A stretch of 64,000 nucleotides of DNA from an uncultured bacterium (GTDB lineage Bacteria; Nitrospirota; JACRHL01), in NCBI GenBank assembly GCA_965371175.1, contig CBDUXI010000005.1, positions 14,548-78,547 on the forward strand. Reading direction: 5' to 3'. The notes beneath the pieces are model-generated. The model was not told the DNA's origin and did not search any database. It worked only from the letters and a program-made list of their open reading frames with translations. Within the stretch, counting starts at the first letter, position 1, and every line of letters begins with the position of its first letter. This document shows, piece after piece, positions 1 through 64,000 of the stretch. The position numbers and the translations under genes are program-made.

Positions 1-401
1 TCGTAGTGGGCCAGCCAGTCCACCATCAGATGGTCCTGCTCGCTGGGTTTATGGCGGATATCCATCAGCACCACCACCAGCTTGAGCTGTTTCCGGTTTT
101 TCAGATAGGTTTCGATGCGCTCCCGCCATTTGTTTTTTTCCGAGAGCGGCACTTTTGCGAAGCCATAGCCGGGCAGATCGACCACATGAAAGCGGTCGTT
201 GATGAGGAAAAAATTGATCTCCCGGGTCTTGCCCGGCGTGCTGCTGGTGCGGGCCAGTTTTTTGCGATTTAAGAGCGCGTTGATGAGGGTGGACTTGCCC
301 ACGTTGGAGCGGCCCACGAACGCCACTTCGGGGAGTTCCGCCTTGGGGTACCCGGCCGGGGAGACCGCACCGGAAATAAACGTGGCGTCCTTTATCTTCA
401 A
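1..401 (-). CDS. engB: Ribosome-biogenesis GTPase EngB/YihA, N-terminal ~133 aa; the 3' end runs off the window
   Basis: Not in the ORF track because it is edge-truncated with a TTG start at 401. My reverse-strand translation reads [65 protein letters not shown]...[11 protein letters not shown]. The P-loop [12 protein letters not shown] and DLPGYG motifs are typical of EngB. Confidence 0.85.
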
Positions 402-408
402 TGCGAGG

Positions 409-1467
409 CTACCGCACCAGATACGGTTCCGGGTCCACGTCCGGATCCTGCAGGCGCCACAGGTCGGCAGGGGCCACGGCCCCGCGTTCGGTGACGATGG
501 CGCGGATCAGGCTGGCCGGGGTGACATCGAAAGCGGGGTTAAAGGTTTTGACCCCATCGGGGGCAATTTGAGTTTGCCCGAATACATGGGTGATTTCGGT
601 GCCGTCCCGCTGTTCGATGGGGATCAGATCGCCGCTGGCCATGTCAAAATCCACCGTGGACAGGGGCGCGGCCACATAAAACGGAATGTTGTGGGCCTTG
701 GCCAGCAGGGCCACGCCGTAGGTGCCGATCTTGTTGGCGGCGTCGCCGTTTCTGGCGATGCGGTCGGCCCCCACCACCACCGACTGGATCATCCCCTGCT
801 GCATGACGTAGGCGGCCATGTTGTCGGTGATCAGGGTCACGTCGATGTTATCTTGCATCAACTCCCACGCGGTCAGCCTTGCCCCTTGCAGCACCGGGCG
901 GGTTTCGTCGGCATAGGCCATCAGGGTGCGCCCGGCTTCCACCGCGCCGCGAATGACGCCCAGGGCGGTGCCGTAGCCGGCGGTGGCCAGGGCTCCGGCG
1001 TTGCAGTGGGTGAGCACGCCGCCGTCGGGCAGCAGATGCGCGCCGCTTTTACCGATGGCCTTGCAGGTGGCGATGTCGTCGTCCAGCATGGTTTGCGACT
1101 CGTCCACCAGCATGGTTTTGAGGGTGGCCACCGGCTCGGCCTTGTGCGCCTCCACAAACGCCAGCATGCGCCCCACCGCCCACGACAGATTGACGGCGGT
1201 GGGGCGTTGCGAAATGAGCATGTCGCCCACTTTTTTCAGTTCCGTAGCAAATGCATTATGATTGTCTTCCGGCAGGTTTTTTGCCCCCAGGGCCATGCCC
1301 ATGGCGGCGGCCACACCGATGGCGGGGGCGCCGCGCACCCACAGATCCTTGATGCCTTTGGCCACGGTTTCGGCATCCGCGCAGGTGTTGTAGGTGACTT
1401 CGATGGGCAGCCGGGTTTGATCCAGCATTTCCACGTTGCCGTCTTTCCAGTACAGGGTCGGGGTCAT
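409..1467 (-). CDS. mtnA: Methylthioribose-1-phosphate isomerase (eIF-2B alpha/beta/delta-like family)
   Basis: 352-aa ORF. The N-terminus [31 protein letters not shown] and [17 protein letters not shown] are characteristic of MtnA. Confidence 0.85.
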
Positions 1468-1475
1468 TTTGGTCC

Positions 1476-2471
1476 TTATGCGCGGTGGGACATGGATTTG
1501 GAGTTTTGCTTGGGATTCTGGTTGTACAGATCACGCTTGGGCTGCTCGTCGGGCGGGCGGCTTTTCCAGCGTTTGTGGCTCCACAGCCACATTTCCGGGT
1601 GTTCGATGATCATCTGTTCCAGAGTTTCCAGACACTTTTGGGTGGTGTCCCGGATATCGGCGGCCTTGTCTTTGGTGCGGTGCGCATGGATGGCGGGCAA
1701 AAAGTGGCCGATGTAGGTGCCGTCGCCGTTGGGCATGCAGGAAAAAGCGATGATGGGTGCGCCGCTTGCGCGCGACAGGGCGGCCAGGGTATCGGCGGTG
1801 CCCGCCTCGATGCCGAAAAACGGTACGAAAATCCCCTGGGAAAAATTCTGGTCGATGGCAAGGCCGACGATCTCGCCGCGCTTCAGCGCCGTCAGGGTCT
1901 TGCGCACGGCCCCTTCCTTGTAAATCACACGATTGCCGGTGACGGTGCGCAGGCGTTCGATAAACGGGTTGGCCCAGGCCGACTGGCGCTTGGCCACGGC
2001 GTTGATCGGAGCCAGGTCCATGAACGACATGGCGGCGCCCATGAGTTCCCAGTTGCCGTAGTGGGAAAACATGACCAGCGCGCCGTTGCCCTTCTTCAAG
2101 TGCTCGCGAAAGGCGATCAGGTCTTCCTCGGGTATGTGGAGCATGTCGCGCCAGTTGTCGTGGGTCAGGCGGGGGATCAGGGCAAATGCATCGAACAGGC
2201 ATTCGCCGAAATTCTGAAAGCTCTTTAATGCCACCTCTTGCTTGCGAGCGGCGGTCATGCTGTCGCCGAACGCCAGGTCCAGGTTGATCTGCGCCGCCTG
2301 CCGCCTTTTGGCGTGCCGTTTCGCCGCCAGCGTACCGATCCAGTGGGCCAGCCCACGGCGCATGCGCCACGGCATGATGCGCAGGGAAAAAATGACCGGG
2401 GCCGTCAGCATGGCCTTGATGACGCCCCCGAAAGAGCGGCGTTCGTGATGTGATTGGGTGTGGGAACTCAA
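1476..2471 (-). CDS. Lipid A biosynthesis lauroyl/myristoyl acyltransferase family protein (LpxL/HtrB-like LPLAT)
   Basis: 331 aa with an HX4E acyltransferase motif (SHYGNWE) and a C-terminal WLWSHKRWK box typical of the HtrB/MsbB family. Confidence 0.7.
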   Translation of the reverse strand: MSSHTQSHHERRSFGGVIKAMLTAPVIFSLRIMPWRMRRGLAHWIGTLAAKRHAKRRQAAQINLDLAFGDSMTAARKQEVALKSFQNFGECLFDAFALIPRLTHDNWRDMLHIPEEDLIAFREHLKKGNGALVMFSHYGNWELMGAAMSFMDLAPINAVAKRQSAWANPFIERLRTVTGNRVIYKEGAVRKTLTALKRGEIVGLAIDQNFSQGIFVPFFGIEAGTADTLAALSRASGAPIIAFSCMPNGDGTYIGHFLPAIHAHRTKDKAADIRDTTQKCLETLEQMIIEHPEMWLWSHKRWKSRPPDEQPKRDLYNQNPKQNSKSMSHRA

Positions 2472-2601
2472 GGTGTTTTTGTAAGCAGCAACGTATTTTT
2501 GTAAACAGATGGTCAGTCAGGGAACTCATCGCCGTGATGGCGCGTCCTAAGCAGCCAGATATTGTAGCAGACCCCCTTCGAGTCGCGGGCGGCTTCCAGG
2601 G

Positions 2602-2743
2602 GGCACCACTAAAAACCGTCGTGAGCAGTCCGATTGCTGCGTTGGGCGGTGCTCTTGCCCCTCGCCTATCACATGATATGTCTCGGGTTCTGCGCTCCGT
2701 CCGCCTTGCACTCGAACCGCTCACGACGGTTTTTAGAGGTGCC
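2602..2743. repeat. Long inverted repeat: 25-nt arms (24/25 complementary) separated by 92 nt, immediately 3' of the comEC stop
   Basis: ggcaccactaaaaaccgtcgtgagc (2602-2626) is the reverse complement of gctcacgacggtttttagaggtgcc (2719-2743) with one mismatch. It lies in the 273-nt comEC / lpxL-like spacer. Confidence 0.8.
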
Positions 2744-2744
2744 C

Positions 2745-5228
2745 TTAAAGTGGCGCTTGCCGCCACAGGCTGCCGGGGGCCAGCAGCCGCACACCGTTCC
2801 GGTACTCCCCGGCCAGAGGCAGCCCTGCCCACGGGGCCAGCCGCGCCATACGTAACTCACGGGCGGTGACGACCTTCAGGTGGATGCCGTCGGAGGTCAT
2901 CATGACCGCCCCGTCCGACGCGGTGACATGGGTGGGGATGCCGTGTTTTTTGTATGCATCCTGCACCTTTTTGTGGGGGTGGCGATACGGGTTGCCCGGC
3001 CCCGCGCTGATGACTGCCAGACGGGGGGCGACCCGGGTCAGAAACGCATCGGTGCTGGAACTCGACGATCCGTGGTGGGGTACCTTGAGCACCGTGGCGG
3101 CAAGGGTTTCCCCGGTACGCACCAGCTCGTCTTCCGCCGCCTGTTCGATATCTCCGGCAAACAGGAATGAGTGGTTGCCGTACTGCAGCCGCAGCACTAC
3201 CGACCGGTCGTTTTCCGACAGGCTTTCCAGGCTGTTTTGGGCCGGGTGCAGCACGACGGTGGCGACCCCCGGCAGGGGGGCAAAATCGCTGCCTTTGTGA
3301 ACGGTTTGGGCGTGGGACTGCTGCGCCTTTAACGTGGCGTGAAAGACGTCGTCAAAACGGGTGCCACGGCGGCGCACGCCGTTGGTATAGACGCCTGCCG
3401 TGGCAAAGCGTTCGGCCACGTAGGAAAGCCCTCCCTGATGATCGATCTGCGGGTGGGTGGCCAGCAGCGCCGGACGGTCGATGCCCTGTTGCCACAGGTA
3501 CGGGGCCACCGCCAGCCGCCCCAGATCGAACCGGCCCACGCGGGTGCCGCCGTCGATCACCAGGGTAGCCCCGTCGGGGCCGGTGATGATGGTGCTGTCG
3601 CCCTGCGCCACATCCAGAAAGGTGACTTTCAATTCACCCGTGGCGGGCGTGGGGTGCAGGGCCAGCAGCCAGACCACGGGCAGGATGATGGCCCCGGTGA
3701 GCGCCGCTCTGGTGTCTGCCCGGCCCCGTCCCAGAAGCAGCAGCACGGCCACGGCGTAGGTGCCCGCCACCAGCATCAAGGGCGGCGACGGCACATGGGT
3801 GAGGGCGGCGGGCCACGTGGCAAAAAAATCGGCCCCGGAGATGAAGCCCGCGGACAGCGTCTCTACCCACTCGGAAAAAGGCAGGGTGCCGAAGGCGGGG
3901 CTAAGCACGGCAGAAACCAGAAATACCGGCAGCAGCACAAACCCCAATATGGGCAGTAGCACCAGATTGGCAAAAAATCCGGGCCAGGCCACCTGCCCGA
4001 AATGAAACGCCACCAACGGCGCGGTGGCAAGCCCCGCCGCTACGGTAACGCCCACGGACCCCACCGCCCAGCGCCGGATGCGCTGATCCGGTTCGGTCAG
4101 CTTTTCCAGCAGCGGCGGCAGTACCAGCAAAATGGCCAGCACCGCCGCAAACGAAAGCTGGAACGAGGCGGTGCCCAGCGCTCCCGGATCGGCCAGCAAA
4201 ATCAAAATCGCCGCCAGCCCCAGCCCGGTGGGGGCGTGGGCATCTCTTCTTGCAAGCAGCGCCAGCATGACCAGCCACACCATCACCAGCGCCCGCAGGG
4301 TGGGGGTGTGGCCGCCGGAGAGCAGGGCGTAGCCGGTGACGGCCACAAGGGAGAAAACCCCCGCGATCTGCCGGGGGGTGATGCGGGCAGTCAGGCGCAC
4401 CAAAATCGAATACGGCAGCACGGTAATCAATCCCCGCACCAGCATAAACACCACTCCCGCCACCAGCCCCAGGTGGGTGCCGGAGATGGCCAGCACATGG
4501 GCCAGCCCCGCTGCCTGAAACCGCTCCCGCAGCGATTGGGACACCCCTCTGGCATCGCCAATGGCCAGCGCGGTCACCAGCGATGCGGCCTCCGGCGGCA
4601 GGGCGGCGTGAATGGCGGTTTTCATGCGGGAACGCCAGTCGTGGATGAAAGCGAACCCGGCAAGACTGGATGCCCCTTCCCGGACCACTTCTGTTTTGCG
4701 TGACAGGCTGATGCGGCTGTGGATGCCCTGCCGCCACATATAGGCGGCATAGTCGAAGCCGCCGGGATTGTTCAGCCCAGTAATGGGACGCAGGGTGACG
4801 GTGGCGGTAAACCGGTCGCCGTAGGTGAGCGGCGGCTCTCCCTTGTTCAGATAGTGATTTACCCGCACGCGGCCCGAGGCCGGGCGCATCTGATCACCTG
4901 ATCCAGTGGCAACGGCCTGAGCGATAAAACGGGATTTGCTGCCGGTGGTTTCCGGCAACTCCGCCACCATCAAGGTGACGGCCAGGCGCTGGCCGTTCAG
5001 GTGCCCGATGTTGTCACTGGGCACATGCCAGTAGTGAAACTGGCCGTACAGCACAGAAACCAGCAGCAGCGCATACAGCCCGTGGGCGGCCCGCCCGCGG
5101 CCTGCTGCAAACAGACCGATCAACCCGATCACGACGGATGTGACGACGGGAAAATAGCTGTACGCCTCGGACAGGGAAAGCCCTGCGGCAAAGACAATCG
5201 CAATGGTGAGGATCAGGTAGTGCCGCAT
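2745..5228 (-). CDS. comEC: DNA internalisation-related competence protein ComEC/Rec2 with C-terminal metallo-beta-lactamase domain
   Basis: 827-aa polytopic membrane protein. C-terminal MBL motifs are ATHPQIDHQGG and LKVPHHGS. Confidence 0.85.
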   Translation of the reverse strand: MRHYLILTIAIVFAAGLSLSEAYSYFPVVTSVVIGLIGLFAAGRGRAAHGLYALLLVSVLYGQFHYWHVPSDNIGHLNGQRLAVTLMVAELPETTGSKSRFIAQAVATGSGDQMRPASGRVRVNHYLNKGEPPLTYGDRFTATVTLRPITGLNNPGGFDYAAYMWRQGIHSRISLSRKTEVVREGASSLAGFAFIHDWRSRMKTAIHAALPPEAASLVTALAIGDARGVSQSLRERFQAAGLAHVLAISGTHLGLVAGVVFMLVRGLITVLPYSILVRLTARITPRQIAGVFSLVAVTGYALLSGGHTPTLRALVMVWLVMLALLARRDAHAPTGLGLAAILILLADPGALGTASFQLSFAAVLAILLVLPPLLEKLTEPDQRIRRWAVGSVGVTVAAGLATAPLVAFHFGQVAWPGFFANLVLLPILGFVLLPVFLVSAVLSPAFGTLPFSEWVETLSAGFISGADFFATWPAALTHVPSPPLMLVAGTYAVAVLLLLGRGRADTRAALTGAIILPVVWLLALHPTPATGELKVTFLDVAQGDSTIITGPDGATLVIDGGTRVGRFDLGRLAVAPYLWQQGIDRPALLATHPQIDHQGGLSYVAERFATAGVYTNGVRRRGTRFDDVFHATLKAQQSHAQTVHKGSDFAPLPGVATVVLHPAQNSLESLSENDRSVVLRLQYGNHSFLFAGDIEQAAEDELVRTGETLAATVLKVPHHGSSSSSTDAFLTRVAPRLAVISAGPGNPYRHPHKKVQDAYKKHGIPTHVTASDGAVMMTSDGIHLKVVTARELRMARLAPWAGLPLAGEYRNGVRLLAPGSLWRQAPL

Positions 5229-5330
5229 GCCCCTTGCGTCTGGTGAGTGGGTGTCTCAAACCGGTCACGACCCGAGGGGGGAAGGTAGCAGAATGGCGGG
5301 GCGGGTGGCTATGGGGAAAGATAAAAAAGA

Positions 5331-5339
5331 GGGGGGGGG
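5331..5339. repeat. Homopolymeric G9 tract (C9 on the coding strand of the flanking genes)
   Basis: gggggggggc at 5331-5340, preceded by aaaaaa. It sits directly after the stop of the 5340-6467 ORF and ~105 nt upstream of the comEC start. Confidence 0.9.
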
Positions 5340-6467
5340 CTATTGGACCGCTTGTGCGGCGGCTTGCTCCTGAAGCTCCTCAAGCCACGCCTGCCAGCGG
5401 GCGACGCCCTTGGCGCGTTTTTTCTTGCTGGCGTTCGGGTCAAAGCCGTGGTCGGTGCCTGCCATTTCCGTCAGTAACGTCACCGCATACCAGCGGGCGA
5501 CCGGGCTGTTTGATTCGAGGGCGGGGATCAGTTTTTCGCCATCCTCTGCCAGCATGCTGGCACGGTTTTCCGACCACCATTCAGTCAGCAGAACGGTCAG
5601 TTCAGGAGCTTTCTTTTCATGAGTAATTCTCGGGCGGGGAAGATCATTTTCACTCGCCTTGGATAATATTTGCTGAGTGGCGTAATAAATAGTCCTGCCC
5701 TGTAGGGTCGGTGAAGTATTCAGTACGCGGATTGCGGCTACGATGGACACACTGTGTGGCAAGGCTCTGAGGAGTCTACGGACGACGCAACCTTGCGCAT
5801 GAAGGTTTGGATCGTTCAGCAACGGTAATATGTAGGCTATATTTGCCATATGCCGGTCATATACATCTGGCAGTATGTCGACGAGGGTTTGGGGTACCTG
5901 AACCCAACACGTCATATACCGGACGAAAGGGGTGGGTGACGTGACCATTTTACGGAAGACGGTGTGTGCCGCTTCGGCACTTTTTGCCTGCTCCAGAGCG
6001 ACCAGTGCCCGGGTGGCTTCCTCCACCGCATCCACTTTAAGATCGGGAAATAAGACTATCTGGGGCTCCCCCGTGGAACTCGGCAAGACCAGGAACTTAT
6101 TGGTTTTGTAAATTTTGTTTTCCACCACATCATCTGCCAACAGGACCAACCGCTCTCCGTCCTGATAATGGGCAGCCCACCTCGAGGGGTCATGCTGGTG
6201 GCCCTGAGAGACAATTTGGTAATTACCCGACATTTCCCCCTTGATAGACTCCTGAACCCGAAACTCGATCACTTGATCACTTCCGCGGTGCAGGGTGCCG
6301 ACTGCGATGAAGGGGTGCCCGCTTGTTGTTGGCGGCAATATGGGTTGGTTGAAAATTATCATGGCGGAAGCAGGCAGGCTGCCAGCCATCATCACCCCCA
6401 TCGCGCACAGCCACACGATGGCCCACTTCCACAACCGGGCACCTGTAAGGCGGCATCGAGTCAGCAT
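5340..6467 (-). CDS. Hypothetical secreted protein (ORFan, AT-richer than its neighbours)
   Basis: I trimmed the track ORF 5340..6776 to the ATG at 6467. This gives a signal-peptide-like N-terminus, MLTRCRLTGARLWKWAIVWLCAMGVMMAGSLPASA. The upstream 100 codons lie in the intergenic repeat and overlap the cytochrome gene. I recognised no family motif. Confidence 0.55.
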   Translation of the reverse strand: MLTRCRLTGARLWKWAIVWLCAMGVMMAGSLPASAMIIFNQPILPPTTSGHPFIAVGTLHRGSDQVIEFRVQESIKGEMSGNYQIVSQGHQHDPSRWAAHYQDGERLVLLADDVVENKIYKTNKFLVLPSSTGEPQIVLFPDLKVDAVEEATRALVALEQAKSAEAAHTVFRKMVTSPTPFVRYMTCWVQVPQTLVDILPDVYDRHMANIAYILPLLNDPNLHAQGCVVRRLLRALPHSVSIVAAIRVLNTSPTLQGRTIYYATQQILSKASENDLPRPRITHEKKAPELTVLLTEWWSENRASMLAEDGEKLIPALESNSPVARWYAVTLLTEMAGTDHGFDPNASKKKRAKGVARWQAWLEELQEQAAAQAVQ

Positions 6468-6474
6468 ATTGGAA

Positions 6475-6617
6475 TCCCCCATAATAAAAACCATAAAGGC
6501 GGTGGAGATTGCGGCAGATGCAAGGCGCGTGAAGGGCAAAAACCGGAGGCGTAGCGACGCTACGTTGAGGATTTTTTCCCGAGCGGCAACGAAGCAGGTG
6601 CCGTGATATCCGCCGCC
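6475..6617 (-). repeat. Copy A of a ~140-nt intergenic repeat, element orientation minus
   Basis: The reverse complement of 6475-6617 aligns by eye over its whole length with 55877-56016. Shared blocks are ggcggcggatat, ttcgttgc, cctcaacgtagc..gctacgcctc, cacgcgcct and atctccaccgcct. Identity is roughly three quarters. Confidence 0.75.
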
Positions 6618-6618
6618 T

Positions 6619-7323
6619 TTACTTGTCGTGGCAAACCAGGCATAAGTTCGGCGGCATCTGGCGCAGATACGGAGCCACCGTGTTGTCGTGGGGATTGTGG
6701 CAGCTTTCGCAGTGCAGCTTGCCGTCCCGGCTGCGGACCGCATTGGCGATCCGGTGGGCTTCGTCCATATCGGCAAGGTTTTGATGGGGAGAGGTGGGGC
6801 CGGTGGGCATCAGCAGTGCGCCGCCCGCAATATCGGGGATGGAAAAGAACTGGCGGTTCTGGGGCAGGGGCGTGGCCACCACGAATGTTCCCGCCTCGTT
6901 GCGCGGATAGGTGATCTGCACCGGATGGTCCGGGTGGTTGCTGCCGCCTTTTTCCGGGATCACCTCGGTATCCGGCTGGGTAACCCCCTTGGCCAGCACC
7001 CCGTCGTGGCACGACAGGCACGACTGGGTGGTATCGCCGTTCATCGGGTCTGTCCCCACCAGAAACGTGCCGTCCACCGTGCCGCCGCCCCACATGGGCT
7101 GGATGGACAGCAGTTTTTCCTCTTCGGTCAGATCGGCTTGTTCTTCCGGCAGGTGGCAGCCGATGCACGACTCGGCGGCGGTTTCGGCACCAGTGACGTT
7201 ATGGCTGGTGGCGACCACGGTATCGTACGGGGTGGTCTCTTCCGCTGCCTGGGCGGGGGCTGCGCCCCACATGACAACGATTGCCAGCGCGGCAAGCAGC
7301 ACCGTTTTTTGCGCAGGTTTCAT
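6619..7323 (-). CDS. Periplasmic tetrahaem c-type cytochrome
   Basis: 234 aa with signal peptide [26 protein letters not shown] and four CXXCH motifs (CIGCH, CLSCH, CESCH, CLVCH). Confidence 0.85.
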   Translation of the reverse strand: MKPAQKTVLLAALAIVVMWGAAPAQAAEETTPYDTVVATSHNVTGAETAAESCIGCHLPEEQADLTEEEKLLSIQPMWGGGTVDGTFLVGTDPMNGDTTQSCLSCHDGVLAKGVTQPDTEVIPEKGGSNHPDHPVQITYPRNEAGTFVVATPLPQNRQFFSIPDIAGGALLMPTGPTSPHQNLADMDEAHRIANAVRSRDGKLHCESCHNPHDNTVAPYLRQMPPNLCLVCHDK

Positions 7324-8705
7324 TAACTACCTCCGCTTTTGGCCTTGGGCCGGTCTTCGCCCACATGCGCGAGAATGGTGTCCAGCATCTCTTTGGCCAG
7401 TTTTTTGATTTCGGCCTCGTTTTGCCCTTCCAGCATCACCCGCACCAGCGGCTCGGTGCCGGAATAGCGCACTAAAATGCGGCCGTCGTCCCCCAGTTTG
7501 TCTTCGATGGCCTGTTGGCAGGCGGCCACTTCCGGGATGCTGTCCAGATCCACCCGTTCGGAAACCCGTCCGCCGATCAGCACCTGGGGCAGGGGGGTCA
7601 TGCAGTCGGTCATTTTGGACAGGGTGCTGTTAGCGCGCCGCATAAAGTAGGCCACCTGCAGGGCGGTAAGCAGGCCGTCGCCGGTGAGGTTGTGCTCTAA
7701 AAAGATGATGTGCCCGGACTGTTCGCCGCCGAAGGTGAACCCTTCGGAGAGCATGCGCTCCAGCACGTACCGGTCGCCCACCTGGGTGCGGACGGTGTCG
7801 ATGCCATGCTCTTTCATGGCCAACTCCAGCCCCAGATTGCTCATGACCGTGGTGACCAGGGTGTTTTTGGCCAGTCGCCCGTCATTTTTGAGCTCGATGG
7901 CGCACATGGCCATGATGCGGTCGCCGTCGATCAGGTTGCCGTTCTCGTCGGCAAACAGCACCCGGTCGGCATCGCCGTCGTGGGCCAGGCCAAAGTGGGC
8001 ACCGTGTTCCACCACCGCTGCCTGCATCAATTCCGGGTGCAGACAGCCGCAGCCGGCGTTGATGTTGGTGCCGTTGGGCTTGACCCCCAGGGGAATCACC
8101 TCGGCCCCCAACTCTTCAAAGACGATGGGCGATACCCGATAGGCCGCGCCGTGGCCGCAGTCCACCACGACCTTGAGGCCGGAAAAGTCGAACCCCTTGG
8201 GCAGGCTGGCCTTGACGAATTCGATGTAGCGGCCCACCGAGTCTTCAATCTTGCTCACCTTGCCGATGTCGGTGGCGGTGGGGCGGATGGCGTCGATCTC
8301 GCCGGAAAAGATCAGCCGTTCGATCTCCCGTTCCATGTGGTCGGGCAGCTTAAGGCCGTCGCGGGAGAAAAATTTGATGCCGTTGTCTTCGTAGGAATTG
8401 TGGGAGGCGGAAATCACCACCCCGGCGTCGGCCCGCATGCTTTTGGTAATCACCGAAATGGCCGGGGTGGGCATGGGACCCACCAGATTCACGTCCACCC
8501 CCATGGAGCAGATGCCGGAGGTGAGGGCGGATTCCAGCATATAGCCGGACAGACGGGTGTCCTTGCCGATGACGATTTTGTGGCGACCGTCCCGGTTTTT
8601 AAACAGGTGCGCGATGGCCCGGCCCAGCTTCAGGGCCATTTCGCTGGTCATCGGGTCGACATTCGCGACACCGCGAATGCCGTCGGTTCCAAACAGTTTG
8701 CGCAA
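7323..8705 (-). CDS. glmM: Phosphoglucosamine mutase
   Basis: 460 aa with [15 protein letters not shown] and the phosphoserine loop [15 protein letters not shown]. Confidence 0.95.
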
Positions 8706-8733
8706 GGTGGGGGAGGCTCCTTGTCAGGACGTA

Positions 8734-9396
8734 CTACGGCTTATCTTCCAAGGTAATCGTAACATATGCGTGCAATTCTTCCGTGACCTCCAGATCGCGA
8801 CCGCCCAGATCCAGCCGTACTTCCCGGCGTTGGGACTGGTGGATGCCGGTCACATCCACCGGCTGGGTACGCAATCGGGACAGCCCCTTGAATGCGCTTT
8901 TTGCGCCGGTGAGCGTCACCTCTTGCGGCGCTACCGTAATTCCGGCGATTCTTTTTCCCGCTGCCGGTTTTCCCGTGATGTCGGCCACCAGCCGCACGGC
9001 GCGGGTTTCCCTGGGCTCAATACGCACCCGCACCTGCCGGGGGGTCACCCCGGTAATGTCCACCGGGCGGGAAACCTCGATATCGGGAGAACCCAACGTG
9101 ATCCACTGTTCCCCCGGCGTGCTTTGGGACAGATCGAGATAGGCGTGAATGTGGTGCGTGGTAATCAGGGCCAGGGTGTTTTCCCTTGCAGTAATGCGCA
9201 CGTCGGCGGTTTCGGCGTTGATGTCGACAAGCACCAGATCGGGGGACAGCCCCACCGGCTCGATCGGCACGGCAAAGTTGACGGTAATCTGCCCCTGGGA
9301 ATTCACATACAGCCACACGGCGAACGCCAGCGCCACCGACATAAACTTGAGCCCCAGATTGCGCCGCCACCACGCGGTTTCGTGCTGCCGTTTCAT
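8734..9396 (-). CDS. cdaR: YbbR-domain protein, CdaA regulator CdaR
   Basis: It has an N-terminal membrane anchor NLGLKFMSVALAFAVWLYV followed by repeated beta-rich YbbR-like modules. It sits between cdaA and glmM. I trimmed it to the ATG at 9396, which overlaps the cdaA stop (ATGA). Confidence 0.7.
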   Translation of the reverse strand: MKRQHETAWWRRNLGLKFMSVALAFAVWLYVNSQGQITVNFAVPIEPVGLSPDLVLVDINAETADVRITARENTLALITTHHIHAYLDLSQSTPGEQWITLGSPDIEVSRPVDITGVTPRQVRVRIEPRETRAVRLVADITGKPAAGKRIAGITVAPQEVTLTGAKSAFKGLSRLRTQPVDVTGIHQSQRREVRLDLGGRDLEVTEELHAYVTITLEDKP

Positions 9397-10223
9397 CGGG
9401 CGGCCCTTTTGCCGGTGCGTCCGCGCAGGCGGGACAGCCACACCTTGCCGCTCCCTTGCGGCAGTGCTCCGGCATTGGTAAACAGGGAGGCCAGCTTTTT
9501 ACGCAGGGCGGTGCCGTCCAGATTGGCCGAAATGCGCCCGCCTTCGGCAATGACGATGCGCCCGGTCTCTTCACTGATGACCAGCGCCACCGCGTCGGTC
9601 TCTTCGGTCAGCCCCACGGCGGCCCGGTGGCGGGTGCCCAGGGAGGCGTCCTTGACCCGCAGGGCAATGGGCAAAAAGCAGCCCGCAGCCAGCACCCGCC
9701 CCTGATGCAGGATGACCGCGCCGTCGTGAATGGGCGAGGTGGGGTGAAAGACGGCCAGCAGCACATCCTTGGAGACCACCGCATCCAGCCGGGTGCCCAC
9801 CTCGACAATATCGGCCAGATCGGTTTCCCGTTCCAGCACGATGATGCCGCCCATGCGGCGACTGGCCATGGCCACCGCTGCGCGCACCACCTCGTCGATG
9901 GATTTGGACTCTTCCATGACCGTCAGCAGGCGCGAGAACGGGTTTTTGCCAAACTGGGCCAGGGTGCGGCGGATTTCCGGGGCAAACAGGATGATCAGGG
10001 CCAGCACGATTTGCGACCAGAAGCTGGTGACGATCCAGTCCAGGGTAAACAGCCCCAGTTGCTTGGCGGTGACCAGCACCACCAGCAGCAGGCCGATGCC
10101 GAATACCATCTGCAACGCCCGGGTACCCTTGATGATCAGGAGTATCCGGTAAAAGATAAAACTGACCAGCAGGATGTCGAGCAAATCCTGGGGGAAGCGG
10201 AATGCCTGCAGGGTTTGCAGCAT
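9393..10223 (-). CDS. cdaA: Diadenylate cyclase CdaA (three TM helices plus DAC domain)
   Basis: Trimmed to MLQTLQAFRF (ATG at 10223, sharing 1 nt with the folP stop). DAC motifs are HDGAVIL and GTRHRAAVGLTEETDAVALVISEETG. Confidence 0.88.
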   Translation of the reverse strand: MLQTLQAFRFPQDLLDILLVSFIFYRILLIIKGTRALQMVFGIGLLLVVLVTAKQLGLFTLDWIVTSFWSQIVLALIILFAPEIRRTLAQFGKNPFSRLLTVMEESKSIDEVVRAAVAMASRRMGGIIVLERETDLADIVEVGTRLDAVVSKDVLLAVFHPTSPIHDGAVILHQGRVLAAGCFLPIALRVKDASLGTRHRAAVGLTEETDAVALVISEETGRIVIAEGGRISANLDGTALRKKLASLFTNAGALPQGSGKVWLSRLRGRTGKRAAR

Positions 10224-11167
10224 CAGGCGGTGCGAATGGCGTCGATCATGCGGGTAACGTGGGTCATCTCTTGCACGGCATGCACCCGCACCATGCGGGC
10301 GCCGTGGGCGGCGGCCCAGGCCACGGTGGCGGCGGTGCCCCATTCCCGTGCGTCTACCGGGGCGCCATCCAGCACATGGCCGATGAACGACTTGCGGGAG
10401 GTGCCCACCACAACGGGCAGCCCCAGGTCGGTCAAACGGGCAAGCCCCTTGAGCAGGCGCAGGTTGTGGGCCACGCTCTTGCCAAAGCCGATGCCCGGAT
10501 CCACGGCAATGGCCTCTCTGTGGATGCCCGCGGCGACGGCCACGCGGATGCGCGCGGCCAGATAGCCTGTCACCTCACCCACCACGCTGCCGTAATCCGG
10601 GTTGTTCTGCATGCTGCGGGGAGCGCCCTGCATGTGCATGAGGATCACCGGCACGGTTAGACCGGCCACGGTTTCGGCCATTCTCTCATCCAGCGTCAGG
10701 GCAGAAATATCGTTGACGGCGTTTGCCCCTGCGGCCACGGCGGAGATGGCCACGGCCGCCTTGCTGGTATCGATGCTGATGGGGGTGGTGATACCCCGTG
10801 CGCGGATGCCGGAGATGACGGGAATTACCCGGTCGATCTCGTCTGCTTGCGTCACGGGTTCTGCCCCCGGACGGGTGGATTCACCGCCCACGTCGAGCAT
10901 ATCCGCCCCGGCGGCCACCAGCGCCGCCGCGTGGGCGACGGCCTGATCTACAGAAAAGAACCGGCCCCCGTCCGAAAACGAATCGGGGGTGACGTTGACC
11001 ACCCCCATGACGGCGGTTTTGCCCGCCGGCAACAGGTCGGTCCATGTGATGTTCCGGGTGATGTTCCGGGCAGCGGCGGGTGGGAGCGGTGCGGGCATGG
11101 AGCCCCGCGCCGTATGGTCGGGCGGGTGGGGTGCGGGAGGCCGGATGGGGGTCCGGGAGTCTGTCAT
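10223..11167 (-). CDS. folP: Dihydropteroate synthase
   Basis: Motifs are VMGVVNVTPDSFSDGGRF and GADMLDVGGESTRPG. The start is uncertain: 11167, or the internal ATG at 11098. Confidence 0.9.
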   Translation of the reverse strand: MTDSRTPIRPPAPHPPDHTARGSMPAPLPPAAARNITRNITWTDLLPAGKTAVMGVVNVTPDSFSDGGRFFSVDQAVAHAAALVAAGADMLDVGGESTRPGAEPVTQADEIDRVIPVISGIRARGITTPISIDTSKAAVAISAVAAGANAVNDISALTLDERMAETVAGLTVPVILMHMQGAPRSMQNNPDYGSVVGEVTGYLAARIRVAVAAGIHREAIAVDPGIGFGKSVAHNLRLLKGLARLTDLGLPVVVGTSRKSFIGHVLDGAPVDAREWGTAATVAWAAAHGARMVRVHAVQEMTHVTRMIDAIRTA

Positions 11168-11176
11168 GCTTAAGGC

Positions 11177-13006
<1,830 letters not shown>

Positions 13007-13079
13007 AAAACCGCCTGAAATAGGGAAAATTTGATCGTAGCACAGCCCCCCCGGCTGTACAACAGGATAGCGTGCCGGG

Positions 13080-13625
13080 TCAGGCCTCTTCGACCGTGTC
13101 CAGCGCCGCAATATGCGGGAGATTCCGGTATCTTTCGGCATGGTCCAGGCCGTAGCCCACCACGAATACATCGGGAATGGTAAAGCCCACGTATTCCACC
13201 GGCACCTGGATGCGCCGCCGGGCCGGTTTGTCCAGCAGGGTGCAGGTGGCAAGCGATTTGGGGTTCTTGGCCAGCAGTACCTTGCGTAGATACTGCACCG
13301 TTACGCCGGAGTCGACAATATCCTCGACGATCATCACATGCTTGCCGGACAGCCGGTCAAAGTATTCCGGCTCGGACAGCAGCCGCACCTCGCCGCTGGA
13401 ACTGGTGCGGCCCTGATAACTCTTGGCCTGAATAAAATCGAGGGTGACCGGCACGTTGATATGCCGGATCAAATCGGCATAAAACAGCACCGCGCCTTTT
13501 AACACACCGATGACCAGTAATTCACGGCCCTCGTAGTCGGTGGTAATCTGGTGGCCCAGTTGCCGAATCCGGTCGGCCAGGGTGGGGGCGTCGATCAACG
13601 CTTTGCCAAATTGCCTGTCGTTCAA
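13080..13625 (-). CDS. hpt: Hypoxanthine phosphoribosyltransferase
   Basis: It has the PRPP loop [13 protein letters not shown]. The proposed TTG start at 13625 overlaps the tilS stop (TTGA) and gives a typical ~181-aa product. The track's longer N-terminus overlaps tilS. Confidence 0.85.
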
Positions 13626-15049
13626 GATGCTGCTTCCTTCCACTTTTCTGCCGACGCGGTCGCGCCGGTCACAATACGCAGGGCGAGCGGTGGGTGCCTC
13701 TCCAACCCGTCTGGTGGGCTCTTTTTTACCATAAAGCGCTCGTCCTGTCTTGTCCCCACCACCCACAGCAGCCCTTCCGGGGCGGCAAGCACCGGTACGT
13801 CGGCCCGCATTCTACGGGGCACTTTGGTGTCGATCAGAAAATTTTTGAGCTTTTTGGAGTGCCCTCCCATGCCGGATGGGCAGAACCGGTCCCCCGGATG
13901 CCGCGTGCGCACGGTGAGCGGTGCGCTGAAGCTGTCCGGGTCAAAATAGACCCAGCCCGCTTTGTCATCCATTTTCCGGTAGCGGGCCTCCAGGCTCAAA
14001 TTTGCCCACGGAATCGGGGTGATGCCGGGCACGGCCAGCGCCACCGGGCTGTGGTGATGAGCGACCGGTGCGGGACCCATGCGGATGCGTTCGTATTCCG
14101 CCATGGCCACATGGCCACCCGGCAGGTCCACCTGCCGCCCGCTTGCGCCTTTGGCAAGCTGGCGCACGGCCTCCACATGGGGCCATTCCACCTGCCCCGG
14201 CAGGGCGTGGACGAGGGCCATCTGTACCACCCGGCGGGCCAGCGCCACAGGCAGGGCGGCAAGCTGTACGGCGTCGATGACCATTTCGCTGGCTACGTCT
14301 TTTGCCTCCTGCACCACCTGTTGATAGTGATAGGTGGCCTGATCTGCCATGTAGCGCTCTTCGTCCGCCAGCAGACGGGATTCCCGCCCCAGGGTTTCTA
14401 CCAGATTGGGATTCAGGCCGGTCAATACCGGCAGCAGTTCCTTGCGGACCCGGTTTCTTACGTAGCGCGGGTCGGCATTGCTGGCATCTTCCCGGTAGGC
14501 AATGCCTTCCGCTTTTGCGTATGCGATCAGCGCATCCTTACGCACGCCAAGCAACGGGCGAATGGTATCCGCGCGGGCGTTCGCCATGCTGGATAAGCCC
14601 CGGAGCCCCGCGCCGGACAGCATCCGCATCAGGAAGGTTTCGGCCAGATCGTCCGCATGGTGGCCGGTGGCGATGCGCGCCGCTTCGTACGTTGCCGCCA
14701 CCTGCCGCAAAAATTGGTAGCGCACCCGGCGGGCCGCTTGCTGGGTGGATTCTCGCGCCTGTTTTTCCACCGTGCGCCGCTCGGTGGTGACCGGTACGTT
14801 CAGGTGCGCGCACAAGCCGGCCACAAACCGCTCATCCGCATCGGCTTCGTCCCCGCGAAAACCGTGGTTCAGGTGGGCGGCGTGCAGCGAAAATTTCAGG
14901 TCGCCTGCCAGCGCTGCCAGCAGGTGCAGCAGCACCACCGAGTCCACCCCGCCCGATACCGCCACCAGCACTTTTTCGCCGGGGAGAACCATCGACTCCC
15001 CGGTAATGGCTGCGGCCACCCGGCGTTTGAGCGAGTCCTTGCCGGTCAC
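13622..15049 (-). CDS. tilS: tRNA(Ile)-lysidine synthase
   Basis: 475 aa with the PP-loop VAVSGGVDSVVL. The GTG start overlaps the ribF stop. Confidence 0.9.
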   Translation of the reverse strand: MTGKDSLKRRVAAAITGESMVLPGEKVLVAVSGGVDSVVLLHLLAALAGDLKFSLHAAHLNHGFRGDEADADERFVAGLCAHLNVPVTTERRTVEKQARESTQQAARRVRYQFLRQVAATYEAARIATGHHADDLAETFLMRMLSGAGLRGLSSMANARADTIRPLLGVRKDALIAYAKAEGIAYREDASNADPRYVRNRVRKELLPVLTGLNPNLVETLGRESRLLADEERYMADQATYHYQQVVQEAKDVASEMVIDAVQLAALPVALARRVVQMALVHALPGQVEWPHVEAVRQLAKGASGRQVDLPGGHVAMAEYERIRMGPAPVAHHHSPVALAVPGITPIPWANLSLEARYRKMDDKAGWVYFDPDSFSAPLTVRTRHPGDRFCPSGMGGHSKKLKNFLIDTKVPRRMRADVPVLAAPEGLLWVVGTRQDERFMVKKSPPDGLERHPPLALRIVTGATASAEKWKEAAS

Positions 15050-15993
15050 AGCTCCAGGATCTCCCGGGTGCGGGCCACGTCGGCTTTGATCTGCCCGGTC
15101 AGTTCATCGGCGGAGTCGAACGTCATTTCCGGGCGTACCCGATCGACAAACTCCAGGCGGATGCGGTGGCCGTACAGGTCCAGATCGGCCTCCAGCAGGT
15201 GCACTTCGATGAGCCGCTCCACCTCGTCAAAGGTGGGGCGGGTGCCTACGTAGACCGCCGCCGGGTGCAGGGCCACGTCTCTGGGCTCTTTATTATCCGC
15301 ATCCTGCACCGCCACCCATGCGGCGTAGATGCCGTTTTCGGGCACCAGTTCCTCGGGGATGTTCAGGTTGGCGGTGGGAAACCCCATCACCCGGCCCCGG
15401 CGGGCGCCCGGCACCACCTGCCCCTTTAGACAGTACGGATGCCCCAACAGGGCGTTGGCGGCGGCCACGTCGCCTGCGCGTAGCGCCTTGCGGATGCGGG
15501 ACGACGACACCCGTTTGCCGTCCACCGAATAAAATGTCTGCGGGTGCACGGCAAAGCCGTAGCGCTTGCCCAGATCGGTCAGGGCGTCGGCATCGCCCGC
15601 CCGGCCCATGCCGAACTTGTAGTTGGCCCCCACGAACACCTCTTTCACGTTCAGGCGCATGAGCACCTGTTTGACGAATGTTTCCGGCGACTGGGCGGAA
15701 AATGCCTCGTCAAAGGTCAGGCACACGGTCAACCCCATGCCCACGGCGGCGAACCGGTCGGCCTTGTCTTCAAAGGTGGTCAGCATGTCGTGGGGCAGGT
15801 CGGGCCGCAACAGCAGGGTGGGGTGGGGATCGAAGGTGAGCACCGCCGGTTCCAGCCCCGCCTCCCGCGCCCGCTCCACGGTGGCGGAAAGGATGCGGCG
15901 GTGGCCCAGATGCACCCCGTCAAAATTACCGATGGCGACGATGCGGCCGTCCGGCGCATCGGGGATTTCGTCCAGATTGGTCACGACACGCAT
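15046..15993 (-). CDS. ribF: Bifunctional riboflavin kinase / FMN adenylyltransferase
   Basis: 315 aa with IGNFDGVHLGHRRIL and GFPTANL motifs. Confidence 0.92.
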   Translation of the reverse strand: MRVVTNLDEIPDAPDGRIVAIGNFDGVHLGHRRILSATVERAREAGLEPAVLTFDPHPTLLLRPDLPHDMLTTFEDKADRFAAVGMGLTVCLTFDEAFSAQSPETFVKQVLMRLNVKEVFVGANYKFGMGRAGDADALTDLGKRYGFAVHPQTFYSVDGKRVSSSRIRKALRAGDVAAANALLGHPYCLKGQVVPGARRGRVMGFPTANLNIPEELVPENGIYAAWVAVQDADNKEPRDVALHPAAVYVGTRPTFDEVERLIEVHLLEADLDLYGHRIRLEFVDRVRPEMTFDSADELTGQIKADVARTREILEL

Positions 15994-16007
15994 ACCGCTG
16001 CCTTTTC

Positions 16008-16976
16008 CTACCCCAGAATCCGGGCGGCGTCTTTGGCGAAATAGGTGAGGATCAGGTCGGCCCCGGCCCGGCGGATGGCGGTGAGGGTTTCCATCATCAC
16101 CTTTTCGCCGTCGATCCAGCCGGCACTCTCTGCCGCCTTGATCATGCTGTACTCCCCCGATACGTTGTAGGCGGCCACCGGCACATCCACGCTTTCGCTG
16201 ATGTCGCGGATGATGTCCAGATAGGCCAGGGCCGGTTTCACCATGACCATATCGGCCCCTTCCGCCACGTCGATCAGCGACTCGCGCAACGCCTCCCGGG
16301 CGTTGGCCGGGTCCATCTGATAGCTTCTGCGGTCGCCAAACTGCGGTACCGATTCGGCGGCGTCCCGGAACGGGCCGTAGTAGGCGCTGGCAAACTTGGT
16401 GGAGTACGACAGGATCGGCGTCATTTCGAACCCCTGTTCGTCCAGCCCTGCGCGGATGGCCGCCACCCGGCCGTCCATCATGTCGGACGGGGCCACCATG
16501 TCGGCCCCGGCGCGGGCGTGGGAGACGGCCTCCTGTACCAGCAACGCCACGGTGGCATCGTTGTCCACGTCGTTCTCTTTAATGACGCCGCAATGGCCGT
16601 GGTCGGTGTATTCGCACAGGCACACGTCGGTGACCACGGTCAGCTCCGGCACGGCGCGCTTTACCGCCCGTACGGTTTCCTGAACGATACCCGCTTCAGC
16701 GTAGGCCTCGCTGCCTTCGGCGTCCTTGTGATCGGGAATGCCGAACAGGATGACCGCGGGGATACCCAGTCCGTGCACCTGCTCGCACTCGGCGACGATC
16801 TGATCGATGGAAAGCTGGAACACCCCCGGCATGGAGACCACCTCTTTTTTGACCCCCTCGCCGGGTACGGCAAACAGGGGATAGACGAGGTTGTCCGGCG
16901 ACAGGCGGGTTTCGCGCACCATGCGCCGCAGGCTTTCGGTGCGCCGCATGCGGCGGGGTCTGTCGATCTGGTTCAT
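16008..16976 (-). CDS. hemB: Porphobilinogen synthase (delta-aminolevulinate dehydratase)
   Basis: 322 aa with [28 protein letters not shown] and AYNVSGEY motifs. Confidence 0.95.
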
Positions 16977-18526
16977 GACGTATCTTTCATTTGTGTGTCT
17001 CCCATGGCGTCGTCACAGATGGCGGTGACCAGCGCCGCAACGCTGGGAATTTCTGGCATGACGGCCACGGTAAGCCCCACCTTTTTTACCGTATCGGCCG
17101 TCACCGGACCAATGACGGCCACCCGGCAGGCGGACAGCCGCTCATGAAACACCTTTTCCCCCAGTATGTCATGAAGATTCTTTACCGTGGAGGAACTGGT
17201 AAAGGTCACGTAATCGGGAGCGGGGCCTGCGGTCAGCCGTGCCAGTTGCTCCGGGTCCGGATCGGGCCGGACGGTGCGGTAGCAGGTGGCGGCTTGCACG
17301 GTGGCGCCCGCTTCGGTCAGCAGTTCGGGGAGCGCCCGGCGGGCTTTTTCGGCCTGGGCCAGCAGCACTTTTTTGCCGTTTACCCCGAAATCGATCATGG
17401 CGGCGGCAAGCCCCTCGGCGCGGGCATCGTCCGGGATGATATCTGCGGTAATTCCGTGTGTTTTCAATGCTTTTGCGGTTTCCGCTCCCACGGTGGCGAT
17501 GGCCAGGCCGGACAGGGCGCGGGCGTCTTTTTTGTGGTGGACCAGCCGGTTAAACAGGGCGTTTACCCCGTTGCCGCTGGTGAGCACCAGCCAATCGTAG
17601 TCGGCCAATGTCTGGATGGCGTCATCCAGCGCACCAAAATCGTCCGGCGGCACGATCTGAATGGCGGGCACGGTGACCACTTCGGCCCCCCGCTCATACA
17701 ATAGCCCGGCAAGCGATCCTTTGCTGCCCCCCCCTGCGCGGGTGACCAGCACCCGATGGCCAAACAGGGGCAGGGTTTCAAACCAGTTGATCCGTTGCCG
17801 CAGGGCCACCACGTCGCCCACCACAATCAGGGCGGGGGGGAGCAGGCCCGCGGCGCTGACCGCTGTTGCCAACGTGGCCACCGTGCCGGTGACGGTGCGC
17901 TGGCACGGGTGGGTGCCCCAGTGGATGCACGCCGCCGGGGTATCCGGGGCGCGGCCCCCACGGGTCAGCCGCTCCATGATGGCAGGCAGGCTTTTCACCC
18001 CCATAAAAAACACCAGGGTCTCGCGGGTTTGGGCCAGTTCCTTCCAGCGGATCAGGGAGTCCTTGCGATCCGGCGTTTCCTGCCCGGTGACAAACGTGAC
18101 CGAGGCGCTGGTGCCCCGGTGGGTGAGCGGAATGCCCGCATAGGCCGCAACCGCCGTCGCCGCCGTCACCCCCGGCACCACCTGAAACGGGATGCCGGCT
18201 TCGGCCAGCGCCATCGCCTCTTCGCCCCCGCGCCCGAAGATGAACGGATCACCCCCTTTCAGCCGCGCCACCGTGCGCCCGGCTTTGGCGTGCTGCACCA
18301 GCATGGCGTTGATGTCTTCCTGGGGGTGCCGGTGGTTGCCGTGGCGCTTGCCCACGTTAATGCGTTCCACTTCGGGTGCCAGCTCTTCCAGCAGGTCGGG
18401 ATTGGCCAGATAGTCATAAATGACCACGTCGGCGGCCAGCAGGCAGCGGCGGCCTTTTACTGTCATCAGGCCGGGATCGCCCGGCCCTGCGCCGATCAGG
18501 TAGACCGTGCCGGTGGATGCGCTCAA
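16973..18526 (-). CDS. cobA/hemD: Fused uroporphyrinogen-III C-methyltransferase / uroporphyrinogen-III synthase
   Basis: The N-terminal half has [18 protein letters not shown] (SUMT). The C-terminal half is HemD-like (RVLVTRAGG..., two Rossmann-like halves). The proposed TTG start at 18526 overlaps the hemC stop. The track's longer ORF is an artefactual extension through hemC. Confidence 0.85.
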
Positions 18527-19488
18527 GCGCCGCTCCCCGGCCCCACCGGCGCACCGTAGACGGCTTCCAGAATGGCGTCGCCGCCGTCGCTTAAAATGGT
18601 TTCGGCCAGCGCGACCCCCAATTTTTTTGCGTCTGTCCGGGGGCCGCTGGCTGTCCTGCGAACGATTTTGGAGCCGTCTTCGGCGGCCACCAGTCCGGTC
18701 AGGGTAATCTGCTCGGCCTTGTCGCCTGCGATGGTGGCCAGGGCCGCGATGGGCACCTGACAGCCCCCTTCCAGCCGGGCCAGAAACGCCCGTTCCGCCT
18801 GCACCGCATCGGCGCTGTCGGCGTGGTTGAAGTGCGCCATGACCGGGGCCATGCCGGGATCGTCCACCCGGCACTCCAGCCCCAGCGCCCCCTGGCCGAT
18901 GGCGGGCAGGCAAAGCGCTTCGGGCAGGTAGTCGGTAATGCGCTCTTTCCAGCCCAGACGCCGCAGCCCGGCGGCGGCAAGCAGGATGGCGTCAAACTTT
19001 CCCTCGTCCAGCCGTTTCAAGCGGGTATCCACGTTGCCGCGCAACGATTCCACCTGCAAGTCGGGCCGCGCCGCCAGAATCTGGGCGCGCCGCCGCAGGG
19101 AACTGCTGCCCACCTTTGCGCCTTGGGGCAACTCTTCTAATGTCTTGTAATTATTGGAAATAAACGCATCCCGGTGGTCTTCCCTTGCAGGGATTGCGGC
19201 CAGCGTCAGGCCGTCTGGCAACTCGGCGGGTACGTCTTTCATGCTGTGTACGGCCAGGTCGGCGCTGCCGTCCAGCAGGGCTTCCTCGATCTCCTTGACG
19301 AACAGCCCCTTGCCGCCCACCTGGGCCAGCGGCACGTCGGTGATCTTGTCGCCGGTGGTCTTGATGATGTTGAGCGCTACGGTGGTCCCGGCAAAGGCGG
19401 ATTCAATCTCGCCCTTGACCCAGTTTGCCTGCCACAGGGCCAGTTTGCTGCCACGGGTGGCGATGATCAGTTTTTTGGGAACGCTCAT
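18523..19488 (-). CDS. hemC: Hydroxymethylbilane synthase (porphobilinogen deaminase)
   Basis: 321 aa with IATRGSKLALWQA, HSMKDVP and LRGNVDTRL motifs. Confidence 0.95.
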   Translation of the reverse strand: MSVPKKLIIATRGSKLALWQANWVKGEIESAFAGTTVALNIIKTTGDKITDVPLAQVGGKGLFVKEIEEALLDGSADLAVHSMKDVPAELPDGLTLAAIPAREDHRDAFISNNYKTLEELPQGAKVGSSSLRRRAQILAARPDLQVESLRGNVDTRLKRLDEGKFDAILLAAAGLRRLGWKERITDYLPEALCLPAIGQGALGLECRVDDPGMAPVMAHFNHADSADAVQAERAFLARLEGGCQVPIAALATIAGDKAEQITLTGLVAAEDGSKIVRRTASGPRTDAKKLGVALAETILSDGGDAILEAVYGAPVGPGSGA

Positions 19489-19499
19489 GCTCTGTTTTT

Positions 19500-20834
19500 T
19501 CAGTCGCTGGATTTTCCACCGGACGCATCGTCCCGGTGGGTGTCTTCGTCTTCGTCGTGTAAGTCGAACAGCCTGCGGGCCACATCAACGATATCCTTGC
19601 CGCCGTCGTTCTGGGCCTCCCTTCGCAGGCTGGACAGGGGATTGTGCAGCAGCTTGTTGACGATGGAATTGCCCAGCCCCTCGATCAGTTCGCGCTCTTT
19701 TTCCGGCAGGTGCGACAGGCGCGCCAGCACCCGTTCGATTTCGCCTCTGGCAATCTCGTCGGCATGTCCCCGCAGGGCGGTGATGGTGGGCACCACGTCC
19801 AGCGAACGCAGCCAGCGGGCGGTGATATCGACTTCCTGATTCACGATGTGATGGGCCTTTCTGGCTTCTTCCTGCCGTTCCTTGAGATTGGCGTCCACCA
19901 CCTGTTGCAGGTTGTCAATGTCGTACAGGTAGACATCGCTTAAGGTACCCACTTCGGGGTCGATGTTGCGGGGCACCGAAATGTCGATCAAAAACATGGG
20001 CCGGTGGCCGCGTTTGCGGATGGCGCTGGCGGCCATTTCCGGGCGGATCACATAGTCCGGCGCACCGGTGGAGCAGATGACGATATCCACGTTTTGCAGC
20101 TGCTCGGCAAACGCTTCAAACGGTACGGCGGTAGCGATCGTGTCGGTGGTGCCAAATTCGTCGGCGAGCTTCTGGGCGTTTGCCAGTGTGCGGGTGGAGA
20201 TCATCACCTCGCGGGCGCCCGAGCTGATCAGGTGGCGCAGGGCAAGTTCGGCCATTTCGCCTGCGCCCAGCAGCATCACCCGTTGCCGGGACAGGTCGGA
20301 AAACACCTTGCGGGCAAGTTCCACGGCGGCGTAACTCACCGACACGGCGTTTTCGGCCACTTTGGTTTCGGTGCGTACCCGCTTGGCCACCGAGATGGCT
20401 TTTTTGGCCACCTTGTTCAACACCATGCCGGTGCTTTTGGCGGTCAGGGCGGCCTCGAACGCATCTTTGAACTGCCCCAGAATTTGCGGTTCGCCCAGTA
20501 CCATGGAGTCGAGGCTTGCGGCCACCCGGAACATGTGGCCGATCGCGTCGTTGCCGGGGTAGTGATACAGGTGGGGCGTCAGGTGGTGGGCATCCACTCC
20601 GGGAATCTGGCGGCCCAGAAATTCAGAAACCGTGTCAAACCCGGCCTTGGGGGTGGGGGCCACGGCGTACACCTCCACCCGGTTGCAGGTGGAAAGCACC
20701 ATGGCCTCGGTGGTGTCGGACTCTTCGGTGATCCTGCGGCACACGTCGGGCAGGGCGGTGGCGGAAAACGCCAGCTGTTCGCGCACCTCTACCGGCGCGG
20801 TTTTATGGGACAGGCCGACGACAATGACGTTCAT
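19500..20834 (-). CDS. hemA: Glutamyl-tRNA reductase
   Basis: 444 aa with GLSHKTAPVEVRE, LSTCNRVE and LLGAGEMAEL motifs. Confidence 0.95.
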   Translation of the reverse strand: MNVIVVGLSHKTAPVEVREQLAFSATALPDVCRRITEESDTTEAMVLSTCNRVEVYAVAPTPKAGFDTVSEFLGRQIPGVDAHHLTPHLYHYPGNDAIGHMFRVAASLDSMVLGEPQILGQFKDAFEAALTAKSTGMVLNKVAKKAISVAKRVRTETKVAENAVSVSYAAVELARKVFSDLSRQRVMLLGAGEMAELALRHLISSGAREVMISTRTLANAQKLADEFGTTDTIATAVPFEAFAEQLQNVDIVICSTGAPDYVIRPEMAASAIRKRGHRPMFLIDISVPRNIDPEVGTLSDVYLYDIDNLQQVVDANLKERQEEARKAHHIVNQEVDITARWLRSLDVVPTITALRGHADEIARGEIERVLARLSHLPEKERELIEGLGNSIVNKLLHNPLSSLRREAQNDGGKDIVDVARRLFDLHDEDEDTHRDDASGGKSSD

Positions 20835-20890
20835 CGGTGCACCCGGATATGGGAAAAAACAGAATCGCTCATGAGGTTATGTTCCGGCCA

Positions 20891-21703
20891 TCAAAAGTGG
20901 CGATGCTCTCCCATGATGGTGTCGAGCCCGACAAAGCTGAGCATGACACCGACGAACCCGAAAATGGCGAGGTATGCGGCCCGTTTGGCACGCCAGCCGA
21001 ACCAGAACCGGCCAATGACCACCAGCAGATAAAACCCCCAGATGAGTGCCGAAAGGCTTTGCTTGGGGGTCCAGTCCCAAAAACTTCCCCACACATAATT
21101 GGCCCCCACCGAACCTGCAATCAGGCCCAGCGTGGTCAGGGAAAAGCCCACCAGAATGCCTTTGGCGATCAGGCTGTCGCAGGTGTCCAGCGGCGGCAGA
21201 TGGTGATACAGACTGTTGAACTGCTTGCTCTTGAGCAGGTTCATCTGGATCAGGTACATCATCCCCGCGGCAAACGACAGGCAGAACGCCACCCAGCCCA
21301 GCATCATGAGTGAAGTATGCACCGTCAGCCCCAGCCCCTGCAGGGACGGGTCGATGGGTTCGGCGTATTCGCGCAAAAAAGCCGAGGCCAGGGTGGACAA
21401 AAACGCCATGGGCACCACAAATGCGCCCAGCACGTGGGACTTGTAGCGGAAATCGAGGGACAGGAACACCAGCACCAGCCCCCAACTGAAGAACGACGCT
21501 GCCTCAAACGGGTTGGTGACCGGGAACCCACCCACCTCGCCCCAGCGGATCACCAGCGCCACGGTGTGGAAGAAAAACCCGAGCAGGGTGCCGATCAGGC
21601 ACGCGCGGGTCAGGTGTTCACGGCGACTGGCAAGGTACACCATAAACAGCACGGCCACCACCAGATAGGCGGTCATTGCCAGTTCGAAAAAAAGGACGTT
21701 CAC
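20891..21703 (-). CDS. Cytochrome c assembly protein, CcsA/HemX-like
   Basis: 270-aa polytopic membrane protein with the Trp-rich box VWGSFWDWTPKQ. It lies directly upstream of hemA, as hemX does in hemAXCDBL-type clusters. Confidence 0.7.
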   Translation of the reverse strand: MNVLFFELAMTAYLVVAVLFMVYLASRREHLTRACLIGTLLGFFFHTVALVIRWGEVGGFPVTNPFEAASFFSWGLVLVFLSLDFRYKSHVLGAFVVPMAFLSTLASAFLREYAEPIDPSLQGLGLTVHTSLMMLGWVAFCLSFAAGMMYLIQMNLLKSKQFNSLYHHLPPLDTCDSLIAKGILVGFSLTTLGLIAGSVGANYVWGSFWDWTPKQSLSALIWGFYLLVVIGRFWFGWRAKRAAYLAIFGFVGVMLSFVGLDTIMGEHRHF

Positions 21704-21949
21704 TGTCGCTTGCTACCTGAAGTGTTAGTCAATAAACTACTGTCCCGATCGTAAAGCATGGCTTGGGCAGACCGAGGGTTGTGGAACGGCCTGTGGCGAC
21801 AGGTCACGGCGGTTTGCCGTAATTTCCCGCTGCCTAAAACAGCCTAGTGTATGAATCAGCGGCCTTAAGGGTCAAGCGGTTGAGCACTTTGGCGCAAGTG
21901 ACGGCCCGTATAAAAACAGTCCGGTGGAATTTTTTTGGGAGAGGGATTC

Positions 21950-23164
21950 ATGGAATCTATGCAGGCGTTACAGGGGGGCACCGATGTGCTGTTCCTGATG
22001 CTGGGAGCGATCATGGTGCTGGCCATGCACGGCGGGTTTGCCTTTCTGGAGGTGGGCACGGTGCGGTACAAGAACCAGGTCAACGCCCTGGTGAAGATTA
22101 TCTCCGACTGGGCGGTTTCCACCGTGGTGTACCTGTTTGTCGGCTATCAGGTGGCGTACGGGGTGGGTTTTATGGCCCCCGCGGCGGACCTGCTGGGCAA
22201 CAACATGGGGTACGACCTGGTGAAGTTCTTCTTCCTGCTGGCGTTTGCCGCAGCGATTCCCGCCATTATTTCGGGGGGCATTGCCGAGCGCGCCAGGTTC
22301 TGGCCGCAAGTGCTGTGCGCGGCCCTTACGGTGGCGCTTGTCTACCCGTTTTTTGAATCGCTCAGTTGGGGCCAGAACGGCGCGTTTCAAGGCTGGTTGA
22401 CCGAAACCACCGGTTTCGGATTTCATGATTTTGCCGGCTCCGTCGTGGTGCATGCGGTGGGCGGCTGGATTGCCCTTGCCGCCGTGGTGGTGCTGGGCGC
22501 CCGCCGGGGACGGTACGGGACGGACGGCCGGTCCACCCCGTTCCCCCCCAGTAGTATTCCGTTTCTGGCACTGGGCTCGTGGATGCTGATTGTGGGCTGG
22601 TTCGGCTTTAACGTGATGAGCGCCCAGGCGGTGACCGGCATTTCCGGGCTGGTGGCGATGAACTCGTTGATGGCCATGGTGGGTGGCATTCTGGCGGCGC
22701 TGGTGATGAGTAAGGCCGACCCCGGCTTTGTGCACAACGGGGCGCTGGCCGGGCTGGTGGCCATTTGCGCCGGCTCGGACCTGGTTCACCCCATTGGCGC
22801 GCTGGCCATTGGCGCCATTGGCGGGGCCCTGTTCGTCTACATGTTCCACTTCACCCAGGAAAAACTGCGGGTGGACGATGTGCTGGGGGTCTGGCCCCTG
22901 CACGGCATTGCCGGGGCGTGGGGCGGTATTGCCTGCGGCCTCTTTGGCCTGGAGGCCATGGGGGGGCTGGGCGGGGTGAGCATCATGGCGCAGTTGATCG
23001 GCACCGTGACCGGGGTGCTGGTGGCGCTGGTCGGCGGCTTTGTCATCTACAAGGTTGTGGATATGACCATTGGCCTGCGGCTTTCCGAGGAGGACGAGCA
23101 CCGGGGGGCAGACCTGGCCATTCACAACATTGGCGCCAACCCGGAGGCCACCCAGAGACCGTAG
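21950..23164 (+). CDS. amtB: Ammonium transporter
   Basis: The motif FHDFAGSVVVHAVGGW is present, and the protein is multi-TM. The ATG at 21950 is preceded by gagaggg. Confidence 0.92.
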   Translation: MESMQALQGGTDVLFLMLGAIMVLAMHGGFAFLEVGTVRYKNQVNALVKIISDWAVSTVVYLFVGYQVAYGVGFMAPAADLLGNNMGYDLVKFFFLLAFAAAIPAIISGGIAERARFWPQVLCAALTVALVYPFFESLSWGQNGAFQGWLTETTGFGFHDFAGSVVVHAVGGWIALAAVVVLGARRGRYGTDGRSTPFPPSSIPFLALGSWMLIVGWFGFNVMSAQAVTGISGLVAMNSLMAMVGGILAALVMSKADPGFVHNGALAGLVAICAGSDLVHPIGALAIGAIGGALFVYMFHFTQEKLRVDDVLGVWPLHGIAGAWGGIACGLFGLEAMGGLGGVSIMAQLIGTVTGVLVALVGGFVIYKVVDMTIGLRLSEEDEHRGADLAIHNIGANPEATQRP

Positions 23165-23282
23165 CCTGCGGGCCGTAGACCCTCAGGGGGTGATATTGAA
23201 TTGCACGGACGTCGTGGACGGGTTGGCCCCCGCGTCCCGCGCCGTTAACAGGCTCAAGGATTAACAGGAAGGATAACTGGCG

Positions 23283-23621
23283 ATGAAACTGATAATTGCC
23301 ATCATCAAGCCGTACAAGCTGGACGAGGTAAAAGGGGCGCTCAACGATGTGGGCGTGACCGGCCTGACCGTGTCCGAGGTCAAAGGGCACGGGCGTCAGA
23401 AGGGGCACAAGGAGATGTACCGCGGGGCGGAGTACTTCGTGGACTTTGTCGCCAAGGTACAGATCATGATCGCGGTACCCGACGACCTGGCTGATGCTGC
23501 GGTCGACGCCGTCCGCAAGAGCGCGGTCACCGGCGAGATTGGCGACGGCAAGCTGTTCGTGCTGGAGCTGTCCGAAGCGGTACGTATTCGCACCGGCGAA
23601 ACCGGCGAAGAGGCACTGTAA
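23283..23621 (+). CDS. glnK: Nitrogen regulatory protein P-II
   Basis: 112 aa. MKLIIAIIKPYKLDEVKGAL and the T-loop GRQKGHKEMYRGAEY are present. It is adjacent to amt. Confidence 0.95.
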   Translation: MKLIIAIIKPYKLDEVKGALNDVGVTGLTVSEVKGHGRQKGHKEMYRGAEYFVDFVAKVQIMIAVPDDLADAAVDAVRKSAVTGEIGDGKLFVLELSEAVRIRTGETGEEAL

Positions 23622-23650
23622 CCGGCGCCTCTGCACCGGCTGATCAAACC

Positions 23651-24766
23651 ATGAGCTTTGCTGTCATAAGGGAATGGATTGCCGTGGAAGGCGCGTGGGG
23701 GTGGATTGCCCAGGCGTTCGTGGTGGTGTTTGTGGCGCTGACCCTGGATTTTGTCCAGCGCATGGCTCTGCGCCGTCTGCACCGGAAACTTACCGCCACC
23801 GACAACCCATGGGACGACGCCCTGGTGGAGGCGCTGGCCAAACCGCTTTCCCTGCTCATCTGGGTGGTGGGCATTTCCTTTGCCGCTGAAATCGTCGCCC
23901 GTGCGTCCGACGCACCGATCTTTGCCGCGGTGGGGCCGTTGCGCGACATTGGCGTGATTGTGGCGCTCACCTGGTTTTTGATCCGCGTGGTGCGGCGCAT
24001 CGAGCACAATATTATTGCCACCCGTAAACAGGCCGATCAGGCTGTGGACCAGACCTCGGTGCATGCCTTGGGAAGGCTGTTGCGCGCCTCCATCATCATC
24101 ACCGCCGTACTGGTGGCGTTGCAGACGATGGGGTACAGCGTGTCCGGGGTGCTGGCGTTCGGTGGGATTGGCGGCATCGCCATAGGGTTTGCCGCCAAGG
24201 ATTTGCTGGCCAACTTTTTTGGCGGCCTGATGATTTACATGGACCGGCCGTTTTCGGTGGGAGACTGGGTGCGCTCGCCGGATCGGGAGATCGAAGGCAC
24301 GGTGGAAGAGATCGGCTGGCGGCTCACCCGCATCCGCACCTTCGACAAAAGGCCGCTGTACGTCCCCAACTCTGTCTTTGCCACCATTGCCCTGCAAAAT
24401 CCGTCGCGTATGAGCCACCGGCGCATTTACGAAACCATCGGCATCCGCTATGACGATGCCGACAAGATGCCGGTGATCACCCGCGACGTAAAAGCCATGC
24501 TGGAAGGCCATGCCGACATCGCCACCGATCAGACGCTGATGGTGAACTTCAACAGCTTTGGCCCCAGTTCCATCGACTTTTTTGTCTATACGTTTACCCG
24601 TACCACCAATTGGGCCGAGTATCACGAGGTGAAGCAGAACGTGCTGCTCAAAATCCACGACATCATCGCCGGGCACAAGGCCGAAATCGCCTTCCCCACT
24701 ACCACGGTGCATGTGCCGGATGTGGTGCGGCTGAAAGAGATGCAGGCCGGCGGCAAGTCAAAATAA
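23651..24766 (+). CDS. Mechanosensitive ion channel, MscS family
   Basis: 371 aa with N-terminal TM helices and an MscS beta-domain (FSVGDWVRSPDREIEGTVEEIGWRLTRIRTFDKRPLYVPNS). Confidence 0.85.
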   Translation: MSFAVIREWIAVEGAWGWIAQAFVVVFVALTLDFVQRMALRRLHRKLTATDNPWDDALVEALAKPLSLLIWVVGISFAAEIVARASDAPIFAAVGPLRDIGVIVALTWFLIRVVRRIEHNIIATRKQADQAVDQTSVHALGRLLRASIIITAVLVALQTMGYSVSGVLAFGGIGGIAIGFAAKDLLANFFGGLMIYMDRPFSVGDWVRSPDREIEGTVEEIGWRLTRIRTFDKRPLYVPNSVFATIALQNPSRMSHRRIYETIGIRYDDADKMPVITRDVKAMLEGHADIATDQTLMVNFNSFGPSSIDFFVYTFTRTTNWAEYHEVKQNVLLKIHDIIAGHKAEIAFPTTTVHVPDVVRLKEMQAGGKSK

Positions 24767-24794
24767 CCGCAGAGGCCGCCGTATATGGCCGGGT

Positions 24795-26204
24795 TCAGAT
24801 TTCGGTATAGACCGGGCGGGCGGGGATGTTGAGCTGGTCCATCTTGTATTTGAGCACCCGCCGGGTAACCCCCAGCATGTTGGCGGCGCGGGTCTGTACG
24901 AAGCCGGTTTCGTTCAAGGCCCGCAGGATGATCTCGCGCTCAAATCCAGCCACCGCCGCATCAAAGGTGACCTTTCCGGTCATCACTTCCTCGCTGACCT
25001 TGGGTGTCTTGGGGCTCTTTCTGATATGTCCGGGCAGGTCTGCCGCACCAATTACATCGCCCGCAGTGAGAATCATGAGCTGCTCCAGCACGTTTTCCAT
25101 CTCGCGGATATTTCCCGGCCAGTGGTAGGCGGTAATCAGGTCCGCAGCTTCTCTGGAGATACGCTTGGGCGTCTGCCCCGACGGGGCCTTGGTCGACAGA
25201 AAATGTTCTGCAATGGGCAGGATGTCTTCCGTTCGATCCCGTAGCGGAGGCAGTTCGACGGGCACCACGTTCAGGCGGTAGTATAGATCTTCCCGGAAGG
25301 TGCCTGCGGCGATGGCCTCTTCCAGATTTTTGTTGGTGGCCGCAATCAGGCGCACATCCACCTGGATGGGGCGTGAGCCGCCCACGCGGACAAACTCGCG
25401 CTCCTGTAGCACCCGCAGAATTTTGGCCTGGGTGGCCAGGGACAAATCGCCCAGCTCATCCAGAAACAGGGTGCCGTTATCGGCCAGTTCAAAGTGGCCG
25501 ATGCGCTTGCCGGTGGCGGAAGTGAACGCCCCTTTTTCGTGCCCGAACAGCTCGGTCTCGATCAGGTTATCGGGAATGGCCGCACAGTTGAGCGCGATAA
25601 ACGCCCGGTCCTTGCGGCAGCTGCCCATGTGCAGGGCGCGGGCCACCAGTTCCTTGCCGGTGCCCGACTCGCCGGTGATAAGCACCGTGGAGGGGGTGTC
25701 CGCCACCTGATGAATGCGCTGGAAAACGTCGAGCATCAGGGGCGAGTTGCCGATCATGTGGCAATCGTTGTTGCTCTTTCTTGCCGCCTGCCGGTGATAC
25801 TGCACTTCGTTGTACAGCTCGCTGGTGGTGATGGTGCGGGCGATCACGTGCTTGAGTTCCACCACCTCGAACGGTTTGGCCAGATAGTCGGCGGCCCCCA
25901 GTTTCATGGCTGCCACTGCCGTCTGGTACGACGTGGTGGCGGTCAGCACCACCACCGAAACATGGGTATCCCGCTTGCGGATCTCTGCCAGCGCCTCCAT
26001 GCCGGACATGCCGGGCATCATCAGATCAAGCAGAATCAGCTTGGGGTGATGTGCTTTAAGCAGCTCCAGACATTCCTCCCCGCAGGTGGCCTGAACCACC
26101 TCGTATTCGTCCGAAAGGACGTCGAACAACACCTCCCTCACGGTGGCATCGTCATCGACAATCAGGATGGTTTTCTTTACGGGCAGCTGTGTCTGATTTT
26201 CCAT
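24795..26204 (-). CDS. Sigma-54-dependent response regulator (REC - AAA+ - Fis HTH)
   Basis: REC motifs are [10 protein letters not shown] and [16 protein letters not shown]+ motifs are GESGTGKE and GAFTSA. The HTH is [19 protein letters not shown]. Confidence 0.9.
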
Positions 26205-26478
26205 AGGCGCTATACGCGGGCATATCGGGCCGAACTTGCGGCTTTTTCCGAACCCGGTCCTTCCTGGACCTCAAAATCCAATAATCGTTTCCTGATTTAT
26301 CGGGTGTCCGGGGGGGATAGTTTAGGCAAACAAGGGGGACTGGACGCCCTTAAATGACCAAAGTGTGCACAAATAGCTGACAGTTAAAGGGGATGCGCCG
26401 AAATAAAATTTAATGATCATTCGGGCGGGAGGGCCGGGCTCTGGCCGGGTGGGGCGGGTTAGAGCCTGTTAACAGGCC

Positions 26479-28032
26479 CTAGTCGGTGTTCAGGCCGTAA
26501 TCGCGGATTTTGTACAGCAGGGCCTTGTAGCTGATATCCAGGATCTTGGCGGCCTTGCGGCGGTTCCAGCGAGTGTAGTTGAGTACCCTCAAAATTGCCT
26601 CGCGCTCTGCCACGCCGGCGGCGTGCTTGCCGATTTCCTTTAACGGCAGGTGGCCTTCGGCCAGCCCCTGTTCGATGGTGGCAAGCAGGGTGCTGTGTTC
26701 GTCCGTGGGTGCTGCGGGGGCCGTGGGAGGCATGCCTCCGACCGGGGGGGCGGCTGCAGGTGTGGGAGCAGGCGGCAGCGGTGCCTGCGGCGTCTGCATG
26801 GGGCCGCCGAGGGCGGTGGGCGAAGGCGGCAGGTCGGATGTGGGCGCAATACCCACCGGGTGCATGGAGCGGAACTGTTCAAACTTTTGCAGTACCGCCC
26901 GTTCGTTGCCCAGCACCACAATCTGCTTGATCATGTTTTCCAGCTCCCGGATGTTACCGGGCCACGGATAGGTCATGAAGCAGTCCATGGTGGCTTGGGA
27001 CAGGTGCGGAAAATCTCTTTTGTACTGGCGGCTGAACTTGTCGATAAAGAAGTCGCATAAAAACGACACCTCTTCCATGCGGTCGCGCAGGGGCGGCAGG
27101 GTGATGCTGACCACGTTCAGGCGGTAGAACAGGTCCTCTCTAAAGCCGCCGGACTTGGCCAGCATTTCCAGATCGCGGTTGGTTGCGGCGATGATGCGCA
27201 CGTCCACCCGCACGTCCTGCTCGCCGCCCAAGCGCACGAACTCGCCGTCTTGCAGCACTTGCAACAGTTTGGACTGGAGGGTGAGCGGCACCTCGCCGAT
27301 TTCGTCCAGGAAAATGGTGCCGTGGTGGGCAATTTCAAATTTGCCGGGCTTTCTGCGGTGGGCACCGGTAAATGCGCCGCGCTCGTAGCCAAACAGTTCG
27401 CTCTCCAGCAGCCCTTCCGGCAGCGCCGCGCACAGTACCTTCACAAACGGCTTGTCATGCCGGAGCGAACGCTGGAACAGGATGCGGCTGATGAGCTCCT
27501 TACCGGTACCGGATTCGCCGCGCACCAGCACGGTAATGTTGGTGGCGGCCACCTGATCGACCATATCCATCACGTCGCGCATACCGGCGCTGTGGCACAG
27601 CATGGTGCCGTAATCGCCCAGATCGGCCACCTGACCGACGACGGCTGGCGCGATGGATTTTTCGGTGGTGGTCACCTTGCCGATGACCTCGCGCAAATCG
27701 TCCGCTACAATGGGTCCCTTGATGGTGGCGGTGGCGCGGCCTTTTAGTGTGGGGGCGGTTTTTTTCTTTTTGGACAGGAAGATCACCGGCAACTCCCGGG
27801 CCACTTCCTGCATGCGGTCGATGATGGAATACCCTTCGGCCTCCTGGGCCTCCAGATCGAGAATCAGTACATCCGGGTGCTGGGCTTCAATCTGGGCCAG
27901 CGCATCGGCGGCATCGGCCGCGTTGAGCAGTTCCAGCCCCATCTCCACCACCACAGGCGTCAGCTGCTTGAGGCTGGATGAGTTAATATCGAGCGTCAGA
28001 ATCTTCACTGGAGAGGTTTGCCCTGTTACCAT
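26479..28032 (-). CDS. Sigma-54-dependent transcriptional activator with receiver-like N-domain and Pro/Ala-rich linker
   Basis: Motifs are GESGTGKE and GAFTGA, with HTH AAKILDISYKALLYKIRDYGL. Trimmed to the ATG at 28032 (MVTGQTSPVKIL). Confidence 0.85.
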   Translation of the reverse strand: MVTGQTSPVKILTLDINSSSLKQLTPVVVEMGLELLNAADAADALAQIEAQHPDVLILDLEAQEAEGYSIIDRMQEVARELPVIFLSKKKKTAPTLKGRATATIKGPIVADDLREVIGKVTTTEKSIAPAVVGQVADLGDYGTMLCHSAGMRDVMDMVDQVAATNITVLVRGESGTGKELISRILFQRSLRHDKPFVKVLCAALPEGLLESELFGYERGAFTGAHRRKPGKFEIAHHGTIFLDEIGEVPLTLQSKLLQVLQDGEFVRLGGEQDVRVDVRIIAATNRDLEMLAKSGGFREDLFYRLNVVSITLPPLRDRMEEVSFLCDFFIDKFSRQYKRDFPHLSQATMDCFMTYPWPGNIRELENMIKQIVVLGNERAVLQKFEQFRSMHPVGIAPTSDLPPSPTALGGPMQTPQAPLPPAPTPAAAPPVGGMPPTAPAAPTDEHSTLLATIEQGLAEGHLPLKEIGKHAAGVAEREAILRVLNYTRWNRRKAAKILDISYKALLYKIRDYGLNTD

Positions 28033-28219
28033 CGGATTCCGTTCAATATAGGTACTCGTGGTCCGGCCAGTCCGGTCCGGTGCCCACGGCACGCAAGACT
28101 AGGCCCGGTTTCACTATTCGTATCGGTTTCCAAGAGTGAATCTTAAGTTCGATTGTATAACCTATTTTTCCTATTCCCAACAAATAACTGTGCGCGAAAC
28201 GTTCGTTTTATGACGATAA

Positions 28220-31965
<3,746 letters not shown>

Positions 31966-31993
31966 CTCCCCGAACGACCGGTTTGTTGGCGAA

Positions 31994-32049
31994 GGGGGCG
32001 ATGGGTTTCGGGGGAGGGGGCGGGGTGGAGCTTTTGGTTTTGGGGTGGG
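31994..32049 (+). other. Dense G-run cluster (G-quadruplex-type motif) in the rimO / hsdM spacer
   Basis: GGGGGcgatGGGtttcGGGGGaGGGGGcGGGGtGGagcttttGGttttGGGGtGGG. This is seven runs of three or more G on the plus strand within 56 nt. Confidence 0.7.
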
Positions 32050-32188
32050 ATGTGTACCATTCGGGGCATGGGCAGACACCTGACGGAAGGACACACCTCC
32101 CGTGTCGTAGAGCGCATGACCTCTAACCTATTTGCAGAGCTTTAGTTCTCCCGTACTAGCAAAGCCTTCTATTTTCACCGGAACCAAA

Positions 32189-34396
32189 ATGAGCACGAAG
32201 AAAGCACTCACCGTCGAACGCAAAGGTGGAAAAATTTATAGCCATGTGCGTAGAAAGTGGCTTCACGAAACACCTGAAGAGACCGTTCGTCGGGAATACC
32301 TATGCGTCCTAGTTAATGAATACGGTTTCAGCCTAGACCAAATTGACGAAGAGCTTGAAGTCACCGGACGGGGCTCTGGGAACGCCCGAGCCGATCTCGT
32401 CATCTGGCGCACAGAAAAGGACAAAGCCGAATCAAAAAATCCGATTATCATCGTTGAGTGCAAGTCGGATAGCGTCACGATCAAGCCTGACGACTACGGC
32501 CAGGGTGATAACTACTCTCGCCTCGCAGGAGCCCGCTTCTTTGTCACCCACAATAGCCGCGAGACGAAGTACTGGCGTGTGGTGCACGATAAAATGCCAA
32601 AATCTCTGGAGGAAATCAGTAATATCCCCCACGCTGACGCAAGCGACAAGGAAATTGAAAAACTCATCTCCGAACTCAAGGTTTTCAAGGAAGAAGAGTT
32701 TGCGGACCTGCTTCATAAATGCCATAACGTCATTCGAAACCGCGAAAAGCTCGACCCAGCCGCCGCTTTTGATGAAATCGCAAAAATCCTATTCGTGAAA
32801 GTCTTTGTAGAGCGCGAACTTAGCGCGAAACGCCAACGTGAAAACCTCTTCAATACCAAATATCTTGATAGCCAGCTCAGCAAACACCCACTTAACTTGC
32901 TCTTCACGAACACCAAGGAAGCCTACGAAGATGACAAGATTTTTGAGCCTGGTGAGGAAATCCGACTAAGGCCGGCCACTGGAAGGGAAATTGTCAAGCT
33001 ACTGGAACGCTACAACCTTTCTGACACCAGTGAGGACATCAAAGGCATTGCCTTCGAGCGCTTCCTGGGTCGCACTTTCCGAGGTGAGATAGGACAATTC
33101 TTCACTCCGCGCACAATCGTAGAGTTCATGATTCGCATGATTGATCCCAAGGAAGGTGACATCATTTGTGACCCGGCCAGCGGGTCTGGTGGGTTCCTCA
33201 TCCGATTTTTTGAGATCGTCCGCGAACAGATCCACTCGGAGACCGATGCCGAGTATCGGGAGTTCAAGGCCAAGCTTGAGGCAAAAAAGCTACCTGACAC
33301 AGAGCAAGCGGATGCCCTACGGGAAAAGTTCGCTGAGATTCAAGAGACGCTAAACCAGCGGAAGCGCGGATCACGCTTATGGAATCTCGCCAACCGATGC
33401 ATCTACGGCACCGACGCCAACGACCGCATGGCGCGCACTAGCAAGATGAATATGATCATGCACGGCGACGGCCACGCTGGGGTTCACCACCACGACGGAT
33501 TCCTGAATGTGAACGGAATCTTTGAAGGCCGCTTTGACGTTATTCTCACCAATCCGCCCTTCGGTGCAAACGTCGAACCTTCCGATGTTGTGCATGAATC
33601 AGATGTAATGACCGACCGATCCGCGGAGCGGCGCTACACTGAGGTGTATGGAGACCTTTACACCGAAGCACTTGCGCAGGTACGCGCCACCATAAACAAG
33701 CCTATTGCCAGCCTGTTCACACTGCCTAAGAACAAAAAGAGCAAGGTCAAAACGGAAATCCTCTTTATTGAACGCTGCCTTTCTCTGCTCAAGCCTGGTG
33801 GCCGCCTCGGCATCGTTCTACCTGAGGGCATCTTCAACAATCCCTCCCTCACTTATGTTCGGGAGTTCTGTGAGAATCGCGCCTTCATTCGTTCTGTGGT
33901 CAGCTTGCCGCAGGAGACTTTCTTGTCCTCTGGTGCAAGCGTGAAAGCCTCGTTGCTCTTCCTGCAAAAGTTCTCAATTGATGAGCAGGCCGACTTCGAT
34001 GCCAAGCACGCAAATTCCCATTCCAAGATAAAGGCAAGATACGTCGACGAAATCGCCAATGAAACCCAACGAATGAAGGATGAAATCGCCAGCAGCAGGG
34101 AAGCTCGTGACACTGAGCATCGAAAGGCCCTACAAAAAAAGCTCAAGGACTACGAGAGGCACATGGCTGATACCATCGCCACAGAGACCCGAGCGTTACT
34201 CAAGAGACGGTTCCCGTATCCCACCTTCCTCTATGAGGCTGAGAAAGTTGGCATCTCCGCCACAGGAGAAGCAGATCAAAATGAACTAATCCCGAACAAC
34301 GATCTTCCTGCAAGCGTTGCCAAGAGCTGTCTTGAGCTTTATCAAGAGTTCAGGCTCAATCCGAAGCCCTTTTTCCTTCCGGACGCAGCTCAATGA
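32189..34396 (+). CDS. hsdM: Type I-like N6-adenine DNA methyltransferase (HsdM-like) with N-terminal PD-(D/E)xK (HsdR-N-like) domain
   Basis: The AdoMet motif is ICDPASGSGGFLI and the catalytic motif is ILTNPPFG (NPPF at 33551-33562). The N-terminal ~130 aa carry RADLVIW ... IIIVECK. The ATG at 32189 is preferred to the track's TTG at 32132. Confidence 0.85.
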   Translation: MSTKKALTVERKGGKIYSHVRRKWLHETPEETVRREYLCVLVNEYGFSLDQIDEELEVTGRGSGNARADLVIWRTEKDKAESKNPIIIVECKSDSVTIKPDDYGQGDNYSRLAGARFFVTHNSRETKYWRVVHDKMPKSLEEISNIPHADASDKEIEKLISELKVFKEEEFADLLHKCHNVIRNREKLDPAAAFDEIAKILFVKVFVERELSAKRQRENLFNTKYLDSQLSKHPLNLLFTNTKEAYEDDKIFEPGEEIRLRPATGREIVKLLERYNLSDTSEDIKGIAFERFLGRTFRGEIGQFFTPRTIVEFMIRMIDPKEGDIICDPASGSGGFLIRFFEIVREQIHSETDAEYREFKAKLEAKKLPDTEQADALREKFAEIQETLNQRKRGSRLWNLANRCIYGTDANDRMARTSKMNMIMHGDGHAGVHHHDGFLNVNGIFEGRFDVILTNPPFGANVEPSDVVHESDVMTDRSAERRYTEVYGDLYTEALAQVRATINKPIASLFTLPKNKKSKVKTEILFIERCLSLLKPGGRLGIVLPEGIFNNPSLTYVREFCENRAFIRSVVSLPQETFLSSGASVKASLLFLQKFSIDEQADFDAKHANSHSKIKARYVDEIANETQRMKDEIASSREARDTEHRKALQKKLKDYERHMADTIATETRALLKRRFPYPTFLYEAEKVGISATGEADQNELIPNNDLPASVAKSCLELYQEFRLNPKPFFLPDAAQ

Positions 34397-35778
34397 CGGT
34401 GGAGCAGGTTACCTTTCCAAAGGCCTTTGCTGTCTGGTTCAAGGATTTGGAACGTTGGGATGCCCCCAGCTTTCACCGAATAACTTGGCATTGGCCGAAA
34501 GAGGTCATGATGCCTATCGGAGGCACCGTCCTGCTTAGAAAGGAGCGAGTTGATAAAGTAGCATTCAAATTTTCTGACCTGCAGCCCCTCACGATTCATT
34601 TTGACGGTTCCGTCGAAAAACGGATGGTCGATGAGGCTCGCGAATACACGATGGACTTATGGTTTGCACGCCCTGGAGATATCGTGGTCTCTAAAATCGA
34701 CTTAAAAAATGGGGCTGTGGGTATTATTCCGCCTGATTGGAATAATGTTGTCGTAACCGGGCACTTCGCAGTTTATAAGCCAGACCTAACTAAGCTCGTG
34801 CCTGAGTACCTTCACCGCATAATCCAGGCTGATTTTTTTAAAGCGCATCTATGGCGAAATAAGGTCGGCGCAGAGGGTCGCAAGGAAGTGAAACTCGATT
34901 TCTTCGAGAAGGAGAATATTCCACTTCCACCACTCGCCGAGCAAAACACCATCGTCGATCGTTGGCGCAAGGCAAAGGATGAAATTAATGATGCCCTCGA
35001 ACGCGTGGAAAAGCACAAGAATGAGATCGATACTCGCTTCTTCGATAACTTGGGCTTGAAGTCGCCGGGCACAGTCTCCATGCCGAAAGCCCTCGCGGTC
35101 TGGTGGGAAGATCTTCTTCGCTGGGGTGTCCGGTTCAATCAGTTGAACCAAAGCGGTGCTGACATCACGCAAGGCAAATATCCAGTGGCGGAACTCGACT
35201 CAGTCTTAGAACTCGTGCAATACGGTACCAGTGAAAAGGCTAACACCAAAGGAGAGGGAGTTCCGGTTCTGAGAATCGGCAACATTAAAGATCGCGCAGT
35301 AGACTTTTCTCGCTTGAAGCACATCCCGCTACCGAAAAAAACACTTGAAAGATTGCTATTACAAGACGGCGATATCCTTATCATTCGAACAAGTGGCAGC
35401 CGTGGCTTGGTAGGAACGTGTGCAGTATTTCGAGGCGAAGGCGATTACATCTTCGCATCCTACCTCATCCGCCTGCGTGTCAATCCAGCCAAGGCGAGCC
35501 CCGAATTCCTCTCCTGGTTTCTAAATTCACCCTTGGGCCGCCAGCAAGTGGATGCTGTGAGCCGCCAAATCATGCAGAGCAACATCAACAGCCAGGAATT
35601 GCGCAGTCTAAAAGTTCCGCTCCCCCCGCTGACCGAGCAAAACAAAATAATGGCGCGAGTCGCTACTGGTCGTTCCAAAATTGCTCGTGAACGCGAAGCT
35701 TCCGAAAACCTTGCCAAAGAGATCAACGCAGAAGTCGAAGCGTTAATTCTAGGCACAAAATCACTCCAGGACGCATAG
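34393..35778 (+). CDS. hsdS: Type I restriction-modification specificity subunit with two dissimilar target-recognition domains
   Basis: 461 aa. Two conserved spacer helices are present: PLPPLAEQNTIVDRWRKAKDEINDALERVEKHKNEID and PLPPLTEQNKIMARVATGRSKIAREREASENLAKEIN. The start overlaps the hsdM stop (ATGA). Confidence 0.85.
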   Translation: MTVEQVTFPKAFAVWFKDLERWDAPSFHRITWHWPKEVMMPIGGTVLLRKERVDKVAFKFSDLQPLTIHFDGSVEKRMVDEAREYTMDLWFARPGDIVVSKIDLKNGAVGIIPPDWNNVVVTGHFAVYKPDLTKLVPEYLHRIIQADFFKAHLWRNKVGAEGRKEVKLDFFEKENIPLPPLAEQNTIVDRWRKAKDEINDALERVEKHKNEIDTRFFDNLGLKSPGTVSMPKALAVWWEDLLRWGVRFNQLNQSGADITQGKYPVAELDSVLELVQYGTSEKANTKGEGVPVLRIGNIKDRAVDFSRLKHIPLPKKTLERLLLQDGDILIIRTSGSRGLVGTCAVFRGEGDYIFASYLIRLRVNPAKASPEFLSWFLNSPLGRQQVDAVSRQIMQSNINSQELRSLKVPLPPLTEQNKIMARVATGRSKIAREREASENLAKEINAEVEALILGTKSLQDA

Positions 35779-35779
35779 C

Positions 35780-37366
35780 ATGGCGAAAAGTGCCCGCTAT
35801 CTATCGTTAGAAGGCCAGTTTTCAAACAGTGTACTCGGCACTTTCCGTATCATTCGGGGATTCGCCAATCTCCAGGACCTCGCGAAAATTTCGGTTCCTT
35901 ATGAGATGGAAAATGGTGGTAATGGCGCAGAAGTCAAAGGCCAGCAACGCCAACTCGACCTCCCGCACGCAAAACGAATCAAGAGCTACTTAGAGGGTGG
36001 AGACCAGCGATTCCTGCCGGAAGTAATCTTATCAATTCGTACGGACATAGGTGAGGAAGTAAACAAGGAGCAGAAGCCTATTGGAGTCATAAGCTTTGGC
36101 AATGACGGCATTACAATATCGCGAGCATGGAAAAATGAAAGCATGCGGATTCACCGTGTCACTATTGATTGTGAAATGCTCGATGAGATCCGGGAAAACA
36201 AACTTATTCGCCGTGTAGATGGAAATCACCGATTGGCAATGGCCCATATGCTGGAAGAAGACCCGAGCCTGCCCACTAAGTACCTTGCGCCGTTTTGCCT
36301 CGTACTTCTTGGCCCCCCGGAGGAAGCGGCAGACGACTATTCCGAATCACTAATCTTCCACACCATCAACAGTACGGCACTTCCCCTAGAATCAGAGCAT
36401 GCGCTGAAACTTATCCTCGGTCAGGATGCTGGCTACAGCATGGCGCCAGATATGGAATTCGCCTCTAGCCCGGACTTACACTTCACTCGCCTCCTTCGGG
36501 ATGGCTTGCTACAACTTCCGGCTCCTGTGCAATCTCGCATTGGCAACCAACCATTGACGAGCTTGCATGGAGCCGTGCAAGGGTTGCTGGACATTGACCC
36601 CACCGTCGCAGCAGATTTGACAACCTTAAATACTTATTCAACGAATCTATTGGCTGCACTCAATGATATTGTCACGCGACTGGAGCCAAAACAGACTTTG
36701 CTTTGCAATGCCGAGCTTTTCATTGAACTAGCAGCTCGCGTCTGGAAAACAACCCCAGAGAGTGACGATCACAACACCCGAGTGAATGCAGCTGTTGTCT
36801 ATTTGGAACAGCTTGCCGCCTGGCTTGGAAAAGACGGACTGGTAGATCTGAAAGAGGGGAGCTCATTGAGCAAGCAAATACTGGATGTCTATTCCACTGT
36901 GCGCACTCGGATTCCGAAAAAGGTCTTCCTCGCCCGATGGTATCCCAGGGCGGAGGACGGAGAGGAGTTAACGAAGGCAGACCTGCGGCTCGGTCAAATC
37001 CGCCAGGTACTGGCGGATATTGAGACCGATGAGGGTGTGAACCTTGAGCTTAAGGACTTGGGCACTCAGACAGGTGCAACGTTCCCAATCCATACTGAGA
37101 TGTACGACGCCATTGCTTCTGCCGATATCATCCTCATTGACTTAACCGGTTTGCGTCCCAACGTCTGCATAGAAGCGGGCTATGCCCTGCGGAATCACGA
37201 AAAGAACCGGCTCATTTTTATCTTTCAGCCGAACGGTGACCACGCCGAGGTTCCCTTTGACCTGAACACATATCGCTACGAGCTTTTCAATGACACCGGG
37301 GAAATCCCTGGCAAGATAAAGCCACACATCATGACAATTCTGCGTGGGGCTGCGGTTGGCACTTGA
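35780..37366 (+). CDS. Uncharacterised fusion protein: ParB/DndB (DGQHR)-like N-domain, helical middle, TIR-like / nucleoside 2-deoxyribosyltransferase-like C-domain
   Basis: 528 aa; the ATG lies 1 nt after the hsdS TAG. N-domain motifs are KGQQRQLDLPHAKRIKSYL (aa 53-71), FLPEVILSI, RRVDGNHRLAMA (DGNHR at 36218-36232) and FHTINSTALPL. The C-domain (aa ~379-525) reads KKVFLARWYP ... MYDAIASADIILIDLTGLRPNVCIEAGYALRNHEKNRLIFIF, with the conserved Glu at 37172-37174. Domain calls are by eye only. Confidence 0.6.
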   Translation: MAKSARYLSLEGQFSNSVLGTFRIIRGFANLQDLAKISVPYEMENGGNGAEVKGQQRQLDLPHAKRIKSYLEGGDQRFLPEVILSIRTDIGEEVNKEQKPIGVISFGNDGITISRAWKNESMRIHRVTIDCEMLDEIRENKLIRRVDGNHRLAMAHMLEEDPSLPTKYLAPFCLVLLGPPEEAADDYSESLIFHTINSTALPLESEHALKLILGQDAGYSMAPDMEFASSPDLHFTRLLRDGLLQLPAPVQSRIGNQPLTSLHGAVQGLLDIDPTVAADLTTLNTYSTNLLAALNDIVTRLEPKQTLLCNAELFIELAARVWKTTPESDDHNTRVNAAVVYLEQLAAWLGKDGLVDLKEGSSLSKQILDVYSTVRTRIPKKVFLARWYPRAEDGEELTKADLRLGQIRQVLADIETDEGVNLELKDLGTQTGATFPIHTEMYDAIASADIILIDLTGLRPNVCIEAGYALRNHEKNRLIFIFQPNGDHAEVPFDLNTYRYELFNDTGEIPGKIKPHIMTILRGAAVGT

Positions 37367-37403
37367 TGAGCCCCCAGCTTCTTAACGGGTATTTTATAAA
37401 TGT

Positions 37404-38153
37404 CTAGTCCAATCCAGCTAGTCCATCGGCATCAAACTCCAGCAGGTCATGCGGAGTTCTCTCAATTCCAATTCCATGCTCAACGAGCAGGGAAATCAGG
37501 CTCTCACCGTCCATCAAGCCTACCGGTGTGGCGTCTGAACGCTGAGCTTCATCCTTTGCCTGCTTGGTAAATGCGCTGGTGGTGACAATCAACCCCTGAT
37601 CGTGCGCCCCCAAGCTGCCGCGCATCTGTTGAACCACCGGCGCACCTACGTTTGCTTTCCAGCGTTTGGCCTGAACGGCCATGCGGGTACGCACCACGTC
37701 CCCAACCACCAGGGTACCGCGAGCATCGATTCCCCCATCGGCGGATACCTTGGTGACTTCCACCCCTTCAAAGCCCATCACGACCAGTAACCGCCCCACC
37801 AGTTCTTCAAACTCCTTGGGTGAAAGGGCCTGTACCGCCTCCGCCAACACCTTTCGGACGCCCGCATTATGTTTGGCAATCTGCCCTTCCAGCCCGATCA
37901 GCCGTTTTGCAGACAGTCCGATCATCCCCTTGGGCTGCCGATCAAACCGAAGTGGCGCCCCACGCCTGTTCCGCCTCTGATTCTCCTCGTAGATAGACAC
38001 ATACATTGTGTCACCAGGAGTCTGCCCCTTGGTCCGAATCAAGCCCAGCTCCAAGGCCATATTCGTGATTGCCTTGTAGTGCATTGGCTCACCGCCTGCA
38101 TGGTCCCGCAGGACCACTTCGGCAGCATCGGTGAAGGAAAGTGGGTTACCCAT
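37404..38153 (-). CDS. mrr: Mrr-family (type IV-like) restriction endonuclease with N-terminal HARE-HTH domain
   Basis: 249 aa. The N-terminus LSFTDAAEVVLRDHAGGEPMHYKAITNMALELGLI is HARE-HTH-like. The C-terminus FEELVGRLLVVMGFEGVEVTKVSADGGIDARG...MAVQAKRW carries the Mrr catalytic core D...QxK. Confidence 0.8.
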   Translation of the reverse strand: MGNPLSFTDAAEVVLRDHAGGEPMHYKAITNMALELGLIRTKGQTPGDTMYVSIYEENQRRNRRGAPLRFDRQPKGMIGLSAKRLIGLEGQIAKHNAGVRKVLAEAVQALSPKEFEELVGRLLVVMGFEGVEVTKVSADGGIDARGTLVVGDVVRTRMAVQAKRWKANVGAPVVQQMRGSLGAHDQGLIVTTSAFTKQAKDEAQRSDATPVGLMDGESLISLLVEHGIGIERTPHDLLEFDADGLAGLD

Positions 38154-38376
38154 CGTGGCTAGAAGTGTAACGGACTATTGCGAAGGTTCAAACCATCCCC
38201 CCAAATCACACCTTCTTCAAAAAACAGGTTTTCAGCACGAGTACCCTGGAAATTCCGGGGACAACACCTAATTCCGGGCCAAATCCCTGATCCTCCACGA
38301 TACAGCCAGCGATCTTTAACCGGCACGGTGCTGGACGGCATCACCGGACTACTTTTACGATTCGGGAGGTGGGGGC

Positions 38377-38416
38377 TAAAAAAGTAGGCCGGGGCACCCG
38401 CCCGAGCGCCCCGGCC
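38377..38416 (-). terminator. Rho-independent terminator downstream of the SARP-like regulator gene
   Basis: The minus strand reads GGCCGGGGC-12 nt loop-GCCCCGGCC followed by TACTTTTTT. Confidence 0.6.
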
Positions 38417-38545
38417 CGTCGGCGGTTGGCGTATGCGGGGAATGGCCCCCGATACGGGTGACCACCAACCCCCCATCAATCGGGGGACCATACCGCAAGA
38501 CGGTTTACTAATTAATTACTGCGGCGGCATATCTGCCGACAAAGA

Positions 38546-40039
38546 TCAGCCGTTTTGAATCCGTGCATAAATCGCCTTGGTGGCAGCCGCCGGGGCAAGC
38601 CCCAGCGCTTCGTCCAGCGCCGTGCGGCAGCGCTGATATGCGCTGGCGGCCTCGGTTCTGCGGCCCTGCTCCAGGCAGGCGGTCATGAGCCCCTGATGGA
38701 ACGGCTCGGCCAGATGGTCTGCGGCAAGCCCCTGCCGGTTGATCGCCTCCACCTGCGTCCAATCCCCCTTAGCCGCATACGCTTCAGACAGGTGCATCAG
38801 GTGGCGCACATACAGCCCGCGCAACCGGCTGCGGGTGTCCAGCACCCAGGAGGGGTCGCCCGTGGCAGCCAGAAACGGCCCCTCATAAAGCCCGATGGTG
38901 GGCTCCATCCGGATGGGATCAGCGGTGATGTTGGCGTCGTTCAGACGTCTTTCGAACGCCCAGGCATCCACCCACACACGATCCGGGTTCAGCCGCAACC
39001 AGCCGTGTTTGCGCGTTATGCAGGCATCGCAACGGATCAGCACACGCAGCCGGTGCAGGGTGGTCGCCAGCACGCGCAGCCCCGCATCGCCTTCCGCATC
39101 GGGCCACAGGGCGTCGATGACCTGTGCTTCGGGCAGCCCCTGCTCGCCCGCAGAGATCAGCAGTTTCAAAAGTTCCAGCGGCTTTTTTTGCGCTTTTCTG
39201 GCCTGGACCAACGGGCCGTCACGGGTGATGACTTCAAACGGTCCCAGGGTGCGGACCCGCACCGGCCACTGATCGCCCGAAATATCGTCCGGATGCCTGT
39301 TTTCCAGAGGCTCGGACAACTCGCCCATGGCAGAAAAATAGTCGGCCAGCGCCCGGCGCACGGCCATGGTGCAGCGCCCCGCAGGCTGGGTGCGGGCCAG
39401 CATCCAGGAAAACCCGGCCACCCAGCCGCCACTGGCCGCATGCATACGGGAAATCGTGAGGGCGGACAGGTCGGAGCGGCCCGCAGTGGTGGCAATTTGT
39501 GTGGCCTCTGGCAAGGTGAGTTGCAACTGGCTCCAGCCGATCACGGCCATCTTCACCGGCGTTTTTGCGACAGGTTTGGGCGGCGCAGCCCGGCTGATCA
39601 GCAAAAAACGCACGCCGGGCGGGGCGGAGTTGATCTTTTTAAACAGGGTGGCAATCGTTTTGGGGACGATCCGTTGCAGGTCGTCGATGACCACGGTGAG
39701 CACTTTGCCGTCTGCCTGCGGCCCGAATGCGGCATCCAGGTCGGCTTTCCATGTGTGCGGGTCTGCCGGAACCCACCGGCACGGGTGAGGGTGGGATTGC
39801 AGATACCGTGCAGCCAGTAGCGTTTTGCCTGATCCGGGTGGCCCTTCCAGCCATACAATAGACGGTTCTTGAGGCGGCCTTCCCGTCCGCTCGAACGCCC
39901 GGTCGAGCGCGCTATGCAGCCGCTCCCGGCGCACCGTTGCGGCAGCAGATGGTGGCCCGTGCACGTTGCCTTGCACAGCCGCCCGGTGGTTGTCCCCCAT
40001 GCGTTCCATCCCCCCTCGCTCTGGCCGCTGATCCCCCAT
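38546..40039 (-). CDS. P-loop ATPase fused to a SARP-type regulator (OmpR-like winged helix plus BTAD)
   Basis: 497 aa. The Walker A is LEGPPGSGKT. The wHTH region is VRVRTLGPFEVITRDG...LWPDAEGDAGLRVLATTLHRLR. The BTAD is VDAWAFERRL...LYEGPFLA...EPFHQGLMTACLEQGRRTEAASAYQRCRTALDEALG. The exact start is uncertain. Confidence 0.75.
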   Translation of the reverse strand: MGDQRPERGGMERMGDNHRAAVQGNVHGPPSAAATVRRERLHSALDRAFERTGRPPQEPSIVWLEGPPGSGKTLLAARYLQSHPHPCRWVPADPHTWKADLDAAFGPQADGKVLTVVIDDLQRIVPKTIATLFKKINSAPPGVRFLLISRAAPPKPVAKTPVKMAVIGWSQLQLTLPEATQIATTAGRSDLSALTISRMHAASGGWVAGFSWMLARTQPAGRCTMAVRRALADYFSAMGELSEPLENRHPDDISGDQWPVRVRTLGPFEVITRDGPLVQARKAQKKPLELLKLLISAGEQGLPEAQVIDALWPDAEGDAGLRVLATTLHRLRVLIRCDACITRKHGWLRLNPDRVWVDAWAFERRLNDANITADPIRMEPTIGLYEGPFLAATGDPSWVLDTRSRLRGLYVRHLMHLSEAYAAKGDWTQVEAINRQGLAADHLAEPFHQGLMTACLEQGRRTEAASAYQRCRTALDEALGLAPAAATKAIYARIQNG

Positions 40040-40136
40040 TGGCCGCGGCTGTCACGGTCGATATTATATCATGGCGCTAAATTTGTGGGAACAAAAAAAA
40101 TGGGCGGGCCGGAAACCGGAAGGTCGGGAGCAAGGG

Positions 40137-40967
40137 TCAGGCCGGAAGGATATCCATGGACATTTCCGCCGCCTGCGCGGAGTGGGTCAGGCGACCGACG
40201 GAGATGAGATTGACCCGGGTTTCGGCAATCGTCCGCACGTTTTCCAGGGTGACGCCGCCGGAGGCTTCCACGATGGCCTTGCCGTCAATGATGGAAACGG
40301 CGTCGCGCATGTCTTCCACGGAAAAATTATCCAGCATGATGATGTCGGCCTCTGCGGCCAGGGCCTGTTCCACTTCGTCCATGCTACTGGTTTCCACCTC
40401 TACCTTCACGTCCGCACCGGCCAGTCCCCGGGCCATGCCCACGGCCGCGGCCATGGAACCGGTCAGGGCGATGTGGTTTTCCTTTACCAGCACCTGATCG
40501 TACAGGCCCATGCGGTGATTGTGGCCGCCACCGGTCTGCACCGCATACTTTTCCAGCATGCGCAGTCCGGGGGTGGTTTTGCGGGTATCGGCGATCATGG
40601 TGCCGGTACCTTCCACGGCGTTTACATAGGCGCGGGTGAGGGTGGCGATGCCGCACATGCGTTGCAGAAAATTGAGCGCCACCCGCTCGGCGGCAAGCAG
40701 CGCCGCACCGGTGCCGGTGCAACTGAGCAACAGTTGGCCAGAGCCCGCCTCTTCGCCATCGGATACGGGAATCTCCACCGAGGTGTTCGGGTCCACCTGC
40801 AGGAACGCCTCGCGGGCCACGGCCAGACCGCACACCACCAGGTCCTGCTCGGTCACGATGCGCCCGGTGGCCTGGGTGTCTACCAGATGCCCGCCGGTAA
40901 TATCGCCGCCCCCCAAATCTTCGTGCAGGGCGTTGGCAACGATTTTTGTCAGCTGTTCGGCGTCCAT
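40137..40967 (-). CDS. nadC: Nicotinate-nucleotide pyrophosphorylase (quinolinate phosphoribosyltransferase)
   Basis: 276 aa with DTRKTTPGLR, NHRMGLYD and IIMLDNFS motifs. Confidence 0.92.
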   Translation of the reverse strand: MDAEQLTKIVANALHEDLGGGDITGGHLVDTQATGRIVTEQDLVVCGLAVAREAFLQVDPNTSVEIPVSDGEEAGSGQLLLSCTGTGAALLAAERVALNFLQRMCGIATLTRAYVNAVEGTGTMIADTRKTTPGLRMLEKYAVQTGGGHNHRMGLYDQVLVKENHIALTGSMAAAVGMARGLAGADVKVEVETSSMDEVEQALAAEADIIMLDNFSVEDMRDAVSIIDGKAIVEASGGVTLENVRTIAETRVNLISVGRLTHSAQAAEMSMDILPA

Positions 40968-40979
40968 TTGTATCGTCCC

Positions 40980-43697
40980 TTATTGGTCGGGCGTTTCCTG
41001 TTCCAGGTGGGCCAGTAGCGCAAGGCTTTCCTTCAGTTTTGCCACCCGCTCGCCCAGTTCTTCCTTGCGGGCACGGTCTTTTTCCACCACGTGGGCGGGG
41101 GCTTTGTCGACAAAATCGGCGTTCCCCAACTTGCGCTCCAGGCCGGACAGGTCTTTGCCGATCTTGCCCAGTTGCCCTTCCAGCCGGGTGCGCTCTGCCG
41201 CCACGTCGATGAGCCCTGCCAGCGGTACATACAACTCGCCTCCAGGAAATACAGCGGTGGCGGAGGCGTCAGGGCGGGGCGCGTCGGTGGCGGCGGAAAC
41301 CTGCGCCACCCGCCCCAGACGCTCAAGCAGTACGGCCCCCTCTTCCACATGGCGGGCGGTGGCCGCATCGTTGGTTTTGACCACCACCGGCAACGGCACG
41401 GCGGGCGAGATGTTCATGCTGCCGCGAATGCTGCGCACCCCGGTCACCACCTGTTGCAGCACGGTAATAATGGCGGTGGCCTCCGGGTCGTCCAGCCGTT
41501 CATCGGCCTGCGGGTAGGGGGCGAGCATGATGGTTTCGCCCTCGTGGGGCAGGCGGGCGCGGATCTCTTCGGTAATAAACGGCATGAACGGGTGCAGCAG
41601 CCGCAAAATGGCATCGAACACGGCGGTGAGTACCGCCTGTGTGGCTGCGGCCTTGTCGGGGTCGTCGCCATTTAAAGCCGGTTTGGAAAGCTCCAGATAC
41701 CAGTCGCAGAACTCGCCCCAGACAAAGTTGTAGAGCACCCGGGCGGCCTCGTCGAAGCGGAACCCGGCAAGCTGCCGGTTCACCTCGGCACTCACCTCGT
41801 TCAGGCGGCTGACCACCCAGCGGTCCGGCAGGTTTTTGCTATTTATCAGCGTGGCCAGATCGGCTGGCGGGGGCTGGTCCTTCGGCAGGTTCATATCGAT
41901 AAAGCGGGCGGCGTTCCACACCTTGTTGCAAAAGTTGCGATAGCCCGCCACCCGCTCTTCGGCCAGACGAATATCGCGTCCGGGGCTGGCCATGGCCGCC
42001 AGGGTAAAGCGGAAGGCGTCGGTGCCGTACTGGTCCATGATGGTGAGCGGGTCCACCACGTTGCCCTTGGACTTGCTCATTTTCTGGCCGTCGGCATCAA
42101 GGATCAGGGCGTGGATGTAAATGTCTTTAAACGGCACCTCGCCCATAAACCGGAGGCCCATCATAATCATGCGGGCGACCCAGAAGAAGATGATGTCGAA
42201 CGCCGTAACCAGCACGCTGGTGGGGTAGTGGGCGGCAAGGTCCGGGGTTTTTTCCGGCCAGCCCAGGGTAGAGAACGGCCACAGGGCCGAGCTGAACCAG
42301 GTGTCCAGCACGTCCGGGTCCTGGCGGATGTCGGTGTCGCCGCAGCCGCCGCAGCTCGTGGCCTCCTCGCGGCTCACAGTGATGTGTTCGCAACGGTTGC
42401 AGTGCCAGGCTGGAATGCGATGACCCCACCAGAGTTGGCGACTGATGCACCAGTCGCGAATATTCTCCATCCAGTCGAAATAGGTGTTGCTCCAGTTTTC
42501 CGGGAAAAAGCGGATATCGCCGTCTTTGACCGCTTTGATGGCCGGTTTCGCCAGCGGCTCGATTTTGACGAACCACTGGGTGGAGATCATCGGCTCAATC
42601 ACGGTTTTGCAACGGTAGCAGTGGCCTACCGAGTGGCTGTGCAGTTCAGTTTTGACCAGCAGGCCGGCTTTTTCCAGATCGGCGACGACTTTTTTCCGGG
42701 CGGCATCCAGGGCCATCCCTGCGTACGGGCCGGCGGCGGCCGTCATGACCCCTTTGGTGTCCAGAATGGACACGGTTTCCAGGCCGTGTTTTTTGCCCAG
42801 TTCAAAATCGTTGGGATCGTGTCCCGGCGTGATTTTCAGGGCACCGGTACCGAGTTCCATATCCACATAGCTGTCGGCAATGACGGTCAGGGGCGTGTTC
42901 AGAAGCGGCAACAATACCTGCTTGCCGATCAGGTCTTTATAGCGTGCATCGTCCGGATGCACGGCCACGGCGGTGTCGCCCAGCAAGGTTTCCGGGCGGG
43001 TGGTGGCAATCACCAGTTCGCCGTCGCCGTCGGCGTAGCGATAGCGCAGGTGATAGAACGCCCCTTCGGCGTCGTGATGCTCCACCTCCAGATCGGACAG
43101 GGCCGACTCGCACCGGGGGCACCAGTTGACCAGATATTCACCCCGGTAGATGAGGCCGTCTTCGTACAGGGAGACGAATACTTCGCGCACGGCGGCAGAC
43201 AGGCCGTCGTCCATGGTGAAGCGTTCGCGGTTCCAGTCGCACGACGAACCCATGCGGCGCAACTGGTGCATGATATTGCCGCCGGACTCTTCTTTCCAAC
43301 TCCACACCCGCTCTAAAAATGCCTCGCGGCCCAGATCGGAGCGGCTCTTTTTTTCTGCCAGCAGCTGTTTTTCCACCACGTTCTGGGTGGCGATTCCGGC
43401 GTGATCGCAGCCGGGCAGCCACAGGGTGCGATCCCCCTTCATCCGGTGCCAGCGGGTGAGGATATCCTGCAGGGTGTTGTTGAGCGCGTGCCCCATGTGC
43501 AGGTTGCCGGTGACGTTGGGCGGCGGGATGACAATGGTAAACGGATTGCCGGATCGGGCGTTGTCATCGGGGGTGAAGTAGCCGCGCTCTTCCCACACGG
43601 GATACCAGCGGGCCTCGGTTTCGTGGGGCTCGTACTGCTTTGCCAGACGCGCCTCGTCGGGCAGAGCGGATGGTTTGGGATCGACCGGCTGACTCAC
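40980..43697 (-). CDS. valS: Valyl-tRNA synthetase
   Basis: 905 aa with [14 protein letters not shown] (HIGH), KMSKSKGN and a C-terminal coiled coil. Confidence 0.97.
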
Positions 43698-43822
43698 GAA
43701 CGTGCCAACAACTTAAAGGGTTTGACTGGCGCGGCAGCCGCATACACATGCGCTGACCGTGCAGGCAGATTGTACGGGTGGATGCGGGCCAGATGCATCA
43801 CACAGGGGCGTGTTTGCGCTCA

Positions 43823-44797
43823 CTAATCTTCGTTGGTGAGGCGTGCGATCTCATCTTTTACGATCGACGTGGCCACATCGGGCAGGGTTTCCCACACCAC
43901 CCGCTCCACCACTTCGATAAACAACTGATCCTGCTCCGCCTGTTTTTCGTTGACCACCTTGAGCACCATGGCGGGCACGGTTTCCCACACCACACGCTCC
44001 ACCACCTCGCGGGCGATGTCGCTGACGATTTCCTCCACCCGCTCAATGGGCAACCCGGCCAACTGGTCGGGCAGGGTGGGGGCGGGGGTCGGCGCCGGGA
44101 TTTCTCCCGGGGGCGCGACCGGCGTGTTTGCGGCCGCTTCCGCAGCACGCTCTTCGCGCAGGTCGGACAACCCGGAATCGAGCAGGTTCTGGAGGCTTTC
44201 CAGCACTTCCTGGCCCGCATCGCCCAGCCCGCCGGGGCGGACTTCGTCGGGTTTATCGTCGTCCTTGCCGCCGTCTCCGGCCATGGCCGTCATGGCAACC
44301 GGTCCGGGCAGGTTCTCTGCCCGGGCGGCGTCACCTTCCGCACCCTGGATCAGCGTGGCGCCGACCGCCTGAGCAACCATCGGCTGCTCGACGGCGACCT
44401 CCTTGACTGCCCGCGCTGTCAGGGTGGATGGGTCCCCCTGCTCGTCGGGCATCCGGGTGCCGTCAATCAGCTTGCGGGCCTGATCGACCAACTGCACGGT
44501 ATCCACCGGCCGGGGGATGGAGACGGTGGCGGGAAAGTTCGTCCCCGTGCCCAGGGCAATCAGCGGAATGCCGGAAAACGCTTCCTGTGCCTGGGACCAC
44601 CAGCTGTGGATTGATGCCGCCTGGGTTTCGCTGGACAGGACAATGACGTCCACGTTCAGCCGGCGATTCTGTACCGTATCCAGCGCCTCTTCCACGGAGG
44701 CGGTGGCCGTCACTTCGTACCCTTCGCGCACCAGGGCGCCGGAGACGAGAATGCGCTCGGTCGCAGATTGATCAATGACAAGAAATTTAACCCGCAT
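43823..44797 (-). CDS. Receiver-like (probably pseudo-receiver) domain protein with Pro-rich linker and duplicated C-terminal motif
   Basis: The REC-like N-terminus is RVKFLVIDQSATERIL...DVIVLSSE, where the usual phospho-acceptor Asp position appears to be Ser. The C-terminus has two copies of VVERVVWET. The start could be 44797, 44812 or 44872. Confidence 0.6.
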   Translation of the reverse strand: MRVKFLVIDQSATERILVSGALVREGYEVTATASVEEALDTVQNRRLNVDVIVLSSETQAASIHSWWSQAQEAFSGIPLIALGTGTNFPATVSIPRPVDTVQLVDQARKLIDGTRMPDEQGDPSTLTARAVKEVAVEQPMVAQAVGATLIQGAEGDAARAENLPGPVAMTAMAGDGGKDDDKPDEVRPGGLGDAGQEVLESLQNLLDSGLSDLREERAAEAAANTPVAPPGEIPAPTPAPTLPDQLAGLPIERVEEIVSDIAREVVERVVWETVPAMVLKVVNEKQAEQDQLFIEVVERVVWETLPDVATSIVKDEIARLTNED

Positions 44798-44898
44798 GAT
44801 TTGCTGGCTCATTACAATAAAGATGGCGTGAACAAGGGTCGAAACGTACCATGCCGTTTTCCCAAAGGTCAAGAATCATCCGGCCGGAGAGGGGGCTT

Positions 44899-45567
44899 TC
44901 AGTCACGGCTTAATTTCCCCAGACGCTGGCGCGCAACAGTTGCCTTGCCGGTGTCGGTCTCCACTTCCAGATAACGCGTCAGCACGCGTGCCGCATCCCG
45001 GTTTTGCCCCAGCCGTTCATACAGGATGGAAAGATTCACGAGGGCTTCCAGGTCCGGGGCACCCGTCTGCTTTTCAGTATGCTCAATCAGCCATGCATAT
45101 TCCGCCGAAGCCGCGTACAGGGCACCCGTGGCCTGCAATGCCCTGGCCAGTTGCCGGTGGGCTTTCATATAGGTGGGACGCAAGCGGATGGCCGTGATCA
45201 GCGCATTTCGTTCGCGCGGATGGAGTTTTGCCCGGTAGAACACCTGGGCCAGATTGAAGTGCACCAGCGGGTCTTCCGGGTCGATCACCCGCAGGGTTTC
45301 CAGCACCGCAAACGCCTCACGCAGGCGGTCGGTGCGTAAATAAAGGATGCCCAGGTTGTTCAGCAACTCACGGGAGCGGGGGTGGTCGGCAAGCAGGGCT
45401 GTGAAGATGCGTTCAGCCTCCAGGTAGCGTTCACCCTTCACCGCGACAATACCCACCTGCAACCGGGCCGCATCGGCACCGGAAATCGGTACTTGTGCAA
45501 AGCCCGTGGTGGATCCGCCTGCCCACACCACAACGGCCAGTGACAATATGACGGCCAGGTTTTTCAT
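44899..45567 (-). CDS. Secreted TPR-repeat protein
   Basis: 222 aa with signal peptide MKNLAVILSLAVVVWAGGSTTGFAQ and TPR-like helices (LNNLGILYLRTDRLREAFAVLE...). Confidence 0.7.
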   Translation of the reverse strand: MKNLAVILSLAVVVWAGGSTTGFAQVPISGADAARLQVGIVAVKGERYLEAERIFTALLADHPRSRELLNNLGILYLRTDRLREAFAVLETLRVIDPEDPLVHFNLAQVFYRAKLHPRERNALITAIRLRPTYMKAHRQLARALQATGALYAASAEYAWLIEHTEKQTGAPDLEALVNLSILYERLGQNRDAARVLTRYLEVETDTGKATVARQRLGKLSRD

Positions 45568-46451
45568 GGTGCAAGCAGTGCCGACTCTTCCCGTCTGGAC
45601 TGGGCTTCAAGCGCTGCCGCCCGCGCCAGATGCCGGGTAAACTGGCGTTGCAGATAGATGACCCGCCCTTCCACGCGCCCGGCCCGGGCAATCAGACGGC
45701 GCAGTGCCTCGGCCCCTGCTGCGGTCCCGGCCGACTGGATGGCAAGGAGCGCTTCCAGCGTGGCCTGCTCCTGCCTCAGGTTGGTCAGTTCGCGGGTGAG
45801 CGACTGGCCGGTGATGCGAATTTTTTCGCTGGTATCCTGCATGATCTGGGCGATCTCGAGCAGTTCATCGGGGGTTTCGTCACCGGTCAGGACAATATCG
45901 TCCTGAATGGCGAGCCGATCCTTCGGGTACTGGAGGTGCGCCTGAGGTGGCCTGACCGTGCCCTTGATCAGCAGATAGTCCATGGCCATCGCAAACCGGT
46001 CCCGGCCAATTTTGTAGTCGCCTGCACGGATGGACTTCTTGCCCGCCCGAATCAGCGCTTTGGCCTCCCTTTCGGTAGCTTTGATCAGGGCCACCTGCCG
46101 GGTCTGCAGGGTGGTGCGAAGGATGCGCTCCAGATGGGCCAGGTTACGCACGTTGGCCAGGATGGCGCGCAGATCCTTCAGGGCGGTCTTGAGCTGGGTG
46201 TCGCGCACGACCCCGGATGTCTTGCCCTTTAGTTTTTCAACCTGCGCGGACAGGAGGTCCTCATGGCGTGACAACTCCTGCCGTTGACGGCCCACCTGCG
46301 CGAGCCGTTCGGTAATGGCGGCCACTTCCGTGTCGAGGGCGGTCACCTCCGTACTCAGCATTTCCGTGCGGGCCTGGGCCGGAGCGGGGGATGAGCCGGA
46401 CAGCAGCACCATGCCGGACACCATGAGGATGGCAACGGCCCGCAAGGTCAT
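45564..46451 (-). CDS. Secreted coiled-coil protein, function unknown
   Basis: Trimmed to the ATG at 46451 ([27 protein letters not shown]), which overlaps the upstream stop (ATGA). Heptad-rich sequence is present. The longer track ORF runs through the regulator gene. Confidence 0.6.
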   Translation of the reverse strand: MTLRAVAILMVSGMVLLSGSSPAPAQARTEMLSTEVTALDTEVAAITERLAQVGRQRQELSRHEDLLSAQVEKLKGKTSGVVRDTQLKTALKDLRAILANVRNLAHLERILRTTLQTRQVALIKATEREAKALIRAGKKSIRAGDYKIGRDRFAMAMDYLLIKGTVRPPQAHLQYPKDRLAIQDDIVLTGDETPDELLEIAQIMQDTSEKIRITGQSLTRELTNLRQEQATLEALLAIQSAGTAAGAEALRRLIARAGRVEGRVIYLQRQFTRHLARAAALEAQSRREESALLAP

Positions 46452-47848
46452 GGTTCTTCCGAACCGGAAAGGCCGTGTTTTTTCATTTTGTATTGCAGGG
46501 AACTGCGCTTCAGCCCCAGGGCGCGGGCCACCTTGCTCTGGTTCCAGCGGTAGCGGGTGAGGGACTCCAGGATGATGCTTTTTTCCAGGGTGTCCAGCCG
46601 CCCGGTAAGGTCCATGGGGGTGTCCGGCGTTGCGGCCTGAACGGTGGCGTCCGGTACGGTGGCCACGGCCTCCGGCATGCCCGCAGCTTCCTGGTTCTGA
46701 AGCTCGCGGGGCAGGTCCAGAACCGTCAACTGTTCTTCGTCGGAAAGCACCACCGCCCGTTCGATCACGTTTTGCAGTTCGCGGATGTTGCCGGGCCATG
46801 GGTAATGCACCAGCCGGTCGATGATTTCCGGGTTCAGCTCACGCTTTTTGGCCATTTCGGCGCCGTATTTATCCAGAAAGTGACGGGCAAGCAGGGGGAT
46901 GTCCTCCACCCGTGCGCGCAAGGGCGGCAGGTCGATGGAAATGACGTTCAGCCGGTAGTACAGGTCTTCCCGGAAGCTGCCGTCGGCGATGGCCGCCTTC
47001 AACTGTTTGTGGGTGGCGGCAACGATGCGGGTATCCACCTGAATGGTTTTGGCGCCGCCCACCCGCTCAAACTCCTTTTCCTGTAAAAACCGGAGCAGTT
47101 TTACCTGGATGCTGGGGGACAGTTCGCCGATCTCATCCAGAAACAGGGTGCCGCCATCGGCCAGTTCAAACCGGCCTTTACGCATGCCGGCGGCACCGGT
47201 ATAGGCCCCTTTTTCGTGGCCGAACAGTTCGGACTCCAGCACGCCTTCCGAAAGCGCCGCGCAGTTGATGGCAATAAACGGCCCGCCGGCGCGCAGGCTG
47301 CGGCGGTGGATTTCCCTGGCGACCAGTTCCTTGCCGGTGCCGCTCTCTCCCAGTATCAGTACCGGCGAGTCGGTGGCGGCCACCTTGTCGATCAACAGGT
47401 GGACCTGCTGCATGGACGGGCCTTCCCCGATCATGGGGCCGGTGCGTTTGTCCTCCTCTTCCTTCAGGTAACGGACCTCGAAGGCAAGCTGCTGCCGGTC
47501 GAGGGCGCGGGCCACCTTGAGTTCCAGCTCGTTGATGGAGAACGGTTTTAAAATGTAGTCATGGGCGCCCAGACGCATGGCTTCCACGGCGTTTTCCACG
47601 GTACCGAAGGCGGTCATGACGATGACCTCGGTTTCGGGAGAGATCTCCTTGATTTTTTTGAGCACCTGGATGCCGTCCTTGCCCGGCATACGCAAGTCGG
47701 TGATGACCACGTCGAAGCCCGATTTGGCCTGTTTGATGGCGGCATCGCCATCCGCCACCGACACCACGTCGTACGATCTTTCCTGCAATGCCTGGGTCAG
47801 CATCTCCCGCATGGATGCCTTGTCGTCGGCAATCAGAATGCGATTCAT
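46448..47848 (-). CDS. Sigma-54-dependent response regulator (NtrC/AtoC family)
   Basis: REC motifs are [10 protein letters not shown] and [16 protein letters not shown]+ motifs are GESGTGKE and GAYTGA. The HTH is [21 protein letters not shown]. Confidence 0.92.
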
Positions 47849-49887
47849 ATCGGTTTACCCACCTTCGGATTTTCGGTCTGCATCGGGATATCCCGCATTT
47901 CCAGCGGAAACCAAAGTGCAAACCGCGCACCATTTTCGGTGCTGGTTTCAAGTCTGATCTGTCCCCCGTGCCCTTCCACCACCTTGCCGACAATGGCAAG
48001 GCCCAGGCCGGTACCGTCGGCCCGGGTGGTAAAGAACGGGTTGAATATCTTGTCGCCGATTTCGGCGGGGATGCCCGGGCCGGTATCGCCAATCCGGAAA
48101 GTAATGCCTTCCCGCTCACGGGTCACCTGCACCGACAGGGTGCCGCCCGCCTCCCCCATGGCGGTGGCACCGTTCTGGAGTACGTTCACCAGCGCCTGTT
48201 TGACCTGCACCGGGTCCACCTCCAGGTCGGGCAGATTATCCTCGATTTCCAGTTGCACCGCCACCGCCGTATCCGAACCGGGCAGGGCGATGGCCAGGGC
48301 CTCGTTGATCAGTTCGGCGGGGTTCACCATTTCCGGAGCCAGGGACGGGGCGCGGGCAAAGGTCAGAAAGTCGGTGACCAGATGGTTCAGGCCGGTGACT
48401 TCCTTGAGTACGTTTTCGACGATGCGCTGCCCTTTTTTATCCTTTATCTGGCGGCCCAGCAGTTCCACAAACCCCCGGATGGCGCCCAGTGGGTTGCGGA
48501 TTTCGTGGGCGATACCGGCGGAAAGCTCGCCCAGGGCGGCCAGCCGCTCCCTGATCTGCACCTGATCCTGCAACTGGGCCACCTCGGTCAGGTCCGAAAA
48601 AATGGCGATGGCGCCCACCGGGTTGCCTTCGGTATCGGCAAGCGGAAAGCTGGTAATGCCCAGCACGACGGCCTCTCCGTCCGGCGTGGTCCAGTGCACG
48701 TCTTCCCGCAGGTATTCCAGCTTTTCGTTCAGGCTGCCCATCAGGCACCGATGCACCGGGCTGTCCGGGGTCAGTACGTCATCCAGCGCCGGGGGGATTC
48801 CGGTTTCCGGAAACGGGTAGCCATCAATCGATAAAATGGCCGCCGCCGCCGGGTTGCACAACAGCACCCGGGACGACAGGTTGATACCGATCACCCCGCT
48901 GGGAATGCCCTCAAATACCAGAAAACTAAGGCCCTGAATCCGCTCGGCCCGTTCCCGCTCCACCTGATACAGGCGGGTCAACTCCTCGTCTTTTTCCCTT
49001 AAGTGGCGGGTCATTTCATTGAAGGAATGGGTGAGCAGGCCCACCTCGTCGCGGGTGGCCACCGGCACCGTGGGGTAGCGCTGCACTTCACCCTCGGCCT
49101 CGCTGCCGAACGCGGGAACGGCCTTGCCCCGCACCTGACCGAACGCCGATACCAGTCGCTTGACCGGCCCCGCGATGGAGCGGGACAGGGCCATGCTGAT
49201 GAGCGCCGTCAGGATCACAGCGATGGCCACCAGCACCATAATATCCTTGCGTAGACCCGCCACCGCGCCCAGGAACCCGGCGCCCGCTTCCACACCGACC
49301 GCGGCGAACACCTGGCCGGTTTCATCCACAATCGGGGCGTATCCGCTCTTGTAGAGCGCGCCCGCATCGTCCGCATAGAGGGTGGAGGCGGTCGGCACCC
49401 CCTGCCACACTTGGGACAGTTCTGTGGCGTCCAGCTTTAAAAACAGATATTCCTGCCCGATCGGGGTTTCCTCATCCACGTCCAGCAGCACCCGCCCGTT
49501 CCGGTCGATGATAAACAGGTCGTCCACTTCGGCGGCTGTGGCGTGGGCCGACAGCTTACGCATTAAAATCCGGTACAGGCGCGTATTTTCGTCCCCTGGC
49601 CCCAGCCGTTTCAGGTAGTCCGGACGCAGGCTGCCGGCCACCACCTTGGCATGGCCAAGCAGTCGTTTGGAGAGTGATTCATCGAGGGCGGAAACGGCGG
49701 TATGCAGGAAGAACCAGCCCGCCACGGAAAAGGACAGGGCGATCAGCAGGGTGTACGGGACCAGCAGACGGGTCAGCAGCCTCCCGGTAAAGCGCACGAC
49801 CACCTCGCCCCCGTTTTTCCCTGCCGGGGAGGGGGGAGGCGGTTCGTGGTCGTCGGGCGGCCTGGATTGGGGATCGTCATGCACCAT
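47845..49887 (-). CDS. Sensor histidine kinase (periplasmic domain - HAMP - PAS - HisKA - HATPase)
   Basis: 680 aa with H-box AGIAHEIRNPLGAI, N-box NVLQNGATAM and G-boxes GDTGPGIP and GTGLGLAIV. It overlaps the regulator gene by 4 nt. Confidence 0.9.
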   Translation of the reverse strand: MVHDDPQSRPPDDHEPPPPSPAGKNGGEVVVRFTGRLLTRLLVPYTLLIALSFSVAGWFFLHTAVSALDESLSKRLLGHAKVVAGSLRPDYLKRLGPGDENTRLYRILMRKLSAHATAAEVDDLFIIDRNGRVLLDVDEETPIGQEYLFLKLDATELSQVWQGVPTASTLYADDAGALYKSGYAPIVDETGQVFAAVGVEAGAGFLGAVAGLRKDIMVLVAIAVILTALISMALSRSIAGPVKRLVSAFGQVRGKAVPAFGSEAEGEVQRYPTVPVATRDEVGLLTHSFNEMTRHLREKDEELTRLYQVERERAERIQGLSFLVFEGIPSGVIGINLSSRVLLCNPAAAAILSIDGYPFPETGIPPALDDVLTPDSPVHRCLMGSLNEKLEYLREDVHWTTPDGEAVVLGITSFPLADTEGNPVGAIAIFSDLTEVAQLQDQVQIRERLAALGELSAGIAHEIRNPLGAIRGFVELLGRQIKDKKGQRIVENVLKEVTGLNHLVTDFLTFARAPSLAPEMVNPAELINEALAIALPGSDTAVAVQLEIEDNLPDLEVDPVQVKQALVNVLQNGATAMGEAGGTLSVQVTREREGITFRIGDTGPGIPAEIGDKIFNPFFTTRADGTGLGLAIVGKVVEGHGGQIRLETSTENGARFALWFPLEMRDIPMQTENPKVGKPI

Positions 49888-49954
49888 ACCCCCAAGGATA
49901 TCGGGAGTTTAGCCAAACTGCCAAATATTCGGCTGTTCGGCTTTTACCAGGGGA

Positions 49955-50674
49955 TCAGGTACCGACCCTCTGGATGCTTTCCATAAAGATTTCGATGTCG
50001 GCCTGCTGGCGCAGAAAATCGGAGTAGGCAGCCACCAACTGAGACTGTTTCATGTTCAGCAATCCCGCCCTGCGCGCCCGGTCCTGATCCGCTTTTTCCG
50101 TAGCGGACAGGCCTTCATTCTGTCCGGAAAATACCGACAGATCGGTGGGGGTGACCACCGCTGCCTGGCGGATTACATCCCGCGCCTTGTCCGCCAGAAT
50201 GTCCTCCCGCAGACTGGTTTCAAACCCTTCCGCCGTCATTCTGGCGCGCTTTAATACCCGGCGGTACTGGGCGCTGTTAAAGCGGTTATTCACATGAAAG
50301 GCGGTGATGGCGGTGACCTCGTCCCGCAGTTCCCTGTCGCTGACGGCGATGCCCATGTCGTCTGCAACGCGGCTCCACAATTCGTGATCAATCATCCCGC
50401 TCAAGGCGCGCATACGCAGCCCCAGGGTTTCCACCAGTTCATCGTCCCAGTTTTCGCCGTACCGGTCGCGGAAGCTCTGGTACTGGTTTTTGTATACCCG
50501 TTGATAATCGGTGAGCAGGATGACTTCGCCATTTATCTTGGCGGCATAGCTGCCTCCGGGGCCGGACATGCCAACCATACCCATGCCCCCCACGAACGCC
50601 AGGGTGGCACCCCCCATGACAATGCCGTAGACCCAGCGTTTTTCTACCCCTATTCTCCGAACCAGTTCAAGCAT
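49955..50674 (-). CDS. SurA N-terminal domain / PpiD-like periplasmic chaperone without a PPIase domain
   Basis: 239 aa with an N-terminal anchor. AAKINGEVILLTDYQRVYKNQ and AQYRRVLKRARMTAEGFETSLREDIL resemble the PpiD/SurA N-domain. Confidence 0.6.
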   Translation of the reverse strand: MLELVRRIGVEKRWVYGIVMGGATLAFVGGMGMVGMSGPGGSYAAKINGEVILLTDYQRVYKNQYQSFRDRYGENWDDELVETLGLRMRALSGMIDHELWSRVADDMGIAVSDRELRDEVTAITAFHVNNRFNSAQYRRVLKRARMTAEGFETSLREDILADKARDVIRQAAVVTPTDLSVFSGQNEGLSATEKADQDRARRAGLLNMKQSQLVAAYSDFLRQQADIEIFMESIQRVGT

Positions 50675-50836
50675 GACGTACCGTATCTTTCAAATTTCAC
50701 ATAGATGGCAAGAGACCGCCTGAATTCTAGCCGGATCGGGGCGGGGGATCAATCTGCTTGGGGAGTGGGCGGGCATTACGATGGACGGCAGACGGGGATT
50801 CAACCAACTGAATTACGCATTTTTTTGCGATCCGGG

Positions 50837-50864
50837 TTGACGCTGGGCCGGGGCTGGTTAAATA
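50837..50864 (+). promoter_or_regulatory. Candidate sigma-70-type promoter upstream of grpE
   Basis: TTGACG (50837-50842), a 16-nt spacer, then TAAATA (50859-50864), ~74 nt upstream of the grpE ATG. I saw no CIRCE element. Confidence 0.3.
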
Positions 50865-50937
50865 CGGCTTGTACGGGTTTGGGCGGGTGCCCGATCCCGG
50901 ATGGATTTCAACGGCTTATGGTGAACTGGATTTTTTA

Positions 50938-51525
50938 ATGAGTACGGATTCGGACACGGCTCCCAAGCCGGTAGATGCGTCGGCAGATGCGCTGGAAGCA
51001 GAGGTGGATGCCCCCGCCAAAGAGGCCGGTACAGGTGCGGAGGACACCCCGGAAAACGCCTCGGTAGACGCGCAGGAGCCGACGCCCGAAGAGGTGTTGG
51101 CACAGGCACAAGAGAAGCACGTGCGGCTGTATGCGGAGTTTGAAAACTACAAAAAGCGCACCAGCCGCGAGAACGAGGATTTTAAAAAGTACGCCAACGA
51201 ATCGCTGCTGCGGGAACTGCTGGGCGTACTCGACAACCTGGAGCGGGCCATTTCCCACGCCCGTGAGGCCGAAGGCGGCGGAGAAACCCTGCAGGAAGGG
51301 GTAGAGATGACCCACAAACTGTTTATCGACACCCTGGAAAAATTCGGCGTCACACCCATTCCGGCCGCCGGGGAAGTATTTAATCCCGCAGTGCATCAGG
51401 CGGTTTCCCAGGTGGAAGCCAAAGCCGTAGCGGACGGCGCCATCGCCGAGGTATTCCGCACCGGTTTTTTCTTTAAGGAACGTGTATTGCGCCCGGCCAT
51501 GGTCGTGGTCGCCAAAAATAAATAG
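50938..51525 (+). CDS. grpE: Nucleotide exchange factor GrpE
   Basis: Trimmed to the ATG at 50938. [16 protein letters not shown] and [16 protein letters not shown] are present. Confidence 0.93.
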
Positions 51526-51578
51526 ATACAAAACGGCGCGTCGCACACACGCTGCACGCCGGTAGGAGGACAGACGTT

Positions 51579-53492
<1,914 letters not shown>

Positions 53493-53529
53493 CCCCGATA
53501 CCTGCGGGGGATTCCTGCACAACGGGTGC

Positions 53530-53561
53530 GTGCGGCCGGGGTTTCCCGGCCGCACCTTTTT
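53530..53561 (+). terminator. Intrinsic terminator/attenuator between dnaK and dnaJ
   Basis: gtgcggccggg-gttt-cccggccgcac (11-bp stem) followed by cttttt. Confidence 0.7.
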
Positions 53562-53616
53562 AAAGCTGTAACTGTCCGGCCGAACCTACGGGCCGGAGCA
53601 AGAGTAAGGAAACCGG

Positions 53617-54729
53617 GTGTCCAAGCGCGATTATTACGAAGTCCTGGGCGTTTCCAAAGGGGCGACCGATGCCGAAATGAAAAAGGCATATCGGAAGCTG
53701 GCAATGAAATACCACCCGGACAAAAATCCGGGAGACAAGGCCGCCGAGACCAAATTCAAGGAAATCGGCGAGGCCTATGCGGTGCTCTCCGACGAGAAGA
53801 AGCGCACGGCCTACGACCAGTTCGGGCACGAAGGTCTGGGCGAAGGGTTTGGCGCTGGCGCTGGCGCTGGTGGCTTTGGCGGTGGCGGTGGCGGATTTGC
53901 CGATATTTTTGAAGACTTTTTCGGCGGCGGCGGGGGCCGCACCCGATCCCGCGTGCAGCGGGGCGCCGATCTGCAATACGGCCTGGAGATCTCGTTCGAC
54001 GCATCGTTTTTCGGCGACGAGGTGGAAATTCGTATTCCCCGCTTCGAAAGCTGCGATTCGTGCAGCGGTACCGGCGCGGCGAAGGGCAGCGGTATGCACA
54101 CCTGTCGCACCTGCAAAGGCGCAGGGCAGGTCCGTTTTCAGCAAGGTTTTTTTACCGTAGCCAGGACCTGTACCGATTGTCAGGGTGTGGGCCAGGTGGT
54201 GGAAAAGCCGTGCAAAAAGTGCCGGGGCCACGGCAAGGTGCGTACCGAAAAAAAACTATCCGTCAAAATCCCACCCGGTATCGAAACCGGCAATCGTCTG
54301 CGCCTGTCCGGAGAGGGCGAGGCGGGCGAGCGGGGCGGTCCGCCGGGCGATTTGTACGTGGTGATCGACGTGGGCTTGCACGACAAGTTTGACCGGCATC
54401 ACGATCATATTGTGTACGACATGGAAATTCCGTTCACCCAGGCAACGCTGGGCGCACAGGTGGAGGTGCCCACCATGACCGATCCCGTAAACCTGAAAAT
54501 TCCCGCAGGCACCCAGACCGGCAAGCGCTTCCGCCTGAAGGGCAAGGGATTCGACAGCGTATCGGGCCACGGCATTGGCGATCAGATTGTCACCGTGCAT
54601 GTGGCGGTGCCCAAAAAGTTGAGCCCGCGCCAGCGGGAACTGCTGGAGCAGTTTGCCGAGGAATCGGGCGAAAGTTACCTGCCCCACGACGAAAGCCTGC
54701 TCGGCAAGGTCAAAGGTCTGTTCGAGTAA
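53617..54729 (+). CDS. dnaJ: Co-chaperone DnaJ
   Basis: GTG start. It has a J-domain with HPDKNPGD, a G/F-rich region and four CxxCxGxG zinc motifs. Confidence 0.98.
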
Positions 54730-54848
54730 ACTGCATTTTTTTCGCAATCGCCTTTTTACAGGCGACGGCGCGGGCGTGTATAGTTATTCCCTTGTAAACT
54801 TTTTGCTCGCAAACCGTTGCGGGTACACGATATGGAGCGGTAAGTACG

Positions 54849-55871
54849 ATGGTCATCGTCATGAAAGCGGGTGCATCCAAAGCAGAAATTGATGCTGCGG
54901 TCGCCCGGATCAAGGAACTGGATTACACCCCCCACTTAATCAGCGGGGTGGAACGCACCGTCATTGGCGCGGTGGGTGATGAGCGCGGCAAGGGCGTGCT
55001 GCAAACCCTGGAAACCCTCGACGGGGTGGACTCCGTCGTCCCCATTTTAAAGCCGTACAAGCTGGCCTCTTCCGAGGTCAAAAAAGAACGCAGCATCATC
55101 CGCGTCGGCGATTCCGGTGTCACCATCGGCGGCAACAAGCTGTGCATCATGGCCGGTCCCTGCTCGGTGGAAGGCGAAGAGCAGATCCTGCAGGTGGCGG
55201 AATCCGTCAAGGCCGCCGGTGCCCACATGCTGCGGGGCGGTGCCTACAAGCCGCGCACCAGCCCGTACAGCTTTCAGGGCATGGCCGAAAAAGGACTGAA
55301 ACTGCTGGCCAAGGCCAGAGAGGTTACCGGTCTGCCGTTCATCACCGAGGTGATGGACACCTCCCAGGTCGATATGGTCGAAGAGTATTCCGACATCGTC
55401 CAGATCGGTACCCGTAACGTGCAGAACTTCGCGCTGCTCAAGCGCGTGGGCAAGTGCAAAAAGCCGGTGTTTCTAAAACGCGGCCTGGCCACCACCATCA
55501 GCGAATGGCTGATGAGCGCCGAGTACATTCTGGCCGAGGGCAACCCCAACGTGATTCTGTGCGAGCGCGGTATCCGCACTTTCGAAACCGCTACCCGCAA
55601 CACCATGGACCTGTCCGCCGTGCCGGTGCTCAACGAACTGACCCACCTGCCGGTTATTCTGGACCCGTCCCACGGCACCGGCGTGCGCCGGTTTGTGCCG
55701 CCCATGGCCTATTCGAGCGTGGCCGCCGGAGCCGATGGCCTGATGATCGAGGTCCACAACGACCCGGATCACGCCTGGAGCGACGGCCCCCAGTCGCTGG
55801 ATCTGCCGATGTTCGACGATCTCATGAAGAACCTGAAAGCATTCGCAGACGCCTCCGGTCGTAGCCTTTAG
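54849..55871 (+). CDS. 3-deoxy-7-phosphoheptulonate (DAHP) synthase, type I-beta, with N-terminal ferredoxin-like regulatory domain
   Basis: 340 aa with [23 protein letters not shown] and the core [14 protein letters not shown]...[17 protein letters not shown]. Confidence 0.9.
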
Positions 55872-55876
55872 GCACC

Positions 55877-56016
55877 GGCGGCGGATATGCCGCCATCTCC
55901 TTCGTTGCGCGGGGGAACAAAACCCTCAACGTAGCAGGCTACGCCTCGGATTTTGTCCCCCCACGCGCCTCGGATATGACAGCATCTCCACCGCCTACCT
56001 CGGTGGTGGGGGCGGA
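55877..56016 (+). repeat. Copy B of the ~140-nt intergenic repeat, element orientation plus
   Basis: It starts 6 nt after the DAHP-synthase stop and aligns with the reverse complement of 6475-6617 (see copy A). Confidence 0.75.
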
Positions 56017-56068
56017 TAGACGAGCATGGAACATAACCGTTTCCCTGCGTGGCCTCTGATTATGAAAA

Positions 56069-56093
56069 CTCCACCGCCTACCTCGTTGGTGGG
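56069..56093 (+). repeat. Partial third copy of the repeat tail (ctccaccgcctacctcgttggtggg)
   Basis: 24/25 identical to 55986-56010 (ctccaccgcctacctcggtggtggg). Each can form a CCACC/GGTGG hairpin. Confidence 0.8.
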
Positions 56094-56143
56094 TGGATGT
56101 GTCGCCCCTGTATTCAGTCTGATCCTGTTTCCGTTACAATTAA

Positions 56144-56172
56144 CGCGCCCCCGTTCCGGGGGCGCGTTTTTT
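56144..56172 (+). terminator. Rho-independent terminator
   Basis: cgcgccccc-gttcc-gggggcgcg (9-bp GC stem) followed by TTTTTT. Confidence 0.8.
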
Positions 56173-56198
56173 CGGGGGAAAAACACAGGGAGGGCGGT

Positions 56199-56534
56199 AT
56201 GAAAGGGGATGATCCCAATGCAGTGCGAGTGGTGCTGGTCACCCATCCGGATACGGCAGCCGTGCAGGCCATGGCCCGTGCTCTGGTGGAAGAGAAGCTG
56301 GCCGCCTGCGTGAACATCGTGCCGGGGTTGACCTCCATCTACCGCTGGCAGGGCGCGGTACATGAAGATCAGGAAGTGCAACTGCTCATCAAAACATGCG
56401 AGCACAGAATCGGCCAGCTCAAACACCGCATCCCCGAACTGCACCCCCACGACACCCCCGAAATCCTCATCCTCCCCACCGACGGCGGCAGCCGCAAATA
56501 CCTGGAATGGGTGGTGGCCGAAACCGCAGACTAA
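56199..56534 (+). CDS. cutA: Divalent-cation tolerance protein CutA
   Basis: Trimmed to the ATG at 56199, preceded by agggaggg. LAACVNIVPGLTSIYRWQG and the HPHDTPEILIL core are present. Confidence 0.85.
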   Translation: MKGDDPNAVRVVLVTHPDTAAVQAMARALVEEKLAACVNIVPGLTSIYRWQGAVHEDQEVQLLIKTCEHRIGQLKHRIPELHPHDTPEILILPTDGGSRKYLEWVVAETAD

Positions 56535-56547
56535 ACCGGCTTCACCC

Positions 56548-57222
56548 TTGGCCACTGCTCCCGAACTCCGCTCCCTGTACCGCCGTCTGGTTACCTTTTT
56601 CGGCCCGCAACACTGGTGGCCGGGGGAGTCGCCGTTCGAGGTCTGCATCGGCGCCATCCTCACCCAGAACACCGCCTGGACCAACGTGGAAAAAGCCATC
56701 GCCAACCTGAAGGCAAAAAATGTGCTGGACGCGCGCGCCATGGCGGCTCTGCCGCAAGCGGAACTGGCCGAACTGATCCGTCCGTCCGGCTATTTCAACC
56801 TGAAGGCCAAACGGCTGGGCGGGTTTTTAAATTTCCTGATCGAAGACTACAACGGCGACCTGTCCCACATGTTCGCAGAACCGCTGGAACGCTTGCGCCC
56901 CAAACTGCTTGCCGTCTACGGCATCGGGCCGGAAACCGCCGATTCCATCCTGCTGTATGCCGGGCAAAAACCGGCCTTCGTGGTCGATGCCTACACCTGC
57001 CGCATCTTCTCTCGCCTGGGGTATGTGGATGCAGGCGTCAGCTACCACGCCATGCAGCAGGTCTTTACCCGCCGCCTGCCGCCGGACGTGAAAATCTTTA
57101 ACGAATACCACGCCGTGCTGGTGGCCCTGGGGAAAGATTATTGCCGCCCGAAAAACCCGAAATGCAGCGGCTGCCCATTGAGTGACATCTGCCGTTTTGC
57201 CGATAGCCGGGTGAACGGATGA
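56548..57222 (+). CDS. Endonuclease III-related HhH-GPD protein with a [4Fe-4S] loop
   Basis: Motifs are ILTQNTAWTNVEKA, the HhH GIGPETADSILLYA, VVDAYTCRI and CRPKNPKCSGCPLSDIC. A TTG start at 56548 is proposed because there is no in-frame ATG after the cutA stop. Confidence 0.75.
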   Translation: MATAPELRSLYRRLVTFFGPQHWWPGESPFEVCIGAILTQNTAWTNVEKAIANLKAKNVLDARAMAALPQAELAELIRPSGYFNLKAKRLGGFLNFLIEDYNGDLSHMFAEPLERLRPKLLAVYGIGPETADSILLYAGQKPAFVVDAYTCRIFSRLGYVDAGVSYHAMQQVFTRRLPPDVKIFNEYHAVLVALGKDYCRPKNPKCSGCPLSDICRFADSRVNG

Positions 57223-57725
57223 ACCGGAAAAAATCAACGGATGCGGTGGAACCCGTCGGCATTGGCGGCTGGCTGCTGTTGCCGGTCTTTTCCTTGATTC
57301 TGTCTCCCGTCTATTTAACCGAGTCTGTTTATGCGGTCTGGACGGTCATGAACAGTCCCGTCACCTGGAATGCGCTCACCAGCCCGGACGGGCCGTTGTA
57401 TCACCCGTGGTGGCAGCCGGTGATGATTATCGAGTTGGGGGCAAACGTGGCCCTGTTGATTGCCATCGTCGTATTACTGGCCCTGCTGTTCACCAAAAAT
57501 CGCCGCTTCCCCAGCGGGGCCATGGCGTTTTATGCAGTCAACCTGTTCTATTGCACCGCCGATTTTTTTGGTGCCCGCACCGCGTCCGCCAGCCTGCCGC
57601 AGGATATGGCGGAACTGGTGACCAGCGCCGCCGCCACCAGCCTGATCACTGCCGCCGTTCTGGCCGTGGGGTTCATTCCGTACCTGTATCTTTCGGCGCG
57701 GGTAAAAAATACGTTTGTGCGGTAG
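57219..57725 (+). CDS. Membrane protein, DUF2569-like
   Basis: 168 aa with GIGGWLLLPVFSLILSPV and four predicted TM helices. Confidence 0.5.
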   Translation: MNRKKSTDAVEPVGIGGWLLLPVFSLILSPVYLTESVYAVWTVMNSPVTWNALTSPDGPLYHPWWQPVMIIELGANVALLIAIVVLLALLFTKNRRFPSGAMAFYAVNLFYCTADFFGARTASASLPQDMAELVTSAAATSLITAAVLAVGFIPYLYLSARVKNTFVR

Positions 57726-57736
57726 TTGTTGGGGTC

Positions 57737-58126
57737 TTACATGCGGGCCTTTTTCAAGGCGGCTTCCACCTCTTCGGGCATGCGGGTGGGCTTGCCGTCC
57801 TTGACGCACGCCATGGTGGTGCCGCCGGTCACAATCAGCTTGCCGTCGCTCTCGCGCACGATCTCGTGGGTGAGGCCAAAACGCACCTTGCCGATTTCGG
57901 TCACCTCGGTGGTGACCAGCAACAGGTCGTCATAGTGGGACGGGGCGTGGTACTTCACCTGACAATCGGCCACGGTAAATATAAAACCGTGCTCCATCCA
58001 CCAGGCCACCTCTACCCCGTAGCACCGCAAAAACTCGGTGCGGGCGCGCTCAAAGTAACGCAGGTAGGCGGCGTAATAGACCACTTTGCCGCAGTCGGTA
58101 TCTTCGTAATAAACGCGTATTTCCAT
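57737..58126 (-). CDS. ybgC: Acyl-CoA thioesterase, YbgC/4HBT family
   Basis: 129 aa with RVYYEDTDCGKVVYYAAYLRYFERAR. Confidence 0.85.
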   Translation of the reverse strand: MEIRVYYEDTDCGKVVYYAAYLRYFERARTEFLRCYGVEVAWWMEHGFIFTVADCQVKYHAPSHYDDLLLVTTEVTEIGKVRFGLTHEIVRESDGKLIVTGGTTMACVKDGKPTRMPEEVEAALKKARM

Positions 58127-58246
58127 CGGTGGATGGTCTCTCCCTGTTGTGCCTGATGGTTGCAGCCGATATTAGATCATATCGGACGACCGGTGGAACC
58201 ACCCGGAAGATTTCTCTTTTTTAGCCCTGGCGGAGTGCACACAGAG

Positions 58247-58489
58247 ATGAAAATTAAACGTAAAACAATTCTGGTGCTGCTTGCGGGTGTACTTGCCGGG
58301 ATGGTGGTCTATGCGCCGTTTCACATTCCGCTGGCGGGCAAAATGTCGGTGGATCTGGGGTATGGTTTTCTGTTTGACCCGCCGGGGAAAGGCCCGATTC
58401 AGGGCACGCTCAATATGCGGCAACTGGCCATGCAGGCGGGTGGTGCCTGCGCTATCGGGGCCGTGCTGCTGTTGATCTCCCGCAAGTAA
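58247..58489 (+). CDS. Small hypothetical membrane protein
   Basis: Trimmed to MKIKRKTILVLLAGVLAGMVVYAPF. It has two hydrophobic segments and no recognisable family. Confidence 0.4.
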   Translation: MKIKRKTILVLLAGVLAGMVVYAPFHIPLAGKMSVDLGYGFLFDPPGKGPIQGTLNMRQLAMQAGGACAIGAVLLLISRK

Positions 58490-58495
58490 TCCGGG

Positions 58496-58726
58496 TTACC
58501 GGCCCCGCCGCAACGTCTCCACCGCCGAAAAAGTGGCCACCAGATACGGCACCAGACAGGTAAACGCCATCTTCACCCCGTCCGCGGGAGTCACCCGTCC
58601 AGCCAGAATCGCATCGCCGTAATTGATGGCAACCAATAGCGGCCCCACCACCAGCGCTACCTTCAGGGAACGCACGACCACTTCGCGCCGTACGGCCAGA
58701 TGCAGCCATTTTTCCCGTGAATTCAT
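58496..58726 (-). CDS. Small membrane protein, NrtS-like (tentative)
   Basis: 76 aa. RSLKVALVVGPLLVAINYGD ... CLVPYLVATFSAV resembles proteins annotated as the nitrate/nitrite transporter NrtS. This is from memory only. Confidence 0.45.
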   Translation of the reverse strand: MNSREKWLHLAVRREVVVRSLKVALVVGPLLVAINYGDAILAGRVTPADGVKMAFTCLVPYLVATFSAVETLRRGR

Positions 58727-58824
58727 CTTACGAGGGTACAGCCAATGGTAAACTTGAGGCGGAAGACTGTGGAAAAAGATAATATCGCGCTGGCGATTTT
58801 GTCCTTTTTACGGGAGGTGCAGTA

Positions 58825-59268
58825 GTGGAAAAACCGATTCTGGTGGCGGTGGATTTTTCGGATGTGGGGCATGGCGTCATTGAGGCGGCCAGGGATGCCG
58901 CCGCGGCGTTCGACTGCGAACTGCTGCTGATCCACGTGGCCGACCCGGACCCGGAGTTTGTGGGGTACGAACCGGGGCCGCAGAGTGTGCGCGATGCGGT
59001 GGCGAAGCGATTCCACAAGGAACATCGCGATTTGCAGGACATCGCCAAATCCCTTCGGGACGGCGGGCTTGCCGTCAAACCGTTGCTCATTCAGGGCGCG
59101 GCGGCGGACAAAATCGTGGAAGAGGCCGCAAGCCACGATGCCCGGCTGATCGTCATGGGCACCCACGGCCACGGCGCCCTGCGCGAACTGCTGGTCGGCA
59201 GCACCAGCCACGCGGTGATCCAGAACACCTCGTGCCCGGTGGTGCTGGTGCCGTGGATGGAAGAGTAG
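58825..59268 (+). CDS. Universal stress protein (UspA family)
   Basis: 147 aa with a GTG start. ILVAVDFSD and LIVMGTHGHGALRELLVGSTSHAV are present. Confidence 0.88.
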   Translation: MEKPILVAVDFSDVGHGVIEAARDAAAAFDCELLLIHVADPDPEFVGYEPGPQSVRDAVAKRFHKEHRDLQDIAKSLRDGGLAVKPLLIQGAAADKIVEEAASHDARLIVMGTHGHGALRELLVGSTSHAVIQNTSCPVVLVPWMEE

Positions 59269-59345
59269 CCCCCGCCTTTCCCGAAATCCGGCCAGCCCGT
59301 TTATATTGATAAAGATTTAGGCAATTAAGGCCGAAGAGGTTTCGA

Positions 59346-59380
59346 GTTGCCGGTATTTCGTATCAAAAAATAGCGGCAAC
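59346..59380. promoter_or_regulatory. Inverted repeat GTTGCCG-N21-CGGCAAC, a candidate enhancer/UAS
   Basis: gttgccg (59346-59352) and cggcaac (59374-59380) flank an A-rich loop. The repeat lies ~40-70 nt upstream of the sigma-54-like motif at 59416. Confidence 0.3.
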
Positions 59381-59415
59381 AGAAGCAACGTATGCACCCC
59401 GTATGTGAGAGGGGG

Positions 59416-59431
59416 TGGCACGGCTGCCGCG
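59416..59431 (+). promoter_or_regulatory. Candidate sigma-54 (-24/-12) promoter
   Basis: TGGCACggctgCCGC. The -24 element TGGCAC is perfect and the GC of the -12 element is at the correct spacing. It is ~45 nt upstream of the ATG at 59475. Confidence 0.3.
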
Positions 59432-59474
59432 TGGATGGGGTGCCCGAATGTTTTGTGACGATAAGGGCAACACC

Positions 59475-60401
59475 ATGAAATTCCTGAAAATGATTTTGTT
59501 TACGCTACCGCTTTTGCTACTGCCATCTTTGGCTGCGGCGGGGCAGGCTGCCTATCCTGCAACCGAGGAGGCTCTGATGAGTGAGCTTCAGGGCATGCCG
59601 TGGCAGGAAGGCGGTACACACCAGATGGCCGCATCCAGCAGTTCCATCAAGGTTTCCACCGGGTGGGAGTACCTGGATGCCGAGGCCGCCCAGCGCTATC
59701 TGTATCTACTTAACGGCACCGAGTTTGAGCTTGTGGAAGGGGTGGCCGTGAACTGGGATACGGAGGAACTGTTCACCTTCGATCACTACGACAGCGGCTA
59801 TGTCACCCTGGACGACTGGGAAGACATGGATGCGGCGACCCTGCTGCAGCAGATCATTGACGGCACGGAAGCCGCAAACGTGGAGCGCCGGGAAACGGGG
59901 ATTTCCGAAATGCATGTGATCGGCTGGCTGCAGGAGCCGTACCTGGATCGGGAGACCAACGCCGCCTACTGGGCCATTGAAGCCGTGGATGACGAAACCG
60001 GTCCGATCATCAACTATGTGGCGATGAAACTGGGCCGCAAGGGGTATGAAGAGCTCACCTGGGTGGGCACGAAGGAGCAGTTTTCCGGTGCCCCCGCCAC
60101 GATGACCGCCATGCTGGGCGCCCATACGTTTGATTCCGGCTTCCGCTATGCCGACTTCACCACCGGCGACAAACTGGCGGGTGTGGGCATTGCCGCGCTG
60201 GTTGCCGCATCTGCGGGCGGCAGTTCCAAAGGCAAGGTGGGGTTCTTTGCGGCCCTGGTGCTGCTGCTCAAAAAGTTCATCGCCTTCATTGTGGCCGGTG
60301 TGGTGGCCGTGGGCGCCGCCTTAAAACGTCTGGTCACCGGCAAGGTGGGGGAAGAAGACGCCACGCCGCCCCCGCCGGATCAGAACACCACCGCCGTCTG
60401 A
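59475..60401 (+). CDS. Membrane-anchored protein, DUF2167-like
   Basis: Trimmed to MKFLKMILFTLPLLLLPSLAAAGQA. MHVIGWLQEPYLDRETNAAYWAIEA ... INYVAMKLGRKGY and a C-terminal TM pair match my memory of DUF2167 / COG4929. Confidence 0.6.
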   Translation: MKFLKMILFTLPLLLLPSLAAAGQAAYPATEEALMSELQGMPWQEGGTHQMAASSSSIKVSTGWEYLDAEAAQRYLYLLNGTEFELVEGVAVNWDTEELFTFDHYDSGYVTLDDWEDMDAATLLQQIIDGTEAANVERRETGISEMHVIGWLQEPYLDRETNAAYWAIEAVDDETGPIINYVAMKLGRKGYEELTWVGTKEQFSGAPATMTAMLGAHTFDSGFRYADFTTGDKLAGVGIAALVAASAGGSSKGKVGFFAALVLLLKKFIAFIVAGVVAVGAALKRLVTGKVGEEDATPPPPDQNTTAV

Positions 60402-60502
60402 TCCCGGCGCTGTTCGCGCAGGGCCGTTCCCGGTTTCGTATTCATATGGAATCGGGAACGGTCCCGCGCACAGCGGGCGCGCGTAGGGTACAATTGCGCC
60501 CC

Positions 60503-61456
60503 ATGAAAGCCATTGCATTCAACAAGTACGGTCCGCCCGAGGTGCTGAGGGAAGTCACCCTCACGGTGCCGGAACCGGGCCCTGAAGAGGTGCTGGTCAA
60601 GGTGCATGCCACCAGCGTTAACCCGCTGGACTGGAAGATACGCGGCCGGCTCATTCCGATCCGCCGCAAAACCGGCTTTCCCATCGTGCCGGGGTTTGAT
60701 GTATCGGGGGTGGTGGAAAAGATCGGCTCCCACGTGAAATACCTGCAACCGGGAGATGCGGTGTTCGGCCTGCTGGATTATCGACGGGACGGGGCATGCG
60801 CCGAATACGTGTGTACCCGCGAGGCGTTTTTGCACAAAAAGCCGCCGTCGCTGACCCACGAAAAGGCCGCCGCCGTGCCGCTGGCGGCGCTTACCGCACT
60901 GCAGGCATTACGGCTCAAAGGCAAGATGAAATCCGGCGAAAAGGTGCTGGTGCTGGGTGGCTCCGGCGGGGTGGGCCATTTTGCCATACAGATCGCCGCC
61001 GCCTACGGTGCCCACGTGACCGCCACCTGCTCGGAAAACCACGCAAAAATGGTCAAAAAACTGGGGGCCGACGAGGTGATCGTGCGGGATGCGGACGGCC
61101 AGACCCACATTCCCCCGGAGGCCGTTTTCGATATCGTGTTCGACACGGTAAAGGCCGTAAGTTTCAAGTCCATGGTCCGGCATCTGCTGCCAAAGGGGCG
61201 GTATATATCCACCTTTCCCAATTTTGGCGGCATTGCCCGGGCGCGCTTTATGTGGCTGTTCGGGTTTTCCAAAAAATGTCTGGTGGTGACGGTGGTGCCC
61301 GACCCCCACGGCCTCAAATATCTGCACGGGTTGATTGAGGGCAAGGTATTAAAACCGGTGATTGAAAAGACGTTCAAACTGGACGATCTGGCCGCGGCCC
61401 ACCGGTTGAGCGAGCAGGGCCATGTGGTGGGAAAACTGGTGGTGAAGGTGGGTTGA
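60503..61456 (+). CDS. NAD(P)H-dependent quinone oxidoreductase / medium-chain dehydrogenase-reductase family
   Basis: Trimmed to MKAIAFNKYGPPEVL. VLVKVHATSVNPLDWK and VLVLGGSGGVGHFAIQIA are present. Confidence 0.85.
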   Translation: MKAIAFNKYGPPEVLREVTLTVPEPGPEEVLVKVHATSVNPLDWKIRGRLIPIRRKTGFPIVPGFDVSGVVEKIGSHVKYLQPGDAVFGLLDYRRDGACAEYVCTREAFLHKKPPSLTHEKAAAVPLAALTALQALRLKGKMKSGEKVLVLGGSGGVGHFAIQIAAAYGAHVTATCSENHAKMVKKLGADEVIVRDADGQTHIPPEAVFDIVFDTVKAVSFKSMVRHLLPKGRYISTFPNFGGIARARFMWLFGFSKKCLVVTVVPDPHGLKYLHGLIEGKVLKPVIEKTFKLDDLAAAHRLSEQGHVVGKLVVKVG

Positions 61457-61520
61457 GCGCCAAAAACCTCCCCTGACACATAGAGGTGGATATTTACCCG
61501 AATCATGCCGATAAGAGCGT

Positions 61521-61536
61521 TGGGGGTGTCTTTGCA
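61521..61536 (+). promoter_or_regulatory. Candidate sigma-54 (-24/-12) promoter
   Basis: TGGgggtgtctTTGCA, with GG and GC at canonical spacing and a perfect TTGCA -12 box. It is ~65-75 nt upstream of the ORF start. Confidence 0.35.
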
Positions 61537-61598
61537 CCCCGCCGGGCTGTTCGTTGATCCCGGCATGGATTCGCCGCCGCAGGTCAGTTCAGGGGAGT

Positions 61599-62225
61599 AT
61601 GAGGTTGATGAGCAAAAAAACCGGATACGGGATGGCCCTGGCGGCCTGTTTTATGGTGTTTCTGTTTTCTGTCCAGCCGGGGTTTGGCGCAGAGGCAGAG
61701 ACCGAGGTGCCTTGGGATGGGGGGATCGATATGGATCACCCGGACCCGCCGCCTGATCCGGATTTTCCGAACACCGACAACCTGGACCCGGATAACGACG
61801 GTGTCTCGAACCGGTGGGACAACTGTGCTGACGTATCCAACAAGAATCAGTCGGATAAGGACAAAGACGGGATCGGTGACGCCTGTGATGACTTTGACGA
61901 CATTTACCACAGGCTACTCAATGAGTACATCGAGCAGCAAATACAGGGCCGCTGTATGGAAGCGGCCAAGAGCTATCCGGAGGATACGGACAGGGACGGC
62001 ATCATGGATGCGTGCGACCGGACGGACAATAACGGCCCCTGCCAGCAGTTTATGACAGCAGGCGGGAAGCGGAATTTTCCGTTGGAACCCGCGTATGCCG
62101 TCTATGAAGATACCGACGTTTGCTACAACTATATAAACGCCTGCGCCATCCCGCCGTGGATGACACAACAGCCGGCCGCCTGCCCGCGGGAGGACATCTC
62201 GGGTTTCCGCTATAAGGGCCGGTAA
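61599..62225 (+). CDS. Secreted protein with thrombospondin type-3-like calcium-binding repeats
   Basis: It has the signal peptide MRLMSKKTGYGMALAACFMVFLFSVQPGFGA. DNLDPDNDGVSNRWDNCADVSNKNQSDKDKDGIGDACDD and a further DTDRDGIMDACD are present. The start is 61599 or 61608. Confidence 0.7.
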   Translation: MRLMSKKTGYGMALAACFMVFLFSVQPGFGAEAETEVPWDGGIDMDHPDPPPDPDFPNTDNLDPDNDGVSNRWDNCADVSNKNQSDKDKDGIGDACDDFDDIYHRLLNEYIEQQIQGRCMEAAKSYPEDTDRDGIMDACDRTDNNGPCQQFMTAGGKRNFPLEPAYAVYEDTDVCYNYINACAIPPWMTQQPAACPREDISGFRYKGR

Positions 62226-62235
62226 CCGGCCACGG

Positions 62236-62706
62236 CTAGTGGCAGTGGGACAGCCCGCGCTTTTCCAGATATTTCTGATGGTACTCCTCGGCGGGCCAGA
62301 AACGGCCGGCGGGAGTAATCTCGGTGGCGACGGGGGTATTTTCGAACCGCTCGCTGGCGTCCAGCGCGGCCTTTGACGCCGTGGCGATCTTTTCCTGTTC
62401 CGGCGTATAAAAGAAAATTGCAGTGCGGTACTGGGTGCCCCGGTCCGGACCCTGCCGGTTCACCTGGGTGGGGTTATGGGTGGCCCAGAACAGGGCCAGC
62501 AACTCTTCATAACTGACCTGATCGGGATCGAAGGTGATTTCCACCACTTCGGCGTGCATCGTGGTGCCGGTACACACCTGTTCGTATTCCGGACTCTCCA
62601 TGTGTCCGCCGGAATAGCCGACGGCGGTTTCCACGACCCCCTTCGCCCGGTCAAACGTAGCCTGCACCCCCCAGAAGCAGCCTGCGCCAAACATTGCCTT
62701 TTCCAT
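62236..62706 (-). CDS. msrA: Peptide methionine (S)-S-oxide reductase
   Basis: 156 aa with the active site GAGCFWGVQ. Confidence 0.95.
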
Positions 62707-62823
62707 TCGACTTGCCCGTCCGTATGGTTACATGATGATCCGCGCGGCCCGACCCGCATGTCCTGTATACAATAATATACAGGCGTCAGGCTGTGCGAGC
62801 CATAAAACCCGCTGGCAGTGGCG

Positions 62824-64000
62824 TCAGTGCCGCCCCGGCGGCGTGACCGGAAAACACTGGCCGGATACCTCGAACATCTTGCGCACCGGGCAGCCGCCGT
62901 CTTCGATGTGGGCTTCGTACTCGGCCTTGAAGTGGCGCAGGGTGGAGGCCACCGGGGCCACCGCCCCATCACCCAGAGCGCAAATCGATTCGCCGGGAAT
63001 ATAGTCACAGATGGTATGCAGCCGGTCGATGTCTTTGGCCGTGCCCAGCCCCCCTTCGATGCGGGACAGGATTTCGTGAAACAGCCAGGTACCATCCCGG
63101 CAGGGGGTGCATTTGCCGCACGACTCGTCCCGGTAGAACATGCTCATGTTGGCGGCCAGATCCACCATACAGTTGGTTTCGTCGTACACGATCACCGAGG
63201 CGCTGCCGAGCATGCTGTCCGCATTTTTCAGTGCTGCAGGCGTCAGGGCCACCTCCAGTTGTTCCGGAATAAGGAGGGGGGTGGAGGTGCCGCCGGGAAT
63301 GACCGCCTTGATGGCCTTGTCACCCGGCACGCCGCCGCCCAGGTCTTCGATCAGGTCGATCAGGCGGGTGCCCAGTTCCAGTTCGTAATTGCCCGGATAG
63401 CGAATGTTGCCCGACAGGGAAAACACCCGGGTGCCGGGTGCGTTCTTCGTGCCCAGTGTCCGGTACCAGCCGGCCCCTTTATGGAGAATGGCGGGGATGG
63501 TGGCCAGGCTTTCCACGTTGTTGACCACGGTGGGGCGGCCGTTAAACCCGGAAACAGCCGGGTAGGGGGGCTTGCCTCGGGGCATGGGGCGGTTGCCTTC
63601 CAGCGCTTCGATCAGGGCGGTCTCCTCTCCGCAAATATAGGCCCCCGCGCTTTGGTGCAGATGCACCTTCACCGGCACCAGCCTGCCGATCATGCCCGCA
63701 TCCTGTGCCTCTTTGACTGCGGCTTCAAGACGGGCATAGGCGGTGTCGTATTCGCCCCGGATAAAAAAGATGACCTCGTCGGCCCCCACCGCGTGGGCGG
63801 CAATGAGCGCCCCTTCGATGACCCGGTGAGGGAGGGTTTCCATCAACTCCCGGTCCTTGAACGCCCCCGGCTCGCTTTCGTCGCCGTTGACCACCACATA
63901 CGGGATGCCCGGCGCGTCTTTCGCTGTCTGCCATTTGCGCCCGGTGGGGAAGCTTGCGCCGCCCCGCCCGGTAAGCCCTGCGTCCGTCACCTGCCCGATC
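62824..64000 (-). CDS. NuoF-family NAD(H)-binding flavoprotein (51-kDa subunit type; complex I, hydrogenase or formate dehydrogenase diaphorase); the 5' end is outside the window
   Basis: Motifs are GLTGRGGASFPTGRKW, the FMN/NADH site GDESEPGAFKDRE and the [4Fe-4S] motif ESCGKCTPCRDG. The reading frame stays open to the window edge. Confidence 0.88.
   Translation of the reverse strand, partial: IGQVTDAGLTGRGGASFPTGRKWQTAKDAPGIPYVVVNGDESEPGAFKDRELMETLPHRVIEGALIAAHAVGADEVIFFIRGEYDTAYARLEAAVKEAQDAGMIGRLVPVKVHLHQSAGAYICGEETALIEALEGNRPMPRGKPPYPAVSGFNGRPTVVNNVESLATIPAILHKGAGWYRTLGTKNAPGTRVFSLSGNIRYPGNYELELGTRLIDLIEDLGGGVPGDKAIKAVIPGGTSTPLLIPEQLEVALTPAALKNADSMLGSASVIVYDETNCMVDLAANMSMFYRDESCGKCTPCRDGTWLFHEILSRIEGGLGTAKDIDRLHTICDYIPGESICALGDGAVAPVASTLRHFKAEYEAHIEDGGCPVRKMFEVSGQCFPVTPPGRH

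Follow-up and report, generated by a model that had tools for sequence, protein, structure and literature searches.

The question raised by this locus is what a third protein does in an operon that otherwise encodes the modification and specificity subunits of a restriction-modification (RM) system. We analysed a window of 64,000 nucleotides, the whole stretch of DNA considered here, from an uncultured bacterium of the Nitrospirota, in which three consecutive genes lie on the forward strand. M (32132-34396) encodes 754 amino acids counted from a TTG codon, and is an RM subunit in which an N-terminal PD-(D/E)xK nuclease precedes a gamma-class N6-adenine methyltransferase (MTase); its homologues align only from approximately residue 20, making the ATG at 32189 likelier to be the true start. 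S (34393-35778, 461 aa) encodes a specificity subunit with two target-recognition domains (TRDs), and its start overlaps the stop of M (caATGAcg). X (35780-37366, 528 aa), the accessory protein under study, has its ATG one base after the TAG stop of S (gcaTAGcATGgcg). The layout of reading frames, the ATGA overlap and the 1-nt gap between S and X were recovered as a first-pass annotation of the same DNA had given them.

The G+C content of all three genes is 0.50-0.51 (GC3 0.54-0.59), compared to 0.62-0.65 (GC3 0.75-0.81) for the flanking ligA, rimO, SARP and valS genes. We found no terminator-like site in a scan of the junctions between M, S and X, no sigma-70-like promoter within 31.8-38.6 kb, and neither tRNA genes nor obvious att-type landmarks in the 64-kb window. 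M, S and X are a single, tightly coupled low-G+C operon, as had been proposed, and were acquired horizontally.

An unrelated Mrr-like gene adjoins this block in the window. We rejected it as a fourth component, as it was found in the flanks of only four distinct relatives (L006 and L010, which are the same contig, L025 and L037) and at variable positions, and as the G+C content of the window copy differs from that of M, S and X. Membership of the MADS system (the mad1-mad8 set) was likewise rejected, with scores of 286 bits for MAD2 and 48 for MAD5, against cut-offs of 720 and 400, and no other mad genes detected in a PADLOC model search.

We investigated whether M and S could restrict DNA by themselves. 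The list of open reading frames and Pfam searches revealed no helicase in the block, and a classical type I HsdR with its SF2 translocase is absent. The first-pass claim that the HsdR motor-nuclease is missing accordingly holds for the motor, but not for the nuclease, which is found within M. This protein matches Pfam HSDR_N_2 (1.5e-21) over residues 48-166 (32273-32629, forward strand), N6_Mtase (1.1e-33) and the PADLOC MTase_I model PDLC03018 (2.5e-238), and its best PDB match is the type IIB enzyme RM.BsaXI (8w0p, 1.2e-27). The catalytic residues of BsaXI are E73, D90, E105 and K107 (PMC11997821). A putative catalytic aspartate of M, in the motif RADLVI (32393-32395, forward strand), aligns with D90, and the E-C-K of IVECK (32456-32464, forward strand) with E105-x-K107; the N-terminal alignment to BsaXI is itself weak (2.7 bits), the Pfam match standing at 1.5e-21. 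These D...E-x-K residues are kept in 56 of the 57 M homologues linked to X. S matches Pfam Methylase_S in two stretches (1.6e-18) and PADLOC Specificity_I (7.3e-71), and in one relative (L028) M and S are fused in a single chain.

At the level of genes, the pair has the make-up of a type IIB RM+S enzyme, with a nuclease fused to a gamma N6-adenine MTase, a separate S with two TRDs, and no ATPase. As the nuclease of M is conserved and the closest solved structure is that of BsaXI, M and S most likely restrict by themselves, and are probably a complete, type IIB-like RM+S restriction enzyme. The earlier statement that an M2S1 complex can only methylate does not fit this pair.

The model of X obtained with AlphaFold2 has a mean pLDDT of 82.1. 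Profiles and structure prediction support a DGQHR/DndB-type ParB-sulfiredoxin (Srx) fold for the N-terminus (aa 1-215; 35780-36424, forward strand), as suggested in the first-pass annotation. The DGQHR/DndB domain is defined by a QR pair, a nearly invariant DGQHR pentapeptide and an FxxxN motif (PMC4619093). X contains the QR pair at residues 56-57 within GQQRQL (54-59), both residues being invariant in 69 sequences and in 26 diverse ones; a PE pair at 80-81; the pentapeptide as an invariant DGNHR at 147-151 (D147, G148, N149, H150 and R151; 36218-36232) within RRVDGNHR (144-151); and FHTIN at 193-197, in which F193 and N197 are invariant. The pentapeptide retains four of the five residues of DGQHR, and the change from Q to N is invariant across the family. 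The motifs FLPEVILSI and FHTINSTALPL were also located, so that all of those quoted at first reading, including the C-terminal ones below, are present.

Among the 26 diverse members, TIGR03187 matches all at E <=0.01 (best 7.8e-12), Pfam DndB matches 17 and DpdB nine. The window protein itself scores 35.2 bits (1.1e-8) against TIGR03187 and 15.4 bits against PF14072 (DndB), below the curated cut-offs of 58.85 and 29.1, respectively. Foldseek searches of BFVD with the N-terminal part returned a GmrSD N-terminal domain (8e-4), a DndB-like protein (5.7e-3) and ParB (6e-3), with probabilities of 0.9-1.0; a ParB match in the PDB (7bnr) was weak (E 0.04). Sequence searches of the PDB, whether with X alone or with a 67-sequence profile, gave noise only, and profile searches detected no helix-turn-helix (HTH) in X. 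The middle region (aa 216-375; 36425-36904, forward strand) is all-helical by DSSP of the model and is the least conserved, distant homologues matching only the N- and C-terminal stretches.

For the C-terminal domain (aa 376-528; 36905-37363, forward strand), profiles and structure prediction support membership of the NDT/DNPH1/TIR superfamily, again in line with the TIR- or NDT-like assignment first made. The best sequence match of the window protein is the PADLOC CBASS 'Effector TIR' model (3.4e-8). PF10137 (CAP12-PCTIR_TIR) gives it 14.5 bits against a cut-off of 24.7, and matches seven of the 26 members (best 1.9e-4); PF05014 (Nuc_deoxyrib_tr) leaves the window protein unmatched and matches 13 of the 26 (best 3.8e-5). 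Foldseek searches of the PDB with the whole model of X were swamped by spurious multi-domain matches, and the C-terminal domain was modelled separately (pLDDT 85, pTM 0.83). NDT (8pqq, 3.4e-4) and DNPH1 (TMt 0.65-0.73) then came out on top, and TIR folds matched with probabilities of 0.99-1.0 (TIR-STING 9lmq and 7un8, MAL TIR 5uzb, SEFIR 5y8e); in BFVD, a CAP12/Pycsar TIR protein matched at 2.4e-3.

The motifs KVFLARWYP and DLTGLRPNVCIEAGYAL, the latter holding E465, were located in this domain, in which D454, N461, V462, E465 (37172-37174), G467, A469 and D494 are invariant. We take the likewise invariant D454...E465-A-G-Y-A to be the NDT/DNPH1 motif, in which an Asp at a strand end is followed by the Glu nucleophile at the start of an E-x-G-x-A helix. 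The TIR NADases of CBASS and Pycsar, NDT, DNPH1 and TIR-STING all cleave N-glycosidic bonds via a Glu. Both putative active sites of X are invariant down to 27% identity. X scores under the curated cut-offs of every named family, such that its substrate cannot be read from homology.

We examined the distribution of the X family, which comprises 437 clusters at 50% identity in more than 10 phyla. Its cultured hosts include Bradyrhizobium sediminis, Desulfobulbus rhabdoformis DSM 8777, Rhodobacter lacus KCTC 15478 and Rhodobacteraceae HTCC2083. An RM module lies directly upstream of X in all 68 informative loci, defined as those with a full-length X and at least 3.5 kb of upstream sequence; the linkage to methyltransferase and specificity genes on which the first-pass annotation had staked its reading is therefore borne out. 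The module is a nuclease-MTase and S pair in 62 loci and HsdM-S-R in six, HsdR being confined to the class-B relatives L058, L061, L064, L083, L085 and L086. In 58 of 61 non-redundant junctions, X starts no more than 29 nt after the upstream stop, and a gap of exactly 1 nt is the commonest. A full-length X standing alone did not turn up among the related loci. Fragments comprising only the C-terminus occur in three non-RM contexts (L055, L056 and L063); we rejected these as a stand-alone effector family, as they have the look of truncated copies left next to unrelated genes. A tblastn search with X gave no match in phages and, in plasmids, one short match to the ParB motif inside a methylase gene, indicating that X is no typical phage or plasmid gene. 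The dndCDE/dndA and dpdA/dpdC genes were absent from the window and from the related loci examined.

X retains 45-75% identity where that of S falls to 20-30%, indicating that it does not depend on the target sequence. The subfamilies of X do not track the M lineages or the types of RM system but are mixed among them, so that any common partner must be generic, namely the M/S core. Eleven close M+S pairs (M 54-68% identical) lack X, and have unrelated genes or nothing in the slot after S, which is a variable accessory slot in which X is optional. Since in one subclade X comes directly after a complete HsdM-HsdS-HsdR operon, and many close M+S pairs do without X, it is an optional accessory and no replacement for HsdR; its placement in an 'HsdR slot' by the first-pass annotation is not supported. 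The same annotation had recognised no named system. Our search of the literature on DGQHR/DndB/ParB, TIR/NDT and type I RM proteins likewise returned no description of the X family. The wider principle, however, has been described, as suicide effectors embedded in RM loci are established (PrrC and Ronin) and fusions of ParB-like and toxin domains have been predicted in type I loci (PMC3632139). X proteins are at present annotated as 'hypothetical' or 'DGQHR domain-containing', and PADLOC v2 models miss them.

We tentatively favour, as having close to an even chance of being correct, a horizontally acquired three-gene defence module in which the type IIB-like M and S are joined by X as an RM-coupled, NTP- or DNA-gated N-glycosidase effector. 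X would probably be a back-up suicide or nucleotide-degrading effector, rather than a stand-in for a missing HsdR. We infer a contact between X and M2S, and with it a trigger, a substrate and a suicidal outcome, that could operate as follows. M and S would methylate self DNA and cut unmethylated DNA unaided, with no ATP-driven motor. X, translationally coupled and optional, would be kept inactive by binding to the conserved M2S core, the one element that both kinds of RM system carrying X have in common. The ParB/DGQHR domain would serve as a sensor or switch that binds NTP and/or DNA, as in DndB, DpdB, SspE and GmrS, and a failure or inhibition of restriction would activate X; examples of a trigger would be anti-restriction proteins that mimic DNA, or a build-up of foreign DNA or of DNA ends. 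Self-association of the ParB-like domains, driven by NTP or DNA, may then gather the C-terminal domains, which would hydrolyse NAD+ or (deoxy)nucleotides using Glu465, leading to growth arrest or abortive infection. PrrC, a suicide effector in type Ic loci, offers a precedent. In Ronin, the toxin RonA is kept in check by HsdMS, and binding of Ocr or ArdA lifts this restraint (bioRxiv 10.1101/2023.04.06.535777); in SspE, a ParB-like NTPase is reported to gate a C-terminal effector (PMC13251355). Against an activity on NAD+ or nucleotides, more members of the X family match the NDT than the TIR profile (13 versus seven). DGQHR proteins such as DpdB assist in DNA base exchange, and the two observations together favour a DNA-directed activity, contrary to the main model. 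Dependence of X on the methylation mark, rather than on the protein complex, is another possible reason for the strict co-occurrence.

A DNA-acting X is the rival that we rate highest, albeit as unlikely. In this reading, X would act as a restriction glycosylase or would exchange bases: its ParB/DGQHR NTPase would load DNA or open it, the part that DpdB plays for the transglycosylase DpdA, and its NDT-like domain would take out a base. The target would be either an unmethylated site that M2S presents or, in a type IV-like complement, hypermodified phage DNA not stopped by the RM enzyme. NDT as the commonest C-terminal profile match, the NDT/DNPH1 structures at the top of the Foldseek results, the nine matches to the DpdB model and the GmrSD-type modification-dependent nucleases that lead the BFVD matches of the N-terminal part all argue for this. 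The substrates of DNPH1 and MilB are, moreover, hydroxymethylated pyrimidine nucleotides. For NDT domains of Abi-like proteins, an attack on DNA has been proposed (PMC3710099). Against a DNA-acting X, its sequence is conserved while the specificities of S vary freely, genes for base biosynthesis, dpd and dnd among them, are not linked to it, the window protein matches a CBASS TIR NADase effector best in sequence, and M already supplies a conserved nuclease. A specific form of the idea, which we consider rather improbable, would make X a single-chain analogue of DpdB plus DpdA, in which a ParB-type NTPase and an NDT-like transglycosylase or glycosylase, recruited by M2S or by modified DNA, excise or exchange bases of foreign DNA, as a 'restriction glycosylase' on type I and IIB systems. 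It would then be a restriction effector of a new kind, aimed at DNA bases and neither at the backbone nor at NAD+.

The model of the first-pass annotation, in which M and S only mark self DNA and HsdR gives way to X, the only effector of a Ronin-like system that has no nuclease, now has little probability in our view. It draws on the missing SF2 motor gene, on the precedent of HsdMS with a toxin in Ronin and on the tight coupling of X to S, yet it is at odds with the PD-(D/E)xK residues kept in M and the resemblance of M to type IIB RM subunits, with the presence of X behind complete HsdMSR operons and with how common M+S pairs without X are. Equally doubtful is a purely regulatory X, controlling methylation or restriction in the NTP-modulated manner of DndB, for example in restriction alleviation or establishment. 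DndB is reported to regulate its own modification operon negatively, under modulation by ATP (PMC4507180; discussed in PMC10853773), and X, as an optional gene and the last of its operon, would suit such a role; a pure regulator would hardly explain why a 150-aa enzyme domain retains an invariant, Glu-centred putative catalytic motif down to 27% identity, and no HTH was detected in X. That two independent defence genes merely share an island, as defence genes do cluster and the block adjoins an unrelated Mrr-like gene, is scarcely credible, and is effectively refuted by linkage in 68 of 68 loci across phyla, by constant strand and order with 1-nt or overlapping junctions, and by the failure to find a full-length X on its own.

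Among bacterial defences, RM systems are the commonest, and back-up against their inhibition or evasion by phages is known from few cases (PrrC, Ronin, PARIS and retrons). X is a large, phylum-spanning and strictly RM-bound family with two conserved putative catalytic sites. Its characterisation would add an effector class, a ParB-gated NDT/TIR N-glycosidase, to RM-linked immunity, would test whether ParB-type NTP switches drive TIR/NDT activation, and would improve the annotation of proteins now called 'hypothetical' or 'DGQHR domain-containing'. It would also clarify a common and little-studied family of motor-less 'nuclease-MTase + S' RM enzymes that databases file as type I.

Finally, we compared the three proteins with known systems. 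The type IIB enzymes BcgI and BsaXI share with M and S the fused PD-(D/E)xK nuclease and gamma N6-adenine MTase, the separate S with two TRDs and the lack of an ATPase. Were M and S of this type, cuts on both sides of the recognition site would be expected; the REBASE-derived PADLOC models class M as a type I MTase. We know of no described type IIB enzyme with an X-like third subunit. DndB and DpdB, both DGQHR proteins, are the best profile matches of residues 1-215 of X and have an identical order of motifs, but they lack a C-terminal NDT/TIR-like domain, whereas X has DGNHR in place of DGQHR, scores below the cut-offs and has no linked dnd or dpd genes. The C-terminus of X resembles the TIR effectors of CBASS and Pycsar (CAP12 and TIR-STING) and NDT, DNPH1 and MilB in its predicted fold, in the strand-terminal Asp followed by N-V-x-x-E-x-G-x-A, and in its catalytic-type Glu, although identity is only 12-18% and X has no cyclic-nucleotide sensor domain.

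SspE, GmrSD and BrxU (a DUF262 ParB-like NTPase with a DUF1524 HNH domain) have the same N-terminal ParB-Srx motifs as X, QR, DG(Q/N)(Q/H)R and FxxxN. In these proteins the ParB-Srx domain gates a C-terminal effector, and they are accessories of DNA-modification-based defence, as we propose for X. Their effector is a DNA-acting HNH nuclease in contrast to the predicted N-glycosidase-type domain of X, and they partner phosphorothioation or BREX systems, or none, where X is bound to m6A MTase/S modules. Ronin (HsdM, HsdS and RonA; bioRxiv 10.1101/2023.04.06.535777) also combines a type I-like M and S with a tightly linked effector other than HsdR; the effector is restrained by HsdMS, and cells die when anti-restriction proteins act, which is in effect what the first-pass annotation proposed. 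However, RonA, a membrane toxin of 61 aa, has no relation to the soluble, two-domain X of 528 aa, no short ronA-like gene is needed to account for the locus, and the HsdM of Ronin is a nuclease-less decoy, whereas M of the window keeps a conserved nuclease domain and X also accompanies full HsdMSR systems. PrrC of EcoprrI (a type Ic hsd locus) and RloC differ from X in their modules: PrrC joins an ABC-ATPase-like domain to a HEPN tRNA nuclease and partners a classical type I enzyme, whereas X joins predicted ParB/DGQHR and NDT/TIR-superfamily domains, gives no ABC-ATPase-like or HEPN anticodon-nuclease match in Pfam, NCBIfam or PADLOC, and mostly partners motor-less nuclease-MTase and S enzymes. 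They nonetheless share with X an effector gene within the RM operon and a plan in which an N-terminal NTP-binding regulatory domain precedes a C-terminal toxic enzyme domain, and under the proposed model X, like PrrC, would be held latent by the RM proteins and activated when restriction is blocked.

The nuclease-methyltransferase gene M (32132-34396), the specificity gene S (34393-35778) and X (35780-37366; 528 residues) were called as three co-directional ORFs on the forward strand of the window. The start of S overlaps the stop of M in an ATGA, a single nucleotide separates the S stop from the X start, and no terminator-like hairpins were found between the three genes. All three have a G+C content of 0.50-0.51 and GC3 of 0.54-0.59, against 0.62-0.65 and 0.75-0.81 for the flanking ligA, rimO, SARP-type regulator and valS genes, which suggests that the block is an insert acquired by horizontal transfer, with rimO on one side and a convergent Mrr-like gene on the other. 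All the motifs quoted for X in the first-pass annotation were found, and its residue numbering (DGNHR at 147-151; E465) was correct.

That annotation had treated M as a plain HsdM, which does not hold, as M carries an HSDR_N_2 PD-(D/E)xK nuclease domain at residues 48-166 (Pfam, 1.5e-21), with the catalytic D (RADLVI) and E-x-K (IVECK) kept in 56 of 57 X-adjacent M homologues. Among solved structures, M is closest to the RM subunit of BsaXI, a type IIB enzyme (1.2e-27), with all HsdMs ranking lower, and the D and E-C-K of the window M align with BsaXI D90 and E105-x-K107, within an N-terminal alignment that is weak. In BsaXI, E73, D90, E105 and K107 are all essential residues, and they are conserved throughout the type IIB enzymes (PMC11997821). 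In one related locus, L028 (5103-7997), a single 964-residue M-S fusion directly precedes X, and such single-chain organisation is a trait of some type IIB enzymes. Given the nuclease domain, its conserved catalytic residues, the kinship to BsaXI and this fusion, the simplest reading of M and S is a restriction-modification enzyme of the "RM+S" kind that lacks a motor and has its own nuclease; the REBASE-derived PADLOC models class M as a type I methyltransferase. The lone exception among the X-linked homologues, in locus L054, has Q-C-K in place of the nuclease E-C-K, and may be a nuclease-dead variant retaining X.

We identified 540 matches to X in a 90% identity collection, and 437 representatives at 50% identity, nearly all of them full-length (~490-540 residues) or fragments. 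A one-genome-per-species scan recovered 79 loci, in Pseudomonadota, Desulfobacterota, Acidobacteriota, Nitrospirota, Planctomycetota, Verrucomicrobiota, Bacteroidota, Gemmatimonadota, Synergistota, Cyanobacteria/Melainabacteria, Bacillota, a CPR bacterium and one archaeon (Methanomicrobiales). X had no match in the phage collection and next to none among the plasmids searched. One plasmid of Leisingera thetidis (NZ_CP109788.1, 329188-329415) matches X residues 141-220, the segment holding DGNHR and FHTIN, at 42% identity; the match falls within an annotated N-6 DNA methylase gene, which would then join a ParB/DGQHR-like module to a methyltransferase.

In all 68 informative loci (full-length X preceded by 3.5 kb or more of sequence), a restriction-modification module lies directly upstream of X on the same strand. 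The upstream stop lies no more than 29 nt from the X start in 58 of 61 non-redundant junctions, the commonest being a 1-nt gap (21) and the next a 4-nt overlap (7). The module in 62 loci (class A) consists of an HSDR_N_2 nuclease plus N6_Mtase protein of ~610-960 residues followed by S; these include Firmicute loci in which M is 27-31% identical and the Pfam architecture is unchanged. In the other six (class B), the genes ahead of X are a classical type I operon in full: HsdM (HsdM_N plus N6_Mtase), HsdS and an EcoR124-type HsdR of 1007-1059 residues with a SWI2/SNF2 motor. The class B hosts are Lachnospiraceae, Dethiobacter, Gastranaerophilaceae and Eubacteriales, and their X proteins form a single subclade within the Firmicute cluster (mutual identity 61-78%).

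Variations on this organisation were noted. In 24 fetched loci, M is preceded directly by a co-directional RadC/UPF0758 (JAB-like) gene (L002-L008, L010, L015, L017, L024-L026, L029, L031, L033, L046, L057, L059, L062, L065, L069, L081 and L087), giving a four-gene RadC-M-S-X version; the window block has no RadC gene, with rimO directly upstream. In the distant locus L163, X (8108-9589) appears to sit between M and S (S-like match at 9712-10272) rather than in its usual place after S. Pieces of the X C-terminus alone, 45-72% identical and outside any restriction-modification context, occur at L055 (8019-8546), L063 (7998-8567) and L056 (7731-8885) beside DUF4143 ATPase, AbiEi-like and RhuM genes, and are likely to be what truncation has left behind in defence islands. 

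Beside the window block, a convergent gene (37404-38153, minus strand; G+C 0.575, between block and host values) ends 37 nt after X, and encodes a 249-residue HARE-HTH plus Mrr_cat protein with matches to PDC-S02 (4.5e-40), a candidate single-gene system in PADLOC, and to models of type IV methyl-directed REases. As an Mrr-like gene is found in the flanks of only four distinct related loci (L006/L010, on the same contig, L025 and L037), this one is likely to be an independent defence gene of a small island. Beyond it lie a strong 14-bp G+C-rich terminator-like hairpin (38386-38417, minus strand), following the SARP-type regulator gene, and that gene itself (38546-40039, minus strand), which encodes a 497-residue AAA/STAND-like ATPase plus BTAD regulator and has host-like G+C.

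X is not obligatory for its partners. A metagenome scan with the M alignment, followed by tblastn, yielded 11 loci with a close M+S pair (M 54-68% identical to that of the window, nuclease domain present), at least 3 kb of downstream sequence and no X; X was present in five or six loci of the same scan. The position after S in the X-less loci is variously occupied by nothing co-directional, by unrelated genes of unknown function, by a ~215-residue family, by a DUF1016/YhcG-type nuclease or by an HD-domain protein. The pairing of X subfamilies with M lineages is mixed as well: L057-type X is ~30% identical to the window X, yet the adjoining M is 64-69% identical. X thus behaves as one of the cassettes that can occupy a variable accessory position in an autonomous restriction-modification unit. 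The ~215-residue proteins (L115, 5476-6129; L128, 9588-10226; 57% mutually identical) have no Pfam match and a hydrophobic C-terminal segment, and may serve the same enzyme family as an alternative accessory effector that acts on membranes. DUF1016/YhcG PD-(D/E)xK nuclease genes follow S at L024 (6953-7999, between S and X) and L123 (10050-11093, assigned by sequence resemblance only).

In the N-terminal part of X, residues 31-206 give matches to TIGR03187, the DGQHR domain model (1.1e-8), and to a second DGQHR model, dnd-associated (1.9e-7), with both scores under the curated cut-offs. Within a diverse alignment of 26 members, TIGR03187 matched all (best 7.8e-12), Pfam DndB 17 and DpdB nine. 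The three motifs that define the domain are the QR pair, DGQHR and FxxxN (PMC4619093), and in X they read Q56-R57, D147-G-N-H-R151 and F193-x3-N197; these residues are invariant among homologues down to 27% identity, and the Q-to-N change in the pentapeptide runs through the whole family. The AlphaFold2 model of X (67 homologues; mean pLDDT 82) gave BFVD matches over the N-terminal and middle parts to GmrSD N-terminal-domain (8e-4), DndB-like (5.7e-3) and ParB (6e-3) structures; the middle (residues 216-375) is helical and variable. One relative, P0200 (598 residues), combines a HARE-HTH N-terminus, a DGQHR-like region (matching X 9-269) and a C-terminus of ~235 residues that is different and unassigned, which hints that the effector end may be swappable.

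The C-terminal domain matched the PADLOC CBASS "Effector TIR" model (3.4e-8) and, weakly, Pfam CAP12/Pycsar TIR (0.036); across the 26 diverse members, Nuc_deoxyrib_tr matched 13 (best 3.8e-5) and CAP12 TIR seven. Modelled alone, residues 372-528 (pLDDT 85, pTM 0.83) matched a nucleoside 2'-deoxyribosyltransferase (NDT; 3.4e-4), DNPH1 (TMt 0.65-0.73), a prokaryotic SEFIR domain, TIR-STING and the MAL TIR domain in the PDB, and D454, N461, V462, E465, G467, A469 and D494 are invariant. Judged by these profile matches, predicted folds and invariant residues, the domain belongs to the NDT/DNPH1/TIR superfamily, and may be of either the TIR or the NDT type. Members of this superfamily are Glu-dependent N-glycosidases.

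X is conserved while the target-recognition domains of S diverge freely, and it accompanies two mechanistically different restriction-modification types that share a gamma-MTase/S core. The most economical model, to which we give about an even chance, is that X would be a back-up effector coupled to restriction-modification; we infer everything in it beyond anatomy, conservation and linkage. The ParB/DGQHR domain would serve as an NTP- and/or DNA-dependent switch, and the C-terminal domain as an N-glycosidase needing to be brought together or released; restriction failure or inhibition would be the trigger, and NAD+ or nucleotide depletion, then growth arrest, the outcome. The main rival, that X is a DNA-directed glycosylase or base-exchange enzyme, draws on the NDT/DNPH1 similarity and on analogy with DpdB-DpdA, and we consider it unlikely. 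Of the first-pass interpretation, which was borne out in part, strict replacement of HsdR by X is distinctly improbable, because M has a conserved nuclease of its own and class B loci carry X alongside a full HsdM-HsdS-HsdR; a purely regulatory X seems equally doubtful.

X lacks the defining features of Dnd, Dpd, MADS, Ronin, PrrC/RloC, SspE/GmrSD and CBASS. Apart from the generic TIR match, no PADLOC v2 model covers it, and full-text literature searches found no published description of the family. In its working, X would by analogy be nearest to suicide effectors embedded in restriction-modification loci, and PrrC, found in type Ic loci, is a precedent for such an effector. In Ronin, the toxin RonA is held in check by HsdMS until Ocr or ArdA appear (bioRxiv 10.1101/2023.04.06.535777); in SspE, a nuclease is gated by a ParB-like NTPase (PMC13251355); and fusions of ParB-like and toxin domains in type I loci have been predicted to be programmed-cell-death modules (PMC3632139; PMC3710099). 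The family of X is thus real, widespread and unstudied, and there are precedents for its general logic.
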